Assembly: GCF_052425735.1 (NCBI RefSeq)
Contig: NC_135768.1
Coordinates: 8,742,001 to 8,806,000 of the forward strand
DNA: 64,000 nucleotides
Reading direction: 5' to 3'
Source: Oculina patagonica
Lineage: Eukaryota
A model generated the notes under the pieces. The model worked only from the letters and a program-made list of their open reading frames with translations, was not told the DNA's origin and did no database searches. The position numbers were made by a program, and so were the translations under genes. Positions 1-64,000 of the stretch are shown piece by piece. Each line of letters opens with the position of its first letter. The stretch's first letter is position 1.

Positions 1-167
1 TTTTATGCGTTTTTCCAGCGATTACTATAAGTAATTCTTAATCATGACTAAAACCATACACATGAACTGTGAATAGACTAGAGGGTGAAAAAATGGTCCT
101 TAAATAGTAAACTCCTCAAAACCTAACTTTAATGCATTACGTGTTTATAAAGAGCTGGCAGTTTTAC

Positions 168-230
168 CGAGCAGTCTGTGGATCAACTCAGCTATTCTTG
201 CTCGTGAATTGTGTTCACCCATCGATACAT
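168..230 (-). CDS. PSME4: PSME4 exon 24
   Basis: [20 protein letters not shown], comparable to human ENHREVIATVIRKLL. Confidence 0.85.
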
Positions 231-3200
231 CTGAAAAAGATAATATATTAGATGTGTGATTTTGAGTTCCGTTACAGGGCACCCAAACTCTATTAGACAA
301 AGATATTCATAAGTTTATAGAACTAAGAAAAATTGAGAAAAAGCTAATGCAAATGATACCTGGCTCCATCGAGACAGTGTTCTTAAATCTTCCACGGCTT
401 ACGAGAGTCTTAAGGCCTCTGCAAAGTTAATACAGAAATTGCGTTTTTAAAGAAAATTCTCATCTGTTTCCCCATAGTTTTGGAAGAATACATTGCAGCA
501 ATGCCAGTCGAGAGCTTTTACTCGCTAGCTACGCCAGTTGCGTTAACTGAATACCAAATCATTGATATATACACTGGACCGGCAACTTTGACATTCACAG
601 TAATACAATTTACCGTATTTACTGGCAGTTTGGTGTGATTATTTCGCATATAAATGTGTGTACTCAGTCTGGGCGCAAATGCTATTTTCTGCAAATGTTT
701 GTTAATACACCCCAAAAGGTTTTGATTTAGCATTTGATTCGTGTTGCTTTAGACAACGAGCACGAGTTTTTCATTAGCGAGTTGTAAACGATGGGCAATC
801 GAGTATTCTAATGGTTTTAGTGGACGCTATAGATTGTAACGGTCAAAAACATACTACGGATTTTCAATAGAACTCGCTGAGTGTCTTTGAATCCTGATAA
901 TAGAGAGCGCTTCGAACGTTTGACGGTAGTTATCAGAGTACACAACGTAAATCAACAACATTAGTACCAAAAACTCGCGGCCCAAATGGGATAAAACATG
1001 TAATAATACAATTATCAAAAAATAATAAATAAAAGAAAATAGAAAAAAAAAAGAGTATGTTCCCTGACTGCCTGTTAACAGAATAACGATAGAAAAGCAG
1101 ACACTTACAGGTTTTCCAACGGAGGTCTCTTCCAGTCAGGTAACAGAATGGCAGCACCAGACAGACACCCACAGATTATATTCAGACACTGCTGGAGTTC
1201 CTCCCTGAAGACGTAACAATAAATATCGTGTTAGGGCCTGTTTACATGATTCCGGAATGACTTTCATTCCGGAACGAAACTCGTTCCGGAATGAAGTTCG
1301 TTCTGCATTTACATGGCAGAGTCGACCAGTTCAACCAAAGGCATTTTCACGTGCGCGGTTTTCGCGCGAGATCAAAACAAGATGGCGCATGTTTCACGCA
1401 AACATGTTTTTGTGCCCATTAATTGCCGTATCTGCAATTTTAACAAGTAATTTTACCATAGAGCTGCTTCTTTGGGCTAAACAGTAAATGCTATAATTTT
1501 GTTTTTTCGCTCAGAATTCAAACTGTGGAGTCCGTATGCGGTTTCATGAGTTGCAATTTCATCTCGAACGAAATTCGTTCTGTGTTTACATGATACCAGA
1601 ATGAAATGTCATTCCAGAACGAAACTTTCATTCCGGAATGAAAACCGGAATGAACTCATTCCGGAATGACTTGACTTTCGTCTCGGTATCATGTAAACAG
1701 ATACAAAGAAATGTATGGGGATGGAATGAACTCGTTCCGGAATGAAAGTCATTCCGGAATCATGTAAACAGGCTCTGCCAAAATTTACACAATGGAAAGC
1801 ATAGAATGATGTCCCAGGAACTTTAAAGGAGCTATGTCACGGGGATTTCGCGGATTTTTGGTCTAAACTTTTCTGAAATTAGTGGTAGAAAACATGAAAA
1901 ACATTATCTTTGAACGTCTAAAGGAAGATTTAACGATAATTTGCGAGGAAAATTCAAACCACGGCTATAAATATAGATTTCTTTGAAGACTCGCGGAAAC
2001 AACTTTAAAAGTTAAGCCACAATGTTTCAAGTTGTAATCCATTTCCATTCTCGTCATCCGCAGCCAAAGACGCTTGTTAACAGTGACCATTATTTTTTAG
2101 GTTTCCTCCGACACAAATGTATATTTTCGCTGTTCAAAAATCTGTTAAAGGGACTGTGTCGTGGATTTCAGCCAAGTTTAGACATGGAAATGAGCATCAA
2201 ATTCGGAGATACACTGTAATACAAATAACCTCTTAATTAAGACAGTAAAAAATACAAAAATACAAAAGAAGATACGGATGGCCAAAAGTAATGAAGATTG
2301 AAACGTATTACGATTATAGGTTTTTATATGTTGTTGGGTTGAACAGTTTTCAGTGGTAATCTCGTTTGCTTGTACAATTGTAACTGTAAAATATAATGCC
2401 CGGGAGACACATTTGGTTGCAATGAAGCTTTAGTTTTGTCATTTATATCCAGAAAAGTGATTTTTTTTTTTCAAAAAGTAAGTTTCATATCGGGTTTTTA
2501 GCAAAACTTAATAAAATTCATGAACTTAACTCAGCCGTGACACGGTCGCTTTAAAATCCGCTACAAAGCCCCTTTAAATTAACATTACAAAATGACAGAC
2601 CTTGATAGTGTCAGTGATTCATCCAGGAACTTTTCAAGTCTTGTCAGCTCTGGCTGTAAAAACGTGTCCAACAGTTCCTTTGCTAACAGCTTCTCTTCCT
2701 CTGATGGTATGTGCCACTGAATGTTAAGGTTAAAAAGATCTCCTGGTTTTCCCCAGTCCTGTACGTGAGGTAACAAAAACAAATACACAGTTATTGTCAA
2801 CAACTTGCTCAACACCCTTTGTTCATATTATTGATTTAAAGAAATGATACACATAATCTTACCTCTTTCGCATTTTCCCACTTTCAGTTAGTTACACTGT
2901 AAAACTATTATTCCTGGGGTTATGGCGACGCATGCTAGACTACAGTAGCCAGAAATCTGGCTGGAAACATTGACATGGCATCTTTAAGGCTGAAAACAGT
3001 TTAGCTAACTTGCAAAACTACCAGTATGTCACCCACAGAAATCCTAATGCCGGTAAATGTAGTTTTTTCACAATTTGTGTTAACTAACGTCTGTGAAGTT
3101 CAACTTAATTTCAGCAGGACATAATTTACAGGTATTTTAAGCTACAAGTTACAGAAACATAATTATACAAAAGCTCACCCTTATAAACAGATGTTCGGTT

Positions 3201-6200
3201 GGTGGTGTTCCAAAGTCAACCAACACACTCCTCCACTCCATGGGGTAAATCTTAGCCAGTGGTCGTAACATGTGCTCCAGAAGCTGTTGATAATGAAAGA
3301 TGACAACTATTGGTCAGATGTTCTTCTATACAAATAACTAAAGAAACTCTAAATAGTTTTATTACGTTACAAGTTCTAATTATCGCGCATTCAGAGCCAC
3401 AGTAGCCTATGATATGCGATGCGAAATGTGTGATGTGCAATGTGTGATGGTTTAAACTGCCATTAATAGAAAGGGTAGTGTAAAGGAGTACATACAGCAG
3501 TACCCCAATAGTTGCCATCTAAGGGACAAATTTTATATTCTCAAATTGGGGGGAGAATACAAGGCGACAAACTTCACTTACTGTAGCTCCTAAAGTGGCT
3601 GCCTCTTTGCACTTGAGGTGAATTGTAGATTTAATTGCTGCAATTAGCTTTTCTTTATACTGTAAAGATCCACTGGAGCGAACAACCTGGGGGAGATAAC
3701 GCCATGCATGGTATCATCAATATCAGGGAGAAAAAAAGCAACTGTGGAGGGGAGGAAGGGAAAAGTGCATGATGCAAATACAATAAAAGATACAGAGTAA
3801 ATTCTGATAGCCTCTTACGCACACGACGAATTGTTGCATGAAAAGTGTCTCGAGTGAGTAACGTCAAACCAGTGATTTAAGCAATCACAAAATAATTGTT
3901 TCTTCCCAGGGTAATTGTGAAGGTCAAAACAAACTGTCAAAAGCTACATGTACATGGATACAGGGAAAGGGATTGATCCTTGTAGACAATTTACTGTTGG
4001 TGGTGTTTGAGTGCCGTAATATTGTCTCCGATTATTTAATGGGCTGGTTTAAAAACTTTGCCCTGCCAGAATTGACAAGCCGCATGATTGTTCAAATGTA
4101 GCCTCAAATGCACACGATTAACTGCTGCATGAGAAATGTCTTGAACGATTGAGTGTTAAACCAATGTTTTGGGCGATCAGAAAAAATCGCTTCCTGCCAG
4201 GGCAATTGTGTAATAACCCAAAATGACTGTAGACGAATACATGTAAGAAAAATAATATATAAACAATCATACAAACCTCTGATAAAATCTGAAGATTCCA
4301 TAACAGTTGATCATCAACCTCCTCTTCTTCTGCAACACCTTCCACTGAAAGACAGTAGTCAAAATTGTATTTTACACTGATAAAGTAATTTTCTGAGAGT
4401 TGGAAAATTTTTTATTACAAGATGTTTATCTTAGATATACTTATCTTATCTGATTATTCTGAAGAAAACTGTTCTGACTATTTTCACTGCAATGAGCAGT
4501 TTTTCATCATCATCATCATTTATTTGCCACTTCAGAATTAAACATACAAATTAAAATAACTTAAAAAGATAGGGCGAGGAGACCTCCAAGAAACCACAAG
4601 GCTTATGGGGGAGGCCACCTCGGGTTAGCAATAAGTTAGTAATTTCGCTGTGAATGTGCAGCTAGGCCAATTTCAGACTCATTTTATTAGAAATAAAATG
4701 AGTTTTGGCTAACTGCATAACCAAACCGGTTGGGGAGAGGGTGCTCCCACATGAAAGGGACAGGGATGCTCATCATCCCACTTAGGGTGTAAATTACGGC
4801 CTTCAGCCTCTAAGATGCTCAGAACAGCAAGCCAATAATTTATTATTCAGGTGTCGCGGTCTTCTGTATGGCTACATGCAAGAAAGTAAAAAACGCTATC
4901 ATTTTACTATGTAAAATGTTGTTGTTCTATAGCTGATCAGGCCAAAAAGTGATTAGAATGGGTTTATCACGTTTCGCCTTATTTGACCAGTGTAAATAAA
5001 ACAGTAACTTACCAGAGGTTAAATGTTCAATAACTGAACAGCAATGAGGTACAAACATCTTCAGAGTAGCTGTTGCATTTGTCTGTAATAAAACAAAAAA
5101 TACATATTAATTAAAAAGAATTCATTGAAACACATATTTCTAAAGGACAGTAAAATCCCTTAATCCTCTTCAAACATAAAGGTCTTTATCAATTATCATG
5201 AGTACTTTTAGTATTGTGGTGTGTTAGTAAATTTATCTTGAACAAATCTTTGTTATTTGACCATTGCTGTTATGCAGTAACCATTTGGTACTTCCAGTGT
5301 AAAAAGTCTGACAGGTTAAACCTACTCTGCTACGTGTAAGAATCTTTTATAAACTGTATTTGAACTGTACAAATTTCTTTAAGCATTGTGCAGCTACATG
5401 TACAATTACTACATCTACTGCACAGTTAACCACACTTCTTTATTTCTTATTTTTTATAATAAATTTTTAACTCAGTAAAGTATAACCGTTGTGGTTCAAT
5501 GTTATCCTTGGTTCAAATTTTGTTTTACTTTGTTTTAAATTTATTATCATACACTGTACATACCATACCCAAAAAACAACTGAAGAATAAAATTGAACCA
5601 CAACATAACCACAGTCAGGAGCAGACTCTATACCAGCCAAACAGCTGTAAACTCACCCTGGCAGCAGCCCGGCACATGTCTGATGCCATCTTTCCTGCTA
5701 CCTTTGTTTCAAGTACTTTGTTGGCACAAAAGGCAAACAGCTGCTCAAGAGCACACTACAGAAATAATGAACAAATAGATGTACAGCGTGAAGTCTAGTT
5801 ACATATAAAAAATATTAATAAATTAAGTCAAGGGTGCACTTGGGTCAAACTGGCCCAAAGGGATGTCCTAAGCTTAATCCCAGAAGGGTATCTATAGAAT
5901 AAAGCAAGTACATGTATGAGTCACGTTGTATTCGGGGGTACAGGGATAGCACAGTGGTGAAAGCACCCCCTTCCCAACAATGTGGCCCAGGTTCGATTCC
6001 CAGACCTGGCATCATATGAGGGTTGAGTTTGTTGTGGGTTCTTGTCCTTGTTCTGAGGGTTTTTCAGTCTGGCTTCTCCAGTTTACCTCCCTCCCCAAAA
6101 ACCAAAACTCCTAAATTCCAACTTGATCTGAAATCCGAGGGCAACAGGTTTTTCGATTAGTAGGGTTGTTGAATTGTTAATTTGAAACTCTGTGGGACAG

Positions 6201-9200
6201 GAAGACTGCGATCTTTTCTACTACCTGTTATTAGTGGTGTAAATAAAGAAATCAAAAATCAGAGACAACATCAAGAACAATTTGAAATTTCAATTTAATT
6301 CTCTGAAAATTTGAAGTACCATTTGCCAACCTTATTGCTTCTCTCAGAATCCGTGATGCTCAGGGTTACCCTGTGGATAATGAAATTCTATGGAAACGAT
6401 TTTAACAGGAAAATATCAGACTGATTGTTTCGGTAGTACAGAAGACTTTACCTGGAAAATCTTTGGCGAGCTCTGCATGAGGATTGCATGGAATGTCGAT
6501 GCCACACCCATTCCCATCATTCCTTCCAGGGAGTGGCGCTGATCAGCTTTCATTGTGGTACTGTCCAGTTCTGACGTGTTCTCAAATGATGAGTTATCAA
6601 TCATTGAAAAACATCTAAAAAAAAAAAAAATGTTGATGGACTGAGATAAAGATGCACATGGTTTAGATACAGATTATTAAAATGTTATTGTGTTATTGAT
6701 AACACAATAAGGGGTCATGAATGGTCCCCTCAAAATGTCGCAGTGCTCGCAATGCTCGCAAAATTTTAGTAGCTGCTCGCTTGCTCATGCTCGCACATTT
6801 TTACAAGTGCTTGCATGCTCGGTTTTTAGTAGAGGTAGGTTTTTGAAAAGTGCTCGTTGCTCAAGAGGCTAATTTTTGTCAATGCTTAATTGTGCTCGCA
6901 AAGAAAAACGCTGTGCTGGCATGCTCGCAAATGCTCGCAAAGACCATTTGATACCCCTACAATTATTATTTACCTGTCCATAAACTGTAACACAAAGTCT
7001 TCAAACTGAGCTGTTGCTAGACATAACTCTTTCTCATCCTGCAAAATATTAATAAAAGTATTAGGGGTTTCCTTAATGCAGTGCTGTCTATGTGCAAATC
7101 TGAGCTTTCTAAAAATAATAACTATAAATAAAACAATATGTCAATGTTACCTCTGTCATCTCTACAACTCCCACAGCCTCTGAACAATCAACCACAGGCA
7201 CCAGGCAGACAACAGTGGAAATGAACATAAACGTTCCCTGAAAAAAAAAAAAACACTATTAATATTTAAAGTACTGGTTCAGTACTGAACTGTAAAATTC
7301 TCACACTAAACCTTTTAATCCACTGCAAGTAAAGAACCTGTACAGCTACCTGCCATCACAAACTTTAGAGATATGAAATGTCGATGGAACATGTACACGA
7401 TAGTGGAGGCAAGTAAGGATCATTCTTGAATCTTTACAGATTAAGGGCAAAGTTGTAATATTATTTTTCCTGTTATCATTCCTAATTCCTGCAGATCAAG
7501 ATTTAGGGGTGCTGATTTCTTTCACTACGATCAAACTTTGTTCAAGGTAATTGAGGATTTGAAAAAAACAAGTTAGAGATACTGGTAGCCCATTGTAAAT
7601 GAATGACAACCACTAGTAAGCAAATCCAAGGAAAACAAGTTTAAGGATGAAAGGACACCCATGTGAAAGGGATGGGGATGCTTGTTGGAAAATTTAAATT
7701 ACCTTATTATAGGAATATAACGTTGCATTTTAACAACGCGAACAAAATGTACTCGTAATAAAATTAACGCGAATTGTCGAAAATTTATGTTAACATGTAT
7801 TTAATTAACGCGAATTCTCGTGTGGTGTGTGCTTACATGCAGTTAATTAACGCGAATTTGATGCGTAGTAATTTTTATTGCAACCTGCGCTCTTCAAAAG
7901 ACAAAACAACAATGTCCAAAAACAGAACTTGAGGTTTAATTCTGATAAACCATATACAACAAAGATATGTAAATAGACGAAATAGTGACTAATATTCAGT
8001 GAATGGGTCCAGGGATGGAATACATCCCGTCCTGGCTCTTTCCACTGCCTCTATTATTCCTGCGGCTTTGACGGAGAAGTAGATGACATGTAAACATAAC
8101 TTTGCAGAAAATAAATGTCTCTTAAAATAACGATGCTGTAAAATAGTGTGATTTAAATTAACAATGACGTAAATTAAGGTACATAAAATTAACGCGAATT
8201 TTTGAAATTCGCGTTAATTACATGTATCGTTAATTTCCTATAATAAGGTAAACCCCTAGACGAGACCAATCTGGGTGGGGCTTGAGTTTTTTTTGGACCC
8301 TAATGGTGGATTTCCACTGACGCGTAAATTTTTACGTGCGTGAAAAAAATTAGAGACAATGTATGAACGGCCTGCGTAAACGTGTACGCAAGCCGTTCAC
8401 ACATTGTCTCTAATTTTTTTACGCACGTAAAAAATTACGCGTCAGTGGAAATCCACCATAAAAGATACCATTTTTAATGCTTGATCGGTCTAGGTCACTA
8501 ACACAATATGACAGCTCTTCTTATGTTTTCACATGCATCTCCAAATAAGACTCTAAATTGGCTAAAAATATTTAGAGCTTTGTTCTGAACACCCAAAGTG
8601 AGACCAAAATCTGTAATCTACAATGCAGTACACCCCTAAGCATCTTCATCCCTTTCAAATTTGAGTCCCCCTAGCTTACCTCCCCACCATCCTGGGAGTT
8701 TGAGACGGCAGAAGGCCAGGGTTCAAGATATCAGACACCAATCTAATTACATTGAATACACGTACATTTCCACTTTATTAGTGATGATCACTTTCTTTTC
8801 CCGCATAACCCACAATCTTGAGCCACTAATCACTATAAATGTAAGTCGAGTCGAGCCAATGCTGGTCATTGGCAATCAGTACTAGACCATGCGCCATAAT
8901 GTCACATACGGGGTTTTCCCGATTTACATGTTTACATGTATCGTGTGTTCCAGCTGCGTGTGGTTGTGCAGTTTGTTAATTTCTACATGTAGCTCCTAAC
9001 GTGCATGTGAGTTGCTGTTTACTCCCAGAACCCTCCCTCCCTCATTGGTGGATTTGGTAAGTATAGGGTTGGTAAGTATTTCCACTGACTTGGTCAGTGT
9101 GACAGTGTCTTGATCTGGTGGGTGGTTGCCACTCTCAGAGCTGCCATGGATACCTGCACGCCCTGCTTGAGCTCGTTTTTTTGCTGTGGAACCACCATTC

Positions 9201-12200
9201 ACTGTCATAGGCACCTTCCCCAAGCTCATCTATTAATGATGAGTTTAACACAGCCTACACTCACCAGAGCCTTCCTAAAGTCATTAGGATCTATTCCAGG
9301 CAACACCAGCTGTAACAATGGTAGAACATGGCTGCGGCCAGCTGGGTAGGACTCGTCTGGCCTGACAAGTGCCCTGGCTACTGATGTCACACAGTTTAAG
9401 GTGGCAGTCAACTGGTGAGGTTCGGTCAGGGTACCCAATGCCACATATAACCTTTGACAAGAAGGTATACATGACATTTAAGTGGTACTGTACATGTCAA
9501 ATGTTATTGAACTACAATCATGTCGATTAGTTGGTCTGTATCGGGGAATAAGTTACTGAGGACATGAAAGACCAATGTTCACAGAATTCAAGAACAAGTG
9601 CATTTTTTGATGTTTTTGTTTTTTGTTCTTTTAAATAATTTTTTAACTTTGCTCTCTTTAAACTAGCATGTTGACTTCATCAACCATTATTTTCTTTTTA
9701 TAACTGTGTTATTGCCAACGAGACAGGCGAGCGAAAACGCGAGCCTGTCTCGGCGGCAGTATATAGAGCCGTGGGTAGTGTGAGGGCTATGCAGAAAAAA
9801 TCTCAGAATCTTTCAGCTCGATTTTCGTGTAATCCGGTTCCGGTAGCGATATTTTTTTGACCATATTAGGATGTAGGCGGAAGTTGTCGAAAACACAATT
9901 TCCGATGTTTTCAGCCAATCCGTTCAGCAGAATCTGTTCAGCACGTGCACACTTTGTTGTAGTTTGGCCGATCAGCGCGCTACTAATTTGTTTAGCACGT
10001 GCATGATGCATTGGCAACTAAAATTCCCAGACAAGATGCGTGTCAGATAACAAAGAGGTTTCAAATCTGTTCACTTCAAAAGCCAAAATTCGCGAACTAG
10101 AGATTGAAATACGAAAGAAACTTGAATTAAACTTTGTTTAGAATTTAATTTCATTTAAGATGAAGGCAAGAAATGCATTACAAAGCTTCAAAATTTCCAA
10201 AGCTTCGAAAATTTCAAAGTCATACAAATTTGCATGCGTAATTAAGTTAGGTCGGGCTATGAAAACAACAGGGAAACGAATTTGGTGTCGTGGATTTTAT
10301 CGATCAGAAGAGAGCTATTTAGAGTTTTTTTTCGTTTCTCGAATTTATAAAATAAATGCCCTATACTTTATTTTGTTACTGGAGTGTCTAGCTTTTTTTT
10401 CTCGGACAACCGGGCCTTGAATTTTCCTTAAAGCTGTCTCAACAACAACAGTTTAACGTGACATTTGAGACGTCACGCATTGCGCGTGATGAATTATTCT
10501 CGGAACGGTGGTGGTAAAATAAAATAAACTTGTTCCATCTTTGGCCACAAAGATGGAACCTCAAATTTGTTGGATACTTACGTGTTGAGTGGATTTAACT
10601 GCAGTGTGGAAAGTTTAAAATAATTTGTTTTGGCAAATATTTGTAAAAGTTTGCTTTTTGTTTCGTAATTTATTTTCCGAGTTCAGTGGGTCATAGCAAC
10701 TTTGATTAAGACCTTTAGGACTTAAAAAAAAAAAGCTCAAACAGCAGCGATAGCGGCATCGAACAACAATGGCTTGAAACTCTCAAAAACATGGAGTTTA
10801 GAAGATTTCTCACTAAATCTTCACTACTTTCACGGTATTATTTTAGAACTTTTTCCTCATTTAGCCTTCACAAAATCGCATTTTATTCCAGAAACATTCA
10901 AGATTTTCAAATAAACACCCAATGTTTATTGATCCGACCAAAATCATAAAGCGTACTTTCAGCCAAACATTTACAATTATCCTCCCTTCTTCTCTCGATC
11001 TCCCGTTGTACTCGTTGGCATTTCTACCGATAGGTACCACTAGTTAAATATACTGTTCATTGCTGTGTTCATAAAATAAGTCTTTACATACAAACTCTTT
11101 TACATTACCCACTCAACTCTGTGCAGCAATCACTATCTCTAAGAAACCCTAGTATCTAATGTTATTCAGTCATGGAGAACGAGAGCCAGAATTAAATTTT
11201 GTCTTGAAAAACAATCTAACTAGAGCCTTACTTGTCTAACAGTGTTGGTAGGACAATGTCAGGTTTGATTAGTGCCAAGTTTTGGAGTGCTCCAGCAGCA
11301 TCAAAGCTTCCACTCTTGTTAAACACGGCCAGCATAACGGCTGGTTTGAGGCATTCTACAAATGCTGTGAGTTCTTCATCTTTTAGCTTTGCCTCCTCTG
11401 GGATGGGAGTCTCCCAAGAATTCTTTGGAAATCTCTCTCTAGTGAAAAACAATTTACACTGGTCAAATTTGGTAAAAATTAAGGGAATGAAATTGATCAA
11501 TATAATAATCAAATCATCAATTTAGTTAAACCATAGTAAAATAAATGAATTTAAATTATTGCAACATTATTTTATTTTATAAATTATTCATCTGTAGAGT
11601 TAAAACTGCCAATAAGACAGACAAAATATATAAACTTGTCAATTTGTTACTACATTTACATGTAACATTCATTAAGGCAACATAATGATTGATGTAAATC
11701 ATCCTCAGAGCCCTTAAGGTTATCATAATAATAATTACTTTAATTTATGAAAAATAATTTTAAAAATTAATAGTTAACTTGCAAAAAAAAATCAAGTTTT
11801 TGATTTCATGTTTACAGTAATTACCTGTGAAGTCTCTTGATCATTTCCTTGGGCAAGTTGTAAAGAAACCTCTGGAGCTTACCCTGTGAGAAAAGGAAAC
11901 GGATGAATCTCTCCCTTTGCCTAATAACCTTTCTTTATTTACATGACTGTACACTGTTTATACTGTACATGTAGACCTAGGTAGACACTGGACCATGATA
12001 AAATGCACGGGTATGACAACAGACAGAATTGGAGAATAATACATGTAGTCCTGATACCAGTAATATTAATCAAAACTATAATAACAACACTTGTTAACCA
12101 TAACCAAATAAAAACATAACAGTTGAGTTTATTTCTGACTGAGATACACAATAAACTAAAACATAGCGATGCAAATGGCACATGTAGTGTCCAATTTCCG

Positions 12201-15200
12201 GTACCAGGCATGAGTGTCCAACTACAGTAAAGCATACACATGCGTACATGTACATATAAAATATTCTATTGGGGTTTTAATCAGGCTGCTGATAACCAAT
12301 CAGATTCAAGATATTTTCAAATTATAGTTTTATTACACATTATAACAGTTGCCTTACAAAGTAGTTAGTTTCATTATGACTACTTACTGAATAGCGTCCA
12401 TTATTCGAAGGATGATAAAAAGATTCCAGTGCTTTGAATAACTTACAAAGATGTTCCTGAGTTGGACTGGAGCCACTCTGAAAGGCAACAAATTTATTTA
12501 ACTTTAATTACAGAGTGAAAGTTTAATAAACAATAAGCTTATCCTTGTTTCTGTAACATTAAGCAGCTATTAATATTTCTACTCCCCCTTGCATGCATGC
12601 GATGCTTGTCCCATTTGTACACTGGGGTAGAGAAAGGCCATATAAGGTTAAGTGTCTTGCCTAAGTAAACCATTAATTTTTCCTAACACAAAGCCAGGGC
12701 TTGAACCCAGATTACTCAATACAGAGTCCAGTGCACTAACCATTAGGCCACTGGAAAAGAAAAGGGAAGCCTCGAGCCAAGTGGCCCATACTGCCAGAGC
12801 TTATTCTGTTTTTTATAGCATTAAGCAGTTAGGAATATTTCTACTCCCCCTTGGATGGGATGCTAGTCCATTGCAGGGTACCCCCCCTCCCCCCAGCATT
12901 ATTTCGCCAGTACCCATTTATACACTTTGGTGGAGAGAGCCACTATGAGAGTTAAGTGTCTTGCCCAAGAACACAACACAGCAAACCTGGCCAGGGCTCA
13001 ACCCGGACCGTTCAATCCAGAGTCCAACGCACTAGCCATTAGGCCACCACTCCTCCCAAAATGCAGGTGTATTCTGCCAGCAAATAGACAATTCGCCACT
13101 TCGGCTTTAGATTTCACGTGTAGTGTCACGTGACTTTTTTGGTAAACAAAGACCGAAAGTTCGGACATCTGTCGAACATACTTGTATAGTGGGTAGTATA
13201 CAAGCAGAATGTCCACGACTAAAAGATGTGCTTATTTTGCTTGTAAAAACGATTCCCGATATCCTGAAACCTTAACGGCGATTAAGTCAAGTTCTCTCAT
13301 TTTTTTGGCGCAACTAGACAGAAAGGGAGAAGGTAAAAAGTGGACAAGGGCATGTCATGGCGATTTGGTACTCGTTCGTGTGTACAAAGGATAATTACTT
13401 TGTAGTCTACATTTTGTCAGTAGAAATGGTCCAGCAAAGAGGGATACTTAACCTATAACTGCTGTTGCTAGTACAGAAAGGGTAAGTTCATCCGTTTAAT
13501 GTCATCGATCGCAGTGATAAAGAGAGAATTTTCAACGCGCGGCCATTGCTGTTGTTGTTTAAGTTACTCGTAAAATTATTTTTTACCGTTTCTTGACATT
13601 CCGTCAGTGAAATTAGTTCAAGCAAATTCAAAGCTAACCTTTGTACCGTCTAAAACTTCTAACGAATGCGTAAATGCCGTCGCTTTTATGTCATAAATCA
13701 CAGCGATAAAAATATAATTTTCAACCCGTGGTCTGTTGATGTCGTGTTTATGTTCTTCGTAAATTATTTTTTACCGTTCGTTGACAATCCATCAATGAAA
13801 TCCATTCAACCAAATTTTTAAAAAGCTTCTCTTCGAACTTTCTAAAACTCTAAAATTATGAACGCGTAAATGCCGACCCTTTTATATGCAATCGCGGCCG
13901 ATAAATTATCATATTCAATCTCAATCAATCGGTGTTGTATTGCTGTTGTTTTCACTTCGTTCGCTTGAAAAACGTTTTCTTCGCAGTCACTGAATCAATT
14001 ACGACTGTGAAAAAATAATAAGAGTTGTGCATAAGCATCAACAGGGTTTTAGCCACTGATCGTTCAAGGTAAATTTTCTTGCTTTTATTTTTGTCTCGTT
14101 AACATGATATTTCGTTTACGATTGAGTCGCGACACCTTGGCATGGCGCGGTATAAATTCAAACGACAGTGACATATAAAGCATAAATAGACGAACTTACT
14201 CTTTCTTTACCAGCAACAACAGATAAAGGAACAGAATCACTCTTTGTTGGACCATTTCTACTGACAAAATGTAGACTACAAACTAACTGTCCTTTGTACA
14301 CACGAACGAGTACCAAATCGCCATGACATGCTCTTGTCCACTTTTTACCTTCTCTCGTTCTGTCTAGTTGTGCCAGAAAAATGGAAGAACTTGACTTAAT
14401 CGCGTTTAGGTTTATTATTCAGGATTCAGGATATCGGGAATCGTTTTTACAAGCACAATAAGCACATCTTTTAGTCGTGGACATTCTGCTTGTATACTAC
14501 CCACTATACAAGTATGTTCGACAGATGTCCGAACTTTCGGTCTTTGTTTTCCAAAAAAGTCACGTGACACTGCGTGACACTACACGTGAAATCTAAAGCC
14601 GAAGTGGTGAATTAATGCTAATTAATGAAAAGAAATCCACTGAAATTTATCTGCTTTCAAAACGTCGGCAAAAAGTAAAAGGCTTACCATTGAATTAATT
14701 ATCCAAATAACAAATGAACTAATAATGCTTGAATAATCTTTAAGGCTGCTAACTGGAGTATTACCACCAACAGGAAGGTGAAAATTCTTTAAAATCCGTG
14801 TAAATACCTAAAGATTGTAAATCAAGAATAGCAAATTAGCAATCAGTTCATGCTTTAGCATGCACTCTCAAGTTATGGTGCACAAGGGAAGTTTGGAGAG
14901 CACGAAAGATGTTTTCTTGAGTTGCTCAAGGCGATAGCCGAGAGCAATTCTGGCTTCTTGAGTGCTCTCCAAACTACGATGCACGCTTACCATACTGAAT
15001 TTGATTGCGTGGCTCTGCTAGCTGTATGTTATAATGGTTAATTGTGTTTTCGGTCAATAATAATGGGACAACTGATGCTGTTTGAAATCTCATTACTCAC
15101 AGTTGCAAGATATGGACTCCAATCGACAAATCCAATGTTATCTTTTGCAAGCCTGGCAAACAACTTCAAGCAGTCCTGAAAGAGTGACAAAATTTTTGCA

Positions 15201-18200
15201 TAAGTGGAGAATTTTTCCAAGAACATCACAGCAAGATATGAGCAATATAGGTCAAACCATTTGCAACTACAAAAATGTGAACAGCAAATTTTCAACTTGA
15301 AAACAATACAGCATGTTAATTTTTTTTTAATATATCATTAGGTGTACAGTAGGTTAGAAGTCAACCACAATTAATTATCCTTTTGTTTTTTGTTTTCTTG
15401 ATTTGTACTGTTTTGTTGCTACTCAAAGAACTTTATAATGAGTGCAGTCAAACCAAAGGGACAGGAATGAATGAGTGAATGAATGAATTTTGGAGGAGTA
15501 TGGTGGAGTTTATATGAATTTTGGTATCTTTTAAACTTTGAATTTTGGTATATTTTAAACCAAGTAAACTGTCCTGAACAGGAAGATGACCGTACATATT
15601 AAATACACTTGTAGGGGTGTTCCTAAGGAGAGGTTTGACTGAACAACTTAACTTATTATAAGAACCTTGTTTAACTCTACACACGACATACCTCTTCCCA
15701 TCTAGAACTGCTTGTACAAGATTGCCAAATGCCCAACAGCTCATCAAACCACAACCTATACCAAATGAAAATGGTATTAAATGTAAAACTGCCATTAGGT
15801 ACATTTGTATTTGAATTTGAAGTCACTTGATTCTTAGCATGATTGTCATCTGAAAACATTTGCAGTTACATCTGAAAAATTTGTTTGCATTAAGAGCTTC
15901 TTGTTAGTGGAAAATACAAATGTAGGTAAAATAATAAATAAATGTGCTTTCTGTGATAAACCACATGGGATTGACAATTTTTAGACCGACATGTTACTGT
16001 AAGAATCAGAAACTTTTTTAAATTCAAATTTCTAACTGCAGTTTTACCACTCATTAGGTGGTTTTGGTAGTACATGTAGTTCTTGCTGTGTATCAATTGA
16101 CATATTCTGATGTTCAATAATGGTATAAATTACAACCTACTTGAAACCTTTGTCGTGCTTTTCAGGCAGAAGTGTCGTCGGCAAAAACAAGGAAAAGTAA
16201 AACATTGCTTTGCCAAAAGTAACATCATAAGGACACAGTAATGGCCGCCACTCGTCCAGCATTTCTTGGGTAGAGTCTTCTGAAAAATACCTGAAAATAA
16301 AACAGAAGGGTTTTAGGTTTAATAATTACATTTGTATTACTGCCTGCGTAGGAATTTACAGTTGGTATGGTCAAATAGAGTAACTAACATTGAACTATGG
16401 CAGAGATCTGGGCAAACTTCAGTGGAAGAAGCTATCCGGAGAAGGAAATGGAAATGGCTAGGTCACACAGGTCTTAAGGAAGCCTCCCTGTACCATCACA
16501 AGGCAAGCTTTGAACTGTACATGTAGAATCCTCAAGGGAGTCAAAAGAGAGGTCGACCAAGGAACACCTGGAGATGTTCGCTAGAAGCAGAGATCAAGTC
16601 CATGGGCAAGAGTTGGTACCAGGCTAGAGAGGGATGCACAGGACAGGAGGCTATGGTGAGAGACTGTTGATGGCCTATGCTCCTGAGAAGGAGTGAAGGG
16701 CTACTACTAATTTATACTTGTGAAGAGAGGCACTGTGAAAGCAAAAAGATCGGCACGCACAAGATGACTTGTCTCTGCAATAAGTCAAGACATCTCTTCT
16801 TGTGAATAAGTGTAACTCATCCCCTTAAACAAAGTTTGTCACAGAAGGAGACTTGGCCCAAAACTTGTCTCCTTGTGTAAACACTATCATAATGGAGGAC
16901 TGGTCTCAGTGACAACTTACCTCATGTACACATGTGTACAACAAATTATTGTACGTGTACATATACGCTGACCTTAAGTGTTTTACCAAACACCACACAA
17001 TGACTCTGGCTAGTGCTTGAATTCAGAATTCTTGATCCAGAGTCCAAAAAATTATTTTATTCCTGAATCAGTTCTATAGTGTACAGTCAACATTACAAGT
17101 TAACTGTAGAGTGTTCATGAGCATTTTAAATCATCCTTCTGTAAAATAGCAAAACTCTACTACTCACACTCTTGATACACGAACAACATGTTTCACGGTC
17201 TCTTCAAGCTTTCTGATAATGAAAAACAAAAAAGAACATTAACTGTAAATAAATTTTATGATCATGGCAACTTTTTACATGTACAGTACCGCTCAAATGT
17301 ACATGTTATAGGTCAAATTTAAATTCAGGTTAATTTTTTTTTAACCTAGGTTATTTTTGTCAACCTAGGTTAAATTTATGGTTATTCAAGACAGGGCTAG
17401 AGACTAACGGTAGCCAACTAGCCAAAGGCTGCTAAAATTTAGGTTTTGGCTACCAGGTTTAGCATTCCTACTAGCCATTTGGCTAGTGAAAAACTCGGAA
17501 AAGTAAACTGTTCTTGATAGAAATCAATATACCTGACTAGTGAAAAATTACTTTTGGCTAGTAAAATCTGTCATGTCACTAGCCAGTAAACCAGCGAGTT
17601 AAAAAGTTAGTCTCAAGCCCTGCAAGAGAGGGCCTCTTTTTGCAGAAGATCAAGTTGTTTACCAAAATGACATTTGTATTTGTTTTGTACATGTAACAGT
17701 CATGGGTACAGTGCATCCTGAGTATTCTCTGTCAGAACCGACATCCCATAATCCCAGGGCATTACATGTAAACTTATGTTCATTTTTTTTAGAAAAAAAA
17801 TACTAGTGTTACATGTATTTTGAGCTGTGCAAAGAGAAGAAAATAATTCAAAAGATATTCAAACTTACAATGGGTGTTTCTTCAGTCCAGCAACTTCATA
17901 TTTAGAATGAAATGTGAAGTCCACCAGATCGTAAAGAGGTCTCCACGGCAGAACAAGATCATCTCTTGATAGTAGTTCACGCTTTCTAATAAAAGTAAAT
18001 ACATGTACCTGTAGCTATCAGTAAAGTGGCATGCAGGTGTAATCTTAACAAGAAAATTGCAGACGTTTAAATGCAGCCGTAAGGAGCAGATAATTTCTGT
18101 TTCTTTTCTAAAGGATACATACAGTTTGCACACTCTTAGAGATATCCAAAAAACAAACTGCATTTGGTAAGGGTTCATTTATAGTTTTCTGGCTGTTGTA

Positions 18201-19805
18201 TACGTAGAAAGATTCAACTGCAGAATGATCCACTTACTTGAGCAGCAGAATTAAGACATGGCCAAAGGCAATCACATATTGAGGGTCAAGGTTAGGGGCT
18301 GTAGTCAGTTCAAAAAAGATCTGTATAAAATTCAGATGGTCCTCCTTTGAAAACTTTCTTCCATAGAGCTTGATATAGCTAAAAGAGAAAACAATTGAAA
18401 ATAATTATTCAGCACTGGTACTGACATAAGATTATCTAGCTAAACCTTGGTTACACATGAACATATTGGCCTGTATGCATTTTCTAGTGTATTAGTTCTC
18501 AAAACACTTGCTGGCTGTTCCCTGAAGCTTGTTTTAGTATGAGGTCTGACCATATATTTTTACGAGTTTTGCATTACTTTGGCTTGCCCATAGGGTTAGA
18601 CAAAATACAAAAATGATGAGCAAATATGCACAGCCATACATGTACTGCACACCAAAACTGTCTAATAAGAAATTTATATTATCCAATGATTTATTTTCCC
18701 AAAAACCTGCCCTTCAGATGGTCAGATGAAATAAGCTTACTGCATGGAACAGGTCTGTATTAAAACCCATTTTGTGCAGTAAAAAATGTGAGATATTTTG
18801 TACTCTACAAAAAGAAGTTGAATCCTGACTACATCTACATGTATTTCCAATGACCTTGAACATTTTTCAGCTGACTTTTTTTTGCTGACCAGTGACAACT
18901 CTGTCTACACCAAGTTATTTAGTTAATAATATATGGCAAGTATGTCTAGTAACATAACATCTACATTATCAGGGTACATGTATTTACACTACATAATTAT
19001 TACTAACACATGATGACCTTGCTAAATTCCTTAACTATGTCTTGTAGCAAAAATAAATAAATTAAATTATGACCTTGCAAAATTGGTTAACAACTCCACA
19101 TTACAGCTCTAGGCTTGAGAAAAAGAAACCCAAAACAATTTAATTTAATTTTAGAGAAGGCTGCAGTTGTATTACATAAACGTATGTTTAGAAAGCTGTG
19201 AATTGTGTGAGTTTATATTACTTCTCATAGGTGCAGCCTGGCTGTTGCGAAATTGGTCAAATTGAACCGTTATTTAGTTAAGTATTGAAGTTACACTGTA
19301 TACATGTATAATTTTGATCTGACTTGCTATTTCTCAGCTAAAATTAAGCTGTCATTTTCTTCTTGCAGAAATGAAGATCTTTGTGATCAAACACCAGCAA
19401 ATGTTTATAAATCCCTTAAATTAAATTGCTGTTACATTTTTCCAATTAAAAATCAACTAAAACAACATCTAGATCCAACTGAGATCGAAAGACATCAGTA
19501 CAGGAAGTAGGGTTAGATTTGCAAAACAATAATCGCCAAATTAAAACTCTTCAATTTATATATACTCCGGCTTTTGACTTAATGTTAAGTCACAAATTCG
19601 GTATCGATCCCTTATTCGAAGCCACTTACTTTGTCAGTCTATTGCTCCAGTAGAGAATTCCAGGACTGGTTTCCTTAAACACCACAGCGCGTCCAAGACT
19701 GTACTTGATCTCGGAAAGAAATTTATTGGACTCTTCATCTAGCCTGTCTTTGTACGGTAGAAAACGATTGTAAACGATTTCCTTCTGCGGCTTGAAGTCC
19801 AACAT
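168..19805 (-). CDS. PSME4: Proteasome activator complex subunit 4 (PA200/Blm10), 5' part: 24 coding exons, ~856 codons, continues beyond the left edge
   Basis: Manually spliced with GT-AG introns and consistent phases. The translation follows human PSME4 colinearly (PQKEIVYN..., [64 protein letters not shown]). Confidence 0.97.
360..418 (-). CDS. PSME4: PSME4 exon 23
   Basis: [19 protein letters not shown]; phases 2/1 join exons 22 and 24; weak sequence similarity. Confidence 0.78.
1109..1204 (-). CDS. PSME4: PSME4 exon 22
   Basis: [31 protein letters not shown]. Confidence 0.9.
1234..1775. mobile_element. PIF/Harbinger-like MITE with TTCCGGAATGA subterminal repeats
   Basis: TIRs GGGCCTGTTTACATGATTCCGGAATGACTTTCATTCCGGAAC / GTTCCGGAATGAAAGTCATTCCGGAATCATGTAAACAGGCTC; left flank TTA. 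Confidence 0.85.
1823..2554. mobile_element. TTAA-flanked (Kolobok-like) non-autonomous element(s)
   Basis: Left ends TTAAAGGAGCTATGTCACGG (1823) and TTAAAGGGACTGTGTCGTGG (2145); right end CCGTGACACGGTCGCTTTAA (2554). Confidence 0.7.
2601..2758 (-). CDS. PSME4: PSME4 exon 21
   Basis: [22 protein letters not shown]...FLQPEL. Confidence 0.95.
3179..3283 (-). CDS. PSME4: PSME4 exon 20
   Basis: [35 protein letters not shown]. Confidence 0.92.
3582..3686 (-). CDS. PSME4: PSME4 exon 19
   Basis: [35 protein letters not shown]. Confidence 0.92.
4277..4344 (-). CDS. PSME4: PSME4 exon 18
   Basis: [22 protein letters not shown]. Confidence 0.94.
4505..4622 (-). mobile_element. LINE (L2/CR1 group) 3' tail
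   Basis: Minus strand: GAGGTGGCCTCC...GGAGGTCTCCTC stem, then AATAAA and a (TGA)n tail. Confidence 0.55.
5013..5082 (-). CDS. PSME4: PSME4 exon 17
   Basis: [23 protein letters not shown]. Confidence 0.94.
5657..5755 (-). CDS. PSME4: PSME4 exon 16
   Basis: [33 protein letters not shown]. Confidence 0.95.
5936..6150 (+). mobile_element. tRNA-derived SINE with a V-SINE-like core
   Basis: A box TAGCACAGTGG, B box GGTTCGATTCC, then GGGTTGAGTTTGTTG...CTCCAGTTTACCTCCC. Confidence 0.8.
6452..6614 (-). CDS. PSME4: PSME4 exon 15
   Basis: [11 protein letters not shown]...[16 protein letters not shown]. Confidence 0.94.
6710..6958. mobile_element. hAT-like MITE with TGCTCGC subterminal repeats
   Basis: TIRs AGGGGTCATGAATGGTC / GACCATTTGATACCCCT; many TGCTCG(C) motifs. 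Confidence 0.7.
6974..7038 (-). CDS. PSME4: PSME4 exon 14
   Basis: [21 protein letters not shown]. Confidence 0.95.
7151..7237 (-). CDS. PSME4: PSME4 exon 13
   Basis: [29 protein letters not shown]. Confidence 0.93.
7702..8248. mobile_element. MITE with TA target duplication, nested in an older repeat (~7650-8670)
   Basis: TA|CCTTATTATAGGAA ... TTCCTATAATAAGG|TA; internal AATTAACGCGAA repeats. Confidence 0.85.
8304..8458. mobile_element. Palindromic Harbinger-type MITE with TAA TSD
   Basis: TAA|TGGTGGATTTCCACTGACGCGTAA ... TTACGCGTCAGTGGAAATCCACCA|TAA; nearly the whole element is self-complementary. Confidence 0.9.
9265..9451 (-). CDS. PSME4: PSME4 exon 12
   Basis: [21 protein letters not shown]...[13 protein letters not shown]. 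Confidence 0.96.
9709..11044 (+). mobile_element. Non-autonomous Helentron/Helitron-like element
   Basis: SubTIRs TGCCAACGAG (9713) / CTCGTTGGCA (11011), 5' hairpin CGAGACAGGC..GCCTGTCTCG, 3' hairpin TACC-GATA-GGTA, CTAG-T end. Confidence 0.72.
11232..11438 (-). CDS. PSME4: PSME4 exon 11
   Basis: [15 protein letters not shown]...[22 protein letters not shown]. Confidence 0.95.
11825..11883 (-). CDS. PSME4: PSME4 exon 10
   Basis: [19 protein letters not shown]. Confidence 0.93.
12388..12477 (-). CDS. PSME4: PSME4 exon 9
   Basis: [30 protein letters not shown]. Confidence 0.95.
12535..13050 (-). mobile_element. Two tandem tRNA-derived CORE-like SINE copies
   Basis: Minus strand GTGGCCTAATGG(T/C)TAGTGC head twice (~12750, ~13048) and the CORE-like TTGGGCAAGACACTTAACTCTC...TATAAATGGGTAC. 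Confidence 0.8.
13086..14613. mobile_element. Foldback DNA transposon with ~400-bp TIRs, each carrying a decayed THAP-domain exon
   Basis: 13086-13500 is inverted-similar to ~14180-14613. Each arm reads MSTTKRCAY(F/C)[10 protein letters not shown]...KKWTRAC...[11 protein letters not shown] (frameshifted) then GTAAGT. ~190-bp tandem units lie between the arms. Confidence 0.88.
14688..14807 (-). CDS. PSME4: PSME4 exon 8
   Basis: [15 protein letters not shown]...FVIWIINSM; tag/GTAAGC. Confidence 0.94.
15101..15175 (-). CDS. PSME4: PSME4 exon 7
   Basis: [25 protein letters not shown]; cag/GTGAGT. Confidence 0.95.
15692..15755 (-). CDS. PSME4: PSME4 exon 6
   Basis: [21 protein letters not shown]; tag/GTATGT. 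Confidence 0.94.
16141..16290 (-). CDS. PSME4: PSME4 exon 5
   Basis: [25 protein letters not shown]...HDKGF. Confidence 0.95.
16335..16710 (+). mobile_element. RTE-clade LINE 3' fragment
   Basis: [49 protein letters not shown], with frameshifts and a (CTA)n tail. Confidence 0.85.
17168..17212 (-). CDS. PSME4: PSME4 exon 4
   Basis: 45 nt, [14 protein letters not shown]; cag/GTGAGT; phase-consistent. Confidence 0.88.
17392..17622. mobile_element. hAT-like MITE with 5-bp TSD (CAAGA)
   Basis: CAAGA|CAGGGCTAGAGACTAAC ... GTTAGTCTCAAGCCCTG|CAAGA. Confidence 0.85.
17869..17985 (-). CDS. PSME4: PSME4 exon 3
   Basis: [30 protein letters not shown]...; AG/GTAAGT. Confidence 0.95.
18238..18378 (-). 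CDS. PSME4: PSME4 exon 2
   Basis: [24 protein letters not shown]...LILLL; tttag acceptor, GTAAGT donor. Confidence 0.95.
19630..19805 (-). CDS. PSME4: PSME4 exon 1
   Basis: ATG at 19805; [26 protein letters not shown]...YWSNRLT; donor AA|GTAAGT. Confidence 0.93.
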
Positions 19806-22800
19806 AACTTTGAATTTTTGATCTTGGGACGATCACTTGTTACTGTGTTTCTATTTCTAACGAAGCATATCGCAAGAACAGCATAAAACTTCCATCAATC
19901 TTGACTAAAAAGATGATCATTCGGTTGATTTCGCCGATTCACTGTTACAAAGCATGGTGTGGTGACCAGCGGATGGCTGTGGTAGTCATGCGTGTTGCGC
20001 TTTGGACCAATTGGACGCGGGCTCTGGGAACGAGAATGTCTCGCGCCAAATTTTCTCAGGAATTTTGCTCATTTGTTTTGAGCGATCGTTTCAACAAAGA
20101 GATTAGCTGAATCTTTGTAAAGTTTTAAGTAAAAATGACGTAAAAGTGTTGTTGTACTGGTTTATCTTCTAAATTGCTTGTTCAACTTGATACTCCCTTG
20201 AAATTCATTTGAAAAATTGCCTCGTCCCAGGGCCTTTTTACCCGATTTTCTTCCCCTCCTCCTTCTTTTTTCCCCTCCCGGAAAAGGGTTTTTTTTTTGG
20301 AAATTATATTTTTAAAAAATTTTTAATTTTTTTTTTACCCCCCCAAAAAAAAAATTTAGAATTTTGATGACGTCACGTGATTAAACCAAGAATCGGCATC
20401 AGCCGGCCGGTTATAAAACTTAGTGTTACCTCACGAGGCCGCTATGTCAGTATGACCTTTCCGCCATTTCCGGTGATCAAGGCCGAAACTGGTTCGTCCA
20501 AGGGTCTCCTTAATAAAAAACCCAAAGCCGCCAAACGGCACAGAACGCCGTCTCAGGAGCGTCCCGGGGCTAGGGGACGTGCATGTGCACCTTTGGCCGG
20601 GCGAAGTCGTGCAAGGAGCGGACGGATAAAATTATGCGTTACACCCAAGTTGGCCAAAGACGCTTGAAATTAGGGCAAAGTAGGCACGGCATGGTCTTGT
20701 CTGGTTTTTACACGTGTAAACAGTCTGAAAACAGCACAGTATTTCAATGGGAAAGTATGCATTGAATTTAGAAGTCAGCTGCGAACGCACTTGTTTTTAA
20801 AATAAGCAGGATTCTCAGTTATCCGGGATGGCAGGATCAAAAAGGTAGTGGGCTCGGTATCGTGAAAAAGCTTATTTCAGGGCCGTACATAGCGGGGGGT
20901 GGTGGCAGGGGCAGGGAGGCAGGGGACACGGGGGGGGCATGGCAGTTGCCCCCGCAAGAAAAAATATATTTTTTTAACATAGTGTTTGATTTTGCTGGGC
21001 TATTTCTTGTAGCTATATTAGTCCGAAATCTACCCAAAACCGACTAATTGATTGACAAATCTTCCTTCAATCAGTTAATTCCAAATAATTATTTTGGAAA
21101 ATTTTTGTAGGCAAAAGGCAGTACGAGTTTTCTGATGAAAATAATGATTATGTAATTTGGGCTGCCTGTGGTTTAGAATTTGGCGGGAAACAGTTGACGC
21201 GTGTTTCTTGCCAACGTTTGCAAAACGTTTCTCTCTCAATCCGCTGGGAAAAACTAGTGTCGGGAAGAAGTGCCCGGCTCCCGCTCAACAAGGTATATTA
21301 AATGGGCTTCTTAGACACCAAAAGAAGGCAAGTATCAAACTACAACGTGTGTTGTTTAATACATCTAATAGTTGCTTTGGTTGCTGTGTTCATTCTTAGC
21401 TCGTTGTAGTATGTAAATCGGTGAGCCAGCCCACTTTAACAGTTTTGTAGTTTGGACAAAACAACATTGCAATTTAACCGACGTCCAGTGATTGAATACT
21501 CTATGAAATTATTCTTAACTTTTCAAAATTCGATAGCTCCAATGATGAGAACAACGATGAGAACCAAACAAGTGAGGAATTGACTAGCACAGAGGGTACG
21601 TTGAATACAATTGAAAGAATATATGATTTGACTTTACATGTAGATTCGGTTTTCGCAAACCATCGGCAGCGTTGTGCATATAGCGTCAACGGTACTCTGA
21701 TTTTTGAAGTAAGGGCTTATTGATATGATTGACTGTAGAAGCTAACTGCAACGCTGCATTTTATGTAGGTTATGCACCTATCAATGTCAAGCCCGAGGGT
21801 GGGGGGGGGGGGGGCAGATCAGACCAAGGGATTTTGACATTTATTGGAAGCCAGAGTCAAATTCCCTAGCCCTGGGCACCTAGTGAATGTCATGCATATT
21901 TCACTTATCTCCTCTTAAATTTCTAACCCAGCAGACCGTTTTAGATGTCAAAACCCCTACCCTGGGAGAGCTTCACGATGTCAAATTCCCAACGTGAAAC
22001 CCTGTCTGTATACGGGAGACCCCTATGAAGGAGTGGGGACTTTGGCCCCGCAGACAAAAAATCCTAGGTTTACGGCCCTGTAATATTTTGTCCCTCCTCT
22101 ATCTTAGGCTCCAGAAAGGAATGTTTTATACCGCGGATGAGTATTTTAAGTCTCTCATCCTGATTTCATGGACTGAGATATGATGAAATTAAAGAAGAGA
22201 AATAAAAAACGGCTCATTCAGATTTTTTGCAATTTGTTCTTCGACTTCTCATCGTCGGTAGTGACATTGTCTTTCTCTGGGCCTCCGGGAACTTGAATCC
22301 AACAACCAGTTTTTCTTATGAAAAATTACCAATTAATAAAAAAAAAAATCTTCAACTTATCTTGTTATTTTCATATCCACTAAGAAGATTTTTTTCTTTT
22401 CTTTTTTTTTTCTTTTCTATCTTCTTTCTTCCCTTCTCTTTTCTTCTTCTTTTTTTATCGCTCTATGATAATATTTACTTTTTTTTTTTTTTTTAAAAAA
22501 GGTAAAAAAAACCATAAAAATATGATAAAACGAATTTCGACTGTTGTCATCATCAGGGTTTGAAAGGCGTCAAATATTGCACAATTTATAGCTAACGTAT
22601 TCCTAAAGGCAACAACTGCACATAGTAATTAATTTGTTTAAGTGATATATGTAAGATGTGTTAATGACATAGGTATATGCAATGCTCTGTTGCTATACCG
22701 GTACAGTTGGGTTACAGAAAGTATTCTTTTATTGGCTAACAGTTATCCCCCCCCCCCCAACTCAATAAAATCACTAGACAATAATTATTAAAACTCTCCA

Positions 22801-22835
22801 TGATACCCCGCAATGTTCTTTGAAGATTAAGTGTC

Positions 22836-22910
22836 CACCTCGTTCCCAGGGTCTCTCTCTCCCCGCCCGTCTTAGGGGGCGTGGAGAAAGAGACCCTGGG
22901 AACGAGGTTG
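22836..22910. mobile_element. Short palindromic MITE
   Basis: ACCTCGTTCCCAGGGTCTCT ... AGAGACCCTGGGAACGAGGT. Confidence 0.85.
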
Positions 22911-23284
22911 ACTAAGTGTCTGACTGAATTACCTGACTCAGTTTAAACACATCGCTGGCGGTCATTAATTAAACTACAAGGTCGACTAGAGTAGCATCTC
23001 ATTTTTGTATTTTTTGTGTCAGTCGAGTGGGCGAGCAAACGAGCACACGATCGCACGTGCGCACGTTCTCACAAGCGCACGTGCCAAAGAGCGTGGGCGC
23101 ACCAGCGCACGAGGTGACGCGAATCACTTCGCCCTTGTGTGTCGCGTCTCCACGTGAATGTGCGAAGTGATTTTTAGCGCACGCTCCCTTGCTTGCCCAA
23201 TCGACTGATCTTAAGAAATACGAGGGACTACTCGCAGTGTAGTAAATTGACTGCAGAACATTCTGATATTGTTTAGGTGCCAGT

Positions 23285-23555
23285 TAAGGACTGGGTGCCT
23301 ACTGAATAGCGAGTTTCTTTTTCCCGGCCGATGAGTATGCAAGAAAATTCAAAAAGAAAATCGGGTTTAGCTACGCAAATTTTTGAGATAATCATTAAAA
23401 AGGTTTGAAATCTTGAAAAAGGTGCTGACGTGGCATTTTCAAAAAAAGTTAATGGAAATATGAATTTCTTACAAATTCCCTTTGAATTTGGTTTTTCGTA
23501 AACAAAATCAACATTAGGTATAACGATCTTAAAAATAACAAACAAATACGTTGAA
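23285..23555. mobile_element. Single end of a TTAA-type (Kolobok-like) element abutting the PA14 ORF stop
   Basis: Begins TTAAGGACTGGGTGCCTACT; no matching opposite TIR seen. The family assignment is from recalled similarity to common coral repeats. Confidence 0.5.
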
Positions 23556-23556
23556 C

Positions 23557-24681
23557 TTAGCACTTATACAGAAATTTCTTAACACTAGGGTCTAGATTCC
23601 GCTTGGAGTGGCTTGGAATTCCTGGCGGTGCATAACTGTGAAAATCAGTCTCCTCGACAATACCTTCCTCGTGCATGTCTCGATCGTCAACAAAAAGAGA
23701 CAGGTATTTGCCCTGAATTATTCTAAATGCTTGCGAGCCAGGTTCTTTCCAGAAAACTTGAATATGGCTTCGTCCCTTGGATTGTTTGTGCAGCGCCTCA
23801 ATGTAGTATTTTCTAGAGGATTTCAGTGCGATTTTCCTCGAAACTTGAATGGGATATTTTTTGTAATTGTATGGCGTTGTCCACGCCGCGCCATTTGCCG
23901 AATATACTGCGGCGATCAGTCGGGATTTCTTCGGGTTGCTGTCGGAGCTCAACCACAGCTCTGAAGTATCATCGGAAGTGATCGCGAACTCGTGTAGACC
24001 CTGCTTTTCTGGGTGAATGAACCCGAAAATTCTTTCACCGAAGTCGCTTCCTTCCGAGTGCGATCTGAACTGTTCCAAAAATTTTCGCACATACGGGAAA
24101 CGAGGAAATAATGGCGAATGTCGAAGTTGTTCAACGTATGGACCGCACATTCCTTGCCATGTATGAACGTTTAACTTTCCGGCCATGTTCTCGGGAACAA
24201 CTTGCTCAAAAAAAGCCGAGAGCAATTCGTGGCCAGTAATCTCGTTCTCTTTCGGGGAGAACGTGAGTTTCCCTGTTTTCCCAGAGTCCGGTTCGGGTGT
24301 CACGATTACCACTTTTCCGTCCCGATCCGAAGATTCTTCGTCTCGTTGCAACTCAATCGGATCGGACTCGGCAGGCTTATTTCGCCTACCCGAGTCAATG
24401 GCGAGAACAACGGTTGCAACAGGAGTCGGTTTGTTTGTAGGAGCTTTTGTCATGTTTAGCAACGTTTCGAAAAACTCATTTTGCTCTTTCAGTAAACGCA
24501 GGTCCTTTCTCAATGTCATTGTTGGTGTTGCGCTTTTAAATCCTGAATGCTGAAGAAAATCCTCCGCAGAGAAACTCCGATGAAGCAGAAATATCACAAT
24601 AAATGGAAAAATAATGATAGGGAGTGTACATAAACACCAAATCGCTTGTCCATCTCTTTTTTTGCTATAGCGCGAGACCAT
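23557..24681 (-). CDS. Type II membrane PA14-domain protein, beta-1,4-N-acetylgalactosaminyltransferase 3/4-like, 374 aa, lacking the catalytic domain (possibly truncated)
   Basis: First ATG at 24681; TM helix IWCLCTLPIIIFPFIVIFLL; stem; PA14 motifs GKLNVHTW..CG..QLR..PLFP, FGERIFGFIHP, FAITSDDTSELWLS, YYIEALHKQ match the B4GALNT3/4 pattern. Confidence 0.85.
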   Translation of the reverse strand: MVSRYSKKRDGQAIWCLCTLPIIIFPFIVIFLLHRSFSAEDFLQHSGFKSATPTMTLRKDLRLLKEQNEFFETLLNMTKAPTNKPTPVATVVLAIDSGRRNKPAESDPIELQRDEESSDRDGKVVIVTPEPDSGKTGKLTFSPKENEITGHELLSAFFEQVVPENMAGKLNVHTWQGMCGPYVEQLRHSPLFPRFPYVRKFLEQFRSHSEGSDFGERIFGFIHPEKQGLHEFAITSDDTSELWLSSDSNPKKSRLIAAVYSANGAAWTTPYNYKKYPIQVSRKIALKSSRKYYIEALHKQSKGRSHIQVFWKEPGSQAFRIIQGKYLSLFVDDRDMHEEGIVEETDFHSYAPPGIPSHSKRNLDPSVKKFLYKC

Positions 24682-27130
24682 CGCAAGATATCGCAGTTTT
24701 CTCCTCGCAGAACGTAAGAAATTCCACGCCAGCCTGCTCGCCTTGTTTCTGTAACTTACGTCCGCGCCTATAGCTATTCGCACTTCAAACCGTCCGTCGC
24801 CATTTCGATGGATGTAAAGCTATGCTGCCAAAATTTACTTTGAGTAGCAACTCGCCGATGTAGTACAATGCTGTAACGATGGTTTAAAGTCGCCTCAACT
24901 ACTTTTACAAATTTTCCCGCGTTTGAGACGTTCACTTTACCGTCTTAGTCAAACCAAATCACGCAAGCGTGTGACCCGACCAGCCTGTATTATGCATGAA
25001 GAAGCTGTTTCGAATTGCTTCTTTGCGCCAGTGAAGAGTTTTATGCATCATTGACAATTGTTTGTCGAAGAAGGCTGCCGATAGGTTGTTTTACTCCTCG
25101 CATTGTTAGCGAAATCAAACGCATCGCTTCATGTGCGTTTTGGATGTCAAATAGAAAACAAGTTTTCTTTAACATGTTACTTTTTTGCTACAACTTAATA
25201 AGAACGGAGAAAGAAAGAAAGCTAAGCTAAGCGATGTCATGAAAAATGACTTTTTTAAACATTGCCTTGTAGTTTCATTAAAAAAAAATAGACGCTAACT
25301 CTCGGGTAAACCAAATTCGTGAATTTAGCTTTCGGTTAAAAAAGCTAATGGCCTTAATTGTGAAGTTCACGGTTCACGCTTTCAATCGCTCTCAAAATCA
25401 CAATTCACGGTATCATTTCACGCTTCACGATGTCAACAACGCACGGTTTATGCTCTCACGGCTCAGTAACACATGTCAATTAGCAACGCATATTTTGGTC
25501 TTGTAACGCGCCTACAGAACCGTAGATCAAACAAACGTATCATATGAGAAGGATGAACAGTCTCGTGGTTTTTGCAGTAACTTTGTATGCGTGGAAGATA
25601 AATCCATTCCTAAAACAAAACTATAACAATAAATAAAGGGTCTTAGGCATTGCAAAAATGCATTGTGATTAATATTTAAGGTTCTTCTGGGAAATGGCAT
25701 ACTGGAGGTGCAATAACCGTGAACAAGTCCATTGATTTTCGTGTTAGCACGACGGGTAAAAGAAGTCACTTGTTTACTTCATTACATGAAGCGGATAGTC
25801 AAATAACTCAACCGTCCATGTAAAAACTGTAGCAAAAATACCCCAGGCTTTACAATTTGTGAATTTCTTTGAAATACTTCTTGGTACGGTCGGAGAAACA
25901 ACCTATGGCTTCATTCCCAAAAACTGACGAAGCTCGCGGCTTCCAATAGAGAGTTCTAGTCTTTTCTGAGTGGTAATTATGCCTTTGCCGTTTTACGTCC
26001 ATTAATTGGTGTGATCATTTAAATAAAAGCTATCGAGCAGTACTTTCTGAGACGAATGCAGTGAGCTCCCATCAAAAAAGAACCCGGAGATCTTCGCAGT
26101 TTTATTTAAGCACAGTCATTTTGCTGATTTAAAAGTACTTGAGGAGAAAGCCTGAAAAAAATCAGTCTGCAACTTTAAGGGGAGTCGAACTGACATACAA
26201 GACCATATTTTGTGAGAGCGGTACAAACGCCCTGGTGACCAAGAGCATTTGGACGTGAACCATAAAAGTCATAGGTTCGAATCCCACTGACACCTGATGT
26301 TTTTCATGCGCGCGGAAACAACTTGAAAAGTTGCCTTATTTTAAAATTGCATCCATTTCCACCGAGGCATTCGCGCAAAGGCGCTTTCACAGTTCTAGAT
26401 AAAAAAAATTTCATTTTTTATTCCAGATTTGCGTTAAAATCTGGTTAAATCCGTGATAAAACCTCTTTAATTCGGTGGCAAATCTGGCTGAGAGGTGCTA
26501 AGAGGGGTGGGGCCGGCAATGAATACTAGGCCCTAGTCGCGAAGTAAGAAAGACGCGAAGATTTTGTCCCCTCGGGTCTCATACTTTTTCAGCAAAAAAA
26601 GGTAGCGGACCCACCCTCTTCGCTACTGAAATTCTAAAACAGCACCGAGAAAATTTAGGAACTGTACATGTTAGGTTAAATGAGACTGCAATGATTGGGA
26701 ATTTATTTGCCTATTGACGTTATCTCGCTTTTGTTTTTTTTATTAATAACCAAGAGAAAATAACAACTTATTCTCATTCTCGCAATTGTAATTTGAACGA
26801 CATTCCATCGAAATATACAACTGACAAGAGATTATCGTTCAAACTTTCTATTGTTGTTCATCTGAAAGCTTTATTTTTTAATAAAAAGAGGGGTCCCGTA
26901 TTTTTGTAGGAGCAGGAAGACCTTATATACCCTTTTAGATATTCATATTGAAGACAGACAACTTTCACATCAGAAGCATTATTTGAGTACTGGCTACGTC
27001 ATTTTTCTAAAAATTTTTAAATTCATTCAAGAAAAGCACCAGAAAATGATTCCTTAGTCACGAAAACGACGATTTATCCCTCTTGCGAGCCAAGCCATAT
27101 AGAAAAAGTCGCGCGCGCCCTAATCACGTA

Positions 27131-27904
27131 TTAAAGTGTAAATGACAGAAAAATATTTTCTGCTTATTTGAAAGGCCTTTCGAAATAAGAAGAATGGCGT
27201 TTTTCTTTTCGAAATATCTTTTTTCGTTTCAGAGATATTGCGTTTTTGTGTTATGCAAATTAGATCAGTGATGACGTCATAAGATTTGACTCTAAAAAAT
27301 GGTAAAATACTGAATAAAAAATATCTCTGGAAATATTGAAGCAGTGTTCTTGAAACTTGGCGCCACAAATGTGCATCACAACAGGAACAAAATGACACCC
27401 TTAGTATTGTTGCCATAGCAACTCTTTCAGCTCCAGTCTCTCTCTGTCAAAAAGACAAATATCCCCATATCTGACCTCTAAAGTGAGACAAAGGGTCCTG
27501 CTTAGAACAGACATAGTTCCCATATTGCCTTAATTCCCACCATCGGTTTGACTGTGCTAGATGTTCTTGGTTTAAGACAAAAACTGGGAATTTCAGTTTT
27601 TATTGAGACAGCACCAGCGGCAAACTGTTGTCATGGCAACAGCCCTAAGAGTGACATTTTGTTTCTTTTGTGATGCACATTTGTGGTGCCAAGTTTCAAG
27701 AACACTGTTTAGTTTTAGAGATTTGTTTATTCAGTATTTTACCATTTTTTAGAGACGTCATCACTGATCTAATTTGCATAATACAAAAACGTCAATATCT
27801 CTGAAACGAAAAAAGATATTTCAAAAAGAAAAACGCCATTCTACTGAATTTTGAAAGGCCTTTCAAATAAGCAGGAAATATTTTTCATGTCATATACACT
27901 TTAA
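27131..27904. mobile_element. Kolobok-like MITE with ~290-bp TIRs and TTAA TSD, nested in an older TTAA-ended repeat
   Basis: TTAA|AGTGTAAATGACAGAAAAATATTT ... AAATATTTTTCATGTCATATACACT|TTAA; long inverted similarity. Confidence 0.9.
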
Positions 27905-29071
27905 ATTATGCGCAGTACGGGATGCGCAATGCAATACTGAGGAATGACCTTAACATAGTACTGAAATTTTTTGTAATTTTAATTTAATGTAATTTGTTCA
28001 GCTTAAAAACGCTTAAAGAGCAGTGTAAACCAAACACTACCCTGACACTTAAAGAAATAAAGTTATAAATTCATTGAACAACCGGTAGATTTAGCTAACT
28101 TTTGAGGGAGAGTTATCATATAAAATAAAACATCAAACCAACAAACTATTTTCAAATCTTGCAGTTGGCACATTTTTATTGTATTTTTCGCCTTCTTGTA
28201 AAAATGAACTTTTACAAACATGACTAATGTATATAATTTAAATTTCGAAAAGAGGCTATAATATTTATTCATATTTTTCACACACGTATATAAGTTCATG
28301 TATATAATGTTGAGCTCTGTAACATGCAGAAAATAAAACACGATATTTCTACATGCGTATTTTCACAAAAGTACATATAAACGTATGCATGTCTCGAAGT
28401 ACAATAACCTATTTTTTGTCACATTCTACACTAAAAGTATTATAAGCTTAAAAACGGGAATAACATTTATTAGAGTGAACCAAACTCTAAACTCACTTTT
28501 TTCCGCGCTTTCTACAGTTGAATTCAAATTTGAAGTATTATTTACTATCCTATTCTAAACATTCGGTAAGGCTAATATTAAGACTATTAAATATTTTAGT
28601 CTCGGTATGTTCACATTTTGTGGTCTGTAAGCTTTAAAGATAGTGGCTCGGAAGTCAGTGATCGCTTGTCAGGAAATCATAAAGCGCTTTCTTGTTTATT
28701 TTATCCCCATGCACAAGACGGAACACCTTGTATGAAACATAATGAAAAGCAAACATGATAAAACGATTTATATCAACTGGCTTACTTACAGAACGATAAC
28801 CGAACGCGATCATTATTGTCGAGTATTAAAAATAAAGATTTCGTTAACACTTCTGTATACTTTAACACACTACACTAAAGCTTAGAGACCACAACCATTA
28901 CCTTAATCCTCTACGTCCCAATACGTTAATTAATTTATGCTATCTCTACTATGATCTATAACCAAATTTGCCGCAGAAAATACACAAACCATTGCAAGGA
29001 AAAGATTGATAATGCCTCTCAGAGACCAAAGCTAATAGCACTATATTTGTGACAATAATAAATATTACTGA

Positions 29072-29104
29072 GAAACAAACAAACAAACAAACAAACAAAC
29101 AAAC
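29072..29104. repeat. (AAAC)n microsatellite in the putative DMRT 3' UTR
   Basis: About 8 AAAC units. Confidence 0.9.
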
Positions 29105-29479
29105 TCGACGAGCTTTTTTCTATCTTGGGTTTTGTTGCTTGGCCCTCTAGTCAACCCGCGTCAATAACAGCTAATATTATGTAAAAGTATCTTTTATGAC
29201 TTTATACGCAAACATGGCGTACAAACTAGCGATTTTTTTTTCTCGCGGAAAGAGCGTTTTTTACGAAGGTTGTTGTTATATATACACAAAGAAATCTTTA
29301 CATCGTCTTTGACGATGAACGTAAAAGAGTTGAATTTATAGCTCTTAGAGTTTTTAACCATTTTTTTACATGTAATAGTCCGAGGAAATTCCCTTATAAA
29401 TTTTAGTCGTAACAAAATTTTAATCCCCTTCGTTAAATAATTGCAGTAAATGAGCCGAGCATCTGTATATCGTTAATAA

Positions 29480-29634
29480 TTAACCCTTTAAGCACCAAAT
29501 ATCAACACACAAATTCTCCTCACATGGTTTCCAATTTTCTCCTAGTAAAATTTGAGAGAATTTATCTAACAATCAACAAAAAATTGCTTTTGTTAGGAGA
29601 AGTGTCGTGTTTATAGCTTGACTTAAAGGGTTAA
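29480..29634. mobile_element. piggyBac-like MITE in the DMRT 3' UTR
   Basis: TTAA|CCCTTTAAG ... CTTAAAGGG|TTAA. Confidence 0.8.
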
Positions 29635-29724
29635 TGTATACAAACTTATGAAGAAATTAACTGATGCTTAAAGATACGTTTCAACACATATTCATGAAAG
29701 AAAATATTTATACGAACATCTGCG

Positions 29725-30551
29725 TTATTTGTGGAGCTTTTGCCCACAGAAAGCACAAAAATTGTCCTCGCAATTTGCTTTTCGACCGCACTTCGTGCAA
29801 AAATGTACCATCACCGCTTTTTCCTCTCCTTTGGGAGACCCTGAGCCTGCGCTAACAGTGTTCGGCGGTGAAGCCAAGACGGCGTCCATGGAGAAAGGAT
29901 AACCGCTGACCTGTGGTTTCGGCTTGAGTAATGGCGGCGGTGGCGGGTAGGGACAGCTTGGACTTAGAGGGGGCCTGTGGAAAGCATGCGAAAAAGGCTC
30001 CGGCTTGCGAAAGAGCGGAGGTCCTTGAAAGTGTAGGGCTGGATGAATTGCAGTTGGTGCACCCCCGACACTGCCAATCACTGGCACAGGCATGCGTAGA
30101 GGAAACTGTTTCTTTTGTTCCTGATTTTGAAGTAAGCACTCTATTGCCTGAACAACGTTTCCTCCGCAACCTTGAAGGACTAACTCGAGCACGCTTCGGC
30201 ACTGACTCGGGAAAGCTCGCATTAACAACACGAGCGGATCTTGTTGGATTTTTCTTCCCACGTTCGGGCTTTCTGAAGTTCGGGGCATCTTCGATTGAAG
30301 TCGGAGGACATCGATTTCATCGTGTGGCACCTCTCCGTTGATTTTCCTCTTCGGGGACTGAAGCGGAGTTCCGTTTTCGCTCGGTGTGACCATCTTGTCG
30401 CCTTCTTCTTCATGTTCCGGTGTTTTCTCCGGTTCGGTCTTTATTCGTACACCGTCGATTATCGTCGGTTCAGGTTCGGAAGGGTGTTCGCTTTGAGAAT
30501 CAGCGTTTTCTTCGGATGCTGTCGGGGACAGTTGCTGATCGATACCTTCAT
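29725..30551 (-). CDS. DMRT: DMRT coding exon 2 (DMA domain, Pro-rich region, eh1-like motif, zinc ribbon)
   Basis: ccacag|AT GAA GGT..., open to TAA at 29725. Confidence 0.93.
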
Positions 30552-31521
30552 CTGTGGATTGACGACAAAGAAGAAGGAAAATAAATTAGCTCTTTGTATT
30601 AATTTAGCTCTGACAAACGTCCAAGGCAAGGAAACCTAATTTTATAGTCTAATTATGTGGAACAAGTAGTGTAGATTTTAATGATCCAGCCAGAGAAGCA
30701 GCTTTCCGTTAACGTTTATTCTTTGAGAGATAAATTATTCCGAAGACCCGACGACCTAGCTACAAAGATTTCCAAGCTGGCCCGAAGAGTTCCGAAAACG
30801 ACCCGAGACCTTAGAGTTTGAACAACATTGGTAGGTCAGCAAATATTTCCTATAGTCTAACGAATATTTCCGAAGATCACCCAATCACTACTCTTAATCA
30901 CACTTCATTTGCAGNNNNNNNNNNNNNNNNNNNNNNNNNNNNNNNNNNNNNNNNNNNNNNNNNNNNNNNNNNNNNNNNNNNNNNNNNNNNNNNNNNNNNN
31001 NNNNNNNNNNNNNNNNNNNNNNNNNNNNNNNNNNNNNNNNNNNNNNNNNNNNNNNNNNNNNNNNNNNNNNNNNNNNNNNNNNNNNNAGAGATTTAGTTAA
31101 GCATCACTTATGTTACCTACACTAATAAGTGAAAGGCTGAAAGCATACCTTCATAATCCGTGTCACTATCATTCCTTCCGTGTATCGTTGGCATTGAGCT
31201 TAGCACCATTGAAGGCCTTTGATAAACATCATCTCCAAACACCTTGCCTACTTGTTCCTTATCTCCGTCTTTAGGTTCCATTTTTTGCGTCATCTCTGTG
31301 TTTTTTCTCTGTTGCCGCAAGAGGGCCACCCGAGCGGCCGTTATTCGCTGGCGCTCAGCGATGAGAAGGCATTTAGAACAGGTACAGTCCCTCCATCTGC
31401 AGTAGTGTTTGTGTCCCTTGAGCCACGACAGAGCGCCATGATTACGGCAGCGCGCGCATTTTGGAATGCGGTGGTACAAGGCGCTACCCGGGGAGGGTAC
31501 CCTCGGAAGAATTTCACTCAT
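29725..31521 (-). CDS. DMRT: Doublesex/mab-3-related transcription factor (DMRTA/DMRT3-type: DM + DMA), 399 aa, two coding exons
   Basis: Exons 31149-31521 (373 nt) + 29725-30551 (827 nt) = 1200 nt, phase-1 GT-AG intron. DM domain [32 protein letters not shown]; DMA domain [32 protein letters not shown]. Confidence 0.95.
30915..31086. other. Assembly gap (172 N) in the DMRT intron
   Basis: Run of N. Confidence 1.
31149..31521 (-). CDS. DMRT: DMRT coding exon 1 (DM domain 31309-31470)
   Basis: cttttag|G ATG AGT GAA...; donor GAA G|GTATGC. Confidence 0.93.
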
Positions 31522-31619
31522 CCTAAAAGCAATCAAGGGAATACGGTTTAGAACATTTCAGTAAGGGACGTGTTACGGCTGAGTTTAGTCTATTTTATTA
31601 AGTTTTGCCAAATACTCAC

Positions 31620-31904
31620 TATGAAACTTTTAAAGTTATAAAATACAGAAAAAGCGAAGAAGTCACTTAGACTTTATTGCCTATGACTCTAAATGACAAA
31701 AGCATAGCTTCATTACAAACAAATATTTCTCCCAGACGATATAATAAAAGTTGCAACAAACGAATTAACTGTTCAGCCTAACAGTTTTTCAAAACCCAAT
31801 ATTGCAATCTGTTTTAATCTTCTTCGACTTTTGTCCATCCGAACTCTTTTGTATTTGCTGTGTTATTGAAATGTTCCTTCGCTGTTTTAAGTGCTCTTTT
31901 TATA
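31620..31904 (-). promoter_or_regulatory. Putative DMRT proximal TATA promoter and non-coding first exon
   Basis: TATAAAAA at 31904-31897, Inr-like TTCAAT ~31870, donor A|GTGAGT at 31619, 97-nt intron to the acceptor at 31523. Confidence 0.6.
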
Positions 31905-32804
31905 CCTTCACTCAATTTGGTGGCCATTTTATTGTTTCTGAATTTTGGTTAAAATTAATCCGTTACACCGTTCCTTTGATACCTACTCAACGTCATGCAC
32001 CTAGCTATACAGACCTTTTGTCGCTAAAGCGTGGGACAATCTTTGCTATATTATACAGGCTGGGTAAAAATTCTTTGTATGGGAAGCGACAGTTAATCGC
32101 AAGAGGGCGCATTAAACAAATGGGTTCACGGCGGGTATCAGATTTGAAATAAGTGCAAAATTAATCCGGGAAATCACGTACATCTTCGTCCTCACGATAT
32201 GCAATTCTCGATAAAGCTTCCGTTTAACTCATTTTAGGCCTAAACATGCACATTCCTACAATCTGAGATCTTTTTTTTTACTACTTTCAGTCCGTAATTT
32301 CGATCAAATTGTTAATTCTCCTTATCCTCGCTGAAAGCAGTACATACATTTCTTTTGAAATTAGTTTCAAAAACTTTGATGGCACATCATGAGAAAGTTG
32401 ATCATTTTCTATATTTTCATCATGAACTGCCTACTTGACGATGTATTAACATTTTAAAGAGAAATTGTTTGTGGATCGTTCTTCTACAAGAAGTTTCACC
32501 TTATTTAACCAAGTTTTCATGATGGACCTTGAAACGTTTGTTATATTGTGGTTGTTTGATAGTAATGGGTTAAAAAAATCACTTTGAGCAATGAAATGGG
32601 CCAAAATTTATTGTAATTAAAGTCTCGCCTAAAACACGTGAGGCCGTAACAAACCGAGATAAAATAAATATTGCTAACGTTCCGAAATATAACGTCAATA
32701 GTGGGGCAAACGTGTTCCGGTTTTTGATGAATCTTCGTACAAGCATTCGAATGGTTTCCGATTTATTATCGACCAAGAAATATAGGGCCAGCGCCCGTAA
32801 GTGG

Positions 32805-32827
32805 ATGACGTCATGTTACCTAGCAAC
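32805..32827. promoter_or_regulatory. Adjacent CRE (ATGACGTCAT) and RFX X-box (GTTACCTAGCAAC)
   Basis: Both motifs match consensus and abut with no spacer. Confidence 0.5.
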
Positions 32828-35800
32828 TGCTTTGCCGAAAACCGCCGACATGGTCCCACATTTCGAGGAGAAAGTTCTCGGATTTGAACAACACGAATTT
32901 CTGTGCCCAACCTATGTGATATTTTTGCACAAATCATTATGTGCACGAAAATGTCTTGAGCTTTCTATTCGTTGTTGTTTTTCCCTGAGTTGTCAGTGAT
33001 ACGAAGTCTGTCTTATTACGTAAGCAAAGGTTGAGAAACACCAAAGTACTGCAATAAATACCTCGATATTTTGTTATAACTGTCTAACACTGATTTTGGA
33101 AAAACAAGTTTAGTCATTTCGAAATCTTGAAACTATAAAATTGGCCACTTGAAAACAGTAATTTCAATGGGCTTATTTTTCCAAGAGGGAGCCACAACGC
33201 GGAATGCAGGTTTTCTATGAGTATTTGACGCAAAAAGCTTCAGAAAATTTGTCTGCTGAAATATTCACAAAATTTTACAAAGATAAGCGACAAAAGATTT
33301 GTCTTGTTAAATATAAAGTATGTTGAGTACAATTTGTGCTGAGAAGGAGTGTTTTCGATTTATTTTCCATGTGCATGTGTTTGTTTGCAATATTGTCGTA
33401 CGGTCATTGACCTACAAAAGAAATGTGTAAACTGTAGGCTTTCCAACAAATCTACAACAACATTTCAGAAATCTAGCTCACTAAACGAAGATTTTCTGAC
33501 ATGAGATTCTCATGGAGAATAATTCGCACCTTACGTGCCAGAGCCCCCTTAAATCACATTCGAAATGGTGAAATTGGAACTGTTGAAGTTTACGAGTGTG
33601 TTCTCAGACGATAAATAACTTGATCTAGCTAGGTTAGAGAAGACGTTTTAGTATATTGTGCAAGATAAAAATTCATGAAACAACAAGTAATTTCATGCGG
33701 AAACCAAAGTCCTGCCGAACTGAGTACAATGCGACAACTGAAGAGGCATTATCGTATGTAACTTAAAACGTGTACTTTTTGAAAATAGGCTGGGAGCAGT
33801 AAATTTGTCACCGAGCTGTTTAGATCGTTTGGAATATTGCATGATTGCAACATAACCTATACTACGAAATACAAATAGATTGGTGTTTTTGTACACTCTG
33901 TACATTCTTGACAAAGTTACCTTTCAAGACTCATATATATAGCACAGAATATTGCATAATAGAAAAGCGCATACAAAAATTATAGATTAAGAATGCTAGA
34001 GAATTGGGCACTTCGCAAGTATGAGGCAACTTAATAAGCTGTGAAAAAAACTATCGCAAAAAATAGCTTTAACGAGAGTTCGACCTTGTGGCCTTGGGCC
34101 GCAATACATCGCGATGCCAATATGCCATAGAACAACGCTAAAAACATGCAAACACGGGATAAAAATATAAAAGAAGAAAATCAAACTTTTCAACTTACAT
34201 TTTGCCAAATGTTCCAACACTCAAGGTTGTCTTCGATGAGTAAGGTAACTTGGTTGGTTGAACCAAAGTCTTTTATCCTGGGAAGGAAAAAAACGCAGCT
34301 CGTTTTAAGAATGACCTGCAGTCGACGAAGCGAACAATAACAACTGGCTGCAGTGATATTTCGCTCAGTTAACTTGACCATGATCTCAGCATGAATACGT
34401 AAACAATCGATATTGTAAAAGCAGGAAATATGAGAAAAACTCTTTACGAAGTAATGAACAATATTTTTTCCGGAGCAGCCGACGCAAATGAAACAGAGAA
34501 TGTTAAGTTCAAAGCTTAGCGTGCGCGTTTTACTGTAAAATCGACTGCTACGAGAAAAAAAGATGCCGCATCAAAAAAAAAATTATCAGAAAAAGCTATA
34601 ATTCAACAAAACAGCACGCTTAATTTTTTGAAATTTACCAGATAACGGAATAGCTTATGAGCTTGCTCGTCTATTAATTATACTCTTTTTACCTATTAAT
34701 TTGTCTTCAACGCTCTTAAAGAAAAATAGTTGACACCCTTTCCTTCATCTTGCTGCTCATTAAAAACGTACTTGTCAATTCTGTGAGAAATGCCCCAGCC
34801 GTGTGCTGTTTTGCTCAATTGCTTAAGAACAAATCGCGCTAGAATACTTTGTTGTGTATTTAACCGTTTTGTTTCACCACAAAGAAACTCTTTTTCACTT
34901 TTTTTTTCGTTTCAAAGTTACTTAATATACTTCACATATAATTCAGCACTATTTCGATCATTAAAAGTTTTATTTTCATTTTAAATTATATTTTTATCAG
35001 TCGTAGTATAAGCTATATCTGCAGTTATGTATTCTAACTGAAATGTGGTAAGGAGGAAAATGTGGTTTAATAGATCTTTCTTTTCAACTGAACTGAAATT
35101 CGAAACAATCGAGTGGAACTTAAGCTAATTGCTCGAGGGCAATCATAAACCAGGTTGTTATGTTATGGTAGGGTAGGCTTTTAAGTGTCAAAATACATTC
35201 TTCAATAATGAGGTGGTAAAAACACAAGAAGGCCAAAGAATTAAATGTCTTATTTCATGTACCCATGTAAAATTTGTTGTGTTCTTTTATGGTAATCAAG
35301 CACATGTTCTGTATATTTTTTGCGATGGAAACAAATCTTAGTTCTCAGTGAATAAATTCGCTTGTTTTCATGTGGCCATATGATTTGCATTTAACACTCT
35401 ACTCACCAGTTCAAGTGGCCAATTTTGTAAAACGACTACTCAAAGTTTAGTTAATGGCCGCTTCAAATCGGCTATTCAGTGTGGGAAACGCCTGATTTTA
35501 TTACAAAAACACGCCCAAAGGAAGTAATCAAAGGGAATGTTGGTTACTTTATTAGACTTGTTGCGAAAGCTTTTAGCGAAAATTGCTACAATCTCGTTTC
35601 CTTGTTGTGAAACTCTTGCATTTACTCCATGGACATTTAACCGATTCCACACCCTCTGTTTAGACTACCGAGATATCAAAAGTGTTTATTTTTATGAATG
35701 CAATCTGTATGTGCTTTGAATAACTATACGACAATTGTCGTGTTTTCACGATGGACTTGAAGTGTGCCACAATTTTTAAGTCAAACGCATTTTTTTAAAG

Positions 35801-38800
35801 TACTTGGTTAGTTTCTCTTTTTAGTTTTTCTTTTCATGCATAATCTTTTCAAGCGAAATAAAAAACTTAGTATGTGTGTAAAATAATACTTGCTCCTTTA
35901 TTTTGAGGACACTATGGTAAATACATGTATGTGTATTTTAGCGGAATACTCATAACTTATTTCACTTACATCAGAAAGTACTTGCAAGCCAATTTGTAAA
36001 ACTTGTTTTTTTCAAGACTCGATAGCAATTTACTCGTTGTAATTTGCGTTTGGTTTCAGTTAAAACTGAGAAATATCACTGAGTGCAGGTGTCTACTAGC
36101 TATAGCTTAATTAAGAGAGAGAAATAAAGGCCGGCCTTTTTTCGAGCTACAATTATTGCGAATTAAATGCTCTGATGGAAGTAGAAAAACACTTTGTTTT
36201 TTCTCATTTGTCTTTTTTTCGTGGCGCGCGCCAGAAATATGAAATTATGAGCCAGCTGTTTAAACTTGGTGGTAATTAATCGCCAAATGAAAAATCTGAA
36301 GGCAGAAAATTGTCTGACAGGACAGTTTGATTAAAACGCCATAGAAAATGAATTTAAATGATTTCAAAAGATAGCAAATGCTGAGGCTTTAATTAGCCTT
36401 GGGCTGAAAGATTTTGGAGAATTATTTTATGAAGCAAAAACACTAAAACTTTAAATGCACTAAGTAATCAATTGCAAACCGAACCACAATAAAGCTGAGT
36501 GATTAGCTGTAGCTCTTGTCTATTTGTTATTTCGGCTATCTGTCTAGGAGTAAAGGTTTCTGGAATTGACAATCGCTGACGATTGCCGAAGTTGTTTGTA
36601 TTTCGGTTGTTCGCTGTTCGTTGCTCGCAAGACCTTGTCGCAATTATTTCACATTCGCCATATAAAAGACGATCGCAAGTTGCCTATCGAACAACATCCA
36701 ATCTAGGTTTAGTTTTCGACTTTTCTTGTCGCGATGGATACTAGGATAAACCACACCCGAGGCAGGTAAAACGAAGGCTACAAATTGTTTGCTATTCCCG
36801 GTTCTTTTGATGCTGTTTTATGTACTTTGTTTTCATAATTTGCAATTGCTATTTATAAATGTCATGCTGATCTTCATTTGCACGAAAAAGGAAGAGGTTG
36901 CAATGATTTATTTCTCGCATGTTTCTGTCTAAGAATATTGCATCTTTAACTGTGTCCTCAACACAAAACATATGATTTGTCATTGCTTGTTCGACAGTTA
37001 ACTCGATATTTTTTTTTTAAAACAGAGTTGCAACAATAGAGATCAACATCTTTGAATTCCTCTCTAACAGAGCAGTACTTTGTAAACTTGGGCATTTGAC
37101 ATGGATAAAGAAAATCATTAACTAACATGCTGTCTTGATCTACTTTTAAATTCTCAGAAACAAACTTTAAAGCCAATATAAGGCGATCGGAGAAAAGAAT
37201 TAATTCTTCGAGCTAAGAACGAACGGAGATAAGTTTCACACTGGAAACAAAAGCCCACATTCATCATTTAGCTTTATACTAACCATGCATTTTGTGAAGT
37301 GGATTTCGAGGTATGCTCAGTGCAGATTAACTGAATTGTAATGTCTGAGAAGATCTAGTTCATTAAAGCTATATTAAGAAAGGTCTAAAGTATTTTTGTC
37401 TTTTACAGCGGCTTAAAAGCTCGACTGAATTTGTAGGTTTTACTGCCAGAATTGTTATTCTAGCCAAAGCACCTCCAAGTTCGCAATGACCTTTGAATGA
37501 TGTGGATATTTCAACTTGCAGGGCCAGTTTCTTTGTTTATTTTATCTTATCACTAAAGTTCGTTTCGTTTCGTTTTTCTTTGTGATTGTAGATTCGACTA
37601 GATTTACTTCGCCGAACGCCTTTTGGAATCCAAGGAAGGGAACAGTTCTAAATGCTCAGGCTGACAAACGTGGACAATTTATCGGACAGTGAATAACTTA
37701 TCGAACGCTCTGTTAAGACTAAGCTAACAAGTTATTGTAAGCCGAATAAATAAGCTATTCAGCCCAATGTTTTTACAAGATCAAGTGGTGGTTGTTTGAA
37801 TTCCAACAGGATTATTGTCACAAATGAACAAATTGACGTATAGCTGAAGCAAGCTTAAACAGTCTTTGCCCTCTAAAAATAGCGCTGACAACTAAATTAA
37901 AGGTGAACAAGTTGCACGTCCCAGAACTTAAACAAACAAGTGGCAGGAAAAACGCACAGAATTAAGTCAAAGAAACCAGGAAAATGTTTCATCATTCTGT
38001 TCAATTTTACAATGAGAGCTAAGATGGAATTTATTGAATGTCGGGATTTAAGAATTCTGGAAAAAACTGTATTGGGTTTTCTTTGATAGATGGCGGTAAC
38101 CGCTTAAATACCAAACATTTTCAATGTTTTAGCTGTACAAAGAAAATATATTGTTAAGCGCTTAAAAATGTTTTTAAAAGGGTCATTTAACTATCACAAA
38201 ACGTCCTTGACATTGCAAAGATTTCTGGCGTGATACTAAAGAGGTCACTAAAGCGGGAATATGTACGTACATGTATGTACAAAGTTGAAGAAAAACCTTC
38301 GACCTGAAATCGATTGCCCGGTAGCATAAATACTGAAACCTCAATGAAAATCGCACTCAACTTGTTTCTGAGAAAACGCCAAATGCTGTTACACTTTTTA
38401 AAAGTAATTCAAGAGCTGGTCTTCGAGTTGAAAGGGTGCAGAGAAAAGTAAACTTTCCTCTGAACTAAATAAGGTTTTTATCACAGCGTTTGTTCGCATT
38501 TTGGAAGGTTAATATAAAATAGTTATTTTCGTCGGAAATGATACCAACTAGTCTTCAAAACACCTCAAAGTATGCGGAGTGTTGGATTTGGAAAAAAAAA
38601 TCAAGTGGCTATCTAAGTTTTTGAATTAATCCTTTCCTGTTCTGCCTCTTTCCTATGAGAAAAACTGCTAAAATAACTAAACGTGATAAAATGTTTTGCA
38701 GCATTAAACTGTATGCGCACCATGACCAGAAAAGCCGGGCTGTTTTGCTGTTTTCACAACAGTTCGCAAGCCATGCCACGGCAGTTTTAAGGTTTTCAAA

Positions 38801-41800
38801 ATATGTTACCTGTTGATTACATAAAAAATTTGACGCTAAATACATACAATCTACTTAGGATTGACATTTGAAAATATCTTTGTATAGACGACCTTTTTGT
38901 TTATAATTCTTTGCATTTTTGCTTAGAAAATGTTTTATTCGCGAGTTGGCGTCTATTTCGTCTTGCTTGTGTGCAATAATTCACGTATAAACTCTTACGA
39001 AAACCATTTAACAGGGATAGAATGGTTTTCCTGCTCTATGCAACGTACATTGCGGAATCAAGGCTACTTGAAACGGGGAAAAAATACTAAATATTTCCCA
39101 AGTAGGTCGTGATTGATGAAGTATTTAGTAGTGCGGGATTGCATTCTCAACCATTTCATGAAATCCATTTTGTATGACACGACCTTTTCCACACCAACAA
39201 CATCGCTGTAATAATTGTATCCTACAAAAACAGGATTTCAATCAGTTTTTAGCTGATATATTAGCCCTTTCGAAACTATATTTCGGTATCTGTACAGTCT
39301 AAAAATATAACCGAAATTTTTTCCCAAGACAATAAATTAATTGTTGTAAGATTCTTCGCCTAATCCCGGCGAATCTTATTTTCGCGTCGCATAACTGTTT
39401 GTGACTTACAGAAGTTTAAAAGCAAAAACAGATGTCTTTGTGCTTTTGTTGTTAATAAACGTCCTTTTGACATTCTTAAACAAGATTGAAACGGCAAGAA
39501 ACTATAAGCACACACTTTCGAGAAAATCAAACATAGCTCTCACATATTTCAAGCAATATTAATTTTTGCATTACATAAATCAACATTGCTCGGTTTTATA
39601 TTGTTCGAAGGCTTAATGCCATCGCTAAACTACTTGATTTAATGCTGTATGCTATGAAATAAAGTGACAAAACCTAAACAATTGTGTTTGAACACCCGTC
39701 CACAAAGGACACTACAAGACTGTTTATCATATCAACGAAAATTGCCTTGTTTTGAATAGCTTTCACAAAAACGAATTCTCTACAGATTTTGACCAAGATC
39801 ATTGCATTTCGTTTGGTACGGTACTAATCGCTTAATGTTTCTTAGTTAAATTGAAACTTTTAAAACAGGGACAGTTTTTAAAACACTTTCTGCTTGCTTG
39901 ACAGTTCACTGCGCGTGAAAACGTGATATATTGTGATATATATGGTGATATATTGAGTTTTAAAAGTCCCCAAGCCACCCAAAAATCAAATATTATTAAA
40001 TTTCGTGACTTCTTGTTTGTGGTTTGAAGGTTGCTGAAAACTTTCAACACAGCCCAATTAACAATGCCGCGATAACAGACCTCTTCCGAGACATTTTGGA
40101 TTTTTGCCTTAATTTTACTGAAGTAAAATTCTCGTTATTATTGAGATCACGCAATGCCATTTTTGTTCAAAACATTCATTTTGATATTCAAATTTTCTTT
40201 TTTACACACTCTCCCAGCAAATGGAGAAATTTTGATTTACAAGAACACCGTTTCGAAATGAGACCAGAAAAGGAAACAAACTTACCTAAATCGAAAGAGG
40301 CGACAGTAATATTTCTTGAGTTTTAATTAAAAAAGCTATCATAAATTCGCATACAGTTTCATTCCTATTCGAACGCTAATTACAGTAGTTTATCCTGTAT
40401 CTTTGAATATCATTTCCTTCCCATGTAGCGAAGTGGCCTTTTGTGCTTTCGTGTTAATAGGTGGCCATATGGAAGGAGCTGCGACCTTCTATTAATTGAA
40501 GAGCGTAAATCGCTCTCTTTATTACTTTTGCTTACTTGGTCTGGCTAAGACAGAAAAGTACCTCCGGTTAAAAGTATATCACTTTAGGAAACTGAAATTA
40601 TATTGAACTGCCAGCTGATGTAAATAGAAAAGCGTTTATGACTTGCTTATAAAGCGCCTAACCACTATTCGACAAAAATTTGACTTTCAAATTTGTTAAT
40701 CTTGCCTCCAGGCGAAAGAGATAAAAATTTTAATGAAAGCTTTAAGGAGACAGAAAACAATGTCCTTGGGTCGTTTTGTTACATTAGAAAAGGTTTTGTA
40801 ACCGAGCAACGGGTTTTATTCGTGAAAAATTGTTTTGAACTCTAATAGAAAAACCATGGTGTACACCAGCGTTCAATACTCACAGAATTGATCCTATTTC
40901 GAGCACTCTCAGTATCTCACGTACATGGATATTTCGACAGATTAAGCCTGACTATTATATCTTGTACTTAACAAAGTGTCTGACACATAATCAACTAAGT
41001 AAATGTTTACACTTCTCGCCAGTGCTTGTTTATTTTTCTTGGGCATGCTCAAGTCACACGCTATCAGCTATAGAAAGAGTTCAAAAAGTACACCCGAAGA
41101 TCCGGTATTAACGTTTCGGGCGTTCGGCCAACACCCTCATAAGCTTACGGTTTGACCCTCGACGTCCTAAACTTTGCCGAATGCTCACGTACTACGCTTC
41201 ATGAGCGATAAATATTGCTCTTTCGCGCGACGAAACTCTTGCGTTATGCACTTATATACTAGTAATGTTTCCTTGAATGTGTTGCGAACGTGATGTCCTA
41301 ACATCGCTTTTGAATGGTATCCAGCGGCGTAGATTTGAATGGCTTCCCACGCGCGCGAGTGCATTAAAAGTTTTCTTCGTGTAATAAAAACTCCGCGCCA
41401 GCTGTGAACTGTATCTTGCGAACAAAATAATCCCTGTTTCTTTCGACTTGATACTTGATTTGCCAGTGTGTCGCATCGCTAACAGACCCTTGTTTAATCG
41501 CCATGAAAGAGAAATTTCTGAACGCGTGCGGCCAGTAAACCGACACAGAGCGATGCAAGTGCAATTGATTGGTTTTATGCCGAGTGGTCACGTTTGACCG
41601 AACACTGGTTCCTGACCACGCGATGTAACTGTGTACACACACGCGATCGCAAAAAAGCCACGTATTTTCCAAACTTTTCCCAAGACGCTATCAAACGATA
41701 AAACGTTACAACGCGCTTCGACTAAAACGCGCTGTTTCTTAATTTCGCAAAACAATAACAATCCCGGGCTATGCACACCTGATCTTCTTTAAGTCGCTTA

Positions 41801-43028
41801 GTTGTACAGGTAATATGCAGCTAAATAAAACCCCGAAAAAGCTCTTCTGTTTTTATTGACAAGCATTATTTACAACAAAGACAGTTTTAGCTACAGCGCT
41901 ATATCGCAACATTTGTATTATCACTGCGCGAACAAAAATGCATATAAATGAATGGCCATATTGGCTAGCATCGAGTAGCAGTACTGTACAATTTCGTCGG
42001 AAGTCACTTATCGAATCTTCAAGGCCGTCTACGATTACATATCATTTCTTGGGTGTTACAAAAATAGCACCTCCGATTTTTCTCGTTGAAACAACGCGAA
42101 AATAGATAATTCGATTTGTAAATAATTTATTCTAAAGTAACGGATACCTCTTTGTAAACGCATCGAGTTAACCAAGCTGTGAAAACCTGCTCAAGATTTC
42201 GCCGTCAGAAATTTGCGTGAACATTATTTCATACCATCTACGGCTAAAAATAGCGAGTTGTTTTAAGTGTACATATTCCACGATCCAAGACCCAGAATAT
42301 TCTATTACTTTTTACCGTAACATTATACAAAAGAGTACACTTCGAGGTTAAACTGATAGCTCATCGCTAAACCAAAAGTCACGAAAATACATTTTTCTTT
42401 GGCAAATTATTTTGCAAAGCTGCGCCTTAGCGGAATCAACAAGAGCATGTAATCGCAATTTTTTTAAGCCGCGTTTTTTGTAACGAAGCGCGCCTTGCGT
42501 AAATTCACTAACATACGTTTTTAAGGTGAACTGAAATAACAAAGAAAGGCTCGCATAAATGGCCAATTTTTTTTTTCTCTATCTCTGCGACCAGTTTTCT
42601 GGCCGAGTTGTTCTGGCTCTGGTCAACACACGCATAATGCAGAAAAAGGCAGAAATTTACTTGTCTATTACCGCCATTCTTCGCGCCGAATTGTTATTCG
42701 AAAGCAAAGCAAACTCTCTGTAACAACGTTGCAAACTTACATATTCATACAGCTAGCATCTTGCATATAACGATGACAGAGAAGTGCCCTTAAAACAATT
42801 ACCACTCACAAGCTAAAAATCAGAGCGGTTTGGTTTCTCACCTGAAATTTGGAGTGTTGTAAGCGGATTGTCTTCGGTGAGTTTTCCAACTGTTTAGCGC
42901 GTTCGTTGTGACTGCTATAAGAATCAGTCAACCGCCACCTGAGGTGATGTAAGTAGAAACACGTTTTCCCTTTACTACCTGGGTTACTAAAATACCATAC
43001 AAAGAACAGACAATGCAACTGTCAATTA

Positions 43029-43271
<243 letters not shown>

Positions 43272-46200
43272 TCATAAAGCTCTGTTAAAAATTGGGCTTT
43301 ACTACATTTGGACGTGCTTGTGGCTTATGACTGCATTTACGTTTTTTGTAACCCACTAAAACAGAAATATAGTCACTGAGCACAACATCCTTTTCCGCAA
43401 GTGTCAGGTTTGTTAAAGTCAAAATGATATCAAACAAATATATCACGGATTTGTTCGTTTGCGTGGGTGTGTAAGCGATATACTAAGGGCAAGCAAGTCC
43501 TAATATAACCGGGGTAAATTTCTGAAGCTATTTCCGTATAGCTGAAAACTTTAGGGAAGTAAATATCGGTCAATCAATGGCGCTGGTATAAAATGAAATT
43601 ATAAAATCCCACTACACCCCCAAAACCTTCTTTTGCCCGTATTTTGAACACTACTGGTGCAGAATTTATTCAACAGTTTTGAATTACACTAGATCCCCAT
43701 GGCAGCATTTTGATAGATATTTATGGCCTTTTAATGTTTGAGCGAGCTCCCTCTCAATCATCGCATGTATTAAAGACTATAAACAAGTTGGAATTAATAT
43801 GACCTGTACAGACGTCGCTCCGTTTTATCGTTCACAGGTGGTTAACTGACATGAAATGGCCATCCGCATTATATAAGTTTGTTTCACCCTCTCTCATTAA
43901 GAAAACAAAATCATTATTTTTTTTCATTTATTTTTTTATATGAAAAAAGTCTTTAATTAATCAGTGCCAAAGAAAAATTCTGTCTTGTTTCTGTTTCGTT
44001 AATCTTTCCGGGCTATTAATAAAACTAAACTGAAAAACGCGTTCGGATAGAGAAAAGTGTAAAGTACGAGGGACATTCGAAACATTTACAGCTTAATGGG
44101 TTTTTATAAGACTTTGAAATGACCATCACTTCTCTCTTCTTCAGTGAGTCATTATTAATTAAGGCAATTTTCTAGGATCTCTTTAAAGGTATCGAGAATT
44201 TGCCGATAGCAATCGCGACTAAGAGGCGCCAATAGAAAAAACTTAAGTGTAATTTAGAGATTCTTGGGAAAAAGTAAAATAATTTTCCAAGGCATTTCGT
44301 TAGGTGAAAAATTTCCTCTTTGCTCGCCATTTCCTCTAAAATTATACTTTTTGGACAAAAGAATCGTAAATGAGAAGGATATTCCGCATCCTAGCTCTTT
44401 TTAAAAGACTTCAGAAATTTCATGAACAAGGAGAATGTAAAGCCATTTGATGACTTTCTAACGACTTATCAAAAGCTGCTGGCCTTGAAGGTATATGCGA
44501 ATTCATTGCGACATTCATAAATACATTTTCCTTTTAAAAGAGAACACACAATTATGGTTGTGTTCTCGCCGTAAAGAGGGATACTGATTTAAAATATGAA
44601 AATTTAGTTCGGCTAGAATGAAAGGTCTTTTTACCCCAAAGATCGAGTTGGAAAAAAAAGAGAATTTGCTGACCATGCCGTTCAGTACTAACATCGTAAA
44701 TAACTTGGAAAATCACAGGAATGAAATAATCGCTCAGGGCGCTCAAACTGTTTACATGTCTGCGACTAGAATTTCATACATGAACTACTGTTATGGCTTT
44801 CATTTAAAAAAAAATCATTTAACTCTCAAGGAATTGAAGCTTGTTGAAATTTTTCTCAGTTTCATGTACAGTTTTTAAAAACTTTGAATTGGCTGAAATG
44901 AGGGCACTTTCATTTAATGTTCCGACGCGTTGGCGTCTATCGTTAATCATTTTCTTGGCATTTTTGATTCTTGATTTCGGATTCCTGTAATGAAGTTCTT
45001 TTGTTCTCCCTCTAAATCAGCTTTCAACAAGACAATTGAACAAATATGATATTTCGCAATGAGCCTCCATGCAATACGCCATTTATTAACTGTTTTACAA
45101 TTCAGTTTCGACAGTTGTTGTGTTCAAAAGTCAAAAAAATAACAATCAAATGTTACATATCGTCAAACGTGGAATACTTAGATTAAGAAGTTAAAAGCTT
45201 ATCTGTTTTTCGTTTCTTTATGATTCGAGATATTTCAAGTTAACATTACTAAGACACCGAAAGAACAATAAATATATTTTAGCTCATACCGCGACACCTG
45301 GTCATATGAAAAATAAATAAACAAGTATTGAAGTCTAGAAGATATTGGTTTTACTGATGCACAGTTATTAATCAATGTAAACGCCGTTTATCGTCACATA
45401 TTAAGTAAATGGTTAACGCTCATCATTGGTTGGGCGCGTTTTTCGTATTTTTTTGATATATATGACAGCCATATTGTTAACTCAACAGCATCCGAATGAT
45501 TGCTGGTTATTGTTTCGTTGGTAGACAATCTCTGTAGGAGTCCACAGATTGGTTCAGGTGCTGAACTCGCTAAACTGCGTTTAACATATTAGTTGAGTAA
45601 GGAAGTTGGCATCAAAAATGATTATAATTAACAATGCATTTGCCGGGTAATAAGGCGCTGACTAAATGATTGGTACACGAATGACGTCACAGTTTTACCA
45701 CTTTCGCCTATGATCTCCATGGGTGTTCCAGATATTAGAAAACTTGTTTATGTTACTCAGGTGTTGCAGTAGTTAAACACGCTTATATTAAGTAAATGAG
45801 AGCCTAGCAAAGTGAAAATCACAAAGCTGTCTGTTCTGCGTCTCCTATAGCTCTAGTTGATTGAGAAAAGGGGAAAACTTCACCAATAAAATAATTACGA
45901 AGACCCAGGTAATTTTCATGTCTCTATTCATCCGCAGACAAACTCCATGGGTGTTTCTAACGAGGAGATGCCAAGTTTTTCTTTTAGATTGCTTCAGGTG
46001 TTAAAATTGTTAACTACCTTATTAGCAAAACGTGCGACTTTTCATGATCTTAAAGCTACAAGATTAGACTGTCTGCTCTTCTCTCGAACCCAAACCACGG
46101 GGCTACACGACGAAAGAAAATTTAAGGCCATTGAAGTAATGTTATAAACTACATAAAGACGCTCTAACCAGTTTGAGTCGGATAGCAGGAGCCATAAGTT

Positions 46201-49200
46201 GAAATCAGGGTACCTTCTTTCATAGCAAAACTCAATGCGGGTACAATGTTTTTTAAATGCACAAGAGTAGAAAATTTTTAGGCTATGAAACACAGTTTGG
46301 TAGCACAAACGTGTCGCTCGAAAAACAGACATCACAAAGACATTTTTATGCGGTTTGAAAGCGCGTTTGCTAAAAACAATCGCTCTTTCGGTAGACAATA
46401 GAGAAACACTTTGAATTACTGCTTTTATATGAAAAAGGACAAACAACAAATCACCGCGAACATTCCTGATTTTCTTCAGCTATTCAATTTGGCGCGCGTC
46501 TACAGTGTATTGAGCTTGTAAATTAAAAATTGTGAAAAAAAGACCGTTGAAAGAAAATTGATAATCAATCAAGACGTATGATTACCCGTCAACAACTTCC
46601 ATATTTACTTATCGGTTATCAATTAAACAATTAATCATTGCAGAATGCGCTTGTTTCTTATCGACTTCCTGATCTCTTTGTTCGTTTTCTCAGCCTCGTG
46701 GTAAGTGATATATCCCTACATGATGCCATTCTGAAGTAGAATTTAATTTATTTACCTATTAATATTTTCTCTTCCCTTGAGCCAAATATAAAAGATCATG
46801 AATTTGTGACTTTAACTAGTGGATCCTTGGATGAAACCCTAGTGTGTGACCATTCAAATGAAAGTCACCAGAGTTTTATGTGGAGTGTTGCTTAACAAAG
46901 CGGCGCTAACTTCTGTCGGTGGATAGAACCCCAGTGTGTGACCATTCATATGAATGCTTTTGAGTAGCACAGTTTCTAGAGATTTTGATGTTTTGACTAT
47001 CTTAGCTTAGAGTATTTTGAAATCTCGGAAAACTGGGAACATTTTTAATTTTGAGGTAGAAGGTGGAGACACAGGTTGGAGTTATAGAGTAAAAACAATC
47101 CCCCTTAATGGTCAGTTCCTCAATTTTCATAAGCTCCTCACCTAAATGTGTATTGATATTTTAGAGCGTCTGATTTTAGATGCTAGAAATTGTTTAGTAA
47201 CAAACACAAAAATGATACTGAGAAAACTGGTGGAAATCAAGCATGATTATAAAACGTTTCTTCAACGTTTTCACACCTTTGATTTGTTCAGTTATGTTTT
47301 TTTACTTAGCCATTGCATGAGAAACAATTCTTTTTCAGTATGCCAAACGTGATCATCACATATTTTTTGACAATGTCAAATAGTTTGTCTAGATATATGG
47401 GAGTGAAATTGAGTGGCTGGGGCCTTTGATGTTTGGGGGGACGAGGGGTAGAAGTTGGCGAGGAAACTTTTAACGGTTTGTTCACCTTTGAGCTCATTTG
47501 TCCGTCGTTAGTTACAAAATTAGCTGTTTGAAGGGTAAAAATTTGACGCCGGTCCGTTGTCAATGGAAATCAACTGTAGCGTTTGGGCAGATTTAAAAAT
47601 CACCTCGCATCAATCAAATTTTAGGTACCATCAGGTCACGAAAACAAAGAAAATGGCTTTACTGGGGAAAATATTTTATCTCATAGGAGCGAAAATCTTC
47701 AGAACCTTACAAACATAATAAAAGATCATAATGGAGTATAGAGAATTGATCATTGCTCCAAACTTGGGGTGACCGCAAATGTTTCGGTCTGCCGGTTTTG
47801 AAGTCATCATGGATTGCACCTGCTCAATTGAATAGTCCACTGGAATTTCAAGCTTGTTCTCGTTTAACTGGTTAAACAGCAAGTTCTTTGTTTTTGCTTT
47901 TTTGTTAGAAAGCGCCAATTTAATTGCGTAGTCTGGGATAGAACAAAAGGACGATTCTATTCGGCTCGCGACCGGGAAAATGATTGCATAACTAGCTCAT
48001 AATGGGCGTTCAAGTTACGACCTATTTTAATCATTTCACTCTCCAGGAGTAGGCCTTGAGAATATTAAAGTTGCGCTAACTTTTAATTTTGTGGGTAAAA
48101 TCCTGGCATGTTACCATTCAATTGAAAGCTCTTGGGCAGTAGTTTATTGCGGTGCTGTTAATTTTCTTATATTTTCAAAATGAAAATTTGGGAATTATCT
48201 ATGCAATTTTCAACTTGGTATGGCTACACTATATTCAGTGAGTTCTTGAATGGAAAAATGGTTAATGAGAACTGTAGGTCATCAAATTTAGGCTCATAGA
48301 GTGTTTGAAATTATTTTCGTTTACTTGACACACGAATTTAAAGTCAAATATTAGCAATTGTAGACTTATAGGTCAAATTAAACAAGTTAGCTGACCTGAG
48401 TTTTCGCCAGAGAACGGAATATTTAGAGAAGTTCAAGGTCTTGGTATATTTCATCTAACATGGCGGCAAAACAGGTAAATTAGGCATTTTCTTCATTTTT
48501 TCATGTAGTTGTTTTGGAAAACGGGATACCCTTTGATTCTTTATTTGCATGCCACTAAAAAGAGGAAATTTAGGAAAATTTCAAATTAAATCCTAATATA
48601 AGTAATTCAGTCTATATAGGTTTAATAAATTATTCTAACCGGGCGTTTGCCAACTTGCCTCGAACCAGTTGTTTTCTATTGTTATTATAATTATCAAGAT
48701 CATTTTCGATTTATCACGGGGTTCGGTCCGGGGCTAAAGAAAATGAGATATTTAAACAATTTACTTGTAAGGAACTTCAATCATTTGTATAAAGCCGCGG
48801 TGTCTGAACCGCAAATCAAACAAAATTGTGTTTTAATTTTCATTTAAAAACAAATAAAATGCATGAGAAACCACAAATACTATATAGTGTAGACTGGGGT
48901 TTATGCTAATCCCTGGTGCAAAATTAAAGAGAAACAGCAGACATGTATAGAAATTCCCAAGTGAACCAAGTTCTTATATTCCGGTATCATGAGTAAATGA
49001 TTTATGGTTTTATCAACAAAATCATGTTTGTTGGAGGGTTTAACGACTTTCCCCAAATGATTTTGCTCATACTTGCTTCAGAGTTTCGTGATCAGCGAAA
49101 ATATTTTAACTCAAGAACAACAAAGATATTGAGTTGTTTTTTGGTCAATCAGAGACAAAACCGGCAAAACCAGTTTTGATTTGCACTAGTCTGTGCGAAA

Positions 49201-52200
49201 ATTGAAAGTCCTGCTTGCAACAATTCAAGGCGTAGGCATAAACCCTCAATGATCGTGTCTTCTATTTTTTTCTACTGAGTTTAAGAGAAACGATAAAATG
49301 CAAAGCTTTAAACTTTAAAGAAAACATGTTGGTCTTAGAAAAAAATCAATTCAAACCTTCATTCTCTAAAAGTATTAACATTTCAAATCTCCTTACGAAG
49401 GCTAGAAAGGTATTGAGAATAAGAAATCATCAGATACAGCTACTGTGATCAATCGATAAAATCACACGATTAACATTGGAGAAAATGTATAACAGTCTTA
49501 GGAGAATTCGTATTTGAATCTTTCAAGGGTTAAAACATATGCTTGTGTTTCCAAGTACAGTGCTGTTTTGTGTTTATGTTTATACACGCAGTCGACTTTG
49601 TACCTAGCTGAAGTTGACCGTTTCAAAAGGTCCTTCAATAACGGATATTGACTTAAAGTTGCTAAGAATAATTCATTGTTTGCTATTGTGTAGATCCATG
49701 GGAAAAGCCAAGGGACTTTTGAATTTACCACAAACTTAATTAGTTTCTCAGAAAACAATGAGCTGACAATACCAAAGCCTTGGGCTGTTTTTGAATGCTT
49801 TCACAGTGAGTTCTTACAATAAATTGAAAGCCCAAAAAATTAAAACAGAGCGTCTCTATCGAATCCTCTTTACTAAATAAACACGTGAAGTGATTTATCA
49901 CTTTTCACAATATTTTGTAAAGAACGTTTTGTAGATGTTATGAAGAAATATCATCATCAATGACTCTTCACGTGTGTTCTGTTAATCGCAGCGGTTAACA
50001 GTTATTCATCGAAGTGAGGTGAATAACGTTCGATATTAACTGGGCTGCAAATGTAATGTCAATTCCACATCAGTTATAAATATCAAGGGAAACACGAATC
50101 TTTTTTTTTTTGTTTTGTTTCTTCTTCAGTTTTATTCAACGATGAGTCTGAAGAAAGAATCTTTCTCGTCTATATAATGTCAACCTTTGCAGATTATCGC
50201 TTAGCCAGTAGAATGTCTAGCTAATTACCCAATTATTACACACGGAAAAACAGTTCCGATCATGTACTCTGTTTATTTTGTCCGGTTTTCTGACAACTTT
50301 TATCCGTGATGAACACGTTGCTAGGGAGTAACTGAACAATAAAGTGTTTGAATGATCATATTTACTCAGAAGATTGATCATGAACAACAAGGGTTTCTAA
50401 ACAAAAAGACACAAAATGTCTGGCTTGAAATTGAAAATGTGTCAAGCCAAGATGGAGTAGTGTTACCAGGCAACAAGAAAACTATTTCCACGAGAGTATC
50501 TGAGTTCAAAAGTTGCTAACATCCAAATTATGTTAACCAATTGCTTGAAGAAAATAAGACTTGAAGTGAAGCTAACTGCATGTTAGAAGCATTTTAAGTT
50601 AGATACGACATTTATTTTTTCGCTCAGATATATTCTTAACCTTTCGAAAATGTTGCGAGAAAAGATTGACTTATTTTATACTTGTCAAACTTACAAAGGG
50701 CCGTTATCAGGATTTACTACCACTTATCACACAGTCGGTGAGTCCGCAACATGATTGTTAAAGTCTCAATGAAGCGTTTAAAAAGCAAGCACAAAACAGA
50801 CAGCGCTGACTTGGTCTAACTCGAGCTCGACATCTCGGCGCCGACAGAAATATGGAAGGCAGACCATTAACGGGTTAATTTTATGTTGAACAGCCGGTAT
50901 GGGTAATTATTTCACTCCATAGAGCGCTAATAAATTTTCTTTTATGCACTGAGAGCTCAGCAATGCATTCAACAGGTAACAATGGACGTAACAGCAAATG
51001 ATTGGTTTGTAAAACCGCGCAAACATGTTGTATTGTTTAAGGCAACTGTAAAAAGATATTGAATTCGAAGAAAAAGCACGCTTCATACAAACACAATTGA
51101 GTTTTAGTTTTTCAATTTAGTGTAGTGCATCGCACAGTAATACCGACCTAACAGACTTTTAAATGAACTTAACCAGTTGAGTGGACGTTTTTTAATTTAT
51201 TTTTAGGAAAGATACCCGTCAACGTTTGAGGAAGACAAAAATTGTATTTCATGAATAGGTTTCAATTGGAATCAGTAAAATATATTTTACCAAGCTTTAC
51301 ACAGCTGTTTGGTGGAAATGAATTGCGTGTTGTTTGCCTTGAATTGTAATTTTGAAGTTGTTGGCTACTTAGTAAGTAATTCTCACACTCTTCTACACAA
51401 AACACAAAAGCGCTTATTATCACGGAACGGTCATAATCACGCGCGCAAACTGTTTAACTAACACGCTAAATGTAGCGTAACATACAATGAATAACGAATA
51501 TGCATTAGACAGAGACTTAACTAAACACTGCTGAGAAATTTCCAGAACACAAAGATATACCCAAATTTAGGTTTCTACGGCTAAGACCATCCCCAGCAGC
51601 TAAACCAAAAATTTGGCCGAGTCTGCTGTAACTTGCTTAATATTGGATGATGATTTCATCAAAATAAAACTGAATCAATGGTAGAGTTTTTAACCTTTAG
51701 GCCCGAACTGAAAAAGCACTTTTCTAATTCACAGCTATAAAGAAATTCGACAAAAAAGAAAAATAAAACGGCGAATTTCAATGAAAATTGCTTTTTTGAA
51801 TTGTTTCTCTTGGCGGTTTTTTTACTAAGATAACCAGTCTTCAAAGAAAATGGAAGTATGAATTAATAATGCATCTCCAGTGAAAAGCTGGACTCGCATA
51901 AATTATCGCCTGAACAATGGCTTTTATTTGGAGTTTCGCTCTCCCTTGGTAACTCACGACAAACCGTTTGACTTCGTCTGAGACTGTTTAAGCTTTCGAT
52001 CCTAATGAAAATACCCAGCGCAAAGTTAACTTTTAACCAGTAGTGTTTTAGAACTCGCTCGAGCTGATAAATTCGTCTTTTACCCGGACTGGTGTTAAGC
52101 GCGTTATATTGGCACTCGTAAATCCAACTTTTCACGCAAGGTCACGCAACTAAGAACCTCGTTGTCGATTGTTTAAGTTAACTGTTTTCCTTCTGGAAAA

Positions 52201-55200
52201 TTAAAGCGAACTCGGTTAGAAACTGCACGGGTTCGCTACCAAACTTCAAAGATTTTAAGATGGCGCATTCAAGAACTTTCGTAGATTTTTGACAGGGTGT
52301 TTAAATCTTTCTTGCAATATATTTGCGCGGTTTTATTTCTGTAGCCAAGGTTTCATTTTTTTTTCGAAGCACATGTAATGATGAAATTACTTCGCAACTT
52401 CGCAGAACGGATATAACTGTAAATCGCTGCGAGGAACCCTTAACCCCAAATTGCCACCCGCCTGTTTTTCTTGAATCACATGTGTGGATAACTGTCGCCT
52501 CACAAAACAATTTTCTTTGTTGGGGTCTTAGATTCCCCAGCTTTTTTAGTGAATGAAATAAAAAAAGAAAACTTAGCTATCCGTGGTCGGTATACCCTAA
52601 TCCTGTTTACGATCTTATAATGACTACACGTTCCAGATCGTGTTTAGTTGTAATCGAACTTTTTCTCGCTGCAGGTGAAATTCGTGTCAAGTCAATTTTG
52701 TTACGCAAGCTTAAACAAGCATAAACTTCAGTTTTCTACTAAGGTCCGGTACTTGGTGAAAATGACAACTCCATCTTACAAACATGAGACCAAAATTTTG
52801 CGATCAATTCGTCGGGTGGAAATATTTGTTAATTCGACGAAAAATGTAAAACGATGTTAGTGCCCCTTTAGCAACACTATACCAGCTATTGACTTGTCGC
52901 GACAACATAAACTGAATTACATTTCGCTGCAATGAAATTTTGAGCCAGAATTTTGCTAAGAATAGCCAGAATTAAAACACATCTGATAGCTTAGAAGTAC
53001 ACACGCACATATAACTGTTTCGAGAAGATATATAAGACAAAACCGGGGTAAACTTTGTAAATATGTACTCTATATTTAAATACGTAATGTTTGATTACAA
53101 GATAAACAGGCTTCAAGAAACCATATATCACTTTACACGAAAATCGTTGTTCTCGTAAAACCTTGACACATTTCGGGGAAATTATGACGGGTTGTTAATC
53201 AAAACGATGTTAAAGGGTGTTAATACTTCGAGCGAAGAAATGTTGAAATGGGGATCGCGAAATTAACGCACTTAATAAATCATAACAGAATTTGTAAGTA
53301 AACCACTAACAAACTCACCTGAAATATCCGAATATTAACTGCACGCTCAGTGTTCCGTCTTCTCGATCAATGTTACGCTCGCTGAGCTCTCAAAAGTCGC
53401 GAAGTCTCGCTGTTTCGAACCAAGCAGTGTTGCAAAGCCGTTTTCGAAACTTTTTAAGTGTTGATAAAGATACGCCTGTTGGGTGACTAACAAAAAGCCG
53501 ACAATTACATTGTATTAAGGGATTTCATTGTTTCGTAAGCTTTCGTCACACCCTTTCATGCCTTTTGTATACAATACAAACATCAATTCGTACTAGATAA
53601 TGTATTCAAATTTGCCATGACTTGTATTAACCACACGAATGTAGTTATCACGCGATATTGGAACGACTTAGAGTAACAGATGATTCGGACAGAGTTGTCA
53701 ACGCGCGCCTTAAAAATAAGACAAAATGCGCTCTTGAAAAAAAGCGCGCGAAAAATTACATTTTCATTTCAGCTGGTGGGACAAGCAATGTGTTTACATA
53801 TTTCACTTGAATCGGTCTTTCATTAAAGGCGCCCCACCGTTATGAGCTGCAACCAGTTATTTTAGAGCAAATCAATCTTAATTGAAACAAGAAACAAAAT
53901 TTCCTTTTCAATTTGCGCTACGATTTTCCATGCTATGAAATCGCCCAAAATGAGCCATTAAAATCGCTTTCAAAATGAACCGTGTTGCCTTTATTAAATA
54001 GTCGTTTTGCAATGCAAATTCAGCCTCCTCTAGTAAATAATTCCTTTACCCTTCTTTAGCTTTTTCAAGAAAATTCGATTTTCGCATGTAGATTAGCATG
54101 ACATGTTACTATTGTTAGGGACGAAGCTGACGTATTTCGATAGAAATTGCGTGTTTCAATCCACTACAAGCGAAAGCTGTTACGGAATGGTTAGAAACCC
54201 TCCTTGGACGCTCTATGTTTTTGATCTTTTGATGGGTTTCCTATGGAAAAAAACTTTTTCGTTTTCACCGAAGAATACTGATATAATACAAGCACGTATT
54301 ATTAGCACGTCCGTACTATTGAAGAGTCATAACCGTTGAACCTTGACGAGCGAATCTGTAAACACATTTTGAGTAATGATATCATGACACAATTGTAGAA
54401 TATTTGAATCGCGCGCTAAAGTTAAACTGCGGCAGTTTCAGTTATGAATCACGCAGGAATTGATGATCATGATCGCGCTTTTCAACATTGTCTTTCCCAC
54501 GTATACAAGTAAAGAATGCTGCCTTTGATATTAACAAAGGGTATTTAGATCCCGCAAAATCCGTTATCTCTTTAATTGCGATAGACCAGGATAATATATA
54601 ACATGTACAGACATTTATGGCCAATTTCATTGGCTCCTCGGAAATTAACCATTTTTCTTATTTCCTGTTGGGTTTTGCGGAAGAAAAAACGGTTACATTG
54701 ATATCGCGAAACTATTCCGTGAATTTTCAGCGTTATATTTACTTCCCTGGCGTCCATGTGACTTGGATATGTCGACATGTATCTGGAAATAGCTCAATAA
54801 TACGGTTCCAGTACTTAGAAAGCAATGCTTACTTTTCGAGGTTGACTGCGCAAGCGCTTCGGGCGTTTTCTGGTTGTTTGCGTCGCTTTGTAAATTCAAC
54901 AAGTGAATGCATTTTTGTAAAGGTTACAATAAGTGGTGACATTATTATAAAGCCCTTTATTTCGTCTTATGTCAATCAATACTACACTAAATGAATCTTT
55001 TTTCATTACTCACTGTAGTGTAAAAGGTTTCGTGAGGCGGGGTGGAGAACAAAAATAGAACTACATTTTGCACGAATCGTTTTGAACCGCCCCAAATCCC
55101 GGAATTTGGACGGCACATGCCGCAAAATACTAAATATCATTTCGTGTTCCCAAAACGGAAATCTCATAATCCTTGATAAGCCGTAGTTATAGCTGCAGTT

Positions 55201-58200
55201 ACTATGTTTGAAGTATTACTTTATCGTTAAGATGTTGACGCGTGACGTAGTTCAACCTTGAACTTTGTTTAATTACTTCATGTAAATTTCGCCCCACTTG
55301 TTTCCAAATCATTTACTTGAAAAAACTATTTTATATTGCCATTTACATCTAAAGTGCAAAACAAAATGATCCCAGACGTTTGGAACCTCTAAAAATTAGC
55401 AAACCCGACTAAAGTCATCAAGAGTCTCCAGAGTCGAAGTGTTCATGTGTGCACGCATCATTCCATTTCAAGGGCTTTGACTGAAGAGCGATTATTAAAT
55501 GAAAATGGCGGCATTCCAAAAGGGCATTCATGGCGACCAGGTTATAATTAGCCTTTTTACCCTTCGAGCAATTTCAAAAAAAAAATTTCATAGTTTAAAT
55601 CGCAACACGCAATCACAACTTCTTGAGCATGAAATGTGCGAATTATTTCAGCAGAGGCGGATGCCTACCTTAAAATTTGCTCTTTGTTCAAGAACCGCAA
55701 AAAAAAATCGAAATGGCGCTTCCGAAATTCCACACGAAATGTTTGCTGCTTAGTCGTACAGTAATTTTTTCTTTAAATCTTTAAGCAAATAGCACTTTGT
55801 CTACGATTCGTGGGATTCCAAAAGCGATTTCAATCGGACAATTCTCTAGTCAATATTTCTTGTTGTTTTGTAACGACTAAGTAATTTTTGTCTGAATTTC
55901 TCTATCATTGACGCAAAATTATCTATCAATTCGACTTTGAACCACAATTAAATTTTTTAATGACCCCAGCTTTCTTTAATGTCATAAGTGGTTTGTGCAG
56001 CATTTTGCTGAAGGACTCTTCAAATTCTTTTAAGCTCTTTTACAGTGTTTGCCACCAGGTTGGTTTTACTCCCGGCCACCACACATGCCTAATGTATATT
56101 ACAGTTTTTAAAACCATGATAAGTTTGTTTCTAAATTTTGACGATATTTGCTTAAGAGACTGAAAACCACCATCAAAGTTGCCGCTGAATGTGTGCCAAG
56201 TTAAATTGACAGCATTCCTATCATAATTATATCACGCGTAAATTAAAACGTATTATAAGAGTTTCAGTTGTACGGATTTTAAATTCGATTTAAAAATGTA
56301 ATCGTTTTTCACTCAAAAATCTGCTAAAGCTCAGAACCATCATCCTTACGTACTTTCAATCTTTCTCTAGCTCTCTTTAAACCAACAGTCAGAGATAAGA
56401 CTTCAGATAAGTTTTTTCATTTCATTGTAACTTTTTGAAGGGAAAAGGGAGTTATCTTTTGATCGAATTTTAAAACCATTCAAACTCTTATAGTAAGCTT
56501 AGATTGCCCGTGCTCAATCATCTCGCATATAATCAAAGATGTAACTCGATAAAACTGGCTATTTTTACCTTTAAATTTGTCCTTGGCGACTATATAAAAT
56601 ATATGCAAGAGCTCCTTACCAACAGCATAAATTAAAGTCTAGCTGTAAAACAAGATAAATTTGCTGGGCACTCTGTTTTTGCAGAGTAAAATTCTTATTA
56701 TGGTTATCCCCTTTGTAGAATGGAATACATAACCCCCAAAACCTCGCTATTTTTACCTATATCTGTGACTATAAAATATGCAGCAAGATATTACCCAGCC
56801 CAGAAACTTCTACAAAAAATGTAAATTTACATGAGCATTATTTAAAGACATTTCTGTGGCAAAGAGAAATATTTTTTACATACCAAGTATTAGAATTGCG
56901 AAAATTAATGAGTTAGTAAATGTGTATATTTAAATTTGTGTATTCAAGAACTTTTGTTTAATCTCCCTTCCACTTTCCTTCTTAAATGTAAGCATCAGTC
57001 CCTCACACTGCTTATCATGTCGAATATTTTACTGATTCAACATTCAGGTTTACAAACGATCTGGCACTTCTTATATCGGTCTGTCGCTTTGGTTTTGCCT
57101 TAATTTGAGTTACTAAATCAGCTTAATCTTCGACGACTCTATGCAACACATCGTATCAGGTGGGATTTCGCGCGCGAGAGCCAGCTTTGTTTCGCCAATG
57201 CTAAAGAAGTCACGCGCTCCTATAGCGAGTGGTTTATCTTTCCATGCCAGCGACAAGGTCCTGTCCTGCCAACCTCGTAAGCCAGGTTGCTGTACTGCAC
57301 GTGATTACGAATTAATCTTGCTTACATTAAGTGCAAAAGCCGTATATAGATACATGCACAAATAAACAGAAGTGTATGTTTAAAAGTTGAATGAATTGTT
57401 TTCTTTATATTTCTCTGTTATGTAGTCACATGATAATACTAATCGCATGTTGAGTTGGCTCACCATTTGTGATTTAAACGAAGCTAAACATCATTGAGTT
57501 GGTTTTAATAATGTGCACATGCAGGTTTAATTAAGCTTTATTATCAATAAAAAAAAGCTTTATTATCCACGCGAAATGTTGAACAAATATCCGGCCTCTC
57601 TTGATAACTGAGTTACCTTTCATGAATATGGTCGCCTCTATGGCAGTTGCTTTTCTGCTTTAATCTTAATGCTGCTGCCTTAAACGCTTTTCGACTACTC
57701 AATTAACTTTTTTACTTTACGCGGCCGAATATATTAATGTCGTTATAAATTGTCAAGCAGCGAGGAAATAGCACATTGATGTAGCTCGAAAACACGAGTA
57801 AAAGTAAACGGCCCCCGGAAAGACTTCCTATTGTGTTAAAGCCTTTCTCTTGGTTAACTGAATTGGGAAAATCACAGGGAAAATCAGATTTGTTTATCCT
57901 TTCGATCTCCCACGAATTTTAAGTGAATATTTGCATTTATATACCTATTTTCTCATTTCAAGGAGTTTCTCTTTGTTAATTTCTCAATAATGTCTTCCGT
58001 TGCACGTGGAAGGCTCAAAGGACGGGAAGAACATTTAGTTTCACATCGTGCTGTTTTGTTCGTGTCGATTGTCATCCAACTTCAACCTGTTCTCATTCCT
58101 GACTAAAAATAACACATCTTATAGCCCGATAGGTCGTTATCCTTCAATAAGTTTTGTCTGACCTTGAGGACAAGGCTTTTATTTTAAGATATGGATCTAA

Positions 58201-59499
58201 GTTATAATATAGATTGAACTTAAATTGGTATGTTCAACAATAGTGCCAAAGGGTAATTATAAAGTCGATGTGCAGCCAGTCTGTAATTTTGGGCAGCATA
58301 ACACCTTAATTGCAGCAATTATCTCAACTTAAGCTTTTCAACATTGATATGGGAAAAAATAAACCAGCGATCGAAGATCGAGTAGCTTCGGTTTCATCGC
58401 CATCTTGTTCTGAGGGGGAAACTTGATAAAAAGTTAAGAGCCATTCTAAGTTCGCACGCAGCATACGTTAGCCAAGGAATTTTTGCAAAGTTAACCTTTC
58501 CAGATGACTCGAACATTTTTAGTAGACTAACCGGCCGTCTAGCTATTCAAACGCACAAGCATGATTGCCTAAAGGCAGATACCGCACACGTATAAATAAC
58601 CTGCGTCAAGCAAGAGAAAACTCATTTTCTATGAAACGAACGTCGGCCATGTTGGATACAAGTTCTTCATAGTTGACAATTAATGCAAGACCTGATCTTT
58701 TCTTTGACTAATTGGTAGCATTTTTCAACCTCTTTCCTGCAGTTTTCATATTATTAATGAAATTATAAACTTATTTTTTTAAAAATTATCTACTATAGAA
58801 AGCGCCTTCGATGCTTTGCGCTTGAATGAAAATAATCACGCGCTTTCATCGTGAACATGTGCGTCTGCACAAAATGGCTTCCAATGTTGTACGTGAGGTC
58901 ACATAGGCAATGCGTGCACACGTAAAACCAATATCAAATATTTCCTACAGAAGATAATTTCCTAGAGATTTATATTCCTAAACCTGAAGATAATTGGCGA
59001 GAATTTTCTATGAGTAGGCGTGAAAATTTTGAAAACACGAAAATCTCAAAACTCGATGATTTCGTCACAAGTTCGACCAACTTTACATCTATGGTGGTAT
59101 AGTTGAAATCGTATCTGAGGGGCACAAACATAGTGATGCTTAGAGACTTATCGGATAGTTACAGCTAGTTACATACATTACAACTGAGAGTTCTACGATG
59201 TTTCATCGGCCCGTAAACAACTTAAGATGATTGCGTTCTACAAGGTTTGAGTCTAATCATCCATGTAGCTGAAACCAATTTCAGATCTGCAGGCTAAAGC
59301 AACTGAAAGCAATGATTGGGTCTACAGTGAACTAATACTGAACTACACTGGACACTTCAAATTAAGACAAGTTTCGTACATTCAAAACTGGTTACTATGC
59401 CATATCAGAGGTGAATTAGGGCTCTTGGGTTTACTGGTAAAAACAAGAAACGAGACCTGTTTTTACAAGATGTTGAAGACTTATAATTCCTAAGATTAA

Positions 59500-61054
59500 T
59501 CATTCAAATAAAGGCTGTTGAGCAGTACTTTCATACTGGCATATCGTTTATGATGTTGTACAAACTGGTAGCTCTCTGTGCAAAGCCTGGTGTGTGACCA
59601 TTTCAATGAACACTATTGACCAGTACTTTGAGGTGGTTGTTATATATTTCATAATGATACAAAGTGGTTTTAACTATTACGCTGGTGAAAGGATGAGACG
59701 CTAGTGTCAGCCCAATTAGACGGTCAGCTATAAAGCAGTACTTTAAGGTAGTTCTGTTTCAGTCTGTAGATAAAACACCAAGAGAGTGTGGCCATTCACA
59801 AAGGAATTACGTTCTTATACAAAATTTCACTTTTTGAGTCTTGTAGGAATTCAAACTACAGGTAAATTAAAAGAATAAATAAATAAGAACATTCTTGTGG
59901 CACTTTGACCGGCTGTAAGACGCTACTAGACAAATCAAAATTTCCAGTCTTAGTACTTAATATACAAAAACTCAAATTTAAATGAAAGCATTTTTGCGGT
60001 ACTATAAGTATGATTTTAGTGAAGATTTTGCCGCTAAGACGCGCTGCAAAGCCAATAACAAAACAACAACAAAGGAACCCGTTGTCATTTGTTCTTCATG
60101 TAACCACCGCAGTTTGATGGTCTTTGATATTAAGTTGCCCTGTGGTAAACCACCTTCGAATCGTTATGGAGCATTCATGCAAGGATAAAATATCCCCATT
60201 ACATGTGATTTCAGACACGATCCCGTTCGTCGGTCTTTTCTCAGTTGCAAGAGCATCGAAATATGTTCTCTTCCTCGAATGGTTACATATTTTTTTCATT
60301 GTGGGTTAACGGCAGTACCGAAATTTATAGAACTAACGGCTCATTATTAATCCTTCTTAAACCGTCTACATCCTAAGTCAAATACCAGTTAATTAATGTG
60401 CTTATTACTTTAAAGTTTGTGGACAAAGCTCCAGGGTGTGATCAACCAAATAAAAGCTATTGAGTAGTACTGGTACTGTTTGTTATGTTGTACAAGGTGG
60501 TTCTACCTCTTAAGTCTGTAGATGAAACCCTAGTGTGTGACCATTTAAATAAAAGCTATTGAGCAATACTTTCATGTGGTACTGTTTATTATCCAATAGT
60601 AGTTCCAACTTTTAATCTGTAGATAAAACCCTAGTGTGTTATCATTGAACTGGAAGTTATTGGATGGTGCTTTCATGTAATTTACAAAACTCAAGATGTG
60701 GAAGCTCTTTTTAAGGCTGAATGTCTCCATTGTGAAAACGTCTGTTTATTTTGCTGTGCAAACTGCTCAAGTCTGTTCTACGTTTTGAGACTGTAGAGTA
60801 TTCATCACCTGAATCACAGATAAGGTACTGAGCAGTACTTTCATGTGGTACTGTTTATTTGACTCTACAAGAGAGTAGTCTGCATTTTAACTCTGCGGAT
60901 GAAACCCTATACTAAGTGTGTGACCATTTAAATGAAAACTATAGACCAGTGCTGTTTGTTTTTCTGCATGGCAAAATGAAAAATTATCCTTTTTTTGTCG
61001 TTTTATTTCATTTCATTTTAACTTGGGCACTCTTGCATAGGAGTGAAAGGGTTA
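59500..61054. repeat. Degenerate ~100-bp satellite-like units (GAGCAGTACTTTCATGTGGTACTG...GATGAAACCCTAGTGTGTGACCATT)
   Basis: Clusters at 59500-59800 and 60410-60960 ending in GTGAAAGGG|TTAA; further copies at ~26010, 46820-46970 and 48080-48170. Confidence 0.8.
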
Positions 61055-63454
61055 ATCACCAATTTATTATCATTGTGAATATATATCACTTAGCCCCACT
61101 GACGTGCCACACGTCTTGCTGTAAAAATTGAAAAAAGTTCTGAAGTTGTTGGCCAAAATTGCGTGCTAATTCGTCTCAGCTAGAATGTTGAACGGTTAAC
61201 TGTCATTTCCGATCTCCATTTTATGGCAGGAACCGCTGTTGAGGAGATAAACCGTTAGTCGGCGCGTTGTCTTAAGCCAACACACTACACTTATTGACCT
61301 TACTGATGTCGAAATAAAACCGCAAATTATAAACAAAATGACTAGAATCAAAATATGTACAAATAAAGCCTTGAAAAACCTTAAATCGTTTGTTTTAGTA
61401 ATATAAGAATTTACTCATACCGCGAAAGGAATATACGAGTCATTTTTGCAATTACTGTTTTATTTAAAATATTGTACAATTGTGTAAACGTGAGCAGAAA
61501 AACGTGAGTATGCGTGGGTGTAGTGTTAGTAGTACATAACGGGCCAAGTCGGGTCATTTGACGTGTTCTGAACAAACGCGGAACATTTGGCATGTCACGA
61601 TTACATGATTTTGATTTTATTGATAAGCCGCTTTTAAATAGGTCGTAGGAGGGCTATTAAAGCTCTGGCGAGAAAAGACGTCATGTACTCTATCAAAGAT
61701 CCTATGCGTATCACCTCATTTTTTACAAACCGCATTTAACGTAATGCTGAAAAGCTCTTGCAAGCTCTTACTTTCTAATCAGTTTCATGCCGATACAGTG
61801 CTTTCTGAAGGTCGTCATAAAGGCATCGATATTTTTACATTATTTTCAATTTTGTGGTGCGATAATAATATAAAAAAGATATTAAAAACGTTCCAGAGTG
61901 AAAGAATGTAATCTGCACTGTATCATGACTGCATACTATTTCTATACCAAAGCAAATCACCGACATAACGAACGCATGTTATTTGGTTGTAGCTATAGTT
62001 ATTGACAACACTTTATATGGGGCTCAAATTTAGGCACATTACTCTTTATTCTCCATATTTGTGATTTCTGACTAATCTTCTCAGTTCAGACAAAAGTATT
62101 TCAATTGGTTCATGGTATTGATGCAAACTTGAGCCATATGAGAATTTTGAAAGCTCAAGAGGGCTCATCAATGAATACAGTAAGCGCTGGCTTGTAATGG
62201 TTCAACATAAAATGTTTGTGTTATTATGTTGGAGATGATATTTCGACAACTATTTGAACTATTTTTAAGAGTGAGCCTTCAAAGTTGTAGATAAATATAA
62301 ATGTTTCGGGTAAACAAATTGCGAGAGACTCAGAAATTAAAAGCAAGATTCTTTTGTCCGCTTTTCCGCCTCTGAATTTAAAAATTTGTATGCTTATCAA
62401 AATGATACTGTCTATAGTACACGATGAATTTGTAATTAGTTTCGAGAACAGAAAAAAATGTCGAAGAGATGTTAAATAGTCACACAAATTCCATTCAACA
62501 CGTTACAAAATGTTCTCGAATATCTGTCAACATAACCTTAGGCCGCCGCGCCAAGCAGATTCAATATATTGATACATGTACCAATAAATGTTGACTGAAT
62601 GTTTAAACCATCCGTCATTGCTGTATTGGACACAGTAATAAATTAAAATGGTCAAGATTGATTTCAGAAGCATGTAAAAATATGTAACACGCTTACCTTT
62701 TCGCAGAATGATCGAAGGCGACTTCAACTGACCAAGTTATGTGAACCCATCAAATAATCCGTTGGGTAAACATTTGGCTTGCTTTACCAACTAAAGTTTG
62801 ACAACTTCTGCTCTCTAATGTAAGTTTAATTACTGCTTAACTTCAAAACAGGGACCGGAAGTGCTTAAGCTAGAAACGTCAGCTATGCGTGCCAACCGTG
62901 CCCATCATGCATTGCACACAGTTTATTCCAAAGTTATAAATTGAAAATTAATGCAAGAAAATTGAAACTTAATTTTATACAGAGTTGAAATACGGTAGCT
63001 TCATCTTGCGTTTTTATCACGGCTACCTTATAATAAGTAGAATAAACATAGCAGTGATAGCGTGCCTTAGCTTTAATTCGAACAGGGCTAAAGAAAACTC
63101 AATATCCGTTTTAAGGTGGTTTCTAGTGGCGGATTCAGATGTGCTCGAAAACGGGGTTGTGAGGTGGGAAGGAAGTAAAGATGTGACTACTCTTGCTTAA
63201 TAAGGAAGAAAGAAGGGCGCAAATTCTTCGGACCCGGATTAAAAAGAGAAAAGACGAAGAAGAAATATGATGCCTCGGAGAAGTAAGAACATACGCCTTT
63301 GCCTCAGTGAAGGTGAATATCATTACAAAAGAACTAAATTTGCGTGTTACGTCTGGGGAAACGTCGTGATTTGTCAGTGGCAAGTTGTCAGTGTGTTAAG
63401 TGATGTTAACTATGTTAACTAATTTTCAGTTCTATTCACTGTTTAATTAGTCTC

Positions 63455-63795
63455 GAAACCAGCGAGGCTAGAACACGCAAGAAAAGAACACGCAAAAGCC
63501 ATGTATTTAAATATAGAATACCTAAATGTTTTTCCAAGATCCATATGCGAATGGCATTCCTTGCCCCAAAGATTGTGAATTCTAGTTCATTTCAAAGTTT
63601 TAAAACCAAATTAGTTTTTTTTTGTAAATGTGTTAATATGCAAAGCTAGAAAATAGGACTAAATAAAAAAAATCTTCTTTAATTTTTAGATATTTTTTTA
63701 TTTTGTTTTATTCAGCTTTACACTTGTAATCTATTTTAAGGGAGAGTTGGTATGATGTCTCACGTCTTTACCGAATAAAAATAAATGTATATGTA
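63455..63795 (+). mobile_element. L2/CR1-group LINE 3' fragment
   Basis: FPRSICEWHSLP / IVNSSSFQSFKTKL remnant, then a 3' UTR ending AATAAAAATAAA. Confidence 0.7.
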
Positions 63796-63822
63796 GATGA
63801 ACCAAGGCACATAGCGCAAAGT

Positions 63823-63940
63823 AGGCCAGTCTCGATATATTAGAATTTTAGCTCAGTTGGCTTCGAGTCTTGGGGAATAAAACAAAAGATATTAAGCCTC
63901 GGAGCCAAGTTAAAACTCTATAATATATCGAACATGGCCT
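63823..63940. mobile_element. Short MITE
   Basis: AGGCCAGTCTCGATATATTA ... TAATATATCGAACATGGCCT. Confidence 0.7.
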
Positions 63941-64000
63941 ATAACCTCCTTTCTTGACTTGCTTCCAGCCTCTTTCATTGCTCAAGGTTATCCTTTAATT

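Follow-up and report, generated by a model that had tools for sequence, protein, structure and literature searches.

DMRT proteins are the best-conserved regulators of animal sexual and neural development, and cnidarians hold the largest DMRT sets. A DMRT gene on the minus strand of a 64,000-nt stretch of the Oculina patagonica genome (assembly GCF_052425735.1, contig NC_135768.1, positions 8,742,001-8,806,000; this whole stretch is called the window below) raises the question of whether a protein of this family can end in a second zinc-binding module, how widely such a module is shared, and what it would do. The original prediction for the locus was that the encoded protein ends in a Cys4 zinc ribbon of the DZR type, that the order DM-DMA-eh1-ribbon may define an anthozoan DMRT subfamily, and that the ribbon may act as a lineage-specific module for docking a cofactor.

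The window gene has two coding exons on the minus strand (31521-31149 and 30551-29725), whose 373 and 827 nt add up to 399 codons plus a stop, in agreement with the predicted 399-aa product. The only run of N in the window (30915-31086) lies inside the intron of this gene and leaves the coding sequence untouched. In the translated protein the DMA domain sits C-terminal to the DM domain and both score above their Pfam cut-offs, which places the gene among the DMA-class DMRTs; the DMA domain is modeled by AF2 as three helices with pLDDT >90. A proline-rich linker, some 110 residues long, modeled by AF2 with low confidence and bearing an eh1-like motif, leads from the DMA domain to the C-terminal pattern CxxC-x10-CxxC (CTKC-x10-CAFC). 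The pattern is encoded in the same open exon as the DMA domain and is in frame with the DM exon across the intron. The order DM-DMA-(eh1-like)-ribbon is as first described, the eh1 part being a likeness judged by eye. The positions of all features are given in Table 1.

Table 1. Features of the DMRT gene in the window, with positions counted from the first nucleotide of the window
Feature	Position	Strand	Evidence and remarks
First coding exon	31149..31522	-	Sequence, translation; ATG at 31521-31519, ends in phase 1
Splice signals flanking the first coding exon	AG acceptor 31524-31523, just upstream; GT donor 31148-31147	-	Sequence
Intron, GT..AG	30552..31148	-	AG at 30553-30552; joint in RNA contigs, 597 nt skipped
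DM DNA-binding domain, residues 18-63	31333..31470	-	Pfam PF00751, 78.9 bits against a cut-off of 27, E 2.5e-22
Terminal coding exon, residues 125-399 and TAA	29725..30551	-	Open frame, translation, RNA contigs
DMA domain, residues 228-264, three-helix CUE-like module	30133..30243	-	Pfam PF03474, 61.8 bits against a cut-off of 23
Conserved proline-rich 12-residue motif, PPPPLL(K/R)PKPQ in the alignment with NvDMRT F	29911..29946	-	Ortholog alignment
eh1-like motif FSMDAVL, residues 344-350	29875..29895	-	Likeness to the consensus FxIxxIL, judged by eye
C-terminal Cys4 zinc ribbon, residues 375-399	29802-29728	-	Sequence; stop codon TAA follows at 29727-29725
Codons of ribbon Cys376, Cys379, Cys390 and Cys393	29799-29797, 29790-29788, 29757-29755, 29748-29746	-	

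The gene model was compared with contigs from public sequencing runs aligned to positions 27500-32500. Three runs (X1, X4 and X9) from three studies and under two organism labels were available, the RNA library type being guessed. The joint 30551->31149 is present in contigs of all three runs and reads CT..AC on the plus strand, equivalent to GT..AG on the minus strand, which matches the predicted intron. Since the contigs carry exactly the predicted splice, they derive from spliced RNA. The terminal exon is covered across 29662-30551, and contigs run without a break over 29662-30324 and 29722-30096, both spanning the ribbon and the stop codon, the former adding 63 nt of 3' UTR. A ribbon that is spliced out is contradicted by these unbroken contigs and by the absence of any joint inside the terminal exon among the 15 of 25 joints listed; the contigs drop rare variants, so that a minor isoform without the ribbon would escape notice. 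The ribbon would thus be translated within the main transcript. At the other end of the gene, the contigs match the window up to position 31522 and then continue elsewhere, which indicates one or more non-coding 5' exons upstream of the first coding exon. Reading frame, splicing, Pfam matches and RNA contigs all agree on a DMRT that ends in a C4 ribbon in frame with its DM and DMA domains.

Translating the 64-kb window in six frames gives CxxC-x10-CxxC a single time against an expectation of 0.08, and when the part of the window protein outside the DM domain was shuffled 200,000 times, the pattern arose in only 16 cases. A search with the terminal exon matched 29 proteins, among them named entries from Pocillopora, Acropora, Actinostola and Actinia and the Nematostella protein 'DMRT F'. 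The ribbon closes 27 of these proteins, and the two matches that lack it are a truncated Acropora cervicornis model and a fragment, so the expected conservation of the cysteines in orthologous coral and anemone DMRTs is borne out. In the alignment of the orthologs, conservation of 90% or more is seen for the four cysteines, for the Gly that follows the second of them and for the D-N-F that precedes the third, and the linker diverges. Across 33 ribbon tails drawn from several paralog groups the four cysteines are invariant at a mean column identity of 42%. In this set, Gly follows the second Cys and Phe precedes the third with conservation of 90% or more. Most tails have a basic pair (R/H/K followed by K/R) behind the first knuckle, and both the loop that separates the knuckles and the residues between the third and fourth Cys vary among paralogs. 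Two other searches gave nothing further: a word-index search scored on the last 60 residues gave 17 candidates, all of them scleractinian-type relatives and none new, and a look-alike search of the ESM Atlas recovered a cnidarian DMRT cluster alone (score 0.77).

The invariant cysteines of the 33 tails, taken with the shuffle and window expectations, rule out a chance cysteine pattern. The same evidence bears on the wider proposal that the tail has no function, being a chance or relic sequence or one that is spliced out or untranslated. Such a tail would fit the sub-threshold Pfam scores of the window copy and the lack of a ribbon in two of the eight DMA paralogs of this genome and in the bilaterian DMA-class DMRTs checked. 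However, the cysteines hold across hexacorals, octocorals and a hydrozoan, in at least six paralog lineages, next to a linker that diverges; chance would give the pattern 0.08 times per window and gave it in 16 of 200,000 shuffles; and the ribbon is retained in the spliced RNA contigs described above. We regard a functionless tail as close to refuted.

By sequence, we assign the ribbon of the window gene to the Zn_Ribbon_1/DZR group. Its own scores are below the Pfam cut-offs for Zn_Ribbon_1 (PF13240; 13.2-16.1 bits, cut-off 25), DZR (PF12773; 14.3-18.1 bits, cut-off 27.3) and Zn_ribbon_3 (PF13248; 14.1 bits, cut-off 27); Zn_ribbon_15 is likewise a sub-threshold match, and no related model exceeds 18.2 bits. 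In contrast to the 13-16 bits of the coral copy, several relatives pass the Zn_Ribbon_1 cut-off of 25, namely NvDMRT F (34.2), NvDMRT G (27.6) and the proteins of Xenia (39.3), Dendronephthya (34.6) and Desmophyllum (29.8), and NvDMRT F also passes that of Zn_ribbon_3 (28.0 against 27). NvDMRT C, the Acropora P0222 protein and the Clytia protein are under threshold, and Zn_Ribbon_1 matches five of ten full-length members at E <= 0.01. Because the window copy is sub-threshold and its relatives pass, its membership in the family rests on homology. With this qualification, the predicted FC..CG ribbon of the DZR type stands. An NCBIfam scan of the window protein returned nothing meaningful, and the ribbon profile had no significant match over the whole ribbon among PDB sequences, the top entries being summed CxxCG knuckles of C2H2 finger arrays.

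Members of Zn_Ribbon_1, Zn_ribbon_3 and DZR resemble the DMRT ribbon in having, within about 23 residues, an aromatic residue, CxxCG, some 9-10 residues, D-x-F-CxxCG and a hydrophobic residue. Proteins from metagenome contigs with 13-19 tandem ribbons of these Pfam families are also among the matches to the ribbon part of the DMRT profile. In contrast to those tandem ribbons, the DMRT ribbon occurs singly, joined to the C-terminal end of an animal DM/DMA transcription factor. We know of no function assigned to these Pfam families, and membership is therefore uninformative as to the ligand.

The position of the window gene among the DMRTs was assessed with an unrooted tree built on DM plus DMA domains (113 columns), in which the deeper nodes are weak. 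The window gene joins the Acropora F-type protein with support of 95/95, and the F clade that comprises these two with the Nematostella F and Actinia proteins has support of 85/92; the paralogs of the G, C and L007 types fall into supported clades of their own. NvDMRT F and the window protein are both 399 aa long and colinear, with the DM domain, the DMA domain, the PPPPLL(K/R)PKPQ motif and the ribbon aligning column for column, and identity over the terminal exon of the window gene is 44% (41% in a local alignment). Since the two proteins share length, colinearity and a place in the F clade, sequence comparison identifies the window gene as the ortholog of Nematostella DMRT F.

This orthology also bears on the novelty of the ribbon. 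A 'zf-ribbon-3 domain', its role unknown, was reported for NvDMRT F in Figure 1 of Traylor-Knowles et al. (2015, EvoDevo 6:13, PMC4433094), in agreement with our Pfam result for that protein. The survey gives the domain for F alone, without conservation data or function (PMC4433094), probably because other copies, NvDMRT C for one, are under threshold. A literature search within one searchable library found no further papers linking DMRTs with a zinc ribbon. The architecture had thus been described in part: the ribbon was known in NvDMRT F (PMC4433094), as a single mention of a domain in a single paralog. The ribbon is not new for the F orthogroup; what is new is the family-wide picture in cnidarians and the absence of the ribbon from the bilaterian proteins checked.

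The O. patagonica genome contains 13 DM loci, eight of which have a DMA domain in a downstream exon. In six of these eight genes the open frame that holds the DMA domain ends in CxxC-x10-CxxC, and in the other two it does not. The six are the window gene, its head-to-head neighbour about 62 kb away and outside the window (FCSRCGHKINMFDKFCAHCGK), and four genes on contigs C8, C13 and C14. When the profile of the 33 tails was searched against the whole genome, the best six matches were those same six exons (E 8e-13 to 5e-4); the next match (E 0.0035) was not near a DM locus, and the search gave no match near any of the five DM-only loci.

Beyond this genome, an exhaustive search of 1.8 billion representative proteins with a profile running from the DMA domain through the ribbon yielded 1542 matches at E <= 1e-3, and 32 among the best 150 of them extend from DMA to ribbon in one stretch. 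All named ribbon-bearing proteins among the matches listed are cnidarian, Placozoa, sponges and ctenophores being outside the sampling. They come from Scleractinia (Acropora with three paralogs, Pocillopora, Porites and Desmophyllum), Actiniaria (Actinia, Actinostola, Exaiptasia and Nematostella, the last with DMRT C, F and G), Octocorallia (Xenia and Dendronephthya) and the hydrozoan Clytia hemisphaerica. An nr entry labelled Haliclona caerulea, which would have placed the ribbon in a sponge, is 82% identical to an Actinia tenebrosa protein and was set aside as contamination or a mislabel.

The proposal that the ribbon architecture defines one anthozoan subfamily does not fit this distribution. 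The ribbon occurs in NvDMRT C and G, in octocorals and in the hydrozoan Clytia, and with six of the eight DMA genes of O. patagonica carrying it, it was also rejected as a marker of a single F subfamily. Instead, the ribbon closes most cnidarian DMA-class DMRT paralogs, at the same C-terminal place and in the same exon as the DMA domain, and its presence or absence offers a simple character for sorting cnidarian DMRT paralogs.

In AF2 models the ribbon folds into two short beta-hairpins, with pLDDT of ~89 in a 175-residue model and ~85 in a model of the ribbon by itself. A Foldseek search of the ribbon model against the PDB gave no match with E <1 (best >=1.5). An exhaustive VIA-align search ranked RanBP2/NZF-type fingers as nearly all of the best neighbours, with a best Z of 4.2 that is weak in absolute terms; the low structural scores are attributable to the small size of the model (34 residues). 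The NZF finger of Npl4 is the top neighbour (Z 4.2, rmsd 1.9 over 31 residues), followed by TAB2 (Z 3.9), RBM5 (Z 3.7), Nup153, RanBP2, MDM2, ZRANB2 (Z 3.0) and RYBP, and FUS (Z 3.0) and HOIL-1L are also among the neighbours. Members of the RanBP2/NZF family bind ubiquitin, Ran, RPL11 or ssRNA. These fingers share with the ribbon the spacing C-x2-C-x10-C-x2-C and the size (Z 3.0-4.2, rmsd 1.4-2.6 over 29-31 residues for the tighter matches). The RanBP2-finger signature is W-x-C-x2-C-x3-N-x6-C-x2-C, and the NZF contact with ubiquitin combines a Thr-Phe pair, placed after the second Cys, with a hydrophobic residue that lies between the third Cys and the fourth. In contrast, the ribbon has a Phe directly before its first Cys in place of W-x-C, it lacks the Thr-Phe pair and, at +4 after the second Cys, a conserved Asn, and Pfam zf-RanBP gave no match to the window protein at E <= 10. 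In these models the likeness to RanBP2/NZF fingers appears to be one of fold only.

Two alternative functions follow from these neighbours. The ribbon could be an auxiliary nucleic-acid-binding finger for ssRNA, or for DNA beside the DM site, comparable to those of ZRANB2, RBM5 and FUS. The predicted fold and the cysteine spacing match RanBP2-type fingers that include the RNA-bound ones of these three proteins, most tails have the basic pair after the first knuckle, and at the sequence level there are weak matches to RpoP and to RNA-binding Zn-ribbon proteins of archaea. However, the Pfam zf-RanBP model is unmatched, the W-x-C and Asn signature is absent, the loop between the knuckles varies among paralogs, and the structural scores are all low. 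We consider a nucleic-acid-binding role unlikely.

The second alternative draws on the DMA domain, a CUE-like module that binds monoubiquitin and controls how stable DMD-4 is; human DMRT3 showed similar behaviour in worms made to express it (PMC7538159). The ribbon could be a second, NZF-like element binding ubiquitin or a ubiquitin-like protein, which would read ubiquitin marks together with the DMA domain and in this way determine how stable the factor is. Ubiquitin-binding NZF fingers (Npl4 and TAB2, and also RYBP and HOIL-1L) are indeed the best-ranked neighbours in structure, and in this genome the ribbon always accompanies a DMA domain. The DMA domain binds monoubiquitin weakly (~400 uM) in controlling DMRT stability (PMC7538159), and a second weak site would give avidity. 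Against this reading, the NZF ubiquitin-contact signature is missing, a Gly followed by Arg or His standing after the second ribbon Cys and variable residues between the third and fourth, and with Pfam zf_UBZ the highest score, which comes from partial knuckle matches only, reaches 18.9 bits where the cut-off is 25.6. A complex prediction for the ribbon with the coral's own ubiquitin and Zn scored 0.01, which counts neither for nor against binding. A ubiquitin-reading ribbon seems to us more doubtful still than a nucleic-acid-binding one.

We favour, with some confidence, an explanation in which the ribbon would form a docking knob that is autonomous and stabilised by zinc. A pair of CxxCG knuckles, separated by ten residues, would hold one zinc ion and fold the tail into the two predicted hairpins, and the disordered, proline-rich linker would tether this knob to the CUE-like DMA domain. 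Its partner would be a macromolecule, a protein rather than DNA, and docking would tune the activity or stability of the DNA-bound factor. The module itself would be an old one, inherited through the cnidarian DMRT radiation. We infer both the zinc binding and the docking to a partner; the cofactor docking suggested in the original prediction is plausible. The conserved non-Cys residues, namely the Gly after the second Cys and the aromatic residue before the third, also match positions of a HMMER profile built from the same tails, and they fit the generic consensus of the family. These residues may thus reflect upkeep of the fold and indicate no specific binding surface. On balance the tail of the window protein is a Cys4, Zn_Ribbon_1/DZR-type terminal domain of a DMRT F ortholog, probably with a docking role. 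The ribbon leaves the known function of DMRTs unchanged as long as no ligand has been found, and its 25 codons and four cysteines provide a concrete handle on DMRT regulation in Nematostella, where knock-ins are feasible.

The bilaterian DMA-class DMRTs (DMRT3, DMRTA1/DMRT4, DMRTA2/DMRT5 and C. elegans DMD-4) have the DM and DMA domains in common with the window gene. Unlike it, they are without a C-terminal ribbon: the pattern is absent from all 71 other DM+DMA proteins retrieved, nearly all of them bilaterian DMRT3, DMRTA1 or DMRTA2, from sources that include a hemichordate, molluscs, a mite, sharks, teleosts, amphibians, birds and a marsupial. The expected absence of such a ribbon from bilaterian DMRTs holds for this set. 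Just four of the 71 have even one CxxC after the DMA domain, and the median number of cysteines after residue 200 is one. Most cnidarian DMA-class DMRTs are distinguished by a third folded module that no bilaterian one checked possesses.

The origin of the ribbon was considered on the tree of DM and DMA domains described above. The paralog L008 of O. patagonica, which is without a ribbon, groups with DMRTA1/A2 (96/89 in a first tree and 91/89 in a second). Ribbon-bearing proteins need three changes on the unrooted 113-column tree, and a 100/98 split puts the C-type and L007/Acropora P0222-type ribbon clades on one side together with bilaterian DMRT3 and DMRTA. The starred branches of the tree are compatible with a single change, and an AU test did not reject an arrangement with all ribbon bearers on one side of a branch (p 0.175). 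That the ribbons agree in position, spacing and exon context argues for a single origin. The tree is compatible both with one gain in Cnidaria and with an older module lost in Bilateria. Because the C and L007 types share the bilaterian side of the 100/98 split, the tree leaves room for an ancestral ribbon. In its fullest form, this reading would have a ribbon of DMA-class DMRTs predate the cnidarian-bilaterian split, act with the DMA domain as a second weak reader of ubiquitin or a ubiquitin-like protein in setting stability, and be lost in Bilateria and in two cnidarian paralogs; we give it little credence. The ribbon offers a test case of a regulatory module either lost by bilaterians or gained by cnidarians.

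The linker carries two further conserved elements. In the eh1-like motif FSMDAVL, eh1 being a heptad that binds Groucho/TLE, the F and the L are at least 90% conserved among F-type orthologs; candidate eh1 motifs have been published for other DMRTs, namely DMRT2 and dmrt11E (PMC1310626). In the proline-rich motif three P are invariant among the orthologs and L, K, P and K are at least 90% conserved, with AF2 pLDDT of ~50-70. A motif similar to this one is also found in the G-type paralog.

The DMRT gene in the window, an ortholog of Nematostella DMRT F (F-type), has a head-to-head neighbor of the G type, which lies ~28 kb past the right end of the window, with ~62 kb between the two genes. The C-terminal tail of the G-type product reads FCSRCGHKINMFDKFCAHCGK. 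In each of three genera the F-type and G-type proteins come from source contigs of identical length: 22,031,953 bp in Nematostella, 130,448 bp in Actinia and 2,058,963 bp in Dendronephthya. This agreement suggests that the two genes form an old, conserved tandem pair. The G-type paralog also carries PPPLLVKPKPE, a sequence related to the proline-rich motif found in the linker between the DMA domain and the predicted ribbon of the window protein.

DMRT features located in the window and elsewhere in the Oculina patagonica genome (G000; C11 and C13 are contigs, L numbers are DMRT loci)
Feature	Location	Strand	Loci
Neighboring DM-DMA-ribbon gene of the Nematostella DMRT G type	G000:C11:8832713-8834266	+	L005, L010, L020
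Two conserved short motifs in the disordered linker: 12-residue proline-rich and eh1-like FSMDAVL	window 29875-29946	-	
Two DMA-class DMRT genes in tandem	G000:C13:38115377-38128391	-	L001, L004, L013, L015

In the tandem pair on C13, ~6 kb separates the two DMA exons; the downstream gene (NvDMRT C type) bears the ribbon and the upstream gene is without it, making the pair a handy natural comparison for the contribution of the ribbon.

At the 5' end of the window gene, the match of the RNA contigs to the window breaks off at 31522, immediately after an AG (31524-31523), and these contigs continue for >300 letters that map elsewhere. Thus, the ATG-bearing exon is not the first, and one or more non-coding 5' exons lie further upstream.

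Two public relatives bear misleading names. P0156 (Exaiptasia KXJ14735.1), named 'Phosphatidylinositol 4-kinase alpha', contains a DMA domain and the ribbon, and is therefore probably a fused or misnamed gene model. P0033, a JGI metagenome ORF, is a DMRT terminal-exon ORF named 'RNA polymerase subunit RPC12/RpoP', presumably owing to its ribbon. A 'sponge' DMRT in nr (P0024, labelled Haliclona caerulea) shares 82% identity with the F-type protein of Actinia tenebrosa and is most likely a sea-anemone contamination or a mislabel.

Summed contig depth was very high at 27500-28000 and 31508-32008 in all four runs, each of which also yielded numerous short divergent contigs and odd joints there. 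These segments look like expressed repeats on either side of the window gene.
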